Below are positions 1 through 64,000 of a stretch of 64,000 nucleotides of DNA, one piece after another. Both the position numbers and the translations under genes were made by a program. The stretch is from positions 143,530,001 to 143,594,000 of the forward strand of contig NC_091984.1 in the NCBI RefSeq assembly GCF_044704955.1, given 5' to 3'. A model generated the notes under the pieces. That model ran no database searches. It saw only the letters and a program-made list of their open reading frames with translations, and had not been told where the DNA came from. How positions within the stretch are numbered: position 1 is the first letter of the stretch; every line of letters begins with the position of its first letter. This DNA is from Pristiophorus japonicus (taxonomy: Eukaryota).

Positions 1-260
1 GAGAGGAGCAGTCAGTGTATCACCGTGTACATGTCCCTGAATGTTAGTGTGGCTTACCTAGCACCGCCTGTAGGTGTGTGTGTGTGTGTGTGAGTGTTAC
101 CCAGCATTGTTATGTCGGCCTGAGGAGTGCTCCGCGGTGATGCGGTCTTTAAGGGACTGTGGGGGAGGAGGGGAGTGGAGGGGTGACCAGGGCGATGATC
201 AGGGGCTGACCTTGTGTGGAATGGTGGGGACCAGGGCGATCGGGGGGGTGTTCTCAGGGA

Positions 261-1830
261 GTCTCACCAATACCCTGTGCAGATGTAGCAGGACTTCTCT
301 GCTTTTATACTCCATCCCCCTTACAATAAAGGGCAACATTACATTAGCTTCCCTTATCACTTGCTGTACCTGCATACTAACTTTTTGTGTTTCATGCACC
401 AGGACCCCCAGGTCCCTCTGTACTGCAGCAGTTTGCAAGTTTTCTCCTTTTAAATAATAAATTGCTTTCCTATTCTTTCTGCCAAATGGATAACCTCACA
501 TTTTCCCACATTATACTCCATCTGCCAACGTTTTGCCCACTCACTGAGCCTGTCTATATCCCTTTGCAGATTTTTAGTGTCCTCTTCACAATGTGCTTTC
601 CCAGCCACCATCATAGGCAGTCCCTCGGAATTGAGGAAGACTTGCTTCCAATCTTAAAATGAGTCGTTAGGTGACTGAGCAGTCCAATACGAGAACCACA
701 GTCCCTGCCACAGGTGGGACAGACAGTCACTGAGGGTAAGGGAGGGTGGGACAGGTTTGCTGCACGTTCCTTCCGCTGCCTGCACTTGATTTCTGCATGC
801 ACCACGGCGATGAGATGCGAAGTGCTCAGCGCCATCCCAGATACATTTCCTCCACTTCGGGAAGTCTTTGGCCAGGGTCTCCCAGGTGTCAGTGGGGATT
901 TTTCACTTCATCAGGGAGGCTTTGAGGGTGTCCTTGTAACGTTCCTCTGCCCACCTTTGGCTAGTTTGCCGTGAAAGAGTTCCGAGTAGAGCGAGTATTC
1001 AAAAAGGAGTTAGATGTAGTCCTTACTACTAGGGTTAGGGTTAGGGGTCAAGGGGTATGGCGAGAAAGCAGGAATGGGGTACTGAAGTTGCATGTTCAGC
1101 CATGAACTCATTGAATGACGGTGCAGGCTCGAAGGGCCGAATGGCCTACTCCTGCACCTAGTTTCTATGTTTCTATGTTTCTATGTTTGGGTGTCTTGTA
1201 TCTGGCATGTGGACAATGTGGCCTGCCCATGGAGCTGATCAAGTGTGGTCATGCTTCAATGCTGGGGATGTTGACCTGGTCGAGGACACTAATGTTGGTG
1301 CGTCTGTCCTCCCAGCAAATTTTGCTACTTTACACTCAGTTCCTTCGTCATTAATAGAGATTGGAAATAATTGAGGCCACAGCACCGATCCCTGTGGCAC
1401 CTCACTAGTTACTGTTTGCCAAAGGGAAAATGACCCATTTATCCTGATTCTCTGTTTTCTGTTAGTTAGCCAATCTTCTATCCATGCTAATATATTACCC
1501 CCAACCCCGTGAACTTTTATCTTGTGTCTTTTATGTGGCACCTTATCGAATGCCTTCTGGAAATACAAATACACCACATCCACTGGTTCCCCTTTGTCCA
1601 CCCTGCTCGTTACATCCTCAAAGAATTCCAGCAAATTTGTCAAACATGATTTCCCTTTCATAAAACCATGCTGACTCTGCTTGATTGAAATACGCTTTTC
1701 CAAATGTCCTGCTACTGCTTCCTTAATAATGGACTCCAGCATTTTCCCAACGACAGATGTTAGGCTAACTGGTCTATAGTTTCCTGCTTTCTGTCTGCCT
1801 CCTTTTTTAAATAGGGGCGTTACATTTGCT
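261..1830. mobile_element. Interleaved CR1 and RTE fragments
   Basis: CR1 RT pieces (261-603, 1319-1830 minus; 993-1185 plus); RTE 3' end with CPTCGRDCGSRIGLLSH zinc finger (608-992 minus). Confidence 0.85.
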
Positions 1831-1897
1831 GTGCGTGCTTTGGAGAGGGCGTTAAAAGGAGCGGCGACATCCAGAATACCAGATTTTGCCTCAATTC

Positions 1898-2315
1898 AAC
1901 AACAACAACTTGTATTTATATAGCGCCTTTAACGTAGTGAAATGTCCCAAGGCACTTCCCAGGCGTATTATGAGATACAAAATTTGACACCAAGTCACAA
2001 AAGAAGAAATTAGTGTAGGTGACTAAAGAGGTATGTTTTAAGGATCGTCTTGAAGGAGGAAAGAGAAGTAGAGAGGCGGAGAGGTTTAGGGAGAGAGTTC
2101 CAGAGCTTGGGGTCTCGGCAACAGAAGGCACGGCCACCAATGGTTGAGCGATTATAATCAGGGATGCTCAGGAGGGCAGAATTGGAGGAGCACAGACATT
2201 TCGGGGGCTTGTGGGGCTGGAGGAGATTACAGAGATAGGGAGGGGCGAGGCCATGGAGGGATTTGAAAACAAGGATGAGAATTTTAAAAATCGAGGCATT
2301 GCTTAACCGGAAGCT
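1898..2315 (-). mobile_element. L2-clade LINE 3' end
   Basis: FKILILVFKSLHGLAPPYL...GGRAF...LWNSLP; (TTG)n tail; homologous to 15546-16245. Confidence 0.8.
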
Positions 2316-3868
2316 GATGTTGGTCTCTACCCTCCCCTTTCCCCCGCCCCCCCGAGCTGCTCCCAAGCCTCGCTCCCTCCCCTCCCTCACTCCTGCCTTC
2401 CTCACACCCCATCCCTCCTTCTCCCTCCCCCCAATCCCAACCCTCCCATCCATCACCCTGCACTCCCTCCCCACCTCCGTGCCCCCCTACCTCACATGCC
2501 CCTCCTCCCCCCCCCATCCTCTCTGTCCCTCCCAAACTGGAGTAGCCCATTCGGCCCCTCGAGCCTGCTCCACCATTCAATGAGATCATGGCTGATCATT
2601 TATCACAACTCCACTTTCCTGCACTGTCCCCATATCTCTCGATTCCCTTAATATCCAAAAATCTATCGATCTCCATCTTAAATATACTCAACGACTGAGC
2701 CTCCACAGCCCTCTGGGGTAAAAAAATTCCAACGATTCACTACATTTTCTGAGTGAAGAGGTTTCTCCTCATCTCAGTCCTAAATAGAGGACCCCTTATT
2801 CTGAGACTGTGACCCCTGGTTCTTGACTCCCCAGCCAGAGGAAACATCCTCCCTGCATCTACCCTGTGAAGCCCTGTCAGAATTCTGTATGTTTCAATGA
2901 GATCCCCTCTCATTCTTCGAAACTAGAGAGTATAGGTCTAGTCTACTCAATCTCTCCAAAGGACAATCCCCCATCCCAGATGTCCGTCTGATGTGTCAGC
3001 GTGTTTGTCACATGTGACGGAGCAGACAGCAGGAGTTCCACCAGCAACACAGGACGTTACCTCAGTGCCCGGCCCACTTTCCCCATCCACTTACCACATT
3101 CTTACAGGTAAACGGGCTCAGCCCCTGCCCTCGGCCGGTGAAATGTCTCCCCTCTACACCACAGGCTGCCCGTCATCTGTTCCCCATCTCACTACTGAAG
3201 GCATTACCTCTGGCTGGGGCACAGCTCCCCTCCCCAAGTGGGCTCACTGTCCCAGTGTGAGCCCAGAGACTGAGCTCCCAAGTGGGCTCACTGTCCCAGT
3301 GTGAGCATTTCAGGCTAATCGACCATGAGGTCTCAGCCGTGGCTCAGTCACTAGCACGCTCGTCTCTGAGAAAAGAAAGAAAGACTAGCATTTATATAGC
3401 GCCTTTCACAACCGCCAGACATCCCAAATGCTTTACAGCCAATGAAGTAATTTTTGAAGTGTACTCACTGTCGTAATGTCGGATATGCAGCAGCCAATTT
3501 GTGCACAGCAAGCTCCCACAAACTGCAATGTGATGATGACCAAATAACCTGTTTTTGTTATGTTGATTGAGGAATAAATATTGGCCAGGACACCGCAGTG
3601 GGATTTGAACCCTCAAATTCTGACTCAGAGACTAGGGTGCTACCAACTGAGCCACTGGCTGACTCCATTCGGCCCATCTTGTCCGCGCTGGCCGACAAAG
3701 GGCTATCCAGCCTAATCCCACTTTCCAGTTCTGGGTCCGTAGCCCTGTAGGTTACGGCACTTCAAGTGTATATCCAAGTACTTCTTAAATGTGGAGATTG
3801 TTTCTGCCTCTACAACCCTTTCAGGCAGTGAGTTCCAGACCCCCACCATCCTCTGGGTGAAGGCATTT

Positions 3869-6235
3869 CATAAGAACATAACAACATAAGAATTAGGAAC
3901 AGGAGTAGGCCATCTAGCCCCTCGAGCCTGCTCCGCCATTATACAAGATCATGGCTGATCTGGCCGTAGACTCAGCTCCACTTACCCGCCCGCTTCCCAG
4001 AACCCTTAATTGCCTTATTGGTTAAAAATCTATCTATCTGTGATTTGAATACATTCAATGAGCTAGCCTCAACTGCTTCCTTGGGCAGAGAATTCCACAG
4101 ATTCACAACTCTCTGGGAGAAGAAATTTCTTCTCAACTTGGTTTTAAATTGGCTCCCCCATATTTTGAGGCTGTGCCCCCTAGTTCTCGTCTCCCCGACC
4201 AGTGGAAACAACCTCTCTGCCTCTATCTTGTCTATCCCTTTCATTATTTTAAATGTTTCTACAATATCACCCCTCATCCTTCTGAACTCCAACGAGTAAA
4301 GACCCAGTCTACTCAATCTATCATCATAAGGTAACCCCCTCATCTCTGGAATCAGCTGAGTGAATCGTCTCTGTACCCCCTCCAAAGCTAGCATATACTT
4401 CCTTAAGTAAGGTGACCAAAACTGCACGCAGTACTCCAGGTGCGGCCTCACCAATACCCTGTACATTTGCAGCAGGACCTCCCTGCTTTTGTACTCCATC
4501 CCTCTCGCAATGAAGGCCAACATTCCATTCGCCTTCCTGATTACCTGCTGCACCTGCAAACTAACTTTTTGGGATTCATGCACAAGGACCCCCAGGTCCC
4601 TCTGCACCGCAGCATGTTGTAATTTCTCCCCATTCAAATAATATTTCCTTTTACTGTTTTTTTTTTCCAAGGTGGATGATCTCATATTTCCTGACATTGT
4701 ATTCCATCTGCCAAACCTTAGCCCATTCGCTTAATCTATCTAAATCTCTTTGCAGCTTCTCTGTGTCCTCTACACAACCCGCTTTCCCACTAATCTTTGT
4801 GTCATCTGCAAATTTTGTTACGTTACACTCTGTCCCCTCTTCCAGGTCATTGTAAACAGTTGTGGTCCCAGCACCGATCTCTGTGGCACACGACTAACCA
4901 CTGATTCCAACCCGAAAAGAATCCATTTATCCCGAATCTCTGCTTTCTGTTAGCCAGCCAATTCTCTATCCATGCTAATACATTTCCTCTGACCCCGCGT
5001 ACCTTTATCTTCTGCAGTAACCTTTTGTGTGGCACCTTATTGAATGCCTTTTGGAAATCTAAATACACCACATCCATCGGTACACCTCTATCCACCATGC
5101 TTGTTATATCCTCAAAGAATTCCAGTAAATTAGTTAAACATGATTTCCCCTTCATGAATCCATGTTGCGTCTGCTTGATTGCACTATTCCTATGTAGATG
5201 ACCCGCTATTTCTTCCTTAATGATAGCTTCAAGCATTTTCCCACTACAGATGTTAAACTAACCGACCTATAGTTACCTGCCTTTTGTCTGCCCCCTTTTT
5301 AAAACAGAGGCGTCACATTAGCTGCTTTCCAATCCGCTGGTACCTCCCCAGAGTCCAGAGAATTTTGGTAGATTATAACGAATGCATCTGCTATAACTTC
5401 CACATCTCTTTTAATACCCTGGGATGCATTTCATCAGGACCAGGGGACTTGTCTACCTTGAGTCCCATTAGCCTGTCTAGCACTACCCCTCTAGTGATAG
5501 TGATTGTCTCAAGGTCCTCCGTTCCTACATTCACGTGACCAGCAATTTTTGACATGGTTTCTGTGTCTTCCACTGTGAAGACCGAAGCAAAATAATTGTT
5601 TAAGGTCTCAGCCATTTCCACATTTCCCATTATTAAATCCCCCTTCTCATCTTCTAAGGGACCAACATTTACTTTAATCACTCCTTTCCGTTTTATATAT
5701 CGGTAAAATCTTTTACTATCTGTTTTTATGTTTTGCGCAAGTTTACTTTCGTAATCTATCTTTCCTTTCTTTATTGCTTTCTTAGTCATTCTTTGCTGTC
5801 GTTTAAAATTTTCCCAATCTTCTAGTTTCCCACTAACCTTGGCCACCTTATACCCATTGGTTTTTAATTTGATACTCTCCTTTATTCCTTGGTTATCCAC
5901 GGCTGGTTATCCCTTCTCTTCCCGCCCTTCTTTTCACTGGAATATATTTTTGTTGAGCACTATGAAAGAGCTCCGTCCAGTCCTCCACTGTTCCTCAATT
6001 GTGCCACCGTTTAGTCTGTGTTTCCAGTCTACTTTAGCCAACTCTGCCCTCATCCCACTGCAGTCCCCTTTGTTGAAGCACAGTACGCTCGTTTGAGACA
6101 CTACTTCCTCACCCTCAATCTGTATTACAATATCAACCATACTGTGATCACTCATTCCGAGAGGATCTTTTACTTGGAGATCGTTTATTATTCCTGTCTC
6201 ATGACACAGGACCAGATCTAAGATAGCTTGCTCCC
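3869..6235 (-). mobile_element. CR1 LINE 3' part
   Basis: RT and C-terminal ORFs 3972-5900; CATAAGAA tail; splits an older CR1. Confidence 0.9.
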
Positions 6236-7035
6236 TGCTCCCTTCCCCTCACATACCCTCGAAACCTCCGACCAATTACTTTAAATCTATGCCCCCTGGT
6301 TGTTGACCCCTCTGCTAAGGGAAATAGATCCTTCCTATCCACTCTACTTCAGCCCCTCATAAGTTTATACACCTCAATAAGGTCTCCCCTCAGCCTCCTC
6401 TGTTCCACGGAAAACACCCCCAGCCTATCCAATCTTTCCTCATGGCTAAAATTTTCCAGTCCAGGCAACATCCTCGTAAATCTGCCTTTGTGCAATTGGT
6501 TGTAAAGCACCTTTGGATGTCCTGAGGTGGTGAAAGGCGCTATATAAATTCAAGGCTTTCTTTCATTGAAGTGGGAGGGCCCTGATCCTAACCCTCACCC
6601 ATTGTCCGCGCACTCTGACCTTCCAGGAGGTCACGGGATCATTGGGAGCAGTGACCCTGTCTGACCTCGGTATTTTGAGGCTAATTGTCGCCTCACCCTT
6701 GACCTCACCCCGGTGCTGGGCAGCAAGCTTTTAAATACAATCTAGAAGCTTCTACACCGTCACCCAACATGAAGCCTTGCTGAAGTGTGTTTATACAAGT
6801 GTGTCGCAATATTCCCAGATAAAGTTCTCCCGATCTGTGTGTGATCTGAGCTTTCTCACTGCTGAGCCTGTTTCCCCTGTATCCACCCATCTACAGTTCG
6901 AGCTTCCTGCCAGTGAACAGCATCTTAACGGGACACTCAGTCTTTACCGACTCTTACTGTTAACCATTTCAGTGCTGAATGTGTGCCAACCCTGCACTGC
7001 AGATGTTTATACAACAGTCCAATATGATTTTGAGT

Positions 7036-7330
7036 ATCAGCCATAGCTCAGTGCGTTGCACTCTCGCCTCTGAGTCAGAAGGTTGTGGGTTCAAGTCCCA
7101 CTCCAGGGACTTGAGCACAAAAATCTAGGCTGACACTCCAGTGCAGTGCTGAGGGAGAGCTGCACTGTTGGAGGGGCCGTCTTTCAGATGAGACGTTAAA
7201 CCGAGGCCCAGTCTGCCCTCTCAGGTGGATGTAAAAGATCCCAGGACGCTATTTTGAAGAAGAGCAGGGGAGTTCCCCCCGGTGTCCTGGTCAATATTAA
7301 TCCATCAAGCAACATGACAGAAGAACACAT
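7036..7330 (+). mobile_element. tRNA-derived SINE (related copies at 12705-12985 and 3330-3660)
   Basis: A-box-like TAGCTCAGTG and B-box-like GGTTCAAGTCC, with a body shared among copies. Confidence 0.75.
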
Positions 7331-8703
7331 TATCACCACACTCTGAGTGAAGATGTTTATCCTCATCTCAGTTCGAAATGGCTGACCTCTTATTCGGAGA
7401 CTGTGACCCCTGGTTCTCGACTCCCCAGCCAGACGAAACATCCTCCCTGCATCTACCCTGTAAAGCCTTGTCAGAATTGTATATGTTTCAATGGGATCCC
7501 TTCTCATTCTTCAAAACTCTAGAGAGTACAGACCTTGGAACTTGCGGAACCAGGTGGGTAGATGGAGTTCAGATACAGATGAGCAATGATCTGATTGAAT
7601 GGGGGAACAGGCTCAAGGGGCTGAATGGCCTCCTCCTGTTCATTGTGTCCAGCAGCAGCTGTGTACCTCTCCGCAACCTCATCTTGACTTTTATCAGTCG
7701 CATCAGAGCCTTGATTCCCTCACCAGGGGGTTGGTGTTTCCAGATCAATGTCCAGCTGATCGATGCCATGAGTCAGACTCAGTGAGCGCTGTCAGAGGAT
7801 GGAAAGGCTGCTCTCACTGCAGCCTTGTTCTAATGCATTTGGGGAGGGGCAACAAGGCAAGGGAATTCACAATAAATGGAATGGTACTGAGAGGGGTGGA
7901 GGAACGGAGGGACCTTGGAGTGCATGTCCACAGATCCCTGAAGGTAGCAGGCCAGGTCGATAAGGTGGTTAAAAAGGCATATGGAATACTTGCCTTTATT
8001 AGCTGAGGCATTTGAATACAAGAGCAGGGAGGTTATGCTTGAACTGTATAAAACACTAGTTAGGCCACAGCTAGAGTACTGCGTGCAGTCCTGGTCACCA
8101 CATTACAGGAAAGATGTGATTACAGGAAAGATGTGATTACAGAGGAGATTCACGAGGATGTTGCCAGAACTGGACAATTTTAGCTCTGAGGGAAGATTGG
8201 ATCTGCTGGGGGTGTTTTCTTTGGAACAGAGGAGGCTGAGGGGAGACCTTATTGAGGTGTGTAAAATGATGAGGGGCCTAGATAGAGTGGATAGAATGGA
8301 CCCATTTCCCTTAGCAGAGGGGTCAACAACCAGGGGGCATAGATTTAAAATAATTGGTGGAAGGTTTAGAGGGGAGATGAGGAAACAATTCTTCACCCAG
8401 AGGGTGGTGGGGGTCTGGAACTCACTGCCTGAAAGGGTGGTAGAGGCAAAAACTCTCACCACATTTAAAAAGTACTTGGATGTGCACTTAAAGTGCCGTA
8501 ACTCACAGGGCTACGGACCCAGAGCTGTGTAGCTCTTTGTTGACCGGCGCGGACATGATGGGCCGAAATGGCCTCCTTCCGTCCTGTAATTTTCTGTGAT
8601 TCTATGGTGGTGTTGACCACTTTAAAAGACGCAGCATACATTTTATTGAAACTATTTCTGTTCCCGGTTTCCCCGCTGCCAATAATTGGATCAATTGATG
8701 CTG

Positions 8704-8719
8704 CAGCGCCCCCTTGTGG
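8704..8719 (-). promoter_or_regulatory. CTCF-like site
   Basis: CCACAAGGGGGCGCTG on minus, in a short non-repeat island. Confidence 0.55.
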
Positions 8720-9029
8720 TACATCTATATGTGCTCCACCCAAACCCCTGCTTTCAACCCTTGAACCCACATTGCCTATGCTTGCTGGAGCCCCGCTCCT
8801 TTATCACAGCATCTCACAGCACAGAGGGAGGCTATTCGGCCTATCAAACCTGTGCTGGCTCTTTGAAAGAACTGTGGACTACAATGGCCTCGACTAATGA
8901 TCCAGAGACACGAGTTCAAATCCCACCACGGCAACTGGGGAATTTAAATTCAGTTGATTAAATAAATTTGGAATAAAAAGCTAGTGTCAGTAATGGTGAC
9001 CATGAAACTGCCGGATTGTCACAAAAACC

Positions 9030-12000
9030 CATCGACCTGGCCTGCTCCCTTCAGGGATCTGTGGACATGCAAACCCAGGTCCCTTTGTTCCTCGACACCT
9101 CTCAGTGTCCTACCATTTAATGTGTATTCCCTTGCCTTGATAGACCTCCCCAAATGCATGACCTCACACTTCTCCGGATTAAATTCCATTTGCCACTGTT
9201 CTGCCCACCTGATCATTTCATTGATATCTTTCTGCAATCTGCAGCTCTTTTCTTCATTATCAACCACATGACCGATTTTAGTATCATCTGCAAACTTCTG
9301 AATCATACCCCCTACATTCAAGTCCAAATCATTGATATGTACCACAAAAAGTTAGGGACCTTGTACTGACCTCTGCAGAACCCCACTGGAAACAGCCTTC
9401 CAGTCACAAAAACACCCATCAACCATTACCCTTTGCTTCCTGCCTCTGAGCCAATTTTGGATCCAACTTGCAACTTTGCCCTGGATCTCATGGGCTTTTA
9501 CCTTCGTGACCAGTCTGCAATGTGGCACCTTATCAAAAGTCTTGGTAAAATCCATATACACTACATCAAATGCACTGCCCTCATCGACCCTCCTTATTAC
9601 TTCTTCGGTGAATTCAATTAAGTTCGTCAGACACGACCTTCCCTGAACAAATCCATCCTGACTGTCCTTGATTAATCCCTCTATCTTAATGAAGATTTAA
9701 CCTGTCTCTCAGGAGTTTTTTCCAATAACTTTCCCACTACTGAGGTTAGGCTGACTGGCCTGTAATTACTCGGTCTATCCCTTTCTCCCTTTTTAAACAA
9801 AGATACAATGTTAGCAGTCCTCCAGTCCTCCTGCACCACACCTGTAGCCAGAGAGGATTGGAAAATGATGGTCAGAGCCTCTGCTATTTCCTCTTTTGAT
9901 TCTCTTAATAGCCTGGGATACATTTCATCCGGGCCAGGGGATTTATCCACTCTCAAAGCTGCTAAGCTCCTTAATACTTCCTCTCTCACTATGTTTCTTT
10001 CATCTCATATTTCCCACTCCTCCTCCCTGATTGCAATGTCTGCATTGCTCCTCTCTTTTGTGAAAACAGATGCAAAGTGTTCATTAAGAACCAGACCCAC
10101 GTTTTATGCCTCCACACACAGATTACCTTTATGGTCTCTAATAGGCCCAACTCTTTCTTTAATTATCCTCCTGCTCGTAATGTATTTATAAAACATCTTT
10201 GGGTCTTCCTTGATTTTACTTGCCAAAATGTTTTCATGCTCTCTCTATGCTTTCCTAATTTACTTTTTAATTGCACCCCTGCACTTTCTATACCCCTCTA
10301 AAGTTCCTGCAGTATTGAGCCCTCGGTATCTGTCATAAGCCTCCCTTTTTTAATTTATCCTACACTGTATTTCCCTTGACATCAAGAGGCCTCGAGATTT
10401 GTTAGCCCCACTTTTTCTTTAAGGGAACAGACTTACTCTGAAACTACAGGATTTCCTCCTTGAATGCCTCCCACTGCTCTGACACTGATTTACCTTCAAG
10501 TAGCCGTTTCCAGTCCACTTTGGCCAAATCTCATCTCAGCTCAGCAAAATTGGCTTTTCCCCAACTGAGAACTTTTATTCCTGCTCTATCTTTGTCCTTT
10601 TCCATAACTACCCTAAATCTAACTGAATTATGATCACTAGCACCAAAATGCTCTCCCACTGATACCCCTTCCACCTGCCCCTCTTCATCCCCCCAAACCA
10701 AGTCCAGAACCGTCCCCTCCCTTGTTGGGCTTGTTACAAACTGGCTAAAAAAGTTCTCCTGAAGGCATTTTAGGAATTCCGCACCCTCTATATCTTTCAC
10801 ATTAATTTTATCCCAGTTAATATTAGGGTAGTTGAAATCCCCTACTATAACTGCCCTATAGTTTTTGCACTTGTCAGAAATGGGCCGACATATTTGATCT
10901 TCTCTCTCCCTCTGACTGTTTGGGGGTCTATAGTACACTCCCAGCAGTGTGATTACCCCTTTTTCGTTCTTCAATTCGACCTATATGGCCTCATTTGATG
11001 ATCTTTCCGACATATCATCCCTCCTCATAGCTGTAATTGTTTCTTTCAATTGTTTCAGAACAGCGACCCCCTCCTTTTTTATCCCCCTCTCTATCCCGTC
11101 TGAAATCCTGTAACCAGGAATGTTGAGCTGCCATACCTGCCCTTCTTTCAGCCATGTCTCAGTAATAGCTATAATATCGTACTCCCAAGTGTCTATCTGT
11201 GCTCTCAGCTCATCTGCCTTATTCCCTATACTCCATGCATTGAAGTATATACCATTTAGCACTGCCAAACTGCCTTGTTGTCTATTTTCTAGGCTTTGTT
11301 TCCTCTGTCTTCCAAAATCACTTTCTATTTTTCTGCTTTCCAATTCCAGCTTTGCTTCTCTTCCCACTGAATCCATTCTCAGGTTCCCATCCCCTGGCAA
11401 GCAAGTTTAAACCCTCCCCAAAGGCAATAGCAAATCCCCCCACAACGATATTCGTCCCGGCTCTGTTGAGGTGCAACCCATCCGGCTTGTACAGGTCCCA
11501 CCTGCCCCAGAAATGGTCCCAATGCCTTAGGAAACTAAAGCCCTCTCTCCTGCAACATCTTTCTAGCCATGTAGTCATCTGCTCTACCCTCCTATTTCTG
11601 TAGTCACTATTGTGAGCTCAAAATAAAGTGTGACGTTAGTCTTTTTTGCAGGTCTCCAGAGTGCCCCCGCATCCTGTGAAGCCTCCTTAAATACCTTTGC
11701 TCTCAAGCGATTATGGGATTCCTTGGGACTCCAGGGGATGAGCCCTTTGGTGGCTGTACATAGTAAATACAAGTCCACATATACAACAACTAGCACGTGG
11801 CACTGGCAGTAATACGGAGATTACTACCTTTGAGGTCTTGCTTTTTTATCTCTCTCCTTGGTCCCTACTCTCCCCCTGTAGGATCTCATCCCTCTTTCTA
11901 CCTGTGTCATTGGTACAGATATGGACCACAACCTCTGGCTGTTCACCCTCCCCCCTCAGAATGTACTGCAGCCTCTCAGTGACATCCTTGACCCTGGCAC

Positions 12001-12545
12001 CAGGCAGGCAACATACCATCCTGGAGTCACGTCTGCGGCCGCAAAAATGCCTGTCTGTTCCCCGAACTATCGAATCCCCTACCACTATTGCTCTTCCACT
12101 CTTCTTCCTCCTCCCTGTGCAGCTGAGCCACCCGTGGTGCCGTGGACTTGGCTCTGGCTGCATTTCCTAGAGGTACCATCGCCCCCACCAGTACTCAGAA
12201 CACAATACTGGTTGGAGAGCGAGATGGACTCAGGGGACTCCTGCACTACCTGCCTGGACCTCCTCTTCTGTCTGGTGGTCACCCATTCCCTCTCTGCCTG
12301 CACAGTCTTAAGCTGCGGGGTGACCACCTCTAGAAACGTGTTATCCACGAAGTTCTCAGCCTCATGGATGCACCGTAGTGACTCCAGCCACCGCTCAATC
12401 TCCGAAACGCGGAGCTCGAGTTGCTGTAGCTGGTGACACTTCCTGCACATGTGGTCGTCCAGGCCACGAGAAGTGTCCAGGACTTCCCACATGGCACAGG
12501 ATGTGCACTGCACGGGATAGAACTGCTCTGCCATGCCTCTATTTA
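9030..12545 (-). mobile_element. Degraded long CR1 LINE with ORF1 (CxxC...CxxC, coiled coil, SGNH) and ORF2 pieces
   Basis: ORFs 12085-12669, 11846-12163, 11318-11578, 10531-11400 and 9019-9989. Confidence 0.9.
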
Positions 12546-12990
12546 ATAGACTGAGAAGTGACTGAGCAGAAATAAACTTAAAACTATTAAAAAAACAAAT
12601 AATAGCCTGGCCTACATCAGTTAGGCCATAATTTGTGGATTCTTTCATCCCACTGAGGGCGAACACCATCGATGGGCCATTAATGGTCTTAAGTTTTCAG
12701 CTCAGTCAGCTGTGGCTCAATGGGCAGCACATTCGTCTCTGAGTCCAAAAGTTGTAGGTTCAAGTCCCACTCCAGAGACTAAGCTCAGAAATCTAGACTG
12801 ACAGTCCCAGTGCAGGACTGAGGTAGTGATGCACTGTTGGAGGAGCCGTCTTTCTGGTGAGAGGTTAAACCGAGGCCTTGCCTGCCCTCTCAGGTGGGTG
12901 TTAACAATCCCATGCCACTACTTTGAAGAAGAGCAGGGGAGTTTTGCCTGGTGTCCTGGCCAATATTTATTCCTCAATCAAAATCAGACT

Positions 12991-13440
12991 GGGGACGAAA
13001 TTGCCCTGCTGTGCACCTACCATTAGTGCCTCAAGGGGATGTGACAGTGTTTTCCCCGGGGAGGTGGGGACAGCTACCAGCTCCCGCGGGATTTAGCAGA
13101 AACACGCAACGGAGAACGTCCCATGAGCCGTGTCTGTGCCAGTCCTGAGGGTCACGAACCGGTCCGCACTTCGCTGGCGAGGTGAAGCTTACTGCGATGT
13201 GCGTGTTGCCATTTGTTTTTGCCGAATTACCGGTTGGGCCTTTCTGTGCCAATGTGGCGGGGTCGGTGCTGCGATGGTGCAGCCCAACACTCGCCCCCCC
13301 GAGCCCACCCCCAGGGGAAGTGCAGTGCACCACATTGCGCTCCACTTCCTGTCAGGGGCCGCGACCCCAATTTCGCTTCCGGGGCGGGACTTCGTCGTGG
13401 GAAAAGTTACTGCACCATCCGGGGCAATACGCAATTTGGG
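12991..13440. mobile_element. GC-rich non-autonomous DNA transposon-like element
   Basis: GGGGACGAAATTGCCC...GGGGCAAT imperfect inverted ends; interrupts a SINE. Confidence 0.45.
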
Positions 13441-15018
13441 TCCATTATCTGGTCATAGTCACATGTGGGAGCTTGCTATGCACAAACTGTCTGTCGTGTC
13501 TCCTCCATTACCGCTGTGACTACACTTCAAAAATACTTCATTGGCTGTAAAGCGTTTTGGGACGTCCTGAGGTGGTGAAAGGCGCTATATAAATGCAAGT
13601 CTTTCTTACCAATTCAGCTCAACATCTTTGAAACCCAAACCCACGGACAGTGACGGACAGGTAAAGACCCTGTGGTCCATCCAGCCCATCCCACACAATT
13701 GTGATACCTTGTGTATCACAGTATAGACTCTCCACCCCACCCAAAACGACCTGATCTCCTGGGAGAGGCGAAAAACCAGGGAAAAAACCCATTGGGGGAA
13801 ATAAATCTGGGAAACTCCTCTCCGACCGCCCCCGCTCTCCCCCCGGGCGATGGAAACTAGTCCAGGAGGTCACTGTGGCCCTGAATTCCCTGCAGTAACT
13901 ACCTTCTGTAAGTGGTGATCTCCGCACCGGCCACAAACAGGTCCTGCTCTCGCTTATGTACAGCTCATGGATTTAAAATTACAAGCTTTCCCCACAGTGT
14001 CAAGTGCTGCAAATACTGTGTTACATTATCAGGGTTATATTCTCACTGTCTGTCATTGTCACAACACTTGCTATATAAATGCAAGTTGTTGTTGTGTTCA
14101 GGGGCCGCTGTATCTGGCTCAGGCTTCTTATCCATCCCCCCTTCCCTTCCCCCTCCATTGGGGGCCATGCCTTCAGCTGCCTGGGCCCTAACTCCCTGCT
14201 CCCTAAACCTCTCTGCCGCTCCACCCCTCTCCTCTTTTAAGATCTCCCTTCAAACCCAATCTGTGACTCTCCCTCCCAGCCCCTGCCCCTTTGGCTCAGC
14301 ACCACTTTGACCAGATTACGCCTCTGTCAGCTGCCTCGGGATGTTGTTCTAATGTTCCAGTTGCTATAGCAAATCAGGTTGTTGCTGCTGTACCTGGTGG
14401 CAGAGCGTCTCTGTGTAGATGTACCCCGTGCACCGAGCTCCGCGGTGATGCCTCCCACAGTGGAATGGCCTGCCGATGCTCGCTTCAGTGCGGAGTGGCT
14501 ACTAACCCGCCAATCGGTCTGAGACACCGCCTCAAGAGCGGACAAGGAGATACACGCTGAGATCCACCATCAAATGACACACGGGGAACTGGAAATGATT
14601 CTGCAAACCTGACTGGAGGTTTGGTACAAACGGGTTTTACAAACCAATCAATTGAGTGACACAGAAATTGTTCAAAAATGTGGTCTTTTCAGAATCAACA
14701 TCGCCCCCTTTTGGTATGAAGAGAGCACTGCCAATTTCCCTCACAATTTGACTGAGCTGCAATTTTCAATGTCTCCTTACGTGGTTCGCTGTCAATCTTT
14801 ATTATATAACGCTCCTGTGAAGTTCTCGGGGAGTTTTCCTGTGTTAAAGGTGCTGCATAAAAGTTGCTGTTGTTGTTTGTTCTGAGTTAGCTGTTTCAAC
14901 TGAGGTTGGGATATGACTCACAGCTCAGACTGTGCGGCATCCAGTGATGCAATGTTGTATCTGGGTTCAAGCCCCACTCCAGGGACCTGAGTGTAAAAGA
15001 AAGACATACACTACTGTG

Positions 15019-15149
15019 CAGTCCTGAGGGAATGCTGCACTGTCAGAGGGGCAGTACTGAGGGAGTGCCGCACTGTCAGAGGGGCAGTACTGAGGGAGTG
15101 CCGCACTGTCGGAGGGGTGGTACTGAGGGAGTGCCGCACTGTCGGAGGG
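15019..15149 (+). repeat. SINE-derived 33-bp minisatellite, about 4 copies
   Basis: CAGTACTGAGGGAGTGCCGCACTGTCAGAGGGG units. Confidence 0.85.
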
Positions 15150-15545
15150 TGTGCGTGTGTGCATTGGTAAATTTCAGTCCTAGTCACACAGCAATTGTTG
15201 GCAACGTTCTCTGATGAAGTCCATGTAGCCCCTGTTGGGTTCTCCTGGATTATTCTCAGTTACTGAGGAAGTCTCGGCCGATCCAATACATGGGAATACC
15301 GAGCGCAGTGTTGACCGACTGGACCTGGTGACCTGCAGCAACACCTGGACCCTCCGATTCCCCTCTTGGCCAAGTTTCCCAGCACACTGAGCGCTTCAGT
15401 CCTCACTTTATCTCACGGCATCGCAGAGCGGTTGAATCCTTGCCTGGGATTTGTCTGCAAACAGTTGGATGGTGTCTGCTCTCAACTGGATTATGTTCTT
15501 ACAGAGGCTCGACAGCGCCTCCTTCTGGTTCTCCTTGTTCCCCCA

Positions 15546-16245
15546 CAACAACAACAACAACAACTTGTATTTATATAGCGCCTTTAATGGAGTGAAACGT
15601 CCCAAGGCGCTTCACAGGAGTATTATGGGATACAAATTTGACACCTAGCCGCATAAGTAGAAATTAGTGCTGGTCAAACAGGTCGGTTTTAAGGGGCGTC
15701 TTGAAGGAGGAAAGAGAGGTAAAGAGGCAGAGAGGTTTAGGGAGAGAGTTCCAGAGCTTGGGGCTCAAGCAACAGAAGGCACGGCCACCAATGGTTGAGC
15801 GATTATAATCAGGGGTGCTCAGAAGGGCAGAATTAGAGGAGCGCAGACATCTTGGTTGGTTGTGGGGCTGGAGGAGATTACAGAGATAGGGAGGGGCGAG
15901 GCCATGGAGGGTTTTGAAAATAAGGATGAGAATTTTGAAATCAAAGGCGTTGCTTAACCGGGAGCCAATGTAGGTCAGCGAGCACAGGGGTGATGGGTGA
16001 ACAGGACTTGGTGCGAGTTAGGACACAGGCAGCTGAGTTTTGGGTCACCTCTAGTTTACATCGAGTAGAATCTGGGAGACCAGCCAGGATTGCGTTGGAA
16101 TAGTCGAATCTAGAGGTAACAAAGCATGGATGAGGGTTTCAGCAGCGGATGAGCTGAGGCAAGTGCGGGGACACGTAATGTTGTGGAGATGGAAATAGAT
16201 GGTCTTAGTTATGCTGCGGATGTGTGGTCGAAAGCTCAGACTAAT
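15546..16245 (-). mobile_element. L2-clade LINE 3' end splitting the MROH relic
   Basis: Same family as 1898-2315, with (CAA)n on +. Confidence 0.8.
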
Positions 16246-19200
16246 CAATGTGCCCGTCACTTTATGAGACCAGTAATGGGCTCCAATTGTAATGTTGCCC
16301 AGTCCCGTGACACGGCAACTGGACAAGTGTAGAGCAAACACCCCAACAATCTGCTCACCAGCGTGTCTGTGAGCTGCAGCTGTGAAACCCGTGGAGATTT
16401 GAACAACTCTCCGAAGGAGGAAGCCACGGTGATTGGCTGACAGTCTGGGACGGGAAGGATCGGAGCTGCCAGCCCTTCCACAATGCCAGGCAGGCTGAGG
16501 CCAGTGTATTTCACCATTGCTCTGACCGGCAGGACAGCCTCCTTGTCGGACTTTCCCAGGTCCATCATCTGGTCCCATCCCCCCCTTTTCACCGTGTCCT
16601 TACCGACTGTTTTATTATTGGTCGGAGCCAGTGGGTCCTTTAGTGCCCCCACACAGTTCATGCCCATCTCTGCTTCTCCATGTTCCACAGCCAGCTGAGA
16701 AATCTCTCTGGTTGGATTTGCCGTGGGGAGCAGTACCATTGAGCAGAGAAACATTAACACAGGGGTTGAGATGAATGAGCAGGGCGCAGAATAACAGCGG
16801 GAATAATGTAGTCACTGCCTCTGCCAACTCGGGCTTAGTGTTCAGACGGTGGCCAGGGTTCGAAGGGTTAATTAGATTGAAGCTCTCTCCTCGTTGCTCT
16901 CTCAGGCACAAATGCACAGTCTGTAGCACTTTGCTGTGATTGGTCCACCCCTGAGGTTTCTGTGTTGCCATGGTTTCCATTATGAGGCCAGGGGACATGT
17001 GCCCTCAGTGGTGATGTGACCCGCGGAGGTCATGTGCCCATATAAATCCTGCCCGCTGTGTGTATCAGTTTAAGGTGGGTGTTGGGGGTGAAGGGCCAGA
17101 CCTGAGATACAGACCATACGGACAAGGCAACATTCACATCCCTGGGCAGCCATGTTGCATTGAGCAGCTGGTTGTTCCTAATAGACAACCCTCCGCACCA
17201 CAGACTCTCAAAGTCCTTGTGGCAAAAGGTGTAGAAATGGGAGTGTCCCACAGACATTTCCAGCAGCATTGCCCCAAATTGGGATTTTCATGTGTCGGGG
17301 ATTGAAACTGTTTAATGACGTCATGAAGAATTAGTTGTGACATCAGAGCATTTTGTTGTGACATCAGAGCGGTCCATTGTGACATGTGTTCCAGTCTTCG
17401 CCCCTTAAAATGGCCGTTTATTGCCGACCAGCCCAGGTTTCTACCCCACATATCCTCCCTGCTTTCCTCCTTTGGCCTCGAGAGAGAAATCTCAGATCAC
17501 ACACAGATCGGGAGAACTTTATCCGGGAACATTGCGGCACACTTGTATAAACACACTTCAGCAAGGCTTCATGTTGGGTGTCGGTGTAGAAGCTTCTAGA
17601 TTGCATTTAAAAGCTTGCTGCCCAGCACCGGGGTGAGGTCAAGGGTGAGGCGACAATTAGCCTCAGTTGACCGGGGTCAGGCAGGGTCACTGCTCCCAAT
17701 GATCCCGTGACCTCCTGGAAGGTCAGAGTGCGTGGACAATGGGCGAGGGTCAGGATCAGGGCCCTCTCACTTCAATGAAAGAAAGCCTTAAATTTATATT
17801 GCGCCTTTCACAACCTCAGGACGTCCCAAGATGCTTTACAACCAATTGCACACAGGAAGATTTTCGAGGATGTTGCGAAGACTGGAAAATTTTAGCTATG
17901 AGGAGAGATTGGATAGGCTGGGTTTGTTTTCTTTGGCACAGAGGAGGCTGAGGGGAGATTTAATTGAGGTGTATAAAATTATGAAGGGCCTAGATAGAGT
18001 GGATAGGATGGAACTATTTTCCTCAGCAGATTGGTCAACAACCAGGGCATAGATTTAAAGTAATTGGTGAGAGGTTTAGAGGGGATTTGAGGGGAAATTT
18101 CTTCACCCAGAGGGTGGTGGGGGTCTGGAACTCACTGCCTAAAAGGGTGGTAGAGGCAGAAACCCTCACCACTTTTAAAAAGTACTTGGATGTGCACTTG
18201 AGTTGCCGTAACCCACAGGGTTACGGACCCAGAGCTGGAAAGTAGGATTAGGGTGGATAGATCTTTGTCGGCTGGCGTGGACACGATGGGCCGAATGGCC
18301 TCCTTTCATGCAGTAAATTTCTCTGATTCTATGAAGCTCCAGACTGCAATGAGATCATGACCAGATCATCGGTTTTAACTATGTTAGTTGTGGGATAAAT
18401 ATTGGCCAGGACACTGGGAAGAACCTCCTTGTCCTTCCAATCATGATTATATGAGCTTTCATGCCCACTTGAGTTAGATTTAGCGTAGTTATGTAAAAGG
18501 ACAAAGATAGAGCAGGAATAAAGGTTCTCAATTGCGGAAAGGCCCATTTTACTAAGCTGAGAGGTGATTTAGCAAAAGTGGGCTGGAAACAGCTGCTTGA
18601 AGGTAAATCAGTGTCAGAGCAGTGGGAGGTATTCAAGGGGGAGATAGTGAGTGTTCAGAGTAAGTATGTTCCACAAAGGAAAAGGGTGGCCCCTGGATGG
18701 CAAAGGGCATACAGGGTAGGATAAGGCAAAAAAGGGAAGCTTATGTCAGATACCCAGAGCTAAATACTGCAGAAAGCCCAGAGGCACATCGAAAGTGCAG
18801 GGGTGAAATTAAAAAGGAAACTAGGAATGCAAAGAAAGGGCATGAAAAGATATTGGCAAGTAAAATCAAGGAAAACCCAAAGATGCTTTGTAAATACATA
18901 AAGAGCAAGAGGATAACTCAGGAAAGAGTTGGGCCGATTGGAGACCAAAAAGGGAACCAGTGTGTGGAGGCAGAAGACGTGGGTATGGTTGTAAGTGAAT
19001 ACTTTGCATCTGTCTTCACAGAAGAGAGGAACGATGCAGACATTGTAATTAAGGAGAAGTATGAAATATTAGATGTGATAAACATAGTGAGAGAGGAAGC
19101 ATTCAGGGGTTTAGCTTCTTGGAAAGTGGATAAATCCCCAGGCCCAGTTGAAATATATCCCAAGGGAGGAAATAGCGGAGGTTCTGACCATCATTTTCCA

Positions 19201-19366
19201 ATCATCCCTGGCTACAGGTGTGGTGTTGGAGGACTGGAGGACTGCTAACGTGGTACCTTTGTTTAAAAAGTGAGAAAAGGATAGCCCAAGTAATTACAGG
19301 CCAGTCAGCCTAACCTCGGTGGTGGGAAAATTATTGGAAACAAATCTGAGGGAGAGGATAAATTGA

Positions 19367-22300
19367 GCAATAGTGATTGGGGATTCAATGGTGAGGGGAA
19401 TAGATAGGCGTTTCTGCGGCCGCAACCGAGACTCCAGGATGGTATGTTGCCTCCCTGGTGCAAGGGTCAAGGATGTCTCGGAGCGGGTGCAGGACATTCT
19501 AAAAAGGGAGGGAGAACAGCCAGTTGTCGTGGTGCACATTGGTACCAACGACATAGGTAAAAAAAGGGATGAGGTCCTACGAAACGAATTTAAGGAGCTA
19601 GGAGCTAAATTAAAAAGTAGGACCTCAAAAGTAGTAATCTCGGGATTGCTACCAGTGCCATGTGATAGTCAGAGTAGGAATCGCAGGATAGCGCAGATGA
19701 ATACGTGGCTTGAGCAGTGGTGCAACAGGGAGGGATTCAAATTCCTGGGGCATTGGAACCGGTTCTGGGGGAGGTGGGACCAGTACAAACCGGACGGTCT
19801 GCACCTGGGCAGGACCGGAACCAATGTCCTAGAGGGAGTGTTTGCTAGTGCTGTTGGGGAGGATTTAAACTGATATGGCAGGGGGATGGGAACCAATGCA
19901 GGGAGACAGAGGGAAACAAAAAGGAGGCAAAAGCAAAAGACAGAAAGGAGATGAGGAAAAGTGGAGGGCAGAGAAACCCAAGGCAAAGAACAAAAAGGGC
20001 CACTGTACAGCAAAATTCTAAAAGGACAAAGGGTGTTAAAAGAACAAGCCTGAAGGCTTTGTGTCTTAATGCAAGGAGTATCTGCAATAAAGTGGATGAA
20101 TTAACTGTGCAAATAGATGTTAACAAATATGATGTGATTGGGATTACAGAGAAGTGGCTCCGGAATGATCAGGGCTGGGAACTCAACATCCAGGGGTATT
20201 CAACATTCAGGAAAGATAGAATAAAAGGAAAAGGAGGTGGGGTAGCATTGCTGGTTAAGGAGCAAATTAAGGCAATAGTTCGGAAGAACATTAGCTTGGA
20301 TGATGTGGAATCTATATGGGTAGAGCTGCAGAATACCAAAGGACAAAAAACGTTAGTGGGAGTTGTGTACAGACCTCCAAACATTAGTAGTGATGTTGGG
20401 GAGGGCATCAAACATGAAATTAGGGGTGCGTGCAATAAAGGTGCAGCAGTTATAATGGGTGACTTTAATATGCACATAGATTGGGTTAACCAAACTGGAA
20501 GCAATACGGTAGAGGAGGATTTCCTGGAGTGCATAAGGGATGGTTTTTTAGACCAATATGTCGAGGAACCAACTAGGGGGGAGGCCATCTTAGACTGGGT
20601 GTTGTGTAATGAGAGAGGATTAATTAGCAATCTCGTTGTGCGAGGCCCCTTGGGGAAGAGTGACCATAATATGGTGGAATTCTGCATTAGGATGGAGAAT
20701 GAAACAGTTAATTCAGAGACCATGGTCCAGAACTTAAAGAAGGGTAACTTTGAAGGTATGAGGCGTGAATTGGCTAGGATAGATTGGCGAATGATACTGA
20801 AGGGGTTGACTGTGGATGGGCAATGGCAGACATTTAGAGACCGCATGGATGAACTACAACAATTGTACATTCCTGTCTGTCGTAAAAATAAAAAAGGGAA
20901 GGTGGCTCAACCGTGGCTATCAAGGGAAATCAGGGATAGCATTAAAGCCAAGGAAGTGGCATACAAATTGGCCAGAAATAGCAGAGAACCCGGGGACTGG
21001 GAGAAATTTAGAACTCAGCAGAGGAGGACAAAGGGTTTGATTAGGGCAGGGAAAATGGAGTACGAGAAGAAGCTTGCAGGGAACATTAAGACGGATTGCA
21101 AAAGTTTCGATAGATATGTAAAGAGAAAAAGGTTAGTAAAGACAAACGTAGGTCCCCTGCAGTCAGAATCAGGGGAAGTCATAACGGGGAACAAAGAAAT
21201 GGCGGACCAATTGAACAATTACTTTGGTTCGGTATTCACTGAGGAGGACACAAACAACCTTCCGGATATAAAAGGGGTCGGAGGGTCTAGTAAGGAGGAG
21301 GAACTGAGGGAACTCCTTATTAGTCGGGAAATTGTGTTGGGAAAATTGATGGGATTGAAGGCCGATAAATCCCCAGGGCCTGATGGACTGCATCCCAGAG
21401 TACTTAAGGAGGTGGCCTTGGAAATAGTGGATGCATTGACAGTCATTTTCCAACATTCCATTGACTCTGGATCAGTTCCTATGGAGTGGAGGGTAGCCAA
21501 TGTAACCCCACTTTTTAAAAAAGGAGGGAGAGAGAAAACAGGGAATTACAGACCGGTCAGCCTGACATCGGTAGTGGGTAAAATGATGGAATCAATTATT
21601 AAGGATGTCATCGCAGTGCATTTGGAAAGAGGTAATATGATAGGTCCAAGTCAGCATGGATTTGTGAAAGGGAAATCATGCTTGACAAATCTTCTGGAAT
21701 TTTTTGAGGATGTTTCCAGTAGAGTGGACAAGGGAGAACCAGTTGATGTGGTATATTTGGACTTTCAGAAGGCTTTCGACAAGGTCCCACACAAGAGATT
21801 AATGTGCAAAGTTAAAGCACATGGGATTGGGGGTAGTGTGCTGACATGGATTGAGAACTGGTTGTCAGACAGGAAGCAAAGAGTAGGAGTAAATGGGGAC
21901 TTTTCAGAATGGCAGGCAGTGACTAGTGGGGTACCGCAGGGTTCTGTGCTGGGGCCCCAGCTTTTTACACTGTACATTAATGATTTAGACGAGGGGATTA
22001 AATGTAGTATCTCCAAATTTGCGGATGACACTAAGTTGGGTGGCAGTGTGAGCTGCGAGGAGGATGCTATGAGGCTGCAGAGCGACTTGGATAGGTTAGG
22101 TGAGTGGGCAAATGCATGGCAGATGAAGTATAATGTGGATAAATGTGAGGTTATCCACTTTGGTGGTAAAAACAGAGAGACAGACTATTATCTGAATGGT
22201 GACAGATTAGGAAAAGGGCAGGTGCAAAGAGACCTGGGTGTCATGGTACATCAGTCATTGAAGGTTGGCATGCAGGTACAGCACGCGGTTAAGAAAGCAA

Positions 22301-22957
22301 ATGGCATGTTGGCCTTCATAGCAAGGGGATTTGAGTACAAGGGCAGGGAGGTGTTGCTACAATTGTACAGGGCCTTGGTGAGGCCACACCTGGAGTATTG
22401 TGTACAGTTTTGGTCTCCTAACCTGAGGTAGGACATTCTTGCTATTGAGGGAGTGCAGCGAAGGTTCACCAGACTGATTCCCGGGATGGCGGGACTGACC
22501 TATCAAGAAAGACGGGATCAACTGGGCTTGTATTCACTGGAGTTCAGAAGAATGAGAGGGGACCTCATAGAAACGTTTAAAATTCTGACGGGGTTAGACA
22601 GGTTAGATGCAGGAAGAATGTTCCCAATGTTGGGGAAGTCCAGAACCAGGGGACACAGTCTAAGGATAAGGGGGAAGCCATTTAAGACCGAGATGAGGAG
22701 GAATTTCTTCACCCAGAGAGTGGTGAACCTGTGGAATTCTCTACCACAGAAAGTTGTTGAGGCCAATTCACTAAATATATTCAAAAAGGAGTTAGATGAA
22801 TTCCTTACTACTAGGGGAATCAAGGGGTATGGTGAGAAAGCAGGAATGGGGTACTGAAGTTGCATGTTCAGCCATGAACTCATTGAATGGCGGTGCAGGC
22901 TAGAAGGGCCAAATGGCCTACTCCTGCACCTATTTTCTATGTTTCTATGTTTCTATG
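19367..22957 (+). mobile_element. Young near-complete CR1 LINE (ORF1 SGNH esterase part plus ORF2 EN-RT)
   Basis: ORF1 GDS/GTND/DGLH (19373-19873). ORF2 from 19951 has APE (GDFN, LD, SDH) and RT, a single premature TAG at 22429 and continues to 22857. (TTTCTATG)3 tail; nested in an older CR1. Confidence 0.95.
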
Positions 22958-24304
22958 TCATATAGAAAGGGACGGATTAATCAAGGACAGTCAGCATGGA
23001 TTTGTTAGTGGAAGGTCGCGCCTGACTAACTTGAGTGAATTTTTTGCGGAGATAACAAGGAGGGTCGATGAATGTTGCACCTTTCATGTTGTCTACATGG
23101 ATTTTTGCAAGGCATTTGGTAAAGTCTCACATGGCAGAAAAGTAAAAAGCCCAGGGATCCAAGGGAAAGTGGCAAGTGGGATCCAAAATTGGCTGAGTGG
23201 CAGTCTCTCACTCTGTCTCCGTCTCTCGCTCTCCCTTCCCCACAGACTCCCAGGTGCAGCACACTGAAATGCAGAGTAAACCTCCCTGTGCCCTGCCCCA
23301 CCAATGGATGTTAACCCTTGACCCCAGAGCATGCCTTCTCCTGGAGTAAGGCCCCATTCCCCACAGTGGCCATCCCTTTACCTCTCTCAGTACACTGGCT
23401 GTTTATTGCCCAATTAAGGGCCGTTCTGTGCTGTGGGCCAATTCTCAGTGGGGACCGGTTTGGACAGAAATCTCATTTCATGAAGGCTCAACAGAGGGAG
23501 GAGATCCTCACCCCATCGATGTGAGCTGGAGCGACAGGACAGGGTCTGACCCACGGCCCGATCCTGTCTGCTCAGAACATCTTCGAATCCCTTCCCCTCT
23601 CCTTCCCCTTCCCCTTCCATGGCCTGGCTCCAGGTCAGGGTGTGCCAATGATCCCAAATTTGCACCAGGAAGGGTCCGCACTCCACGTCTACCATGGACT
23701 CCATATCCCACTGGTCCTCCAATCGAGCCCAGGCAACATGGTTCCTTCTTATTGGTCCCCCAGTAGGGACCAGGAAACATGGCTCCTTCCTATTGGTCCC
23801 ACAATAGGGACCAAGAAATATGGATCCTTCCTATTGGTCCCCCAATAGGGACCAGGCAACATTGCTCCTTCCTATTGGACCACACTGAACTACTGCCCCT
23901 GACATCCCTGCCCTCTGAGAGTCTGTGCTGAGGGTGAGGTGCCCTGCGGTCAGTTATCCTGTTGGCAAGCATCTTGAGAATGTTGGCACGTTAAAGGCAC
24001 CAGATCAATGCAGACTGTGTGTGGATTTCGGGTGTGGATAGTGCTGGACACAATGGTGAGGCCTCCTGCAGTCGGATATCCTGCTGAGAGAGTCCAGGCT
24101 TACACACGTGGAATGGGGAAGTGGGTGAGGTTGGAACGTGCTGTCAGGGCCCATGGAACTGGACCCCAGCATGAAGCCTTCCTCAGGAGAGGAGAGGGAA
24201 TGTTCAGAGCCCTGGGCTCCATTTTCCACACCAGGCATTTCCTGTCCCAGTGAATGAATGAGATGCCAATTTTGTGCCCAGGTTAGGGGCAATCTAGTGC
24301 TGTG

Positions 24305-27300
24305 GAAAACTGCAAAAGTAATGCCCCTCTTTAGAAAAGAAGGCAGTCAAAAAGCAGGAAACTATAGACCAGTTAGGCTAACATCTGTAGTTGGGAAAAT
24401 GTTGGAGTCCATTATTAAAGAAGCAGTGGCAGGAGATTTGGGAAAGCATAATTCAGTCCGGCAGAGTCAGCATGGATTTATGAAGGGGAAGTCATGCTTG
24501 ACAAATTTGCTGGAATTCTTTGAGGTTGTAAAGAACAGGGTGGATAAAGGGGAACCAGTGGATGTGGTGTATTTGGACTTCCAGAAGGCATTTGAGAAGG
24601 TGCCACGTAAAAGGTTACTGCGCAAGATAAAAGTTCATGGGGTTGGGGGTAATATATTAGTATGGTTAGAGGATTGGCTAACTAACAGAAAACAGAGAGT
24701 CGGGATAAATGGTTCATTCTCAGGTTGGCAATCAGGAACTAGTGGGGTGCCATAGGGATCAGTGCTGGGACCTCAATATTTACAATCTATATTAACGACT
24801 TGGATGAAGGGACTGAGTGTAATGTAGCCAAATTTGCTGATGATACAAAGATGGGAGGAAAAGCAATGTGTGAGGAGCACACACAAAATCTGCAAAAAGA
24901 CATTGACAAGCTAAGTGAGTGGGCAAACATTTGGTAGGTGGTGTATAATGTTGGAAAGTGTGAGGTTATGCCCTTTGCCACAAATAATCATTAAGCAAAT
25001 TATTATTTAAATGGAAACAAATTACCAAGTGCTTCAGTACAGCAGGACCTGGGGGTCCTGGTGCATGAAGCACAACAGGATAGTATGCAGGTACAGCAAT
25101 TGATCAGGAAGACAAATGGAATCTTGGCCTTTATTGCAAAGGGGATGGAGTATAAAAGCAGGGAAGTCTTGATACAATTATACAGGGTATTGGTGAGGCC
25201 ACACCAGGAAAACTGCATACAGTTTTGCTTTCCATATTTACGAAAGGCTAAGCTTTCAAGCAGTTCAGAGAAGGTTCATAGAAACATACAAACAAAGAAA
25301 ATAGGTGTTGGAGTAGGCCATTCGGCCCTTCGAGCCTGCACCACCATTCAATATGATCATGGCTGATCATGCAACTGCAGTACCCCATTCCTGCTTTCTC
25401 TCTATACCCCTTGATCCCTTTAGCTATAAGGGCCATATCTAACTCCCTTTTGAATATATCTAACAAAGTGGCCTCAACAACTTTCTGTAGCAGAAAATTC
25501 CACATGCTCACAACTCTCTGACTGAAGAAGTTTCTCCTCAACTCGGTTCTAAATGGCTTACCCCTTATCCTCAGACAGTGATCCCTGGTTCTGGACTTCC
25601 CCAACATCGCAAACATTCTTCCTGCATCTAATCTGTCCAATCCCGGCAGAATTTTATATGCTTCTATGAGATCCCCACTCATTCTTCTAAATTTAATTGA
25701 ATATAAGCCTAGTCGATCCAGTCTTTCTTCATTTGTCAGTCCTGTCATCCCAGGCATCAGTCTGGTGAACCTTCGCTGCACTCACTCAATAGCAAGAACG
25801 TCCTTCCTCAGATTAGGAGACCAAAACTGTACACAATATTCAAGGTGTGGCCTCATCAAGGCCCTGTACAACTGCAGTAAGACTTCCCTGCTCCTATACT
25901 CAAATCCTCTCGCTATGAAGGCCAACATGCTATTTGCCATCTTCACCACCTGCTGTACCAGATGTCTCATTGAGCAAGAGGCGCTTCAGGTGCCTGGACA
26001 GGTCTGGAGGCGCCCTTCAGTACTCACCAGCGAGGATGTACAGGATAATTGTGGTGTGCTGCATTATGCAAAACATAGCACATCAATGAGGACTATTTGT
26101 GCAGGAGGAACCAGTAGCTCAGCACTCCTCATCTGATCTGCATTCCAATGAAGTGGAGGAGGACAAGGAGCAGGAAGAGAAAGAAGAAGCCGCCAAAGTC
26201 ACCACTGGGATGATTCCGGGGATGAGGGGGTTGACTTATGAGGAAGGTTGAGTCAGTTGTGCCCTTGCTCATTGGAATTTAGAAGAATGAGAGGTGATCT
26301 TATCGAAACGTATAAGGTTATGAGGGGGCTCGACAAGGTGGATGCAGAGAGGATGTTTCCACTGATAGGAGAGACTAGAATGAGCGGGCATGATCTTAGA
26401 ATAAGGGGCCACCCATTTAAAACTGAGATGAGGAGGAATTTTTCCTCTCAGAGGGTTGTGAATCTGTGGAATTCGCTGCCTCAGAGACCTGTGGAAGCTG
26501 GGTCATTGAATAAATTTACAAAAGCGAGCGACAGTTTCTTAACCGATAAGGGAATAAAGGGTTATGGGGAGCGGGCATGGAAGTGGAGCTGAGTCCATGA
26601 TCGGATCACCCATGATCTTATTAAATGGTGGAGCAGGCGCGAGGGGCCGTATGGTCTCCTCCTGCTCCTATTTCTTATGTTCAATATGTTCTTAAAGTGA
26701 GGAGGAGTGGGACTAAATGGGTAATTCTTTCAAAGAGCCGGCACAGGCACGATGGGCCGAATGGCCTCTTTCTGTGTTATAAGATTCTAGGCTGTGAGTG
26801 CAATTCACAGTTTTCTCCCGTGTCATTAACAAACGTACAGCTGTGACAACCTCCCTCTTTCACTTCCTCTGTGGGTGAAGTTTCATTCTTCTGATCTGAC
26901 AATCTCTTCAGTTATTTTTTGCACGGGGGATTTCTGCTGTGGTCTGTGTCTCTAATAATAACCATCCAATCAGGCAGAATAACAGCAGCTCGGACCGGCT
27001 AGGACAGCGGACCCAGGCTCAGTACTGACCCTGCAACGTCCTCCTCACCAACATCTGGGGACTTGTGTCAAAAGTGGGAGAGCTGCCCCACAGACTAGTC
27101 AAGCACCAGTCTGACATTGTCCTACTCACAGAATCAGATCTTTCAGCCAATGTCCCACAGCCCACCCCTCACACCGCACCCCCCCACCCCCCGAATCCCG
27201 TGAAAAATAAACAGGAACTCTTTTGAAGAAGAGTCTGTTCTGAGATTCTGGGTGTGAGATATTCTGTGCTGAGAAAACAATCACTATCACTACAGAAAAA

Positions 27301-28210
27301 GTACTTGGTAAAATAATGGAACTAAAGGTGGACAAATCCCCTGGACCTGATGGCCTGCATCCTCGGGTCTTAAATGAAGTTGCTGCAGAGATAGTGGATG
27401 CATTGGTTGCAATCTACCAAAGTTCCCTGGATTCTGGAAAGGTCCCAGCAGATTGGAAAACTGCAAATGTAACGCCGCTATTTAAAAAAGGAGGGAGACA
27501 GAAAGCAGGAAACTGTAGACCAATTATGCCCAACATCTGTGGTTGGGAAAATGCTGGAGTCCATTATTAAGGAAGCAGTAGCAGGACATTTGGAAAAGCA
27601 TCATTCAATCAAGCAGAGTTAGCATGGTTTTATGAAGGGAAAGTCATGTTTGACACATTTGCTGGAGTTCTTTAAGGATGTAACGAGCAGGGTGGAAAAG
27701 GGAGAACCAATGGTTGTGGTGCATTTGGATTTCAAGAAGGCATTCAATAAGCTGACACAAAAGATTAATGCGCAAGATAAGTTGCCCCTCGAGCCTGCTC
27801 CGCCATTAAATAAGATCATGGCTGACCTGATCATGGAGTCAGCTCTACTTCCCTGCCCGCTCTCTATAACCCTATGTTCCCTTATCGCTCAAAAATCTAT
27901 CGATCTCCGCCTTAAATATATTCAATAACCCAGCCTCCACAGCTCCCTGGGGCAGAGAATTCCATAGATTTACAACCATCTGAGAGAAGAAATTCCTCCT
28001 CATCTCAGTTTTAAATGGGCGGTCCCTTATTTTGAGACTATGCCCCCCAGTTTTAGTTTCCCCTATGAGTGGAAATATCCTCTCTGCATCCACCTTGCCG
28101 AGCCCCCTCATTATCTTGTATCTTTCAATAAGATCACCTTTCATTCTTCTGAACTCCAATGAGTATAGGCCCAACCTACTCAACCTATCTTCATACGTCA
28201 ACTTCTCATC
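24305..28210. mobile_element. Nested CR1 fragments in both orientations
   Basis: RT and C-terminal ORFs at 24258-24755, 25248-25970, 26248-26592 and 27316-28201. Confidence 0.85.
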
Positions 28211-28290
28211 CCTAATTGCCCTTGAGAAGATGATGGCGAGCCGCCTTCTTGATCTGCTGCAGTCCCAAAGTGCTGTTATTGAGGGGTATC

Positions 28291-28657
28291 ACTCCAGTGT
28301 GTGGGTTTATCACTCCATTGGAGGCACTGAGGCCGATGAACACCGTAAACCAGAGGCAATCGTATTGGAGGGCAACTATTAGAAAAGGAAGATTGAGGTT
28401 GTAATTAAAGAATATCATAAATGGAGGAACTATTTTAAAAATAGATCACACAAGAATAGAGATGATGATTTGTCCAGCCTGGAAAACGAGGATATCATTG
28501 CAAAGAGTGTGGAAAAATGGTCACGTCAAATATTACAAGATTCAGTCCCCATGGAGGAGGGGGACACAATTCTCTGCGACTTAGAATACCTTCTCTCCGA
28601 TATCTCGGATACGCTGTTCACCATGATGCACCAGACAAAGCCATGGCCAAATGCAGG
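28291..28657 (+). pseudogene. MLXIPL: Processed fragment of ChREBP/Mondo glucose-sensing region
   Basis: PVCGFITPL/GTEADEHRKPEAIVLEGNY*KRKIEVVIKEYHKWR...LSDISDTLFTM; Trp to TAG at 28380, 1-nt deletion near 28323, no introns, flanked by repeats. Confidence 0.85.
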
Positions 28658-29092
28658 CCGGGGCCATTAGAGGGAGCAGCACCTGCTGATGCACTGTGGG
28701 CAGGTACAGCAGGAATGGCAATGTCAGGACGAAGGAGCGGCAATAGTTTGTAGAATGATGTGATCGGTGCCCAGGAGAGGCGAGGGCCCAGGGACAGCAC
28801 GGGCCAGCCCACATTGTTATATGTGTGCGCACTAGGTCCATGCAGCAGAGCTGGTCTCTGGTCGTCTTGGTTAATCCTTGCCACTAGACCAAGACCTAGC
28901 TCTTGCACATCAGCCACTACACGGGCTTGAAACAGCCACCACACGTTAAAAAAAGTCCATGCACAGAAATCTTCCACCCTTCAGGATGTAGTTTGGGATC
29001 CGGAATAGCAATGAAATACCTGTGAACTCATCCCTTTTCGGCATGGAAGCAAGTCATCCTCATTTCGGGGGACTGCCTATGATGATGATGAC
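28652..29092 (+). mobile_element. RTE-tailed SINE-like repeat (second copy about 49540-50048)
   Basis: Shared GCAGCACGGGCCAGCCCACA...GGAAGCAAGTCATCCTC...(GAT)n; tail resembles the RTE 3' end at 608-660. Confidence 0.7.
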
Positions 29093-30868
29093 ATTGAGGA
29101 AGTTCTATGATTTTGACCTCGTGACGATGAAGAAACAGAATATACGTTTCCAAGTCTGGATGGTGTGTGACTTGGAGGGGAACTTGGAGGTGATGGTGTT
29201 CCCATGCGCCGGCAGCACTTGTCATTCTAGGTGGTAGAGGTCGTGGGTTTGGGAGGTGCTGCCGAAGAAGCCTTGGCAAGATGCTGCAGTGCATCTTGTA
29301 CATAGTACACACTGCAGCCACGGTGCGCCGGTGGTGGAGGGAGTGAATGTTTAAGGTGGTGGTGCCAGTCAAGCGGGCTCCTTTGTCCTGGATGGTGTCG
29401 AGTATCTTGAGAATTGTTGGAGCTGCCCTCAGCCAGGCAAGTGGAGAGGTTCCATCACACTCCTGACTTGTGCCTTGTAGATGGTGGAAAGGCTTTGGGG
29501 AGTCAGGAGGTGAGACACTCGCCACAGAATACCCAGCCTCTGACCTGCTCTTGTTGCCACAGTATTTATGTTAAGTTTCTGGTCAATGGTGACCCCCAGG
29601 ATGTAGGTGGTGGGAGGTTTGGCGATGGTAATGCCGTTGAATGTCAAGGGGCAGTGGTTAGATTCTCTCTTGTTGGGAGAATGCTCATTGCCTGACACTT
29701 GTTTGGTGTGAATGTGACTTGCCACTTATCAGCCCAAGCCTGAATGTCGTCCAGGTTTTGCTGCATGTGGGCATGTGCCAGTTCATTGGATATATTCAAG
29801 AGGGAGTTAGATATGGCCCTTACGGCTAAGGGGATCAAGGGATATGGAGAGAAAGCAGGAAAGGGTTACTGAGGGAATGATCAGCCATGATCTTATTGAA
29901 TGGTGGTGCAGGCTTGAAGGGCCAAATGGCCTACCCCTGCACCTATTTTCTATGCTTCATTATCTGAGGAATATTAATTAAGGAAAGCCAACATAGATTT
30001 GTTGAAGGCAAATTGTGTTTTGCCAATTTGATTGAGTTTTTTGATGAGGTAACAGAGAGGGTTGATGAGGATAATGCGGTTGACGTATTCCAAAAGACAT
30101 TTGATAAATTGCCACATAATAGGCTTGCCAGCAAATTTGGAGCCCATGGAATGGGGAATGGTAGCATAGTGGTAATGCTACTAAACTCATAATCCAGAGA
30201 CCTGAACCAATAATCCACAGACATGAGTTCAAATCCCATCACATCAGCTGGGAAATTTAGATTTAGTTAATTAAATAAATCTGGAATAAAAAAGCTAGTG
30301 TTAGTAATGGTGACCATAGAAACATAGAAAATGGGTGCAGGAGTCGGCCATTCGGCCCTTCGAGCCTGCACCGCCATTCAATAAGATCATGGCTGATCAT
30401 TCCTTCAGTACCGCTTTCCTGCTTTATCTCCATACCCCTTGATCCCCTTAACCGTAAGGGCCATATCTAACTCCCTCTTGAATATATCCAGTGAACTGAC
30501 ATCAACAACTCTCTGCGGCAGGAAATTCCACAGGTTAACAACTCTCTGAGTGAAGATGTTTCTCGTCATCTCAGTCCTAAATGGCCGACCCCTTATCCTA
30601 AGACTATGTCCCCTGGTTTTGGACTTCCCCAACATCGGGAACATTCTTCCCACATCTATCCTGTCCAGTCCCGTCAGAATCTTATATGTTTCTATGAGAT
30701 CCTCTCTCATCCTTCTAAACTCCAGTGAATAAAGGCCCGGTTGAGCCAGTCTCTCCTCATATGAGAGCCCAGCCATCCCTGGAATCAGTCTGGTGAACCT
30801 TCGCTGCACTCCCTCAATAGCAAGAACGTCCTTCTTCAGACTAGATGAACAAAAATGAACTCAAGATT

Positions 30869-31229
30869 TGATAGAGAATTCAAACTGGCTGCATTCAGAC
30901 AGGCTGTGAAAATTCACAGACACCAAGTCAGAGCTGCTATGTGAGTGGGAGCATGTTGCATTAAGTCATCAATCAACTTGACATTTTAGGATTTTGGGTA
31001 GCGAGCCAATTAAAAGGTTAAAAGACTATAAATTAAGCCAATAAGGTCAAAGAAGGGGAGTTCTTTTCTGTAACTTGATCCAGGTATAAGTACAGCCATT
31101 TTGACCATGTGATATCAGAAGGACAAAGACCTGGCTTAAAGCCAAGAGCTTCTTACTGCTGCCAAAAATAAAGTGACATTAAAACTACAATCGGAGTTCG
31201 TATTTCATTGGAAATTAAGAGATCTAACA
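30869..31229 (+). repeat. ERV 5' LTR
   Basis: TG...CA, 361 bp, two CCAAT boxes, TATAAG near 31085, AATAAA at 31167; about 94% identical to the 3' LTR by manual count. Confidence 0.93.
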
Positions 31230-31233
31230 ATTT

Positions 31234-31251
31234 TGACGTCACGAACACGAT
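31234..31251 (+). promoter_or_regulatory. Primer-binding site, tRNA-Ser(CGA)-like
   Basis: TGACGTCACGAACACGAT 4 nt after the LTR; 16/18 to TGGCGTCACGAACAGGAT, the complement of a vertebrate tRNA-Ser(CGA) 3' end as I recall it. Confidence 0.7.
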
Positions 31252-31517
31252 CGCTGAGGGAAGAAACTGAATTTTGGACATCGGACCTACATACTGAGGT
31301 AAGGACTCCTCTTTATAAAAGTCCTCAGTCAAAAGTCTAAATTCGCCTCTCCTTCTTCGTGATTCCAAAAGCCTCCGGTTTGCGAACCCTCCAGTTGGTA
31401 GTCGGTTCGAGGTCCCATCGACGTCTAAACTTCGGCGGTGTGTTAGTTAATTAATCACCGACCTATTGATCGGCTAGAAAGCTGACGACTCGAGACTCCA
31501 GCAAAAAAATCAGTATT

Positions 31518-33078
31518 ATGGCAGCAGGAGATAAGAGCAAAGAATTGCCTACAACTGTTAAAAGTGGGCAAGCACCACCTGAGGTTTCGCTAGATGAAAT
31601 TCTCGAACAGTTGAAAGAATACATGGAGCAACAATTCAATTTATCTAAAACCTATATTAAGATCGAACAAAAGTACGGAACCTCCAAAGGACAATGGTCC
31701 TTGGACGAGATTAAAAAGGTCTGGGGAAAAACGATCCGTGTGAAAAATAAAGAGCGAACTAGATGGTCCCTAGCCATTATGGGAACGATCCGAAACTGGA
31801 ATGAAATTATAATGCGTTCCCAACCTGATCGAGAACTGACCAGTACAAAGGATCAATTGCAAGCTGTTTGTGCACAGCTGCGACAGAAAAAGCTTGAACT
31901 TGAAAAGCTGGAAGCGGAAGTTAAATATTTTAAAGGTGAAATTACAGAATGGAAAAAATCATTAGGTCAAGAGACAGTAATAGGAAAAGGAAAATGTATC
32001 GGTCAATTCCCAGGGTACCCATGTTTGGATAAATTAAAAGCGCAAACCCCAAGACACGACCGAGGAATAGATACGAATTCTGAATCCTCCGACGATACAG
32101 GGTCGGAGGATGAAGAATTAGGGGTGCACTTTGCCCCATTTAAAAAAAGACGAGTTGTAGTCAAATCAGAAGAGACTGCGGATGAGGGCGCAACCAAAAA
32201 AACGAGGAAAAGGGTGTACGAAAAATACTTGGTTCATGATCCGGCAGACCCAGAGAAAATTGATAAATGGTCCAAGGAATTGCCCAATCCAAAGAAAGGG
32301 GGAGTGAAAACGTGGGACCAATTGGACCGCTTAAGAAATATATATCAACTTCATCCCTGGAACGGAGTGCAAATTTTGACCATAATGGTGCCAAAAACAC
32401 AGGGAAGAAAATTGCACGACAAGATAGAAGAAGCTTTGGGGCAGGATGAGCAAGAATTAGACACAGGGTGGGAGGCAATTAAACACTGGCTGCAAGCCTT
32501 CAGTCCAGCTAAGACAGACTGGGGAAAATTGCAGCCTGCCAACAGAAAGGAAGAGAGGAGGTCCTGGAGTATGCCGAGCGGTTTAGATGCACGTGGCTAG
32601 AGCATTCGGGTATGAATAATACGGATGAGGAAATGGGTGAACAAGTGTTTGGACCCCTGAAAGCAGCTTTCGTGGCAGGTCTAAAGCCAGAACTGTCCAA
32701 AATGCTTAAGGTAGTGTTACCGGACTGGGAAGGTAGAGGAACTACCTTTGCAGCATAGGTGGATCGATGTAACCAATTAGATCGGGATATGGGAGCTAAA
32801 GTCTGAGCTGTACAGGCTATGGGATGGAAATCCCAGAATTCCGATAAACAGTCATTAGGAAAATTACCCGGAAAATGTCATTATTGTGGGAAGGAAGGTC
32901 ACTGGGCCAAGACGTGCAGGGCAAAACAGCAAGGTCGTGGCTGGGGAAGAGGACGCAGCCAGGGATACATTCAGCCAACAAGCCAGGCTTGTCACAAGAT
33001 AACGACCTCATAGAAGCATTTAAGCGACTGACAATACAACAACAGAAGGAGTTACTTGGGATAGCAAAAAACAATTAG
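31518..33078 (+). pseudogene. gag: ERV gag (frameshifts and stops)
   Basis: 360-aa ORF from 31518; MHR-like CQQKGREEVLEYAERF in a shifted frame near 32537; zinc knuckle CHYCGKEGHWAKTC near 32876. Confidence 0.9.
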
Positions 33079-36000
33079 AGCCCACCCTGGCCCCCCTCCT
33101 CGCACTGATACAACAGAGGGGAGATGGGCTATATATAACTGTGAGGGTGGGCGATAAGGATGTGGACTGTCTTTTAGACACAGGGGCGGAATTAACATGC
33201 TCACCCCTACAAAATGGAAACTTTTTGCCATTGGATGGTAGGGCATGTACAGCCTATGGAGTTGGAGGCCATAAAATGGAAATTAAAAGGACAACACCGG
33301 TACTTATAGGGCTGGGTCCACATGAACTAACCACGCCGGTCTGGATAGGCCCAGTAGATCAACCCCTTTTGGGAATGGACGTTCTAATCCAAATAGATTC
33401 ATCGTTGCATTTTGAGGATGGTCGGGTGACATGGCCAATTAGAACTTTGAAGAAAGAAGAATTGAAGGAACACCCGATATGGGCTAAAGATAAGAACGAT
33501 TGTGGCCTACTCCAGATGGAGCCTGCGCCATTTACCGGGACCAAGCCTCCATGCACTAAACAGTATCCCATCAGTCCAACTGCCATCGCGGGAATCTTAC
33601 CGGTTATTCAGCAATTGGAGAAACAAGGGGTGCTTATTAAAACGCATAGCTCCTCCAATAGCCCCGTGTGGCCGGTAAAGAAATCTAATGAGACTTGGCG
33701 TTTGACTGTCGATTATAGGAAAGCTAACCAGTGTATTGATCAAAAAGCTCCTTTGGTCGCAGATCCCGCCACCATTTTTAATGCCCTCAAACCGGAACAT
33801 AAATATTTCTCGGTTATAGATATGGCCAACGGATTTTGGTCGGTGCCTCTGGCACCGGAGGTTCGACAGTGGTTTGCTTTCACGGTCCAAGGACAGCAGT
33901 ATACTTGGACCCAGTTACCGCAGGGTTTCCACAACAGTCCTACGGTATTCCACATGGCTTTACAAAGCCATTTGCGAGAATTACCTCCCCTGTCATCCAC
34001 AGTCATCCAATATGTAGACGATATCCTGCTAGCTTCAACCACGGAAGAACAGCATGAACAAGATTTACGAGCTTTGCTGGATCACCTTCGGCTGAAAGGA
34101 CAGAAAGCCAGCATCGACAAAGCACAAATATCCCAAGAAAAGGTTGTATACCTGGGACAAAAGATTTCACAAGGAAAGAGAGAACTTACCCAGGATAGAA
34201 CTGCAGCCAATTGGGCTGCTAAAAAACCCACCACTATTCAGGAACTAAGGTCTTTTTTGGGATTGTGTAACTTTAACAGAAATTGGATTGACTCCTTCAC
34301 ACAGCTTGCTCAGCCATTGAATGATATTTTAAAGGGGAAACGTGCCTCTAAAGAAGCCATCACCCTCACTAAGGAACAGCAAGAGGCCTTCCTGAGTTTG
34401 AAAAAGGCTTTGTGTTCGGCACCGGCTCTAGGAATCCCCGACAGTGGTAAGCCATTTATCCTGTTTGTTCATGACAAAGAAGGATATATGACAGCGAAAC
34501 TGACACAAGCACATGAGGATCGGCAAAGACCTATTGGCTATTATTCGGCAAAACTGGATGCGGTAGCCCTTGGATGGGGAAGTTGCCTAAGGTCTATGGA
34601 AGCTACATGTCGAACGGTAATGATCACTGTGGGTCTAGTCCTCGACCAAAAGCTGATTGTCAAGTGTCCCCACAATGTACATGCTTTGCTGTCTCTGAAT
34701 AGAATGTCTCAGGTGACGGCAGCTAGATGGACCCGCTGGACAGCAGTTTTGGAAGCTCCAAATCTCCATATCGTCCGGGCCAGCCCGGTTGATCCCGCAA
34801 CTATGCTCCCGATGTCAGAATCGACGGAGCAAGAGCGGGGAGAATGTGAAGAGCATGACTGCGTGGAGATTTAAAAAGAAACAGAAGAAGCAGCCTTAGC
34901 AGCAGAGGAGCCTCTACACAACCCAGACCTCATCCTGTTTCCAGATGGTTCCTCCTTTGTTGACAATGGTACCAGAAAAGCAGGATGGGCAGTTACAACC
35001 TTATATGAGGTAGTGGCAAAAGGATGTTTACCCTCAGGAACGTCAGCACAACAGGCCGAGTTACGGGCTCTGTCAGAAGCATGTCGAATAGCAGAAGGAC
35101 AGACAGCTAATGTCGACACAGATTCACGTTATGCTTTTGGAGTCGTTCACGACTTTGGTCAGTTATGGCGGAAAAGAGGATTCCTCACTGCTGCTGGTAC
35201 ACCTATCCGAAATGGAAAAGAAGTCCGAGACTTACTGGAGGCCATACAATTACCTCAGGAAGTGTCCATCCTGAAGTGTAAGGCCCATACAAAGGAAAAT
35301 TCCACAGAAGCTCAGGGAAATGCCCGAGCCGACCAGGCAGCTAAAGATGCCGCCTCACAGGGCGTTCCCCCAGAAGAACCAACACAGATGTGCAGATTGA
35401 AAGCACTCAGGACTCTGACACGAGACATTCAAACAATGCAAGGCGAGTGCTCCCGAGAGGAAAAATGGACATGGATTGAGGCAGGAATTAAGCTATGTGA
35501 AGATGGTGTCTGGAGACAAAGAGTTACCGACAAGCCAGTTGCGCCACAAGTGCTTATGCCTTTTTTAGCCCAACAGATCCACTCGTGGGGACACTTGGCC
35601 TCACAACAGATGACGGCACGGTTCCAGAAAAGCTGGTGGGGTCGGAGATTTAAAAAACATGCCCGGCTGGTAACAGACCGCTGTGTGGTCTGCCAGAAAA
35701 ATAATTCTGGACCCATCACGGTAATGCCCCAACTGAGGCCTCCTGCCCCTGTCGGACCATTCCAGCATCTGCAGGTTGATTATATATCTCTTCCTTCATG
35801 CCAAGGATACACTAACATTCTAGTCATGGTCGACAGACTCTCTAGATGGGTAGAAGCTGTCCCAACTAAAAGAGCCACAGGCAATCACACTGCAAAGGTC
35901 TTGTGTAAGGATTACATTCCCCGATGGGGAGTCCCGAGTAGCATTGACTCAGATCAGGGAACACACTTCACAGGTGCTGTCTGCCAAGAAGTCTGTAGGT

Positions 36001-36546
36001 TACTGAACATTACATAGGATTTACACTGTCCTTATCATTCACAATCATCAGGACAAGTAGAACGAATGAATCAAACTCTGAAACAACAGCTTGCCAAATA
36101 TCACCAAGAAGGAACACCATGGCCCCAGGCATTACCAATAGTGTAGCATTAGGGCAACCCCGAACAGAACTACAGGTCTAAGCCCATTTGAAATTATAAC
36201 AGGAAGAACCATGTCGCTGCCAGGAACTATCGATTTACGGAAAGCTGATGTTTACTTAATGAGTGACACTTTGTTATCATACTGTCAGAACTTAACCAAT
36301 GCTATTAGTTCTGTTTCCTGACAGGTATCGACAGCTTGGGGTAATCCACCTGAAGGAGGACACGACATCATCCCGGGAGTCTGGGTGTATGTGAAAAAGT
36401 TGCATAAAGAACCTTTGGGTGTCAAGTGGGAGGGATCTTATCAAGTGTTATTGACCACCCAGGCAGCTGTTGAAGTCCAAGGAAAGAAAGCCTGGATCCA
36501 CGCTTCACACGTTAAACGAGCACCCGTAACTGAAGCTGAAATCTAA
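33072..36546 (+). pseudogene. pol: ERV pro-pol (PR, RT, RNase H, IN), disrupted
   Basis: LLDTGA; LPQGF and YVDD; DGSS/AQQAEL/TDSRYAFG; H-H-C-C, LQVDY, DSDQG, SSGQVERMN; C-terminal WEGSY...WIHASHVK. Stops at 34872 and 36015. Confidence 0.95.
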
Positions 36547-36569
36547 TAAGGACAATTACTTTTTGCCAA

Positions 36570-37914
36570 AATATATAAATTTACTGTATTACTGATTGAA
36601 GGTATCCTAGGCATAGACCTACTTCTTACTAGCCGACCCTCTGCACCAAAGGGAAATAGTAGGGTAGCAAGGGAATTACATGTAAATACCTTTTTATATA
36701 TGTCATACATTTATGCTAAACAAGGTAACATTTCTAGTTGTTGGGGTGTGCGCATATTCCTATTTACTCAAAGGGAGGGATTCCCTTGAGGCCAGTTCCT
36801 TGAATATCTCGGAAATGGCTGAGTGGATAATTAATCAAAACAAAACAGGCAATGCGTTTCAGGATCAGGAAAACTGGGCACGTAAATGGAAGTCAGCAGG
36901 TTACAATCTGACTACCTTTGAAGGGGGATACGAACCGTGCTACAATAATTCCAAACGGCCCCCATTTTTTGTTGTCACTAATACAACGGGAATAGGAAGA
37001 CCGGGGGAATCGGTCTGTCTGATTATAAACATGAAAGGAGGCCAAAATATGGGGTATAGTAACTGCTCCCGGAATTATAATATAATCAAGCCACGGAACC
37101 GTCCAATCTGGGCCGATGTGGGAATTCTTAACCTAACGGGGATTCTGAATAAAACGGATGGAAAAGCGTGGACAGGCCCCGGAGTGTTGCTGACAAAGAA
37201 ACAGCTAACATTCATTGCCTATAATGGCACCTATTGGGTGTGTGGCCACAAGGCCTACCCTTGGCTGCCCCAGAATTGGACGGGATCCTGCTATTTAGCC
37301 TACATTGTGCCTTATATGTATCATATAAAGTCACTGTCGGAACACGTCCTAAGAGAGCTATCACAGAAACAGAGAGGTTCTTTGCCATTCTGATTCCCAG
37401 GTATGGGATCGCCAGACTGGCAAGAGAATCCATTAACATGGCATCCGTTGTGGAACGGGTAGCCAATGATACCTCAGAGGCCCGAGTTAAAATCAATGCA
37501 GAAATGGTAGCAATCCGCACAATAGCCCTACAGAATAGACTGGCACTTGATTACATCCTGGCTGAAAAGGGAGGTACTTGCGCCCTACTCGGAACTGAGT
37601 GTTGCACATATATCCCAGATAGCTCCGAACAAATTACCCACTTAACGGAGCATATCCAAAAGGAGGTAGAAAAACTTAAGCAACCCCCATCATTCACTTT
37701 GTGGAGTGGAGCTACTGAATGGCTAGGTTCAATAGGAACTTCATTGGTGGAAGGTTTAATTCTATTTGTTGTAATTATTTTACTTTTATATTGTTTGTTT
37801 ATGTTGATTAAATGTTGTTGCGACCAGGCGGCTGTAGCTGCTGTCCCACATGTGAGACACCTTGCAGGTCCCAGCAGACCATCTGTACATGGCATAGAGG
37901 TATGTTATGCTTAA
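36570..37914 (+). pseudogene. env: ERV env, gamma-type, frameshifted
   Basis: CW(V)C motif near 36739, RPKR furin site, ISD LQNRLALDYILAEKGG, CX6CC (CALLGTECC) and hydrophobic anchor. Confidence 0.93.
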
Positions 37915-38177
37915 GGGAAGGTTGTTTACTGGTTGAATTAAGATATTGATTTGGATTAAATTGGAATAAGGTTAATTAACCTACTAAAACCAGACTCCAT
38001 TGTGGCCACGATGGAATTCGGGTTGGTGTAAATTTGTGACGAAGCTACTAGTGGCGAAACACATCAACAAATTTTAGAAGGAGACACTATTAAAATCTAT
38101 GAAATTATTTTGAAGAATGTTTAACCAGTGATAGCTGATGTTTTATGATTCAGTTTGTGAAAGAATCAAAGGGGTGA

Positions 38178-38538
38178 TGAATCGAGAATTCAAACAGGCT
38201 GCATTTAGACAGGCTGTGAAAATTCACAGACACCAATCAGAGATGCGACGTGAGTGGGAGCATGTTGCATTAAGTCATCAATCAACTTGACATTTTAGGA
38301 CTTTGGGTAGCGAGCCAATTGAAAGGTTGAAAGGCTATTAATTGAGCCAATAAGGTCAAAGAAGGCGAGTTCATCTCTGTAAATTGATCCAGGTATAAGT
38401 ACAGCCATTTTGACCATGTGATATCAGAAGGACAAAGACCTGGCTTAAAGCCAAGAGCTTCTGACTGCTGCCAAAAATAAAGTGGCATTAAAACTACAAT
38501 CGGAGTTCGCATTTCATTGGAAATTAAGAGATCTAACA
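38178..38538 (+). repeat. ERV 3' LTR
   Basis: Direct repeat of 30869-31229, preceded by the purine-rich tract AAAGAATCAAAGGGG. Confidence 0.93.
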
Positions 38539-39268
38539 ATATTCCAGGTGAGGCCTCACTAAGGCCCTGTACAGCTGCAGGAAGACCTCCCTGCTTCTAT
38601 ATTCAAATCCCCTTGCAATGAAGGCCAACATACCATTTGCCTTCTTTACTACCTGCGTGCCCACTTTCAGTGACTAATGAACCATGGCACCCAGGTCTCG
38701 TTGCACCTCCCCTTTTTCTAGTTTGCCGCCATTCAGATAATATTCTGCCTTCGTGTTTTTGCCCCCAAAATGGATAACCTCACATTTATCCACATTATAC
38801 TGCATCTACCATGCATTTGCCCACTCATCTAACCTGTCCAAGTCACCCTGCTGCCTCTTACAGTCCTCCTCACAGCTCACAATGCCACCCAGTTTAGTGT
38901 CATCCGCAAACTTGGACATATTACACTCAATTCCTTCATCTAAATCATTAATGTACATTGTAAAGAGCTGGAGTCCCAGCACTGAGCCCTGCGGCACTCC
39001 ACTAGTCACTGCCTGCCATTCTGAAAAGGACCCGTTTATCCCGACTCTCTGCTTTCTGTCTGCCAACCAGTTCGCTATTCACATCAGTATATTACCCCCA
39101 ATACCATGTGCTTTGATTTTGCACACCAATCTCTTGTGCGGGACCTTGTCAAAAGACTTTTGAAAGTCCAAATACACCACATCCACTGGTTCTCCCTTCT
39201 TCACTCTGCTAGTTACATCCTCAAGTGGTTGACATTTAACTGCCCTGTGAAATGGCCCAGTGAGTCAC

Positions 39269-39888
39269 TGTAAGATGTGTGGATTTACCTCTCACCCATC
39301 CAACAGTTTATAGAGTTCGGACCCATGGAACAGACAGCTCAAGACAAAGATTTCTGGAATAAGTTCTCTTTACTTAAAATCAACAAGAGATTACAAGTAA
39401 GCCTCTAATAGTACTGTTACACACAGTAATCCCGGATTATAAATAAGCCTCTAATAGTACTGTTACAAACTTTCGCAGCTTTTTTTATACCCCAAAACTG
39501 GGCAGTCCCTCAGTGTGTCTGTGTCCCATTCGATGGGAGTAATGGGCAGTCCCTCAGTGTGTGCATGTCCCATTCGATGGGAGTAATGGCCGTAGATGTT
39601 CTTCTCCTCTCCTGATCAGTTAATCAGTGGGCCTCAAAACTGGAGACTTCATGTGTGCTGATGTTCCTGTTTCTGGGTCTGTTCTCGCAAAGCTCTCACG
39701 GTCTGAAGGCCACTATTTCCCTTACCTGTGAAACACAGCTTTCGAAGTAGCTCAACCACAGGACAGCTTGCAGCGTTCAGCAGCTTTAATGAACATTTGT
39801 GCAGCAGAAAGTCCTGTTGGCCTCGCGAGGCATGCTGGTACATAAAATCTGGTCAAGTTACAGCAAACTTGTACAAAATCTTTCCCCA
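39269..39888 (-). mobile_element. Probable solo LTR
   Basis: TG...CA ends; on minus, TATAAAA (about 39489) then AGTAAA (about 39374); internal 24-bp and 44-bp direct repeats; host SINE resumes on both sides. Confidence 0.65.
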
Positions 39889-40227
39889 CTCAGTTGTACA
39901 AACCACTATTAAAAAAAGGAACTGCGGTTCTTCTCAAGGGCAATTAGGGATGGACAATAAATGCTGCCTTACTGGTGACACCCACATCCCAGGAACTAAT
40001 AAAACAAATTAAAGGGACAGTGGCAGCATGGATACGAAATTGGCTAAGGGACAAGAAACGGAGAGTAGTGGTGAACGGTTGTTTTTCGGACTGGAGGAAG
40101 GTATACAGTGGTGTTCCCCAGGGGTCGGTACTGGGACCACTGCTTTTCTTGGTAAATTTCAATGATTTGGATGTGAGTACACAGGGCACAATTTAAAAAT
40201 TTTCAGATGAAACAAAACTTGGAAGTA

Positions 40228-40553
40228 CAGGTTGTACCTCCCTTATCGAGAATTCCCTTATCCGGAATCACTCCTCGACCAGAACCATTTCCGGCCACTC
40301 CGACGTGAACAAATTGAAGAAATGAAAGTCCTTCCTCACTGCCGACTCTCACAATTGCTGGCCTGACCCCGTGATCCACCGCCTCTCCTAATGATCTCTC
40401 TACCACTCTCCCAGCCCCATGCCAGCCAACCCCGATAACCCCTTGCTCAGTACCTGTACCATCCAATTTAACATGACCATCCCTCGTCTGGAAAAATCCC
40501 TTATCCAGAACAGGCCAGGTCCCGAGGGTTCCGGATAATGGAGGTTTAATCTG
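40228..40553. mobile_element. Tc1/mariner-pogo (Tigger-like) MITE
   Basis: TA|CAGGTTGTACCTCC...GGAGGTTTAATCTG|TA inside a CR1. Confidence 0.75.
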
Positions 40554-43500
40554 TACAGTGATCAATGAGGAGGATGCTGATAGGCTTCAAAACATAGACA
40601 GGTTGGTGGAATGGGCGTAGACGTGGCAGATGAAATTTAATGCAAAAAAGTGTAAAGTGATACATTTCAGCAGAAAGAATGATGAGAGGAAATATAAACT
40701 AAAGATTACAATCATAAAGGGGGTAGCATGAACATAGAGACCTGGGGGTATATGTGCACAAATCGTTGTAGGTGGCAGGGCAGGTTGACAAAACGATTTC
40801 AAGAAAGCATACGGGATCCTGGGCTTCATAAATAGAGGCATAGAGTACAAAAGCGTGAAAATTATGATGAACCTGTATATAACACTGGTTTGGCCTCAAC
40901 TGGAGTATTGTGTCCAAGGAGGTGAAAGCCTTGGAGAGGGTGCAGAGGGGATTTACAGGAATGGTTCCAGGGATGAGGGACTTCAGTTACGTGGATAGAC
41001 TGGAGAAGCTGAAGTTGTTCTCCTTGGAGCAGAGAAGGTTGAGAGGACATTTGCTGGAGGTGTTCAAAATCATGAGGGGTCTGGATAGAGTAGATAGAGA
41101 GAAACTGTTCCCATTGGCTGAATGGTCGAGAACCAGAGGACACAGATTTAAGGTTTTTGGCAGAAGAACCAAAGGCGACATGAGGGAAAACTTTTTTACG
41201 CAGCGATTTTTACGCAACGTGGTTAGGATCTGGAATGCGCTGCCTGAAAGGGTGGTGGAGACAGACTCAATCGTGGCTTTCAAAAGGGAATTGGATAAGT
41301 ACCTGAAAGTAAACAATTTGCAGGGCTACGGGGAAGGGGGAGTGGGACTTGCTGAAGTGCTCTTGCAGAGAGCTGGCACATGCTTGATGGGCCGAATGGC
41401 CTCCTCCTGTGCTGCAACCATTCTATGATTCAGTGAGATGCGAATGGAACTGAACACTGTGCAGTCATCAGTGAACATCCCCACTTCTGACCTTATGGTG
41501 GAGGGAAGGTCATTGGTGAAGCAGCTGAAGATGGTTGGGCCTAGGACACTGCCCTGAGGAACTCCTGCAGTGATGTCCTGGGGCTAAGATGATTGACCTC
41601 CAACAACTACCACCATCTTCCTTTGTGCTCGGTATGACTCCAGCCAGCGGAGAGTTTTCCCCCTGATTCTCAATGACTTCAGGTTTAATGGGCCCCTTGA
41701 TCCCACACTCGGTCAAATGCTGGCTTGATGTCAAGGGCAGTCACTCTCACCTCACCTCTGGAATTCAGCTCTTTTGTCCATGCTTAGACCAATGCTGTAA
41801 TGAGTTCTGGGGCCAAGTGGTCGTCGCAGAACCCAAACTGAGCATCTGTGAGCAGGTTATTAGTGAGTAAGTGCCGTTTGATAGCACTGTTGATGACAAC
41901 TTCCTGCACTTTGCTGATGATTGGGAGTAGACTGATGGGGCGGTAATTGGCCGGATTGGATTTGTCCTGCTTTTTGTGGACAGGACATACCTGGGCAGTT
42001 TTACACATTGTCGGATAGATGTCAGTGTTGTAGCTGTACTGGAACAGCTTGGCTAGAGGTGCGGATAGTTCTGGAGCACAAGATTTTAGCATGACAGCCA
42101 GGATGTTGCCGGGGCCCATAGCCTTTGCTGTATCCAGTGTGCTCAGCCATTTCTTGATATCACGTGGAGTGAATTGAATTGGCTGAAGACTGGCTTCTGA
42201 GATGGTGGGAACATCAGGAGGAGGCCAATATGGATCATCCACTCGGCACTTCTGCCTGAATGCTAGGAGAGACATTAAAAAGCAGCACCTCAAAGGTAAT
42301 AATCCCCGGATTACTCCCGGAGGCACCTGCTAGTGATTACAGAAACAGGAGGATAGAGAAGGTGAATGCGTGTCTGGAGAGATGGTGCAGGAGGAAGGGC
42401 TTTAGATTCCTGACGCATTGGGACCATTTCTGTTGGACCTGTACAAACTGGACGGGTTGCACCTCAACAGAGCCGGGACCAATATCCTCATGGGGGGGAT
42501 TTGCTCGTGCAGTTGGGGAGGGTTTAAACTAGCTTGGAAGGGGGTTGGGAACCGGAGAATAGATTCAGTGGGGAGAGAAGTAAAGCTGAAATTGGGCAGC
42601 AGAGAAGTAGAAAGTGTATTTGGAAGACAGAGTAAACAAGGGCTGGAAAATAGACAACAGGCAGTTTGGCAGTGCTAAATGGTATATACTTCAATGCAAG
42701 GAGTATAGGGAATAAGGCTGAGATGAGCTGAGAGCACAGATAGACACTTGGGAGTACGATATTATAGCTATTACTGAGACATGGCTGAAAGGAGGGCAGG
42801 TATAGCAGCTCAACATTCCTGGTTACAGGGTTTTCAGATGGGATAGAGAGGGGGATAAAAAAAGGAGGGGGTCTCAGTATTAATTAAGGAAACAATTGCA
42901 GCTGTGAGAAGGGATGATATGTGAGAGGGGTCATCAAACGAGGCCATATGGGTTGAATAGAAGAACAAAAAAAGGGGCGATCACACTACTGGGACTGTAC
43001 TGTAGACCCCCAAACAATCGGAGGGAGATAGAAGAACAAATATTTGGGCAAATTGCTGCGAAGTGCAAAAACTATAGAGCTGTAATAGTGGGGAATGTCA
43101 ACGACCCGAATATTAACTGGGAAAAAAGTAGTATGAATGGTGCAGAAATTGCTAAAATGCATTCCGGAGAATTTCTTTAGCCAGTATGTAACAAGTGTAC
43201 CAGATGGCGGGCGGTCGAGGGGGTCGTTCAGCCCGAATGCCTGCCTCTTTTCTGCGGGTACATTCGAGCCACGGTGTCCCTGGAGATGGAGCACGCGGTG
43301 TCCAGCGGTACGCTCGCGGCCTTCCGCGAAACGTGGGCACCGGAGGGACTGGAGTGTGTCATCACCCCCGGCAACCAAGTTTTAATTTGATCCTTTAAAT
43401 GTCAAAAGTTTAATTTGTTTAATGTGTCGGTTTGAGTGCACCTTTAAGAATGGGGCACTTTATTCATCGTTTCATCAAAAAGTTGTAACAAGTCCAACAA

Positions 43501-44129
43501 GGGATGGGGCAGTTCTGGACTTGGTTTTGGGGAGTGAAGAGGGGCAGGTGGAAAGGGTATCAGTGGGAGAGCATTTTGATGCCAGTGATCATAAATCAGT
43601 TAGATTTAGTGAAGTTATGGAAAAGGACAAAGGTGGACCTGGAATAAAAGTTTTCAATTGGGGAAAAACCAATTTTGCTGAGCTGAGATGGGATTTGGCC
43701 AAAGTGGACTGGAAACGGCTACTTGATGGTAAATCAGTGTCAGAGCAGTGGGAGGCGTTCACGGAGGATACCTCTACCACCCTTTCAGGCAGTAAGTTCC
43801 AGACCCCCACCATCTTCTGGGTGAAGTAATTTCCCCTCAAATCTCCTCGATACCTCCCCCAATTATTTAAATCTATGCCCCCTGGTTTTTGACCCCTCTG
43901 CCAAGGAAACCAGGTCCGTCCTATCCACTCTATCCAAGCCCCTCATAATTTTATACACCTCAATCAGGTCTCCCCTCAGCCTCCTCTGTACCAAAGAAAA
44001 CAACCCCAGCCTATCCAATCTTTCCTCACAGTTAAAATTCTCCAGTCCAGGCAACATCCTCGTAAATCTCCTCTGTACCCTCGGTTTATCAACTCATCCG
44101 AAGAAATCGTATTGTTAATTAAACACTGA

Positions 44130-44470
44130 AGGCAAGAACTTTGAAGTGGTGGGAATACTCAATGTATCAAGACAGGAACATTGTAAACATTGATTGTGAC
44201 ATCATGCACTCACAACCTCCCCATAGTATGCACAATGTGAGCACCAGACCAGAGGACAGAACCCAAGGAGATGTGCCCAGCACCAATCCAGGACAATGAT
44301 CAATGTAAAGCCAAAGCTGAATGTTATCAGGGCTGCTTTGCTGATGATTGCCCTGTGATCGCGGGCACCAGCAGCACACACACCTCTTGTGGGTACAGTC
44401 GTGTTGTGGTTATGTTGCTGCAGAGCACTCCACAGGCCTGCACTAATAATCCCCACAATCTCACCATGGC
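44130..44470 (-). pseudogene. Possible claudin-34-like remnant
   Basis: Frameshifted pieces VRLW, GIISAGLW, YPQEV, IISKAALITF, SGLVLTLCILW and IEYSHHFKV follow the claudin motif order (W..GLW..; TM2; TM3). Confidence 0.35.
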
Positions 44471-46959
44471 CCTTTGGCTATTTCAATTCAGCTCTTTTTT
44501 AAATTCGAGAAACAAAAAGCTGGTCTCAGTAAAAGTGACCACAAAGCTGTCAAATTGTCACAAAAGCCCAATTGGTTCAGTGACGTCCTTTCGGGAAGGA
44601 AACTTGCCGTCCTTGACACATAAAAGGTTACTGCCCAAGATAAGAGCTCACGGGGTTGTGGGTAATATATTAGCATGGATAGAGGATTGGCTAACTAACA
44701 GCAAACAGAGAGTCGGGATAAATGGGTCATTTTCAGGTCGGCAAAGTGTAATTAATGAGGTGCCGCAGGGATCAGTGCTGGGGCCTCAACTATTTACAAC
44801 CTATATAAATGACTTGGATGAAGGGAGCGAGTGTAATGTAACCAAATTTGCTGATGTACAAAGATAGGTAGGAAAGCAAGTTGTGAGGAGGACGCAACGA
44901 TTCTGCAAATGGATATAGACAGGCGAAATAAAAGGGCAAAGATTTGTCAGATGGAGTATAATGTGGGAAAATGTGAGGTTATCCACTTTGGTAGGAAAAA
45001 CAAAAAAGCAGATTATTATTTAAATGGGGAGAGATTACAAAATGCTGCGATACAGTTCATTGATATCTTCCTGCAGTCTACAGCTTTCTTCTTCATTATC
45101 AACCACACAGCCGATTTTAGTATCATCTGCAATCTTCTGAATCATACTCACTACATTGAAGTCTAAATCACTGATATATACCACAAAAAGCAAGGGACCC
45201 GGCATTGAGCCCTGCAGAACCCCACTGGAAACAGCCTTCCAATCACAAAAACACCCATCAACCATTACCCTCTGCTTCCTGCCTCTGAACCAATTTTGGA
45301 TCCAACTTGTCACTTTGCCCTGGATCCCTGGGCTTTTACTTTCATGACAAGTCTGCCATGTGGGACCTTATCAAAAGCCTTGTTAAAATCCATACACACG
45401 ACATGATATGCACTGCCCTCATCGATCCTCCTGGTTACCCCCGCAAAAAATTCAATCAAGTTATTCAGACATGACCTTCCCTTAACAAATCCATGCTGAC
45501 TATCCTTGATTAATCCGTGTTTTGTTCAATGAAGATTCCTCCTATCCCGCCCCCGAGGTTAGGCTGACTGACCTGTAGTGACTCGATCTATCCCTTGCTC
45601 CCTTTTTAAACAAAGGTACCACGTTTGCAGTCCTCCAGTCCTCCGGTACCTGGGATTGCAATGTCAGCATCGCCCCTCTCGGCCAGCTCGGTCAGTAGTG
45701 GTGCTACCGAGACACTCTTGGTGATGGACAGTGAAGTCCCCCACCCAGAGTACATTCTGTGCCCTTGCTACTCTCAGTGCTTCTTCCAAGTGGTGTTCAA
45801 CATGGAGGAGTACTGATTCATCTGCTGAGGGAGGGCGGGAGGTGGTAATCAGCAGGAGGTTTCATTGCCCGTGTTTGACCTGATGCCATGAGACTTCATG
45901 GGGTCCGGAGTCAATGTTGAGGACTCCCAGGGCCACTCCCTCCCGACTGTATACCACTGAGCTGCCACCTCGGGTGATGGAGGAGTCTGGGACATTGGCT
46001 GAAAGGTCTGATTCTGTGAGTAGGACTATGTCAGGCTGGTGCTTGACTAGTCTGTGGGGCAGCTCTCCCACCTTTGACACAAGTCCCCAGATGTTGGTGA
46101 GGAGGACGTTGCAGGGTCAGCACTGAGCCTGGGTCCGCTGTCCGAGCCGCTCCGAGCTGCTGTTATTCTGCCTGATTGGACGGTTATTATTAGAGACTCA
46201 GACCACAGCAGAAATCCCTCGTGCAAAAAATAACTGAAGAGACTGTCAGATCGGAAGAATGAAACTTCACCCACAGAAGAAGTGAAAGAGGGAGGTTGTC
46301 ACAGCTGTACGTTTGTTAATGGCACGGGAGAAAACTGTGAACCGTGCTCACAGCCTCGAATCTTACAGCACAGAAGGAGGCCAAACGGCCCATCATGCCT
46401 GTGCCGGCTCTTTGAAAGAATTACCCAATTAGTCCCACCCCCCCTCTCTTTCCCCGTAACCCAGCAAATTGTTCCTTTTCAAGTATATATCCAATTCCAT
46501 CAGCATTAGATTGCCCCTAACCTGGGCACAACATTGGCATCTCATTCATTCACTGGGACAGGAAATGGCTGTTGTTGAAAATAGAGCCCAGGGCTCTGAA
46601 CATTCCCCCTCCTCTCTGGAGGAAGGCTTCATGCTGGGGTCCAGTTCCATGGGCCCTGACAGCAAGTTCTGACCTCACCCACTTCCCCATTCCACATGTG
46701 TAAGCCTGGACCCTCTCAGCACGATATCCGACTGCAGGAGGCCTCACCACTGTGTCCAGCACTGTCCTCACCCGAAACCCACACACAGCCTGCATTGATC
46801 TGGGGCCTTTAACGTGCCAAAAGTCTCAAGACACTTCACATCGCTGCTGTAAGAGTGGGGAGAGTGGGGGTTCAGGGGGCTTTAGGAAGGATGATTGAAG
46901 GCCTGGGTGAAAGGATGGTTTTTGATGAAGGAGAGAGAGCTAGAGTGGGGGAGGGATTA

Positions 46960-49420
46960 GAACATAAGGAATAAGAGCAGGAGTCGGCCATACGGCCCCT
47001 CGAGCCTGCTCCACCATTTAATATGATCATGGCTGATCTGATAATGGACTCAATTCGACTTCCCTGCCCGTTCCCCATTACCCCTTATTCCCTTATCGGT
47101 TAAGAAACTGTCTATTTCTATCTTAAATTTATTCAATGACCCAGCTTCCACAGCTCTCTGAGGCAACGAATTCCACAAAGTTATAACCCTCTGAGAGAAG
47201 AAATTCCACCTCATCTCAGTTTTAAATGGGCGGCCCTTTATTCTAAGATTATCCCCTCTCGATCTAGTCTCCCCTATCATTAAAAACATCCTCTCTGTAT
47301 CCACCTTGTTAAACCCCCTCATAATCTTATATGTTTTGATAAGATCACCTCTCATTCTTCTGATTTCCAATGAGTAGAGGCCCAACCTACTCAACCTTTC
47401 CTCATAAATCAATACCCTTATCCCTGGAATCGACCTAGTGAACCTTCTCTGAACTGCCTCCAAAGCAAGTATGTCCTTTCTTAAATATGGAAACCAAAAC
47501 TTTATGCAGTGTTCCAGTTGTGGCCTCACCAATACCCGGTATAACTGTAGCAAACACTTCCTTGCATTTATACTCTATCCCCTTTGCAATAAAGGCCAAG
47601 ATTCCATTGGCCTTCCTGATCACTTGCTATACCTGCACACTAACCTTTTGTGTTTCATGTACAGGACCCCCAGGTCCCACTGTACTGCAACACTTTGTTA
47701 TTTTTCTCCACATAAATAATAACTTGCTCTTCGATTTTTTTCTGCCAAAGTGTATAACCTCACACTTTCCAACATTATACTCAATCTGCCAAATTTTTGC
47801 CCACTCACTTAGCCTGTCGATATCCTTTTGCAGCATTTTTGTTTCCTCCTCATACCTTGTTTTTACTCCTATCTTTGTAGCATCAGCAAACTTGGCTACA
47901 TTACACTCGGTCCCGTCTTCCAAGTTGTTAATATAGATTGTAAATAATTGGGGTCGCAGCACTGATCCCTGTAGCACCCCACTAGTTACTGATTGCCAAC
48001 CCAAGAATGAAACATTTATCCCAACTCTGATTTCTGTTAGTTAGCCAATCCTCTATCCAAGCTAATATATTTCCCCCAAACCTCATTAACTTCTATCTTG
48101 TGCCTTTTATGTGGCACCTTATTGAGTGCCTTCTGGAAATCCAAATACACCACATCCACTGGTTCCCCTTTATCCACCCTGCTCGTTAAATCCTCAAAGA
48201 ATTCCAGCAAATTTGTCAAACATGACTTCCCCTTCATAAATCCATTCTGACTCTGCCTGACTGAATTATGTTTTTCCAAATGTCCTGCTACTGTTTCTTT
48301 AATAATGAACTGCAACATTTTCCCAACCACAGATATTAGGCTAACTGATCTATAATTTTCTGCTTTTTGTCTGCATCCTTTTTTTAATAGGGGCATTACT
48401 TTGCAGTTTTACAATCTGCTGGGATCTCCCCAGAATCCAGGGAATTTTGGTAAATTACAATCAATGCATCCACTAACCCTGTCACTACTTCTCTTAAGAC
48501 CCCAGGATGTAAGCCATCAGGTCCAGTGGATTTATCCGCCTTTAGTCCCATTATCTTACTGAGTACCACCTCCTTAGTGATTGTGATTGTGTTAAGTTCC
48601 TCCCCCCACTATAAACCCCTGACTATGCACTGTTGGGATATTTTTAGTGTCTTCCACTGTAAAGACTGCTTCAAAATATTTGTTCAGAGTTTCTGTCATC
48701 TCCATGTTCCCCATCACTAATTCTCCGGTTTCGTCCTCGAAGGGACCAACATTGACTTTAGCCACTCTTTTCTTTTAGTGTACCGGTAGAAACTTTTGCT
48801 ATCTGTTTTTATATTTTGTGCTAGTTTACTTTCATCTTCCCTTTCTTAATCATTCTTTCGTCATTCTTTGCTGGATTTTAAAAGCTTCCCAATCTTCTGC
48901 CCTCCCACTAGTTTTGGCCACATTGTATGCCCTTTTTAAAAAAAAATTGGATACCGTCCTTTATTTCTTTAGTTAGCCACGGATGGCTATCTTTTCTTTT
49001 ACACCCTTTTCTCCTCACTGGAATATATTTTTCTTGAGAGTTATTAAATATCTCCTTAAATATACACCACTGTTCATTAACCGTCCTACATTTTAATCTA
49101 TTTTCCCAGTCCACTTTAGCCAACTCTGCCCTCATACTTTGTAGTCTCCTTTATTTAAGCTTAGTACGCTTTCTCACCCTCCATCTGAATTTGAAATTCA
49201 ACCATGCTATGATCACTCATTGCAAGGGAATCGTTGACTGGGAGATTGTTTATTAATCCTGTCTCATTACACAGGACCAGATCTAAGATAGCCTGTCCCC
49301 TGGTTGGTTCTGTTACATACTGCTCAAGGAACCCATCCCTTATGCACTCTATGAACTCTTCTTCAACGCTTCCCTGACCAATTTGATTTGTCCCATCAAT
49401 ATGGAGGTTAAAATCACCCA
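46960..49420 (-). mobile_element. CR1 LINE ORF2, degraded
   Basis: ORFs 47050-49421 with EN and RT motifs. Confidence 0.9.
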
Positions 49421-50048
49421 TTACAAGTCATACCACGACAACTTCCAGCGCGAGCTGCTCCACGTGAGCAACGGCTTCGAGGTGGGCGATTGGGTGATGT
49501 CATCAGAACCCAGGTCGCCATTTGGTGCATAGGCAGGAGCATCAGCTGGGCCCAGGTAAAGCAGAGAAGCTGGAAGGTCGCGGCGGAGGTGTGGTGAGTG
49601 ATCGAGGTGGAGGAGCGATGAGGGATCGTGGCTGAGATTCGGTGTGTGATCGTGGCAGAGGTCCGGCAAATGTTTAGTGCTGAGGAGCGGCGAGAGATCG
49701 TGGCAGAGGTGTGACTAATGAGGGTTCGGAGCCCAAAAGAGCCGAGGGCCCAGGGGCAGCACGGGCCAGCCCACACTGTGATATGTGTGCGCACTAGGTC
49801 CGTGCAGCAGAGCAGGTCTCCAGTCATTCTGGTTTACCCTTGTCACTGGATAAAGGCCTAGCCCTTTCAAGCCCGTGTGGTGGCTGATGTGCAACAGTCA
49901 CCACATGTTAAAAAAAATCTACACACAGGCATCTTCCAACCCCTCAATTGCCGTTCAGGTCTAGAATATCGGGTTCTTCATTGAGACATCTCTGAACTCA
50001 TTTGGAAGCAAGTCATCCTCGTTCGAGGGATCACCGAAGATGGTGATG

Positions 50049-50163
50049 AGTAGGTCAGTGAGGTCATGGGCAGTAGGTCAGTGAGGTCATGGGCAGTAGG
50101 TCAGTGAGGTCAGGGGCAGTAGGTCAGTGAGGTCAGGGGCAGCAGGTCAATGAGGTCAGGGGC
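50049..50163 (+). repeat. 5 x 23-bp tandem repeat, each with AGGTCA-n3-AGGTCA
   Basis: AGTAGGTCAGTGAGGTCA(T/G)GGGC repeated five times. Confidence 0.9.
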
Positions 50164-50177
50164 CAATACGTGAGTGA

Positions 50178-50700
50178 TGGGGGGGGAGAGAGGAGGGGGA
50201 GTGAGGGGGAGGGGGGGAGAGAGGAGGGGGAGTGAGAGTGAGGGGGGGAGGAGATGGGGGAGGGAGGGAAGGGAGGGAGTGGAGGGGGGAAGGGGGGAAG
50301 GAGGGGAGGGGAAGGGAGGAAGGGGGAGGAGGAGAGGGGAGAGAGGAGGGGGGAGAGAAGAGGGGGAGAGAGAAAGGCAGGTGGAGAGAGAAGGAGGGGA
50401 GAGAGAGAAGGGGGAGTTAGAGAGAGAGGGGGAGAGAGAGAGAGGGGGGAGAGAGAGAGGGGGGGAGAGAGAGAAGGGGGAGAGGGGGGGAGAAAGGTGG
50501 GGGAGAGTGGGGGTGGAAGAGAGGGAGAGAGGAGGGGGAGAGAGAGGGGGGGGAGAAAGAGGGGGGATGGGGAAGGGGGAGGAGGGGGAGGGGGAGAGAG
50601 GGAGGGGGGAGAGAGAGAGGGGGGAGAAGGGGGGAGAGGGAGAGGGGGGGAGAGGGAGAGGGAGGGGGGGAGAGCGGGAGGAGGGGGGGGAGAGGGCGGG
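50178..50700 (+). repeat. Polypurine (G/A) low-complexity tract
   Basis: About 520 bp almost exclusively G and A. Confidence 0.95.
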
Positions 50701-50799
50701 CCGAGCGTCGGCGGAGGGAGGGAGGGTGGCATGAGCGTCTCCGGGGGGAGGGAGGGTAGGAGGGCCGAGCGTCGGCGGGGGTAGGGAGGCACAAACGTC

Positions 50800-52380
50800 A
50801 CCGGGAGGAGGCCTGTACGTAAGGGCGAGGCGTGAAGTTCGGGCCCAAACCTGTGGATGGAGCGGGTTGAGGCTCACAGCCGTTGAGATCACCGGGGATT
50901 GGTCGGAGAAGCTGAGTCGGCCAATGGGGAGTGAGAAATGAGAAGCGAGGGTCCAGCTGGATGGACATGGCAGCAGGCAGGTCGACCTGGAAGGTAGGCT
51001 GAGTATGGGGGATGGGCAGTGGGACCTTGTGCACGGGATTTTAGGGCTTTTGGGGTAGGTAAAATACTTTCACCGCAGTCAAGTCCACCTACGGCCCAAG
51101 GCCCCACCCAACTGCTGGCCAAGAACAGGGAGACACTCACCAAGGACACCAAGGCAGTCAGGACTCATTGGAAGGAGCACTTTGAAGATCTCCTTAATTG
51201 AGACTCAGCCTTAGACACGAGTGTCCTCGACTCCATTCGCAGCATGCTACCCGCGACCTTCCCAGTAAAACCCCAGCCCTGCACAAGGTTGAAACATAGA
51301 AACATTGAAAATAGGTGCAGGAGTAGGCAATTCGGCCCTTTGAGCCTGCACCACCATTCAATAAGATCATGGCTGATCATTCACCTCAGTACCCCTTTCC
51401 TGTTTTCTCTCCATACCCATTGATCCCTTTGGCTGTAAGGGCCATATCTAACACCCTCTTGAATATATCCAATGAATTGGTGTCAACAACTCTCTGCGGC
51501 AGGGAATTCGACAGGTTAACAACTCTCTGAGTGAAGAAGTTTCTCCTCATCTCAGTCCGAAATGGCCTACCCACTATCCTGACTGTGTCCCCTGGTTCTG
51601 GACTTCCCTAACATTGGGAACATTATTCCCTGTCCCGTCCCGTCAGAATCTTAAATGATTCTATGAAATCCCCTCTCATCGTTCTAAACTCCAGTGTATA
51701 AAGTCCCAGTTGATCCAGCCTCCCCTCATATGTCATTTGTCAGCTCAAGAACAACAATGCATCGGGAGCGGATGGAATCGCTGCTGAGGCATTAAAGTAT
51801 GGCAGAGAGGCATTATTGGCACGAATGCATAACCTCACCTCTCTCATCTGGAAGGAGAGCATGCCGGGAGATATCCGAGATGCAGCAATCCTGATCCATC
51901 TTTGAAAACGGGGACAAGTCCGACTGCGGCATCCGCAGAGGAATCTCCCTGTTATCAGCCACTGGGAAAGTCATCGCTAGAATCCTCATCAACCGTCTTC
52001 TCCCTGTGGCTGAGGAGCTCCTGTCGGAGTCACAATGCGGATTCCGTCCACTACGGATACAACGGACATGATATTTACAGCGCAACAACTGCAAGAGAAA
52101 AGCAGGGAACAGCACCAACCCTTGTCCATGGCCTTCTTTGACCTTACAATGGCCTTTGACACTGTTAAACACAAGGGTCTGTGGAGCGTCGTCCTCCGTT
52201 TCGGCTGCCCCCAAAAGTTTGTCGCCATTCTCAGTCTGCTCCACGATGACATGCAGGCCGTGATCCTGACCAATGGATCCATCATAGACCCAATCCACGT
52301 CTGGACCTGGATCAAGCATGGCTGCGTCATCGCGCAAACTCTCTTCTCGATCTTCCTCACTGCAATGCTCCACCTCACAC
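50800..52380 (+). mobile_element. RTE-clade LINE fragment with nested CR1 (51292-51735)
   Basis: HWKEHFEDLLN; DMIFTAQQLQEK.REQ..PL.MAFFDL..AFDTV; GCVIAQTLF. Confidence 0.85.
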
Positions 52381-53156
52381 TATTGGAGGACCAATAGGAA
52401 GGGGCCATGTTTCGTGGTCCCTACAGGAAGGACAATATAGGAAGGAGCCATGTTTCTTGGTCCATATTGGGGGACCAATCGGAAGGAGCCGTTTTTCCTG
52501 GTCCCTATTGGAGGACCAGTGGGACATGGAGTCCATGGTCGACGTTGAGTGCGACCCTTCCTGTTGTAAATGTGGGATCGTTGGCACCTGATCCCAGTAA
52601 AAACACCCTGACCCGGAGCGGGGCCATGGAAGGAGAAACAGAGGGGAAGGGATTCGAAGATGTTCTGAGCGGACAGGTTGGGGCAGTGGGTCAGACACTG
52701 TCCAGTCGCTTCAGCTCACACTGATGGGGTGAGGATCTCCTTGCTCTGCTGGGCCTTCATGAAATGTGCTTTCTGTCCAAACCGGTCCCCACTGAGAAGA
52801 GGCCCACAGCACAGAAAGGCTCTTAATTGGGCAATAAGCAGCCAGTGTACTGAGAGAGGCCAAGGGATGGCCATTGTGGGGAATAGGCCCTGACTCCAGG
52901 AGAAGGCATGGTCTGGGGTCAAGGGTTAATTGGTGGGGCAGGGCACAGGGAGGTTTACTCTGCAGTTCAGTGTGCTGCACCTGGGAGTCTGTGGGGGAGG
53001 GACAGGGAGTGAGAGAGAGGCTGTGAATCAGAGTCAGAGAGGTGTAGAGGGAAGCTGTGAGACAGAGGGCGATGAAGGCTGAGACAGACAGACAAACAGA
53101 GAGACAGAGACAGGGAGAGGGACTGCGGGAGGGAGAGAAGAGGAGGAAGTGAAATG

Positions 53157-53268
53157 TGCTGACGTTGCTTTCTCTGAGTGAAGACATTTACATACTGAGG
53201 GATGGGCAGTGAGACTCTCACAGGCTGCAGGTTTCTAAAGCAGCGCCCAGTGAAGGGCAGTTTATCAG
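53157..53268 (+). promoter_or_regulatory. V promoter: CRE-like site, octamer variant, TATA-like element
   Basis: TGACGT at 53160, ATTTACAT at 53186-53193 (consensus ATTTGCAT) about 105 bp before the ATG, TTTATCA at 53261. Confidence 0.6.
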
Positions 53269-53298
53269 TAAGCAGGCACAGGGACAGGAGCAGAGACC

Positions 53299-53347
53299 AT
53301 GATTTCACCCATCCAGCTGATCTGGCCTCTGGCATTCTGCGTCGCAA
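53299..53347 (+). pseudogene. IGKV: Ig kappa-type light-chain leader exon (MISPIQLIWPLAFCVA)
   Basis: ATG at 53299, 16 hydrophobic codons plus 1 nt, GT donor at 53348. Intron ends at polypyrimidine+CAG (53527) and continues in phase as (S)ISGDIIM. Resembles shark kappa (NS4-type) leaders as I recall them. Confidence 0.9.
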
Positions 53348-53527
53348 GTACCAATCTCTCTCCTTCCACGTTTAATATCTCCCTGCTGTCGATTCTTTCC
53401 AACTCTACTGACCAGTGATTGAAGGGCAAATGCTGACACTAGAGGAGAGCTCAGTGTCTCGAGCAATCTCTCAATTTACAGCGTCTTTCTAAGACAGTGC
53501 TTACTTCACTTTTTTTCCCCATTTCAG

Positions 53528-55094
53528 GTATCAGTGGGGACATCATCATGCTTGACAAATCTTCTGGAATTTTTTGAGGATGTTTCCAGTAGAGTGGACA
53601 AGGGAGAACCAGTTGATGTGGTATATTTGGACTTTCAGAAGGCTTTCGACAAGGTCCCACACAAGAGATTAATGTGCAAAGTTAAAGCACATGGGATTGG
53701 GGGTAGTGTGCTGACGTGGATTGAGAACTGGTTGTCAGACAGGAAGCAAAGAGTAGGAGTAAATGGGTACTTTTCAGAATGGCAGGCAGTGAGTAGTGGG
53801 ATACCGCAAGGTTCTGTGTTGGGGCCCCAGCTGTTTACATTGTACATTAATGATTTAGATGAGGGGATTAAATGTAGTATCTCCAAATTTGCGGATGACA
53901 CTAAGTTGGGTGGCAGTGTGAGCTGCGAGGAGGATGCTATGAGGCTGCAGAGTGACTTGGATAGGTTAGGTGAGTGGGCAAATGCATGGCAGATAAAGTA
54001 TAATGTGGATAAATGTGAGGTTATCCACTTTGGTGGTAAAAACAGAGAGACAGACTATTATCTGAATGGTGACAGATTAGGAAAAGGGGAGGTGCAACGA
54101 TACCTGGGTGTCATGGTACATCAGTCATTGAAGGTTGGCATGCAGGTACAGCACGCGGTTAAGAAAGCAAATGGCATGTTGACCTTCATAGCAAGGGGAT
54201 TTGAGTACAGGGGCAGGGAGGTGTTGCTACAGTTGTACAGGGCCTTGGTGAGGCCACACCTGGAGTATTGTGTACAGTTTTGGTCTCCTAACCTGAGGAA
54301 GGACATTCTTGCTATTGAGGGAGTGCAGCGAAGGTTCACCAGACTGATTCCCGGGATGGCGGGACTGACCTATCAAGAAAGACTGGATCAACTGGGCTTG
54401 TATTCACTGGAGTTCAGAAGAATGAGAGGGGACCTCATAGAAACGTTTAAAATTCTGACGGGGTGAGACAGGTTAGATGCAGGAAGAATGTTCCCAATGT
54501 TGGGGAAGTCCAGAACCAGGGGACACAGTCTAAGGATAAGGGGAAGCCATTTAGGACCGAGATGAGGAGGAATTTCTTCACCCCGAGAGTGGTGAACCTG
54601 TGGAATTCTCTACCACAGAAAGTAGTTGAGGCCAATTCACTAAATATATTCAAAAAGGAGTTAGATGGAGTCCTTACTACTAGGGGAATCAAGGGGTATG
54701 GTGAGAAAGCAGGAATGAGGTACTGAAGTTGCATGTTCAGCCATGAACTAATTGAATGGCGGTGCAGGCTAGAAGGGCCGAATGGCCTACTCCTGCACCT
54801 ATTTTCTATGTTTCTATGACCCAGTCTCCCCCGGTGATGTCAGTGAGTGAGGGACAGACTGCAAAGATCACCTGTACCGCCAGTGCATACATTGGTGCTG
54901 CCCTTGCTTGGTACCAGCAGAAAGCCGGGCAGAAACCCTCTCTGCTGATCTATGCGGCAACATCTCGTTTCACTGGAACCTCCAATCGCTTCAACGGCAG
55001 TTACCAGTCCAACACGTTCACCCTGAGCATCAGCAACGTGCAGAGCGAGGATGTCGCAGTCTATTACTGTCAGCAATATAATAGCTTCCCTCTA
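53528..55094 (+). pseudogene. IGKV: Ig kappa-type V exon interrupted in FR1 by a CR1 insertion
   Basis: 53528-53550 encodes ISGDIIM. After the insert, 54819 onward reads TQSPPVMSVSEGQTAKITC...WYQQKAGQKPSLLIY...EDVAVYYCQQYNSFP with conserved Cys, Trp and YYC. The spliced leader frame stops early inside CR1 (DIIMLDKSSGIF*). Confidence 0.95.
53551..54818 (+). mobile_element. 5'-truncated young CR1 LINE inserted in the V exon
   Basis: RT motifs ([23 protein letters not shown]) and TTTCTATG tail; nearly identical by eye to 21680-22957; ATG present at both junctions. Confidence 0.95.
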
Positions 55095-55122
55095 CACTGT
55101 GATACACAGCCACACAAAAACC
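55095..55122 (+). promoter_or_regulatory. V recombination signal, 12-bp spacer
   Basis: CACTGTG (55095-55101) + ATACACAGCCAC (12 nt) + ACAAAAACC (55114-55122); a V-side 12-RSS is the kappa-like configuration. Confidence 0.95.
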
Positions 55123-55509
55123 TCAATATACACAGCCCCACCTCCTGTATTGACTAACCCCACAGTTATATATAATATATAATAATGGACACACAGCCCC
55201 ACCTCCTGTACGGTTTTACACATGACTGACACACAGCTCGATGGGAGTGATGGCAGGAATATTCAGCTCGAAGCTGCAGTGAATTGGGAAAGGATGGAGT
55301 GGGTCAGAGAGGAGTTGGGGCTGTGTCTTCATCACTGACAATCTCACAGCTCTACTCTGTACATTCAGATAGCACGGAGACACTGAGTGGTCCCTGTGTT
55401 CTCAATCCAAATAATCTCACAAACCCCCCACTATTGAGAGGGCCACAACTTATAAAACCCAAAGCATAAACATGAAAGGAAAGTGAACAAGTGAAATGTT
55501 CGTGATCTT

Positions 55510-55940
55510 TCCCTGCCCACCCCGCACTCCAGGCCCTGCGGTGCCCAACCGTCGCAGATGCCTCAGGCCTACCCTAGGCTCTGTCCCCACGGCCAGCTGG
55601 ATGTGGACAAAGCATCTGAAGGGAGGGAGACAGGCAGACAGTGCAATCACCCCATGAGCCCTGTCCAACTGGGACCTGTGGATGGCCACCTTGGCCTGAT
55701 CCAGGAGCAGGCCCACGGGGAGGCCCTCCGACCTGCCCGATTCCCCTGCACCAGGTGACCAGGCCCAGGAGCGTGGGACTGAAGTGGAGCCAGAAATCGA
55801 GGAGCAGCCCCTTCAAATAGTGGAAGAGGGGCTGCATCCTCTCACACTCCACGTACACACGGGTCACGGACTGAGGAAACAGGTTTCTAAAGCCCCTGAA
55901 ACTCGTTATTTTATAATGATCCCGAGGAAGGCCTGTGTCA
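55510..55940 (-). mobile_element. Tx1/L1-clade 3' fragment in the V-J interval
   Basis: VYVECERMQPLFHYLKGLLLDFWLHFSPTLL and GLLLDQAKVAIHRS. Confidence 0.65.
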
Positions 55941-56405
55941 GCAACACAACATTTCGCTTGCAGACGGAGCCCGTTGTTCAAGGAGCACAAAGAGGTGAGG
56001 CCTGTGTGAAGGGGACTTTCATTCTCCAGCAATTCCGTGGCCCCAGGGTTACCGTCTGATGGGGCGGGAAGGGCAGCTGGGAGATTTGTCCCAAACACGT
56101 CGGATCCCCAACTCTCCTGGGCACTACCACAGGCAACTCGTCACAGAGTGAGAGGGAGGGAGTGAGTGAGGGACAGGGAAAGAGAGTGAGTGAGGGACGG
56201 AGTGAGGCGGAGTGAGTGAGGGAGGGAGGTGGAGGGGGAGAGGGAGGGAGTGAGAGAGGCAATCAGAGAGAGAAACAGAATGAGAGAGAGAGAGTGAGAA
56301 AGAGAGAGAAAAAGTGAGGGAGAGTGAGACGCTGAAAAAGACACAGACACAGACACACACACAGACAGAAAGAGGGGGAGAGAGACTGAGTGAGCCAGGG
56401 ACGGA

Positions 56406-56444
56406 GGATATTGTACAGCAACTGCACTGGAAGCTGTCACTGTG
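56406..56444 (-). promoter_or_regulatory. J recombination signal, 23-bp spacer
   Basis: On +: GGATATTGT (two mismatches to GGTTTTTGT) + 23 nt + CACTGTG, directly abutting the J segment. Confidence 0.9.
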
Positions 56445-56478
56445 GCTCACGTTCCTAAAGGAACCAAGCTCAGACTGA
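56445..56478 (+). pseudogene. IGKJ: Ig kappa-type J segment, frameshifted in the FGXG motif
   Basis: G CTC ACG TTC CT AAA GGA ACC AAG CTC AGA CTG A|GTAAGT = LTF[G]KGTKLRL with the Gly codon reduced to CT; consensus splice donor at 56479. Confidence 0.9.
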
Positions 56479-56589
56479 GTAAGTAAACCCCAATGCTCCG
56501 TTATTAACACTTTAAATACTGAATCTTTCTAAGACACAAATGCTGAATATGCGAAGGTGTTAGTTCACATATGATTACACACGATCCTC

Positions 56590-59500
56590 CCGTCTTTCCT
56601 CATCTAAATCTATCAGCATAACCCTCTATTCCCTTCTCCCTCATATCTCTGTCGAGCCTCCCCTTAAATACATCAATACTATTCACTTCAATCACTCCAT
56701 GTGGTAGCCAGTTCCACATTCTCACCACTCGCTGGGTAAAGAATTTTCTCCTGAATTCCCGATTGGATTTCTTGCTGACTATCTCATATTGATGGCCTCT
56801 AGTTCTGCTCTTCCCCACAAGTGGAAACACTCTCTCTGTATCCACTCTATCAAAACCTTTCCCAATGTTAAAGACCTCGATCAGGTCACCCCTCAGCCTC
56901 AAGAGAAAAGAGCCCCAGCCTGTTCATCCTTTCCTGATATGTACACTCTCGCATTTCTGGTCCCATCCTTGTAAACCTTCTCTGCACCCTCTCCAGTGCC
57001 TGTGTATGGGTTATATAATATGGTGGGGAGCTGCGGTGAATGAAAGTGTTAATTGAAGAGTGCTGTGTATGCCAGGGTGCCCGGCTGTATTCCTTTACCC
57101 ACACTCCCCCTTCACCCAGCAAAGTATAAGTAATGAACTGTTACCCACCGTGTGGAGGAGATCTGAACGTTGGCACACTGCGGTCCCATCCCTGCACCAT
57201 CCCCGAAAATCGTTCCCGAGCCTCCTGCCTGTCTCAGTGTGACAGACACGGTGTGTGAGACACGGTCAGAGTGTGGGTGTGAGTGAGTGAGCTCGCTGGG
57301 GGCAGTCTGTGCTCCTGTCACAGTCTCTGATATAACTGAGCTCAGCCTCAGCACACTGACACTCCCGAGGTCCCACCTCCCCCAGCTCCAACTCTGATCT
57401 GTCCAGCCGCCGCTCACCTCCTGTCCAACTTCTGATCACAAACAGGGGCAGCAGGGCTCGCAATCCGGCGGCTGCAGTGCTCCAGGGTTGTGGGGAGACT
57501 CTCAGTTGCTGTTTCTGTGGCTCGAGTTCAGGCCGATATTTATCCCTCAACCTACATCGCTTAAACATAGAAAATAGGAGCAGTAGTAGGCCATTCGGCC
57601 CTTCGAGTCTGCACCGCCATTCAATATAATCATGGCTGTTCCTCTATCTCAACACCATATTCCCGCTTTTTCCCCATACCCCTTGATGCCTTTTTGTTTC
57701 TAGAAATCCATCTATCTGCCTCTTAAATATATTCAGTGACTTGGCCTCCACAGCCTTCTGTGGTAGAGAATTCCACAGGTTCACCACCCTCTGAGTGAAA
57801 ACATTTCTCCTCATCTCATTTGTAAATTTCCTACCTCGTATCCTGAGACTGTGACTCCTTGTTCTAGACTTTCCAGCCCGGGAAAACATCCTCCCCACAT
57901 CCAGTCTGTCCAAACCAGTCAGAATTTTATACGTTTCAATGAGATCATCTCTCACTCTTCTAAACTCTAGTGTATACAGACCTAATCGTCCAAATCACTG
58001 CTCATACGACAGTCCTGTCCATCCCAGGAATCAGTCTGGTGATCCTTCGCTGCACTCCGTCTATGGCAAGTATATCCTTTCTTAGGTAAGGAGACCAAAA
58101 CTGCACACAATACTCCAAGTGCGGTCTCACCAAGGCCCTGTAGTGAGACATCCTTGCTCCTGTACTCAAATCCTCTTGCAATGAAGGCCAACATACTATT
58201 TGCCTTCTTAACTGCTTGCTGCACCTGTATGTTTGCTTTCACTGACTGGTGTACAAGGACGCCCAGGTCCCTCTGTCCATTGACACTTCCCAAGCTATCA
58301 CCATTTAAATAATACTTTGTCCTTATGTTTTTCCCACCAAAATGAGTAACTTCACATTTATCCACAATATGTTACATCTGCCATGTGTTTGCTCACTCAC
58401 TCAACCGATCTAAATCGTCTTGCAGCGTCTTTGCATCTCCACACAACTCACAATCCCACCTAATTTTGTGTCGTCAGCAGACTTGGAAATATAACATTTG
58501 CTTCCCTCATCCAAATCATTTATATATATATATATATATATATATCTGGGGCCCAAGCACTGATCCCTGTGGTACCCCACTCGTCACTGCCCGCCACCCT
58601 GAAACACACCCATTTATTCCGACTGTTTCCTGTCAGTTAACCAATTTTCAATCCATGCCAATACATTACCCACAATCCTATGTGCTTTAATTTTGCACAC
58701 TAACCTCTTATGTGGGATTTTTATCAAAGGGCTTCTGAAAATCCAAATACACTACATCCACTGGTTATCCCTTATCTATTCTGTCAGTTGCATCCTCCAA
58801 AAACTCCAGTAGATTTGTCAAACGTGAATTTCCTTTCATAAATCCATGTTGACTTTGTTTAATCCCGTTGATATTATCTAAGTGTGCCGTTATTACATCC
58901 TTTATAATAGACTCTAGCATCTTCCCTACTACTGATATCAGGATAACCGGTCTGTAATTCCCCGTTTTCTCTCTCCCTCCTTTTTTTAAATAGTGGGGTT
59001 ACATTTGCCACCCTACAATCTGCAGGAACTGTTCGATAATCTATAGAATTTTGAAAGATGACAACCAATGCATCTACTATTTCCATGGCTACCTCTTTTT
59101 TAGTAGTCTGGGATGCAGATCATCAGGCCCTGGGGATTTATCGGCCTTCAGTCCCATTAGTTTCTCCAGCTCTATTTTGTTACGAACAATCGTTTCCTTT
59201 AATTCCTCTTGCTCACTAGACCTTAGGTTCCCTAGCATTTCTTGGACATTATTTGTGTCCTCTTTCATGAAGAGGTCATTCAACCCATTGCTGTGTGTGA
59301 GAGCTTGCTGTGCACAAATTGGTTGCCGTGTTTCCCACATTACAACAGTGACTACACTTAAAAATGTACTTCATTGGCTGTGAAGCACTTTGGGACCTCC
59401 TCAGGTGTGAAAGGTGCAATATAATTGCAGGTCTTTCTTTAATTTGGCTTTTCTTTTTATTATCTGGGACTCGCACAATTCCCTGCTGATTAAACCTGGA

Positions 59501-62500
59501 CCCAGCAGAAAATCCCCAGAACACGGACTAATGTTCCATAAGAACATTAGGAGCAGGAGGAGGCCATTCGGCCCCTTGAGCCTGCTCTGCCATTCAATAA
59601 GATCATGGCTGATCATTCCCTCAGTACCCCTTTCCTGCTTTCTCTCCATACCCCTTGATCCCCTTAGCCGTAAGGGCCATATCTAACTCCCTCTTGAATA
59701 TATCTAATGAACTGGCATCAACAAATCTCTGCGGCAGGGAATTCCACAGGTTAAAGAGCTGAGTGAAGAAGTTTCTCCTCAGCGCAGTCCTAAATGGCCT
59801 ACCCCTTATCCTAAGACTGTGTCCCCTTGTTCTGGACTTCCCCAACATCAGGAACATTCTTCCTGCATCTATCCTGTCCAGTCCCGTCAGAATTTTATAT
59901 GTTTTTGTGAGATTCCCTCTCATCCTTCTCAACTCCAGTGAATAAAAGCCCAGTTGATCCAGTCTCTCCTCATATGACAGCCCAGCCATCCCTGGAATCA
60001 GTCTGGTGAACCTTCGCTGCACTCTGTCAATAGCAAGAACATCCTTCCTCAGACTAGGAGACCAAGACTGAACACAATATTCCAGGTGAGGTCTCACTAA
60101 GGCCCTGTACAGCTGCATTAAGACCTCTCTGCTTCTATATTCAAATCCCCAAGCAATGAAAGCCAACATACCATTTGCCTTCTTTACCGCCTGCTGTACC
60201 CGCATGCCGACTTTCAGTGACTGATGAACCATGACACCCAGGTCTCATTGCAACTCACCTTTTCCTAGTTTGCTGACATTCAGATAATATTCCGACTTTG
60301 TGTTTTTGCCCCCAAATTGGATAACCTCACATTTATCCACATTATACTGCATCTGCCATGTATTTGCCCACTCACCTAACCTGTCCAAGTCACCCTGCTG
60401 CCTTTTAGCGTCCTCCTCACAGCTCACACCGCCACCCAGTTTAGTGTCATCCACAAACTTGGAGATATTACACTCTATTCCTTCATCTCATTCGTTAATG
60501 TACATTGTAAAGAGCTGGGGTCCCAGCACTGAGCCCTGCGGCACTCCACTAGTCACTGCCTGCCATTCTGAAAAGGACCCGTTTATCCTGACTCCCTGCT
60601 TCCTGTCTGCCAACCAGTTCCCTATCCATGTCAGTATATTACCCCCAATACCATGTGCTTTGATTTTGCACACCAATCCCTTGTGTGGGACCTTGTCAAA
60701 AGACTTTTGAAAGTCCAAATACACCACATCCACTGGTTCTCCCTTGTCCACTCTGCTAGTTACATCCTTGAAAAATTCCAGAAGATTCGTCAAGCATGAT
60801 TTCCCTTTCATAAATCCATGCTGACTTGGTCTGATCCTGTCACTGCTTTCCAAATGCGCTGCGATTTGATCCTTAATGATTGATTCCAACATTTTCCCCA
60901 CGACTGATGTAGAGCTATTGGGTCTATAATTACCCATTTTCTCTTTCCCTCCTTTTTAAAAAAAGTGGTGTGACATTAGCTACCCTCCAGTCCATAGTAA
61001 CTGATCCAGAGTCGATAGACTGTTGGAAAATGATCACCAATGCATCCACTATTTCTAGGGCCACTTCCTTGAGTACTCTGGGATGCAGACTATCAGGCCC
61101 CTGGAATTTATCGGCCTTCAATCCCATCAATTTCCCTAATACAATTTCCCACCTAATAAGGATATCCTTCAGTTCCTCCTTCTCACTAGACCCAGTGTCT
61201 CCTAGTACCTTCGGAAGGTTATTTGTATATTCCTTCATGAAGACAGTACCACGGAGGGGAGGGTTCTCAGGGGACCAGGGTGGGGGGTGGCGGTCGCTGA
61301 GTGGGCTCGGGGACCAGGGGACCAGCCAGTCGCCACTCTGCACACACTCTGTTCCCTCTGTGTCTCAGTCCAGTGTTGCAGTGAGGAGTTTAGGATCTGA
61401 GGCTCAGGCTGGTTCTCCGGCACCAACAGCGCCCTGTTGGGTAAGGGTATTAAGGGTTAAGAACATAAGAAATAGGAGCAGGAGTAGGCCACCTGGGCCC
61501 TCGAGTCTGCCCTGCCATTTAATAAGATCATGGCTGATCTGATCTTGGACACAGCTCCACTTCCCTGCCCGGTCCCCATAACCCTTTATTCCCTTATCGC
61601 TCAAAAATCTGTCTATCTCCACCTTAAATATAATCAATGACCCAGCCTACACAGCTCTCTAGGGCAGAGATTTCCACAGATTTACAAGCCTCTGAGAGAA
61701 GAAATTCCTCCTCAACTCAGTTTTAAATGGACGGCCCCTTATTCTGAGACTATGATCCCTAGTACTAGTTTCCCCTATGTGTGTAAATATCCTCACTGCA
61801 TCCAACTTGTCGCCCCCTCATTATCTTATATGTTTCGATAAAATCACCTCTCATTCTTCTGAACTCCAATGATTATATGCCTAACCTACTCAACCTATCC
61901 TCATAAGTCAAACCTCTCATCTTCAGAATCAATCCAGTGAAACTTCTCTGAACTGCTGCCAATGTAAGTATATCCTTTCTGAAGTATGGATACCAAAACT
62001 GCACACAGTACTCCAGGTGTGGCCTCACCAATACCCTGTATAGATGTAGCAGGATTTCTCTGCTTTTATACTCTATCCCCCTTGCAATTAAGGCCAACAT
62101 TTCATTTGCCTTCCTGATTATTGCTGTAACCGCATACTAACTTTTTGTGTTTCATGCACAAGGTCCCCTTTGCAATTTTTCTCCATTTGAAAATTAATTT
62201 GCTTTCCTCTTCGTTCTGCCAAAGTGGAAAACCTCACATTTTCCCACATTACACTCCATCTGCCAAATTTGTGCCCATTCACTTAGCCTGTCTATATCCC
62301 TTTGCAGACTATTTGTGTCCTCCTCACAATTTGCTTTCCCACCCATCTTTGTCTTATAGGGTGATTATTTTTCATTCTACTCTGATACTTAGAAATCGAC
62401 TGAAGACATACAATCGCCCTTCCTGGCTGTATCTATTGTAGGTTTGTGGTCGTTGGTTCTGTGACCAGTTGATCTTCTTTTGGCCATTCTCTGCAGTGTT

Positions 62501-64000
62501 GTTCCCTCCATGTACGTTCCGTACTACATGTCCTTCTGTCCATTCATCTGTTTGTTCTTTCGACCTGTGTCCATCTGTACACGTGTCCTTCTATTTCTTC
62601 TGTGTGCTTCTTCTTCCGTCTGTTCCTGTCCTTCTTCCGTATTCTGCAGAGCTGCTTCTAGCTCGCATATTTATATCCAGGTTATGACTGATCTCCCGCC
62701 ACTGCGGTTTCTGATAAAGTGTTTGCATCGATATATTGTTTTGTGGTCCCCTTGGTTGATTGACTGCAATAATGGACTCATCTGTTTTCCCATTTGCACA
62801 CTGAGTCTGTAAGGCTCAAGTTGATTTCTCATCTTCACACCTCATCACAAAAGATGTGCACCTAGTGTGGTTCCTTTGTTGTTTGGTCTTTTTACAGACT
62901 TGGTGTCTCCAGTGAGCTTGTTTTCCCCACCTTGGTCTATCAAGTTCAGGGCCTCATGTAACAATTCCATTCTTGTTATGCATGGAGTCAGTTTTGTTCC
63001 CTGACCAAGAATGCCCTTAATTGTCCAGGCTTAATTCCAAAAGCTTGTATTAATCTTTAGTTCATGGTCTCCTTCTGTGCTTTTCTGAAGATTAGTAACC
63101 TTACACTCCCTCCTTTAATGTTTCGCTAATATGAAACTAGAGACATTACTTGTGGAGTTATTTTTCCATGAGCTCTATTTGGGTGTATTGCAGTCTCAGT
63201 CAAAAACTTCAGATTACATTCCTGTTTTACATCAAAAAACAGTACTTTTTCCTGACAAACCAACACTTGTACAACAAAAATGTTCGGCCTTGATCTGACT
63301 TCAGTTTTATATACAAACACTTTGGCTTTGGTTCATCTAAACAACCCTTCAACATTCCCTTCCTTTGTATTCTGTTTTAACTTACAAGATAAGATAAATA
63401 GTTACACCAAAGAACCAACGATACAATGGCTAGTGCATGAGACACGATTAGAACCCAGGAGAGAATCTGAATATTGAATCCCAAATCCCATTTTGGAGCG
63501 GCCATTATTTCCTCAATTTCCTCCCTTACTTTTTCATTTGTTTGGTGTAATGTGTAATAGTCTTTGTTGGATAGCTCAATATCCTTCTTTGCATCATCAG
63601 CAAATTTGGCAACATTACACTCGGTCCCTTCATCTAAGTCATTAATGTAAATAATTGAGGCCCCAGCACCGATCCCTGCGGCACCCCATTAGTTACCGTT
63701 TGCCAATGGGAAAGTGAACCCTTTATCCTGACTCTCTGTTTTTTGTTAGTTAGCCAATCTTCTATCCATGCTAATATATTACCCCCAACCCCGTGAACTT
63801 TTATCTTGTGCTTTTTATGTGGCACCTTATCGAATGCCTTCTGGAAATCCAAATACACCACATCTACTGGTTCCCCTTTATCCACCCTGCTCGTTACATC
63901 CTCAAAGAATTCCAGCAAATTTGTCAAACGTGATTTCCCTTTCATAAATCTGTGCTGACTCTGCTTGATTGAACTATGCTTTTCCAAATGTCCTGCTACT
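56590..64000 (-). mobile_element. Stack of minus-strand CR1 copies in the presumed J-C intron
   Basis: 56590-57000, 57565-59270, 59537-61245, 61460-62352 and 63590-64000 all carry CR1 RT or 3' motifs. Confidence 0.88.
62355..63585 (-). mobile_element. 5'-truncated LTR element: env-like tail, PPT and about 750-bp LTR
   Basis: On minus: heptad+TM peptide (63585-63377), AAAGGAGGGAG PPT then TGTAAGG at 63105, TATAAAT near 62675, end CCCTATA at 62355. Confidence 0.7.

Follow-up and report, generated by a model that had tools for sequence, protein, structure and literature searches.

Gag-Pol of an endogenous retrovirus (ERV) in the shark Pristiophorus japonicus was very probably made by programmed -1 ribosomal frameshifting at A AAA AAC, a conclusion drawn from the sequence of the gag-pol junction in many copies. 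Three families of the element share the -1 frame relation, the in-phase heptamer, a spacer of constant length and a nearby gag stop, and a stimulatory stem-loop is predicted 7 nt downstream of the heptamer. The recoding signal is real, conserved and of a known type, and it is found in an unexpected place. Judged by the reverse transcriptase (RT) tree, its origin was probably separate from class II, in a fish lineage that adjoins the gamma- and epsilonretroviruses. A literature search, with most subscription papers, Repbase and Dfam outside its range, returned no report of -1 frameshifting in fish ERVs of this kind.

In the proposed mechanism most ribosomes would terminate Gag at TAG. A minority would pause at the stem, and the tRNA-Lys and tRNA-Asn would slip back one base in tandem. 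The shifted ribosomes would read on into protease, RT and integrase to give Gag-Pol.

Anatomy of the provirus

The window is the whole 64,000-nt stretch of genomic DNA that was analysed, C8:143530001-143594000 in a 5.9-Gb genome. Pristiophorus japonicus is also the source of the best named protein match, 88% identical over 22% of the query. It contains a broken 7.7-kb provirus on the + strand at about 30871-38539, with the following features.

30871..31229, + strand: 5' LTR, ends approximate, identified by its identity to the 3' LTR
31234..31251, + strand: primer binding site for tRNA-Ser(CGA), complementary at 16 of 18 positions to a tRNA-Ser(cga) gene of the same genome
31518..33078, + strand: gag, broken, with frame lesions near 32525 and 32970 and stops at 32756 and 32804
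32876..32917, + strand: single CCHC zinc knuckle (zf-CCHC above cut-off), the anchor for the gag frame
33021..33023, + strand: TAA that closes the pol frame upstream
33066..33072, + strand: slippery heptamer A AAA AAC
33066..36546, + strand: pro-pol in the -1 frame, with protease LDTGA at 33174, RT YVDD at 34011, RNase H and integrase
33073..33079, + strand: 7-nt spacer, including the gag stop TAG (33076-33078)
33080..33152, + strand: predicted stimulatory stem-loop
36686..37914, + strand: gamma-type env in two broken frames (TLV_coat, E = 1e-10)
38181..38539, + strand: 3' LTR, ends approximate

The two LTRs are 94.5% identical over 361 nt (K2P distance 0.055), and for the primer binding site the runner-up match in 10 kb has 6 mismatches. 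Gag is homologous to the Gag of teleost relatives (E = 8e-21 and 6e-24), and scanning the broken pieces of gag gave no Gag_p30 match at E 0.1. A YVDD RT and a gamma-type env, both claimed in a first-pass annotation of this DNA, are present, the env with an ISD-like motif at 37528 and CX6CC at 37579. The pro-pol of the window copy has a stop at 34872 and lesions after 36015. With gag, pro-pol and env each broken, the window copy is dead and unable to make Gag-Pol. Its family has many copies: a protein query gave 150 scored matches, almost all of them 47-50% identical to it, and of 30 loci that were fetched 29 belong to the window's family.

The letters from which the first-pass annotation argued for a -1 frameshift are all in place: AAAAAAC at 33066-33072, TAG at 33076-33078, TAA at 33021, AGCCCA at 33079 and TGGGCT at 33125. 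The pol frame is closed upstream by the TAA and open from 33024 through protease and RT, as that annotation had it, and no Met occurs in this frame between the TAA and the protease site. Its caution about the frame of the gag tail was justified, because a private lesion near 32970 puts the zinc knuckle of the window copy (32876) out of phase with the heptamer. A second-organism contig covers 33026-33300 with no gaps and no listed changes in the heptamer or the stem arms. Among sequencing runs, no RNA holder was listed; X9 reached only the end of the stretch and X10 none of it.

pol lies at -1 relative to gag in three families

The frame of pol relative to the gag zinc knuckle was scored in other copies of the element. 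In family 1, the family of the window copy, pol lies at -1 in 40 of the 52 scored copies, in frame in 6 and at +1 in 6. These copies come from 54 loci, 2 of which were not scored, found with an RT-only DNA query and a teleost protease-RT protein query; such junction-free queries were chosen so that sampling does not select on the junction. The window and its two duplicates were left out of the count, as were two repeated loci and one that belongs to another family. A query with the junction itself gave -1 in 25/30 loci, the window counted in. The knuckle-to-protease distance is 299 nt in most copies and 298 nt in the window and its two near-identical duplicates. The in-frame and +1 exceptions are scattered private indels, such as a change in a C run or a two-base loss inside protease.

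None of 23 family-1 copies retains an open gag, and their frames from ATG to heptamer split 7/9/7. Because every copy has decayed, the continuity of gag rests on modal segment lengths, which place the ATG and the heptamer in one frame. The coding span holds 20 slippery words of this form, so the word alone is weak evidence. The knuckle-to-protease segment of copy L007 holds one, and it is in phase.

Two further families were found in the same genome, about 66-70% identical to family 1 and to each other. Family 2 (21 copies) was reached through a locus 67% identical at the junction, and family 3 (30 copies fetched of 40 scored) through a weak protease match. Both families were queried with copies that are out of phase, which means that the sampling did not favor -1. 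Phase is kept on both sides of the heptamer, with A AAA AAC in the knuckle frame and pol at -1, in 13/21 copies of family 2 and 16/30 of family 3. The first-pass annotation had named a consensus with pol and the gag TAG in one frame as the refuting outcome; -1 is instead the majority relation in all three families. The knuckle-to-heptamer distance is 198, 186 and 174 nt and the heptamer-to-protease distance 101, 110 and 110 nt in families 1, 2 and 3, respectively, and all of the length differences between families are multiples of three.

The junction is conserved around the heptamer. When located with one mismatch allowed (6, 5 and 4 copies of families 1-3 were not located), the heptamer is exact in 71/77, 16/16 and 22/26 copies, and its final C is retained in nearly all of them. 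The gag stop follows one or two codons past the heptamer, giving Gag C-termini of K-N-D-stop, K-N-stop and K-N-S-stop in families 1, 2 and 3. The spacer is 7 nt in all three families, with differing letters. An alignment of one natural copy per family is identical at 43% of 540 columns. Two identical runs of 8 nt are longer than any other, one being the heptamer plus the C before it and the other the 3' stem arm. The junction thus has an overlapping downstream ORF at -1 without a start of its own, an in-phase X XXY YYZ and a predicted structure 5-9 nt downstream, the elements by which a frameshift signal is recognized. The -1 frameshift interpretation of the first-pass annotation is supported, with frameshifting itself a reading of the sequence.

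A stem-loop is predicted at a fixed distance from the heptamer

Folding of the 88 nt after the heptamer (33073-33160) gave -39.5 kcal/mol with z = -3.8, and 0/200 shuffles were as low. The predicted outer helix pairs 33080-33088 with 33144-33152, and inner helices pair 33089-33093 with 33126-33130 and 33096-33101 with 33118-33123. The arms GCCCACCCT and AGGGTGGGC have pairing probabilities of 0.75-1.0 in the fold of 33073-33190. The first-pass annotation had placed a structure downstream of the heptamer, and a stem-loop is indeed predicted there, but it is a different and longer one than was drawn. The proposed AGCCCA/TGGGCT and CCCCTC/GAGGGG helices have a pairing probability of 0.000 in the same fold, and forcing AGCCCA/TGGGCT as the outer helix costs 18 kcal/mol.

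The outer helix begins 7 nt past the heptamer in all three families and pairs in 26/27 cells when one copy per family is compared. The changes are two wobble pairs in family 2 and, in family 3, one compensatory U-A to C-G change and one mismatch. All six first pairs of the outer helix are in the minimum free energy structure of 70/77, 14/16 and 18/26 copies of families 1-3, respectively. The median fold z scores are -3.5, -2.4 and -1.1 (each copy shuffled 30 times, leaving out the 6, 5 and 4 that were not located), and the fold of family 3, at -1.1, is weak. Since the 3' arm doubles as coding sequence for the first protease strand, protein constraint can explain its conservation, which is not independent evidence. 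The 5' arm and the constant spacer length weigh more as structural evidence.

A second two-sided helix change in the alignment came from the row of the cod-like relative L061 described below and is no evidence for the helix. No H-type pseudoknot common to the three families was found, and a search of Rfam gave 0 matches at E 1.

The element belongs to a fish clade beside gamma- and epsilonretroviruses

RT trees were built from 257 columns with 118 rows, 57 hand-picked rows and 54 rows. For the 118-row tree, 64/176 RT segments were dropped as distant or second hits. For the 54-row tree, 14 rows were dropped and 11 class II, foamy and gamma rows were added, labeled from the motif used to fetch them, with WEHV-1 named by its source. 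The rows L093_rt and L146_rt were dropped for crossed frameshifts, which gave false long branches.

The RT phylogeny, which the first-pass annotation had called for, places the element in its own clade of shark, teleost and gar sequences with support of 100/99. This clade is sister to gamma plus epsilon, with support of 96/87 in the 57-row tree and 98/97 in the 54-row tree, where the sister group also includes class II. There, class II sits on a long branch among gamma-like rows, a placement that is probably an artefact and may also affect the approximately unbiased (AU) test. Grouping of the element with class II was rejected (AU p = 0.0044) in a tree whose class II is represented by five alpha/beta-type rows, and grouping with epsilon-like rows was also rejected (AU p = 0.018). 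An identity with the snakehead-like or class III group (clade Huo) was rejected as well, the RT tree, built without named ERV-L or ERV-S, separating the element from it. The clade does not group with foamy rows in the 54-row tree.

The traits that divide class I from class II are mixed in this element. Its RT is sister to gamma plus epsilon and not nested inside, and it does not fall within the class II clade. Families 1-3 lack the suppressible in-frame gag stop of class I and the env is of the class I gamma type; frameshift expression of pol, a class II trait, is present as far as anatomy goes. The label class-I-like in the first-pass annotation holds only loosely, through the sister position of the RT clade, and does not extend to nesting inside gamma plus epsilon.

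The closest RTs are teleost and gar proteins, 51-67% identical to that of the element; identity to the other RTs compared reaches about 45% at most. The RT of the element scores 184 bits with foamy virus, 181 with MLV and 79 with HIV. An ESM Atlas search with the Gag of a relative (P0398) gave best clusters that are unnamed, with zf-CCHC and no family assignment. DNA of relatives was found in none of the viral contigs and none of the prokaryote genomes searched, and once in metagenomes. A motif look-up in the CmiERV dataset of PMC4422223 gave no assignment of a CmiERV to this clade. The lineage may already have been sampled under a published name for an anamniote Pol group, as Pol-LE.1, LE.2 and LGE.1 in the available part of bioRxiv 2021.11.23.469661 or as clade Mu in that of PMC6001957.

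Two probable recoding strategies within one fish clade

The other members of the clade are unnamed teleost and gar elements (P0001-P0007, P0052, P0372 and L061) with homologous Gag. In the tree L061 is placed beside a cluster with a cod protein. Its Gag and Pol share a frame, and GAT GAT TGA CTA G stands where the shark element has its heptamer; UGACUA is the type II readthrough context in the available text of PMC13517186. The L061 junction lacks a slippery word, and its fold is not stable (z 0.1-0.6). Four Gag ORFs of the L061 family end at the same residue, and the pol frame comes from one contig, L061 itself.

The zebrafish-type family appears to have the same -1 overlap as the shark element, to judge from proteins of two closely related families. 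QEQEKN-stop ends two Gag ORFs that cluster with a zebrafish protein, and pol-frame ORFs of a close relative of that family read STTRPGKKLI. A -1 overlap of the two fits at 12/13 positions, compared with 4 for the best +1 fit and at most 10 in 10,000 shuffles. This fit would force A AAA AAC or A AAA AAU at the junction. In the Astyanax-type family, Pol ORFs run 50 residues without a stop before the catalytic Asp and have F-K-L 38 residues before it. The corresponding K-K lies 37-40 residues before this Asp in shark and 38 in zebrafish, and the stop 39 before it in L061. That the Astyanax F-K-L fits U UUA AAC is only a hint.

We favor, with reasonable though not strong confidence, the reading that a deep fish lineage beside class I acquired -1 frameshifting separately from class II and has used both strategies at one codon position. 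The junction would be A AAA AAC in the shark and zebrafish-type elements and UGA CUA G, read through, in the cod-like branch; in Astyanax it may be U UUA AAC. Since readthrough is the strategy described for gamma, epsilon, SnRV, XtERV-S and Ovex1, the most parsimonious account would be that frameshifting was gained in this clade.

Alternative explanations for the -1 offset

The offset might be a post-insertion indel in a readthrough virus, spread by amplification of a defective master element. Such an origin would fit the in-frame stops of the fish retroviruses reviewed in the available text of PMC13517186, the in-frame UGA CUA G of L061 in the same clade and the 6/52 family-1 copies that are in frame. 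Those in-frame copies, however, bear differing private indels, the offset, heptamer and spacer are common to three families 66-70% alike across in-frame length changes, and the zebrafish-type family appears to have the same overlap. An amplified indel is largely refuted, and we regard it as extremely unlikely.

Polymerase slippage on the six-A run would add one A to some transcripts without any ribosomal slippage. The run is indeed A6 and has seven A in the family-3 copy L161, the fused zebrafish Gag-Pol model P0372 reads EKKL at the junction, and RT slippage is reported at the HIV shift site in the available part of PMC5737442. This explanation is nevertheless improbable: a stem at a fixed 7 nt and an in-phase X XXY YYZ suit the ribosome, and the final C kept in nearly all copies is one that polymerase slippage would not need. 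We hold equally low expectations for a foamy-virus style of expression, in which splicing or a separate start would yield Pol and the heptamer would be incidental. No Met lies ahead of the protease site, the AG that follows the heptamer and might serve splicing is preceded by an A-rich stretch and no pyrimidine tract, and the clade is separate from the foamy rows despite nearly equal RT bit scores for foamy virus (184) and MLV (181). Splicing or an own start would also leave the conserved heptamer unexplained. Programmed frameshifting at A AAA AAC is the best explanation.

Comparison with known systems

AAAAAAC with a 6-9 nt spacer is the site listed for MMTV, IAP, BLV, HTLV, BIV and EIAV in the available part of PMC3835772, and the fetched class II genome L168 has AAAAAAC in the gag frame. 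The gag-pro junctions of MMTV, IAP, BLV and HTLV resemble that of the element in A AAA AAC, a spacer of 6-8 nt and a gag stop soon after (PMC3835772, same part). These viruses use two shifts, at gag-pro and pro-pol, whereas the element, whose pro and pol share a frame, would use one. The same source lists compact pseudoknots for these viruses, and a 73-nt stem-loop is predicted for the element. Class II RTs are 26-31% identical to the RT of the element, and a common clade was rejected.

The gamma and epsilon viruses and class I ERVs (MLV, WDSV/WEHV, SSSV and ZFERV) share with the element a single knuckle, pro-pol in one frame, YVDD and a gamma-type env. The fetched genome L137 we take to be the snakehead retrovirus. 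Its UAG GGC context matches the description in PMC13517186. Like the element it has a fish host, YVDD and one knuckle; unlike it, L137 has an in-frame UAG GGC, a Pol 31% identical, no Gag match and a separate branch. MLV, WDSV/WEHV, SSSV and ZFERV have an in-frame stop according to the available text of PMC13517186, and the three gamma genomes fetched have knuckle and protease in one frame, whereas the element is at -1; its broken gag pieces gave no Gag_p30 match. XtERV-S of Xenopus, compared by its description in the available part of PMC8278194, also has a serine tRNA primer and a class I-type TM on a non-gamma pol, but it is ERV-L-like, with YIDD, a dUTPase, tRNA-Ser(AGA/TGA) and an in-frame TGA. 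The nearest comparison is with the teleost and gar members of the clade, with 51-67% identical RT, homologous Gag and a zebrafish-type family with a putative -1 overlap; the cod-like L061 differs in its in-frame UGA CUA G and lack of a slippery word.

Implications

Translational strategy is described as a 'global' marker that separates the gamma from the beta side in the available part of PMC1224870, where 17% of gamma-like ERVs are at -1 and the imprecision is attributed to post-integration indels. A 2026 review likewise gives WDSV, SnRV, SSSV and ZFERV as readthrough viruses in its available text (PMC13517186). A frameshifting lineage beside class I would break this marker rule and would mean that strategy can change within one clade. 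It is also a caution to those who annotate ERVs, because a class-I-like element with a -1 offset would be counted as damaged. The junctions of the clade offer matched natural cassettes for how readthrough and frameshift junctions interconvert. If both strategies do occur in this one clade, the clade would document a switch between readthrough and frameshifting that a retrovirus made in nature.

Genomic setting of the provirus

Numerous dispersed repeats occupy the window outside the provirus (30871-38539), together with two long GA-rich low-complexity tracts. The ORFs of the dispersed repeats resemble reverse transcriptase ends of putative LINEs, and the provirus appears to interrupt one of these LINE-like repeats. 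A pair of proviruses spaced ~148 kb apart occurs three times on the same contig (G000:C8), and the pairs have private changes in common. The window therefore probably lies within a segment, at least 150 kb long, that is present in three copies.

Low-complexity tracts in the window and provirus pairs on G000:C8
Window 50168-50789: long GA-rich low-complexity tract
Window 56146-56367: long GA-rich low-complexity tract
143.41/143.56 Mb: provirus pair 1 (copies L029/L002)
145.22/145.37 Mb: provirus pair 2 (copies L028/L001)
147.35/147.50 Mb: provirus pair 3 (copies L027/L003)

Gag and the gag-pol junction

Upstream of the capsid region, a heptad-like stretch of Gag (window 31850-31990), read by eye, is probably a coiled coil. 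Directly 5' of the 3' stem arm, at sites equivalent to window 33140-33143, copies L046, L047, L053, L076, L111, and L117 lack two bases. The identical loss is found in separate copies from two families, and the site is probably a deletion hot spot. In the gag tail, a premature TGA 17 codons upstream of the normal stop is common to L005, L009, and L027-L029, copies located on three contigs; a CpG hot spot may account for it, or these copies may form a sub-lineage.

Zebrafish-type relatives

The Danio rerio protein P0372 (XP_073791153.1) is annotated as a single fused Gag-Pol of 1632 residues and has EKKL at the position where sister Gag ORFs terminate in EKN-stop. This protein may come from a copy whose A run is altered, or its gene model may have been corrected. 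Clusters P0236-P0246, P0284, and P0305, from an NCBI assembly set, hold hundreds of Pol fragments of the zebrafish-type family (389 in one cluster), and these fragments are a large expansion of the element's clade.

What the first reader, a model, noticed from the sequence alone, without database searches (positions are those of the whole stretch)
53299..56484. Germline kappa L-V-J cluster knocked out by a young CR1 at FR1 Met4
Seen: leader, V, near-consensus 12-RSS, 23-RSS and J are all present. A 1268-bp CR1 sits between ...GAC ATC ATC ATG and ACC CAG TCT; removing it restores an open V. The 5' junction shares ATCATG with CR1 and the 3' tail TTTCTATG shares ATG with the target. Inference: microhomology-primed insertion, recent enough that it may be polymorphic. 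The RSSs could still recombine, making this a non-productive decoy cluster.
Basis: partly seen in the sequence, partly recalled or inferred. Interest (0 to 1): 0.75.

Follow-up and report, generated by a model that had tools for sequence, protein, structure and literature searches.

The report
Triplicated LINE-broken shark kappa pseudogene
This is an ordinary broken copy in a shark's array of about 60 antibody light-chain genes: a jumping-gene fragment splits it, and the same broken copy, with the same further damage, sits at three places in the assembly, so the insertion is likely old rather than fresh.

Summary
The anatomy is confirmed: leader, V, 12-RSS, 23-RSS and J of a shark kappa (NS4/type III) cluster, with an intact C exon 8.6 kb past the window end. 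A 1268-bp 5'-truncated CR1-type LINE follows the Met4 codon. It has 6-nt 5' microhomology (the only such match among 2628 possible truncation points) and ATG shared at the 3' tail; 58 of 61 clusters examined lack it. Three interpretations need correcting. (1) It is not a fresh single insertion: 3 of 61 clusters carry it at the same junction, 0.33-0.44% apart. (2) CR1 is not the only lesion: all three also share a 1-nt J deletion that destroys F-G-x-G, a leader donor -1 G>A and a TATA change, so which hit came first is unresolved. (3) The RSSs match the family majority, but decoy rearrangement is untested, and the one paper passage bearing on it reports none seen in nurse shark IgH pseudogenes. 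Verdict: an ordinary birth-and-death pseudogene, useful as a marker of 70-165 kb block duplications.

The parts
53186..53193 (+). Octamer-like motif ATTTACAT, the family form of the Ig promoter octamer (motif name recalled)
   Evidence: Same 8-mer in 56 of the 57 CR1-free clusters read and in all 3 CR1 clusters
53232..53240 (+). TATA-like box, changed to TTTCTAAAG (family form TTTATAAAG)
   Evidence: Changed in 3 of 3 CR1 clusters and 2 of 57 CR1-free clusters read; 54 of 57 have the family form
53299..53347 (+). Leader exon 1 (MISPIQLIWPLAFCVA); donor -1 base is A where the family has G
   Evidence: 55 of 57 CR1-free clusters read have CAG|GT, none CAA|GT; exact pattern found 3 times in the genome
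53348..53527 (+). Leader intron, 180 bp, GT..AG
   Evidence: nurse shark NS4 intron is 186 bp (PMC2193156 passage)
53528..53550 (+). V exon 5' piece: end of leader plus D-I-I-M; its last 6 nt ATCATG are shared with the LINE
53551..54818 (+). 5'-truncated CR1-type non-LTR retrotransposon, sense to the gene: 304 open codons of RT and C-terminus, a stop at 54464, a 3' UTR and two TTTCTATG tail units
   Evidence: RVT_1 E 5.6e-23; relatives in rays, turtles and birds; 6487 genomic candidates, 40 scored, best unlinked copies 98%; junctions
54819..55094 (+). Rest of V exon (FR1 Thr5 to CDR3), open, both Cys and the Trp kept
55095..55122 (+). 12-RSS (CACTGTG / 12 / ACAAAAACC)
   Evidence: heptamer and nonamer identical in 53 of 56 CR1-free clusters read
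56406..56444 (-). 23-RSS (reads GGATATTGT / 23 / CACTGTG on the + strand)
   Evidence: same nonamer in 34 of 42 CR1-free J segments read
56445..56478 (+). J segment, 34 nt instead of 35; 1-nt deletion at 56455-56459, so the C-compatible frame reads AHVPKGTKLRL instead of LTF(G/S)KGTKLRL
   Evidence: 42 of 42 CR1-free unjoined J segments read are 35 nt; exact deletion pattern found 3 times in the genome
56479..64000 (+). J splice donor GTAAGT (56479-56484) and the first part of the 16.1-kb J-C intron. The C-kappa exon lies 8.6 kb beyond the window end (L031:8615-8943) and has an open reading frame
   Evidence: Donor. C exon; C1-set E 7.9e-24; 78% to horn shark kappa P0011, 75% to nurse shark P0014

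Best explanation
This is a germline, unrearranged shark Ig kappa L-V-J-C cluster whose V exon is split by a 5'-truncated CR1-type LINE that likely inserted once by target-primed reverse transcription with microhomology at both ends, after which the likely dead cluster was copied inside large duplicated blocks to three places in the assembled array. Shown: the anatomy, the empty site in siblings, both junction overlaps, a stop 8 codons into the insert, three copies with the same junction, and three further shared lesions (J deletion, donor -1 change, TATA change). Inferred: the tail's ATG annealed to the nicked target and the target's ATCATG end annealed to the cDNA, fixing the truncation point; all four lesions arose on one stem lineage before the duplications; the cluster makes no light chain and persists by neutral birth-and-death. 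The order of the four lesions is unresolved. The LINE's own divergence fits an early-to-mid place on the stem.
For: Empty site in 58 of 61 clusters (54 exact, 4 with substitutions) and the insert in 3 of 61. The three form one clade, 100/99 (bootstrap flagged as rough). They are 0.33-0.44% apart over 18 kb, against 2.5-2.7% from two CR1-free siblings, with 228 shared derived sites among 17122 polarisable. Upstream neighbour clusters lie 68166, 68158 and 68338 bp away and also form a clade. A 6-nt overlap occurs at 1 of 2628 possible truncation points, the one used. LINE 5' joining by annealing is described in PMC4760211 (passages). A 51-nt contig in run X1 matches 53521-53571 with no differences. 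Nurse shark NS4 has about 50 genes including pseudogenes (PMC2193156 passages). Other broken members occur here too: L005, L012, L029, L090, L099.
Against: The X1 contig has only 30 and 21 letters either side of the junction, short of the tool's 31-letter bridging rule, and X1 may be the assembly's own sample. The 3' junction was not shown in any listed contig. Divergence of 0.33-0.44% is only about twice the epaulette shark diversity of 0.002 (PMC10587355), so one of the three copies could be a mis-placed haplotype. The LINE diverges faster than its flanks between two copies (12 of 1268 against 83 of 18980, Fisher p 0.017), which weakens dating. The 28 comparison copies were chosen by similarity to the query. 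C and V remain open and the RSSs intact, as expected for either recent death or conversion. No expression data were available.
Confidence: 0.88

Rival explanations
1. The cluster was already dead (J deletion, donor or TATA change) and the LINE landed in a pseudogene, so it is a passenger and not the knock-out. This is a variant of the best explanation that differs only in order.
For: All three other lesions are shared by 3 of 3 CR1 copies. The stem is long (228 sites, 1.3%). The TATA change also occurs in 2 CR1-free clusters, L030 and L106, of another clade.
Against: No CR1-free cluster has the J deletion or the donor change (exact patterns give 3 hits each). The LINE's 22 of 1268 differences from the majority (1.7%) are as large as the stem plus tips (about 1.5%), which fits an early insertion, though the LINE may evolve faster.
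Confidence: 0.4
2. The three clusters are active decoys: intact RSSs let RAG join V to J non-productively in B cells, using up rearrangement attempts.
For: The 12-RSS matches 53 of 56 and the 23-RSS nonamer 34 of 42 CR1-free siblings; the octamer-like motif and C exon are intact. Out-of-frame joins are common in shark B cells (PMC2435157 passages).
Against: The TATA-like box is changed. PMC2435157 states that rearrangements in nurse shark IgH pseudogenes were not observed by Southern blot (a different locus and a blunt method). Three of about 60 clusters would be a small sink.
Confidence: 0.3
3. It is a single, very recent, segregating insertion, with the extra copies being assembly duplications, or it is an assembly chimera.
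For: The family is young: the best unlinked copies are 98% identical. An empty-site contig exists in X1. Contig C1231 looks like an uncollapsed second haplotype, so this assembly may hold redundant sequence.
Against: A diploid has two alleles, not three. The copies differ at 60-80 sites in 18 kb and lie 1.8 and 3.9 Mb apart. The empty-site contig is explained by 54 paralogues. The junction contig has depth 38.2 against 791.9 for the empty site, about 2-3 copies' worth (the tool warns depth is no copy number). The LINE copies differ from each other at up to 13 sites.
Confidence: 0.05

Closest known systems
Nurse shark NS4 / horn shark type III (Ig kappa) split V-J-C clusters (PMC2193156)
   Same: Cluster layout L-V-J-C, 12/23 RSS, near-identical leader, V 66-72% and C 75-78% amino-acid identity, tens of copies, a mix of split, joined and pseudogene members.
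   Different: V-J spacer about 1.3 kb against about 500 bp in NS4; the V exon is split by a LINE; J has lost F-G-x-G. The passages read list stops, splice and RSS defects in NS4 pseudogenes, not LINE insertions.
5'-truncated CR1/L2-type LINE integrants joined by the annealing pathway (PMC4760211)
   Same: 5' truncation, 5' microhomology, little or no loss of target DNA, short repeated 3' tail.
   Different: The 6-nt 5' overlap is longer than the 1-2 bp reported for zebrafish LINEs in DT40 cells. A target-site duplication of 0-3 bp cannot be resolved, because the element itself carries ATG at both ends.
Birth-and-death evolution of Ig V genes (recalled concept)
   Same: Duplication of blocks that carry both intact and dead members.
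   Different: Here whole L-V-J-C clusters in 70-165 kb blocks are copied, and the LINE gives an unambiguous lineage tag.

Membership tests
Ig kappa light chain (NS4 / type III) | 12-bp-spacer RSS after V and 23-bp-spacer RSS before J | tested here: met
   kappa type is 12/23 (PMC5985310 passage). Not exclusive to kappa.
Ig kappa light chain (NS4 / type III) | CDR2 of 3 residues and CDR1 of 6-12 (IMGT lengths) | tested here: met
   CDR1 AYIGAA (6) and CDR2 AAT (3), counted by me from gapless alignments to mammalian light-chain V domains; criterion from PMC5985310
Ig kappa light chain (NS4 / type III) | V and C closest to curated shark kappa chains | tested here: met
   C 78% to horn shark 'kappa light chain secretory form' P0011; V 66% to P0011 and 72% to nurse shark P0014. 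Some automatic labels say 'lambda-like' (P0002, P0014).
Ig kappa light chain (NS4 / type III) | Tree placement against labelled lambda, sigma and sigma-2 chains | not tested
   No labelled shark lambda, sigma or sigma-2 sequences were retrieved
Ig sigma-2 (NS5 / type I / sigma-cart), my first recalled guess | CDR1 of 8 and CDR2 of 7 residues | tested here: not met
   Lengths are 6 and 3
Functional Ig kappa cluster | Uninterrupted V exon | tested here: not met
   Stop at 53575 after 32 codons
Functional Ig kappa cluster | J with F-G-x-G in the frame of C | tested here: not met
   Reads AHVPKGTKLRL
CR1-clade non-LTR retrotransposon | RT domain related to those of known CR1-rich genomes | tested here: met
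   RVT_1; 134 hits at E<=1e-100, 120 listed, in rays, turtles, birds and others, none of the listed labelled CR1 by name; that these are CR1 is recalled
CR1-clade non-LTR retrotransposon | 5' truncation and a short repeated 8-nt 3' tail in place of poly(A) | tested here: met
   27 of 28 other copies continue 5' with shared element sequence; tails are TTTCTATG repeats. The feature itself is recalled.
CR1-clade non-LTR retrotransposon | RT tree placement or match to a named repeat-library family | not tested
   No repeat library among the tools; no clade tree built
Polymorphic (segregating) insertion | Filled and empty alleles at one orthologous site among individuals | tested here: inconclusive
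   Other samples were too shallow to show a 3-copy junction

The most novel reading that the evidence does not exclude
The three LINE-tagged clusters are still cut and joined by RAG in B cells despite a damaged TATA box and donor. They would then be a natural experiment on what licenses a shark cluster to rearrange, and would put a sense LINE RT fragment inside a hypermutating Ig transcription unit.
Probability: 0.25. Interest if true: 0.45.

Novelty: new member of a known kind. Interest (0 to 1): 0.22.

Why it matters
Modestly. It is a clean case of a LINE joined by microhomology at both ends, with its empty site preserved in dozens of paralogues. It also tags one lineage in a roughly 5-Mb shark kappa array, showing that blocks holding two or three clusters were copied whether or not the clusters worked. 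If the tagged clusters rearrange, they would test whether promoter integrity gates RAG access in multi-cluster Ig loci. It also shows that an automatic gene model (P0002) probably miscalls this locus as protein-coding.

Tried and rejected
Sigma-2/NS5 isotype, my first guess from memory: rejected by labels and CDR lengths. A decayed 23-RSS nonamer as a lesion: rejected, it is the family form in 34 of 42. The octamer variant as a lesion: rejected, 56 of 57 share it. The J deletion as an absolute frameshift null: softened, because imprecise joining could restore frame, though Phe-Gly would still be lost. The empty-site joint in X1 as proof of polymorphism: rejected, paralogues explain it. Expression: no RNA holder listed. 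Polymorphism: X5, X6 and X8 have depth at most about 12 over the leader and V, summed over the whole Ig family, and X9 laid only one LINE contig, so the absence of a junction means nothing; 6 of 24 listed runs were laid. A conversion tract inside the LINE (9 of 12 differences within 228 bp): differences fall 6 and 6 on each branch, so not resolved. Earlier scan findings: none near the place or by words. Literature: searches for shark+immunoglobulin+cluster+pseudogene+CR1, retrotransposon insertion in V segments, sawshark genome and cartilaginous-fish kappa organisation listed no title on this locus; listings only, and most subscription papers are not searched. PMC7094790 was not held. No supplements were opened.

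Full report
Observation. The window carries a leader exon (53299-53347), a 180-bp intron, and a V exon that starts at 53528 and is interrupted after the codons D-I-I-M by 1268 bp (53551-54818), resuming at 54819 and ending at a 12-RSS (55095-55122). A 23-RSS (56406-56444), J (56445-56478) and donor follow. The loose RSS scans alone are at chance level (1 hit against 0.92 expected; 2 against 0.67), so the RSSs rest on position and conservation. The V matches V-set (E 1.8e-16) and the insert RVT_1 (E 5.6e-23). An open C exon lies 16.1 kb after J, 8.6 kb past the window end (L031:8615-8943).

Isotype. My recalled first guess was sigma-2; it failed. The C exon is 78% identical to a horn shark chain labelled kappa and 75% to a nurse shark chain, and the V is 66% and 72% identical to them. 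PMC2193156 (passages) equates NS4 with type III and gives a 186-bp leader intron and a J ending in A; PMC5985310 (passages) equates NS4/type III with kappa and gives CDR2 of 3 for kappa against 7 for sigma-2. Here CDR1 is 6 and CDR2 is 3 (my count). The C exon is 100% identical to a protein labelled Pristiophorus japonicus (P0002), so the genome is likely that shark. No tree against other isotypes was built.

The array. The V lies in a large family: 70 candidates, 40 scored; an exact 26-nt FR1 pattern occurs 58 times, 46 of them within C8:143.5-148.8 Mb. I examined 61 clusters: 54 have the exact empty site, 4 have it with substitutions, and 3 carry the insert at the identical junction (window, C8:145.39 Mb, C8:147.52 Mb).

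Junctions. Of 28 other copies of the element, 27 continue upstream with shared element sequence; in most it ends in ATCATG, and the target shares exactly those 6 nt. Sliding the truncation point along one long copy, 1 of 2628 positions gives 6 nt with this target end, and it is the one used (target end held fixed). The tail is TTTCTATG repeats, and its last ATG coincides with the Met4 codon. The empty site has one ATG and the filled site two, so a 0-3 bp target duplication cannot be told apart. This fits target-primed reverse transcription with annealing-type 5' joining (PMC4760211 passages); the mechanism is inferred, not shown.

More lesions. All three CR1 clusters have a 34-nt J against 35 nt in 42 of 42 unjoined CR1-free J segments read (15 lay outside the fetched stretch or were not found; 1 is germline-joined). 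In the frame of C it reads AHVPKGTKLRL, losing Phe-Gly. All three have CAA|GT at the leader donor against CAG|GT in 55 of 57, and TTTCTAAAG against TTTATAAAG in 54 of 57, with 2 CR1-free clusters sharing that TATA change. Exact genome searches for the J deletion and the donor change each give the same 3 places. The effect of the donor and TATA changes is predicted only. The LINE alone would suffice to kill the protein: a spliced leader hits TGA at 53575.

Age. The three clusters form one clade (100/99) inside a 12-member subfamily with a 179-180 bp intron (all 61 rows kept, bootstrap flagged rough). Over 18 kb they differ by 0.33%, 0.44% and 0.43%, and from two CR1-free siblings by 2.5-2.7%; 228 of 17122 polarisable sites are shared derived. 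Neighbour spacing (68166, 68158, 68338 bp upstream; 96116 and 95828 bp downstream for two copies) shows blocks of two or three clusters were copied. The embedded LINE differs from the majority of the 28 other copies at 22-23 columns, those copies at 5-15, and its nearest unlinked copy is 21 differences away (copies selected by similarity, 40 of 6487 scored). At the epaulette shark rate of 7e-10 per generation (PMC10587355 passages), 0.22% per lineage is about 3 million generations. That is my arithmetic with another shark's rate, and conversion between paralogues could distort it. The insertion therefore belongs to a young family but is likely not a fresh allele.

Reads. In X1 a 51-nt contig matches 53521-53571 without differences at depth 38.2; the empty-site contig has depth 791.9. 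The ratio suggests 2-3 copies against 43-54 empty sites. This is weak: the contig fails the 31-letter bridging rule, depth is no copy number, X1 may be the assembly's sample, and no listed contig showed the 3' junction. Other samples were too shallow, so polymorphism is untested.

Decoy idea. The RSSs equal the family majority (53 of 56 and 34 of 42), so RAG could in principle act. Against it are the TATA change and the statement in PMC2435157 (passage) that rearrangement of nurse shark IgH pseudogenes was not observed. It is untested here.

Results against my reading. The copies are only about twice as divergent as alleles in another shark, and C1231 looks like a redundant haplotype, so one copy could be a false duplication. 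The LINE diverged about twice as fast as its flanks (p 0.017). V and C are still open.

Verdict. New member of a known kind; interest 0.22.

Noticed in passing
L090 (G000:C8:146963967 onward): A germline-joined kappa VJ with no RSS or spacer, joined out of frame (stop just after the joint). Same kind as the joined NS4 pseudogenes in PMC2193156.
   Followed up: partly
G000:C1231 against C8:146.1-146.4 Mb (L105/L086, L010/L012, L104/L087): Three clusters are identical or nearly so, with matching spacing (64834 vs 64822; 140191 vs 140229 bp); the next cluster then differs. C1231 is likely the other haplotype with a different cluster layout, or another duplicated block.
   Followed up: partly
P0002; window 54920-55990 and L031:8615-8943: An automatic model labelled 'lambda-1 light chain-like' joins half of this V, spacer sequence and this C exon while skipping J; it is probably a false protein-coding call on this pseudogene.
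   Followed up: partly
window 21681-22949: A second, longer copy of the same young LINE family, 97.7% identical to the insert; about 20 older relatives also lie in the window.
   Followed up: partly
L045 region (cluster of L012, near G000:C8:146.194 Mb): The C exon is frameshifted by a deletion. Other broken members: L005 (stop in FR1), L029 (stop in leader), L099 (J donor AT).
   Followed up: no
L004, L006-L012: The CR1-free sister clusters mostly have J reading F-S-K-G rather than F-G-K-G (8 of 9; L005 keeps G), so the whole subfamily may be impaired.
   Followed up: no
window 1313-12634: Sequence 87-93% like the J-C intron of sibling clusters, probably belonging to the upstream cluster L076, but no C exon was found in the window. 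It may lie in the unfetched 10 kb before the window, or be lost.
   Followed up: no
window 53793-54020 against L003/L048: Nine of 12 LINE differences between the window copy and the 147.5 Mb copy fall within 228 bp, a possible ectopic conversion tract.
   Followed up: partly
L013-L015, L024, L027 just after the 12-RSS; window 55130-55210: A 61-bp unit after the 12-RSS is tandemly expanded up to about 8 copies in some clusters.
   Followed up: no
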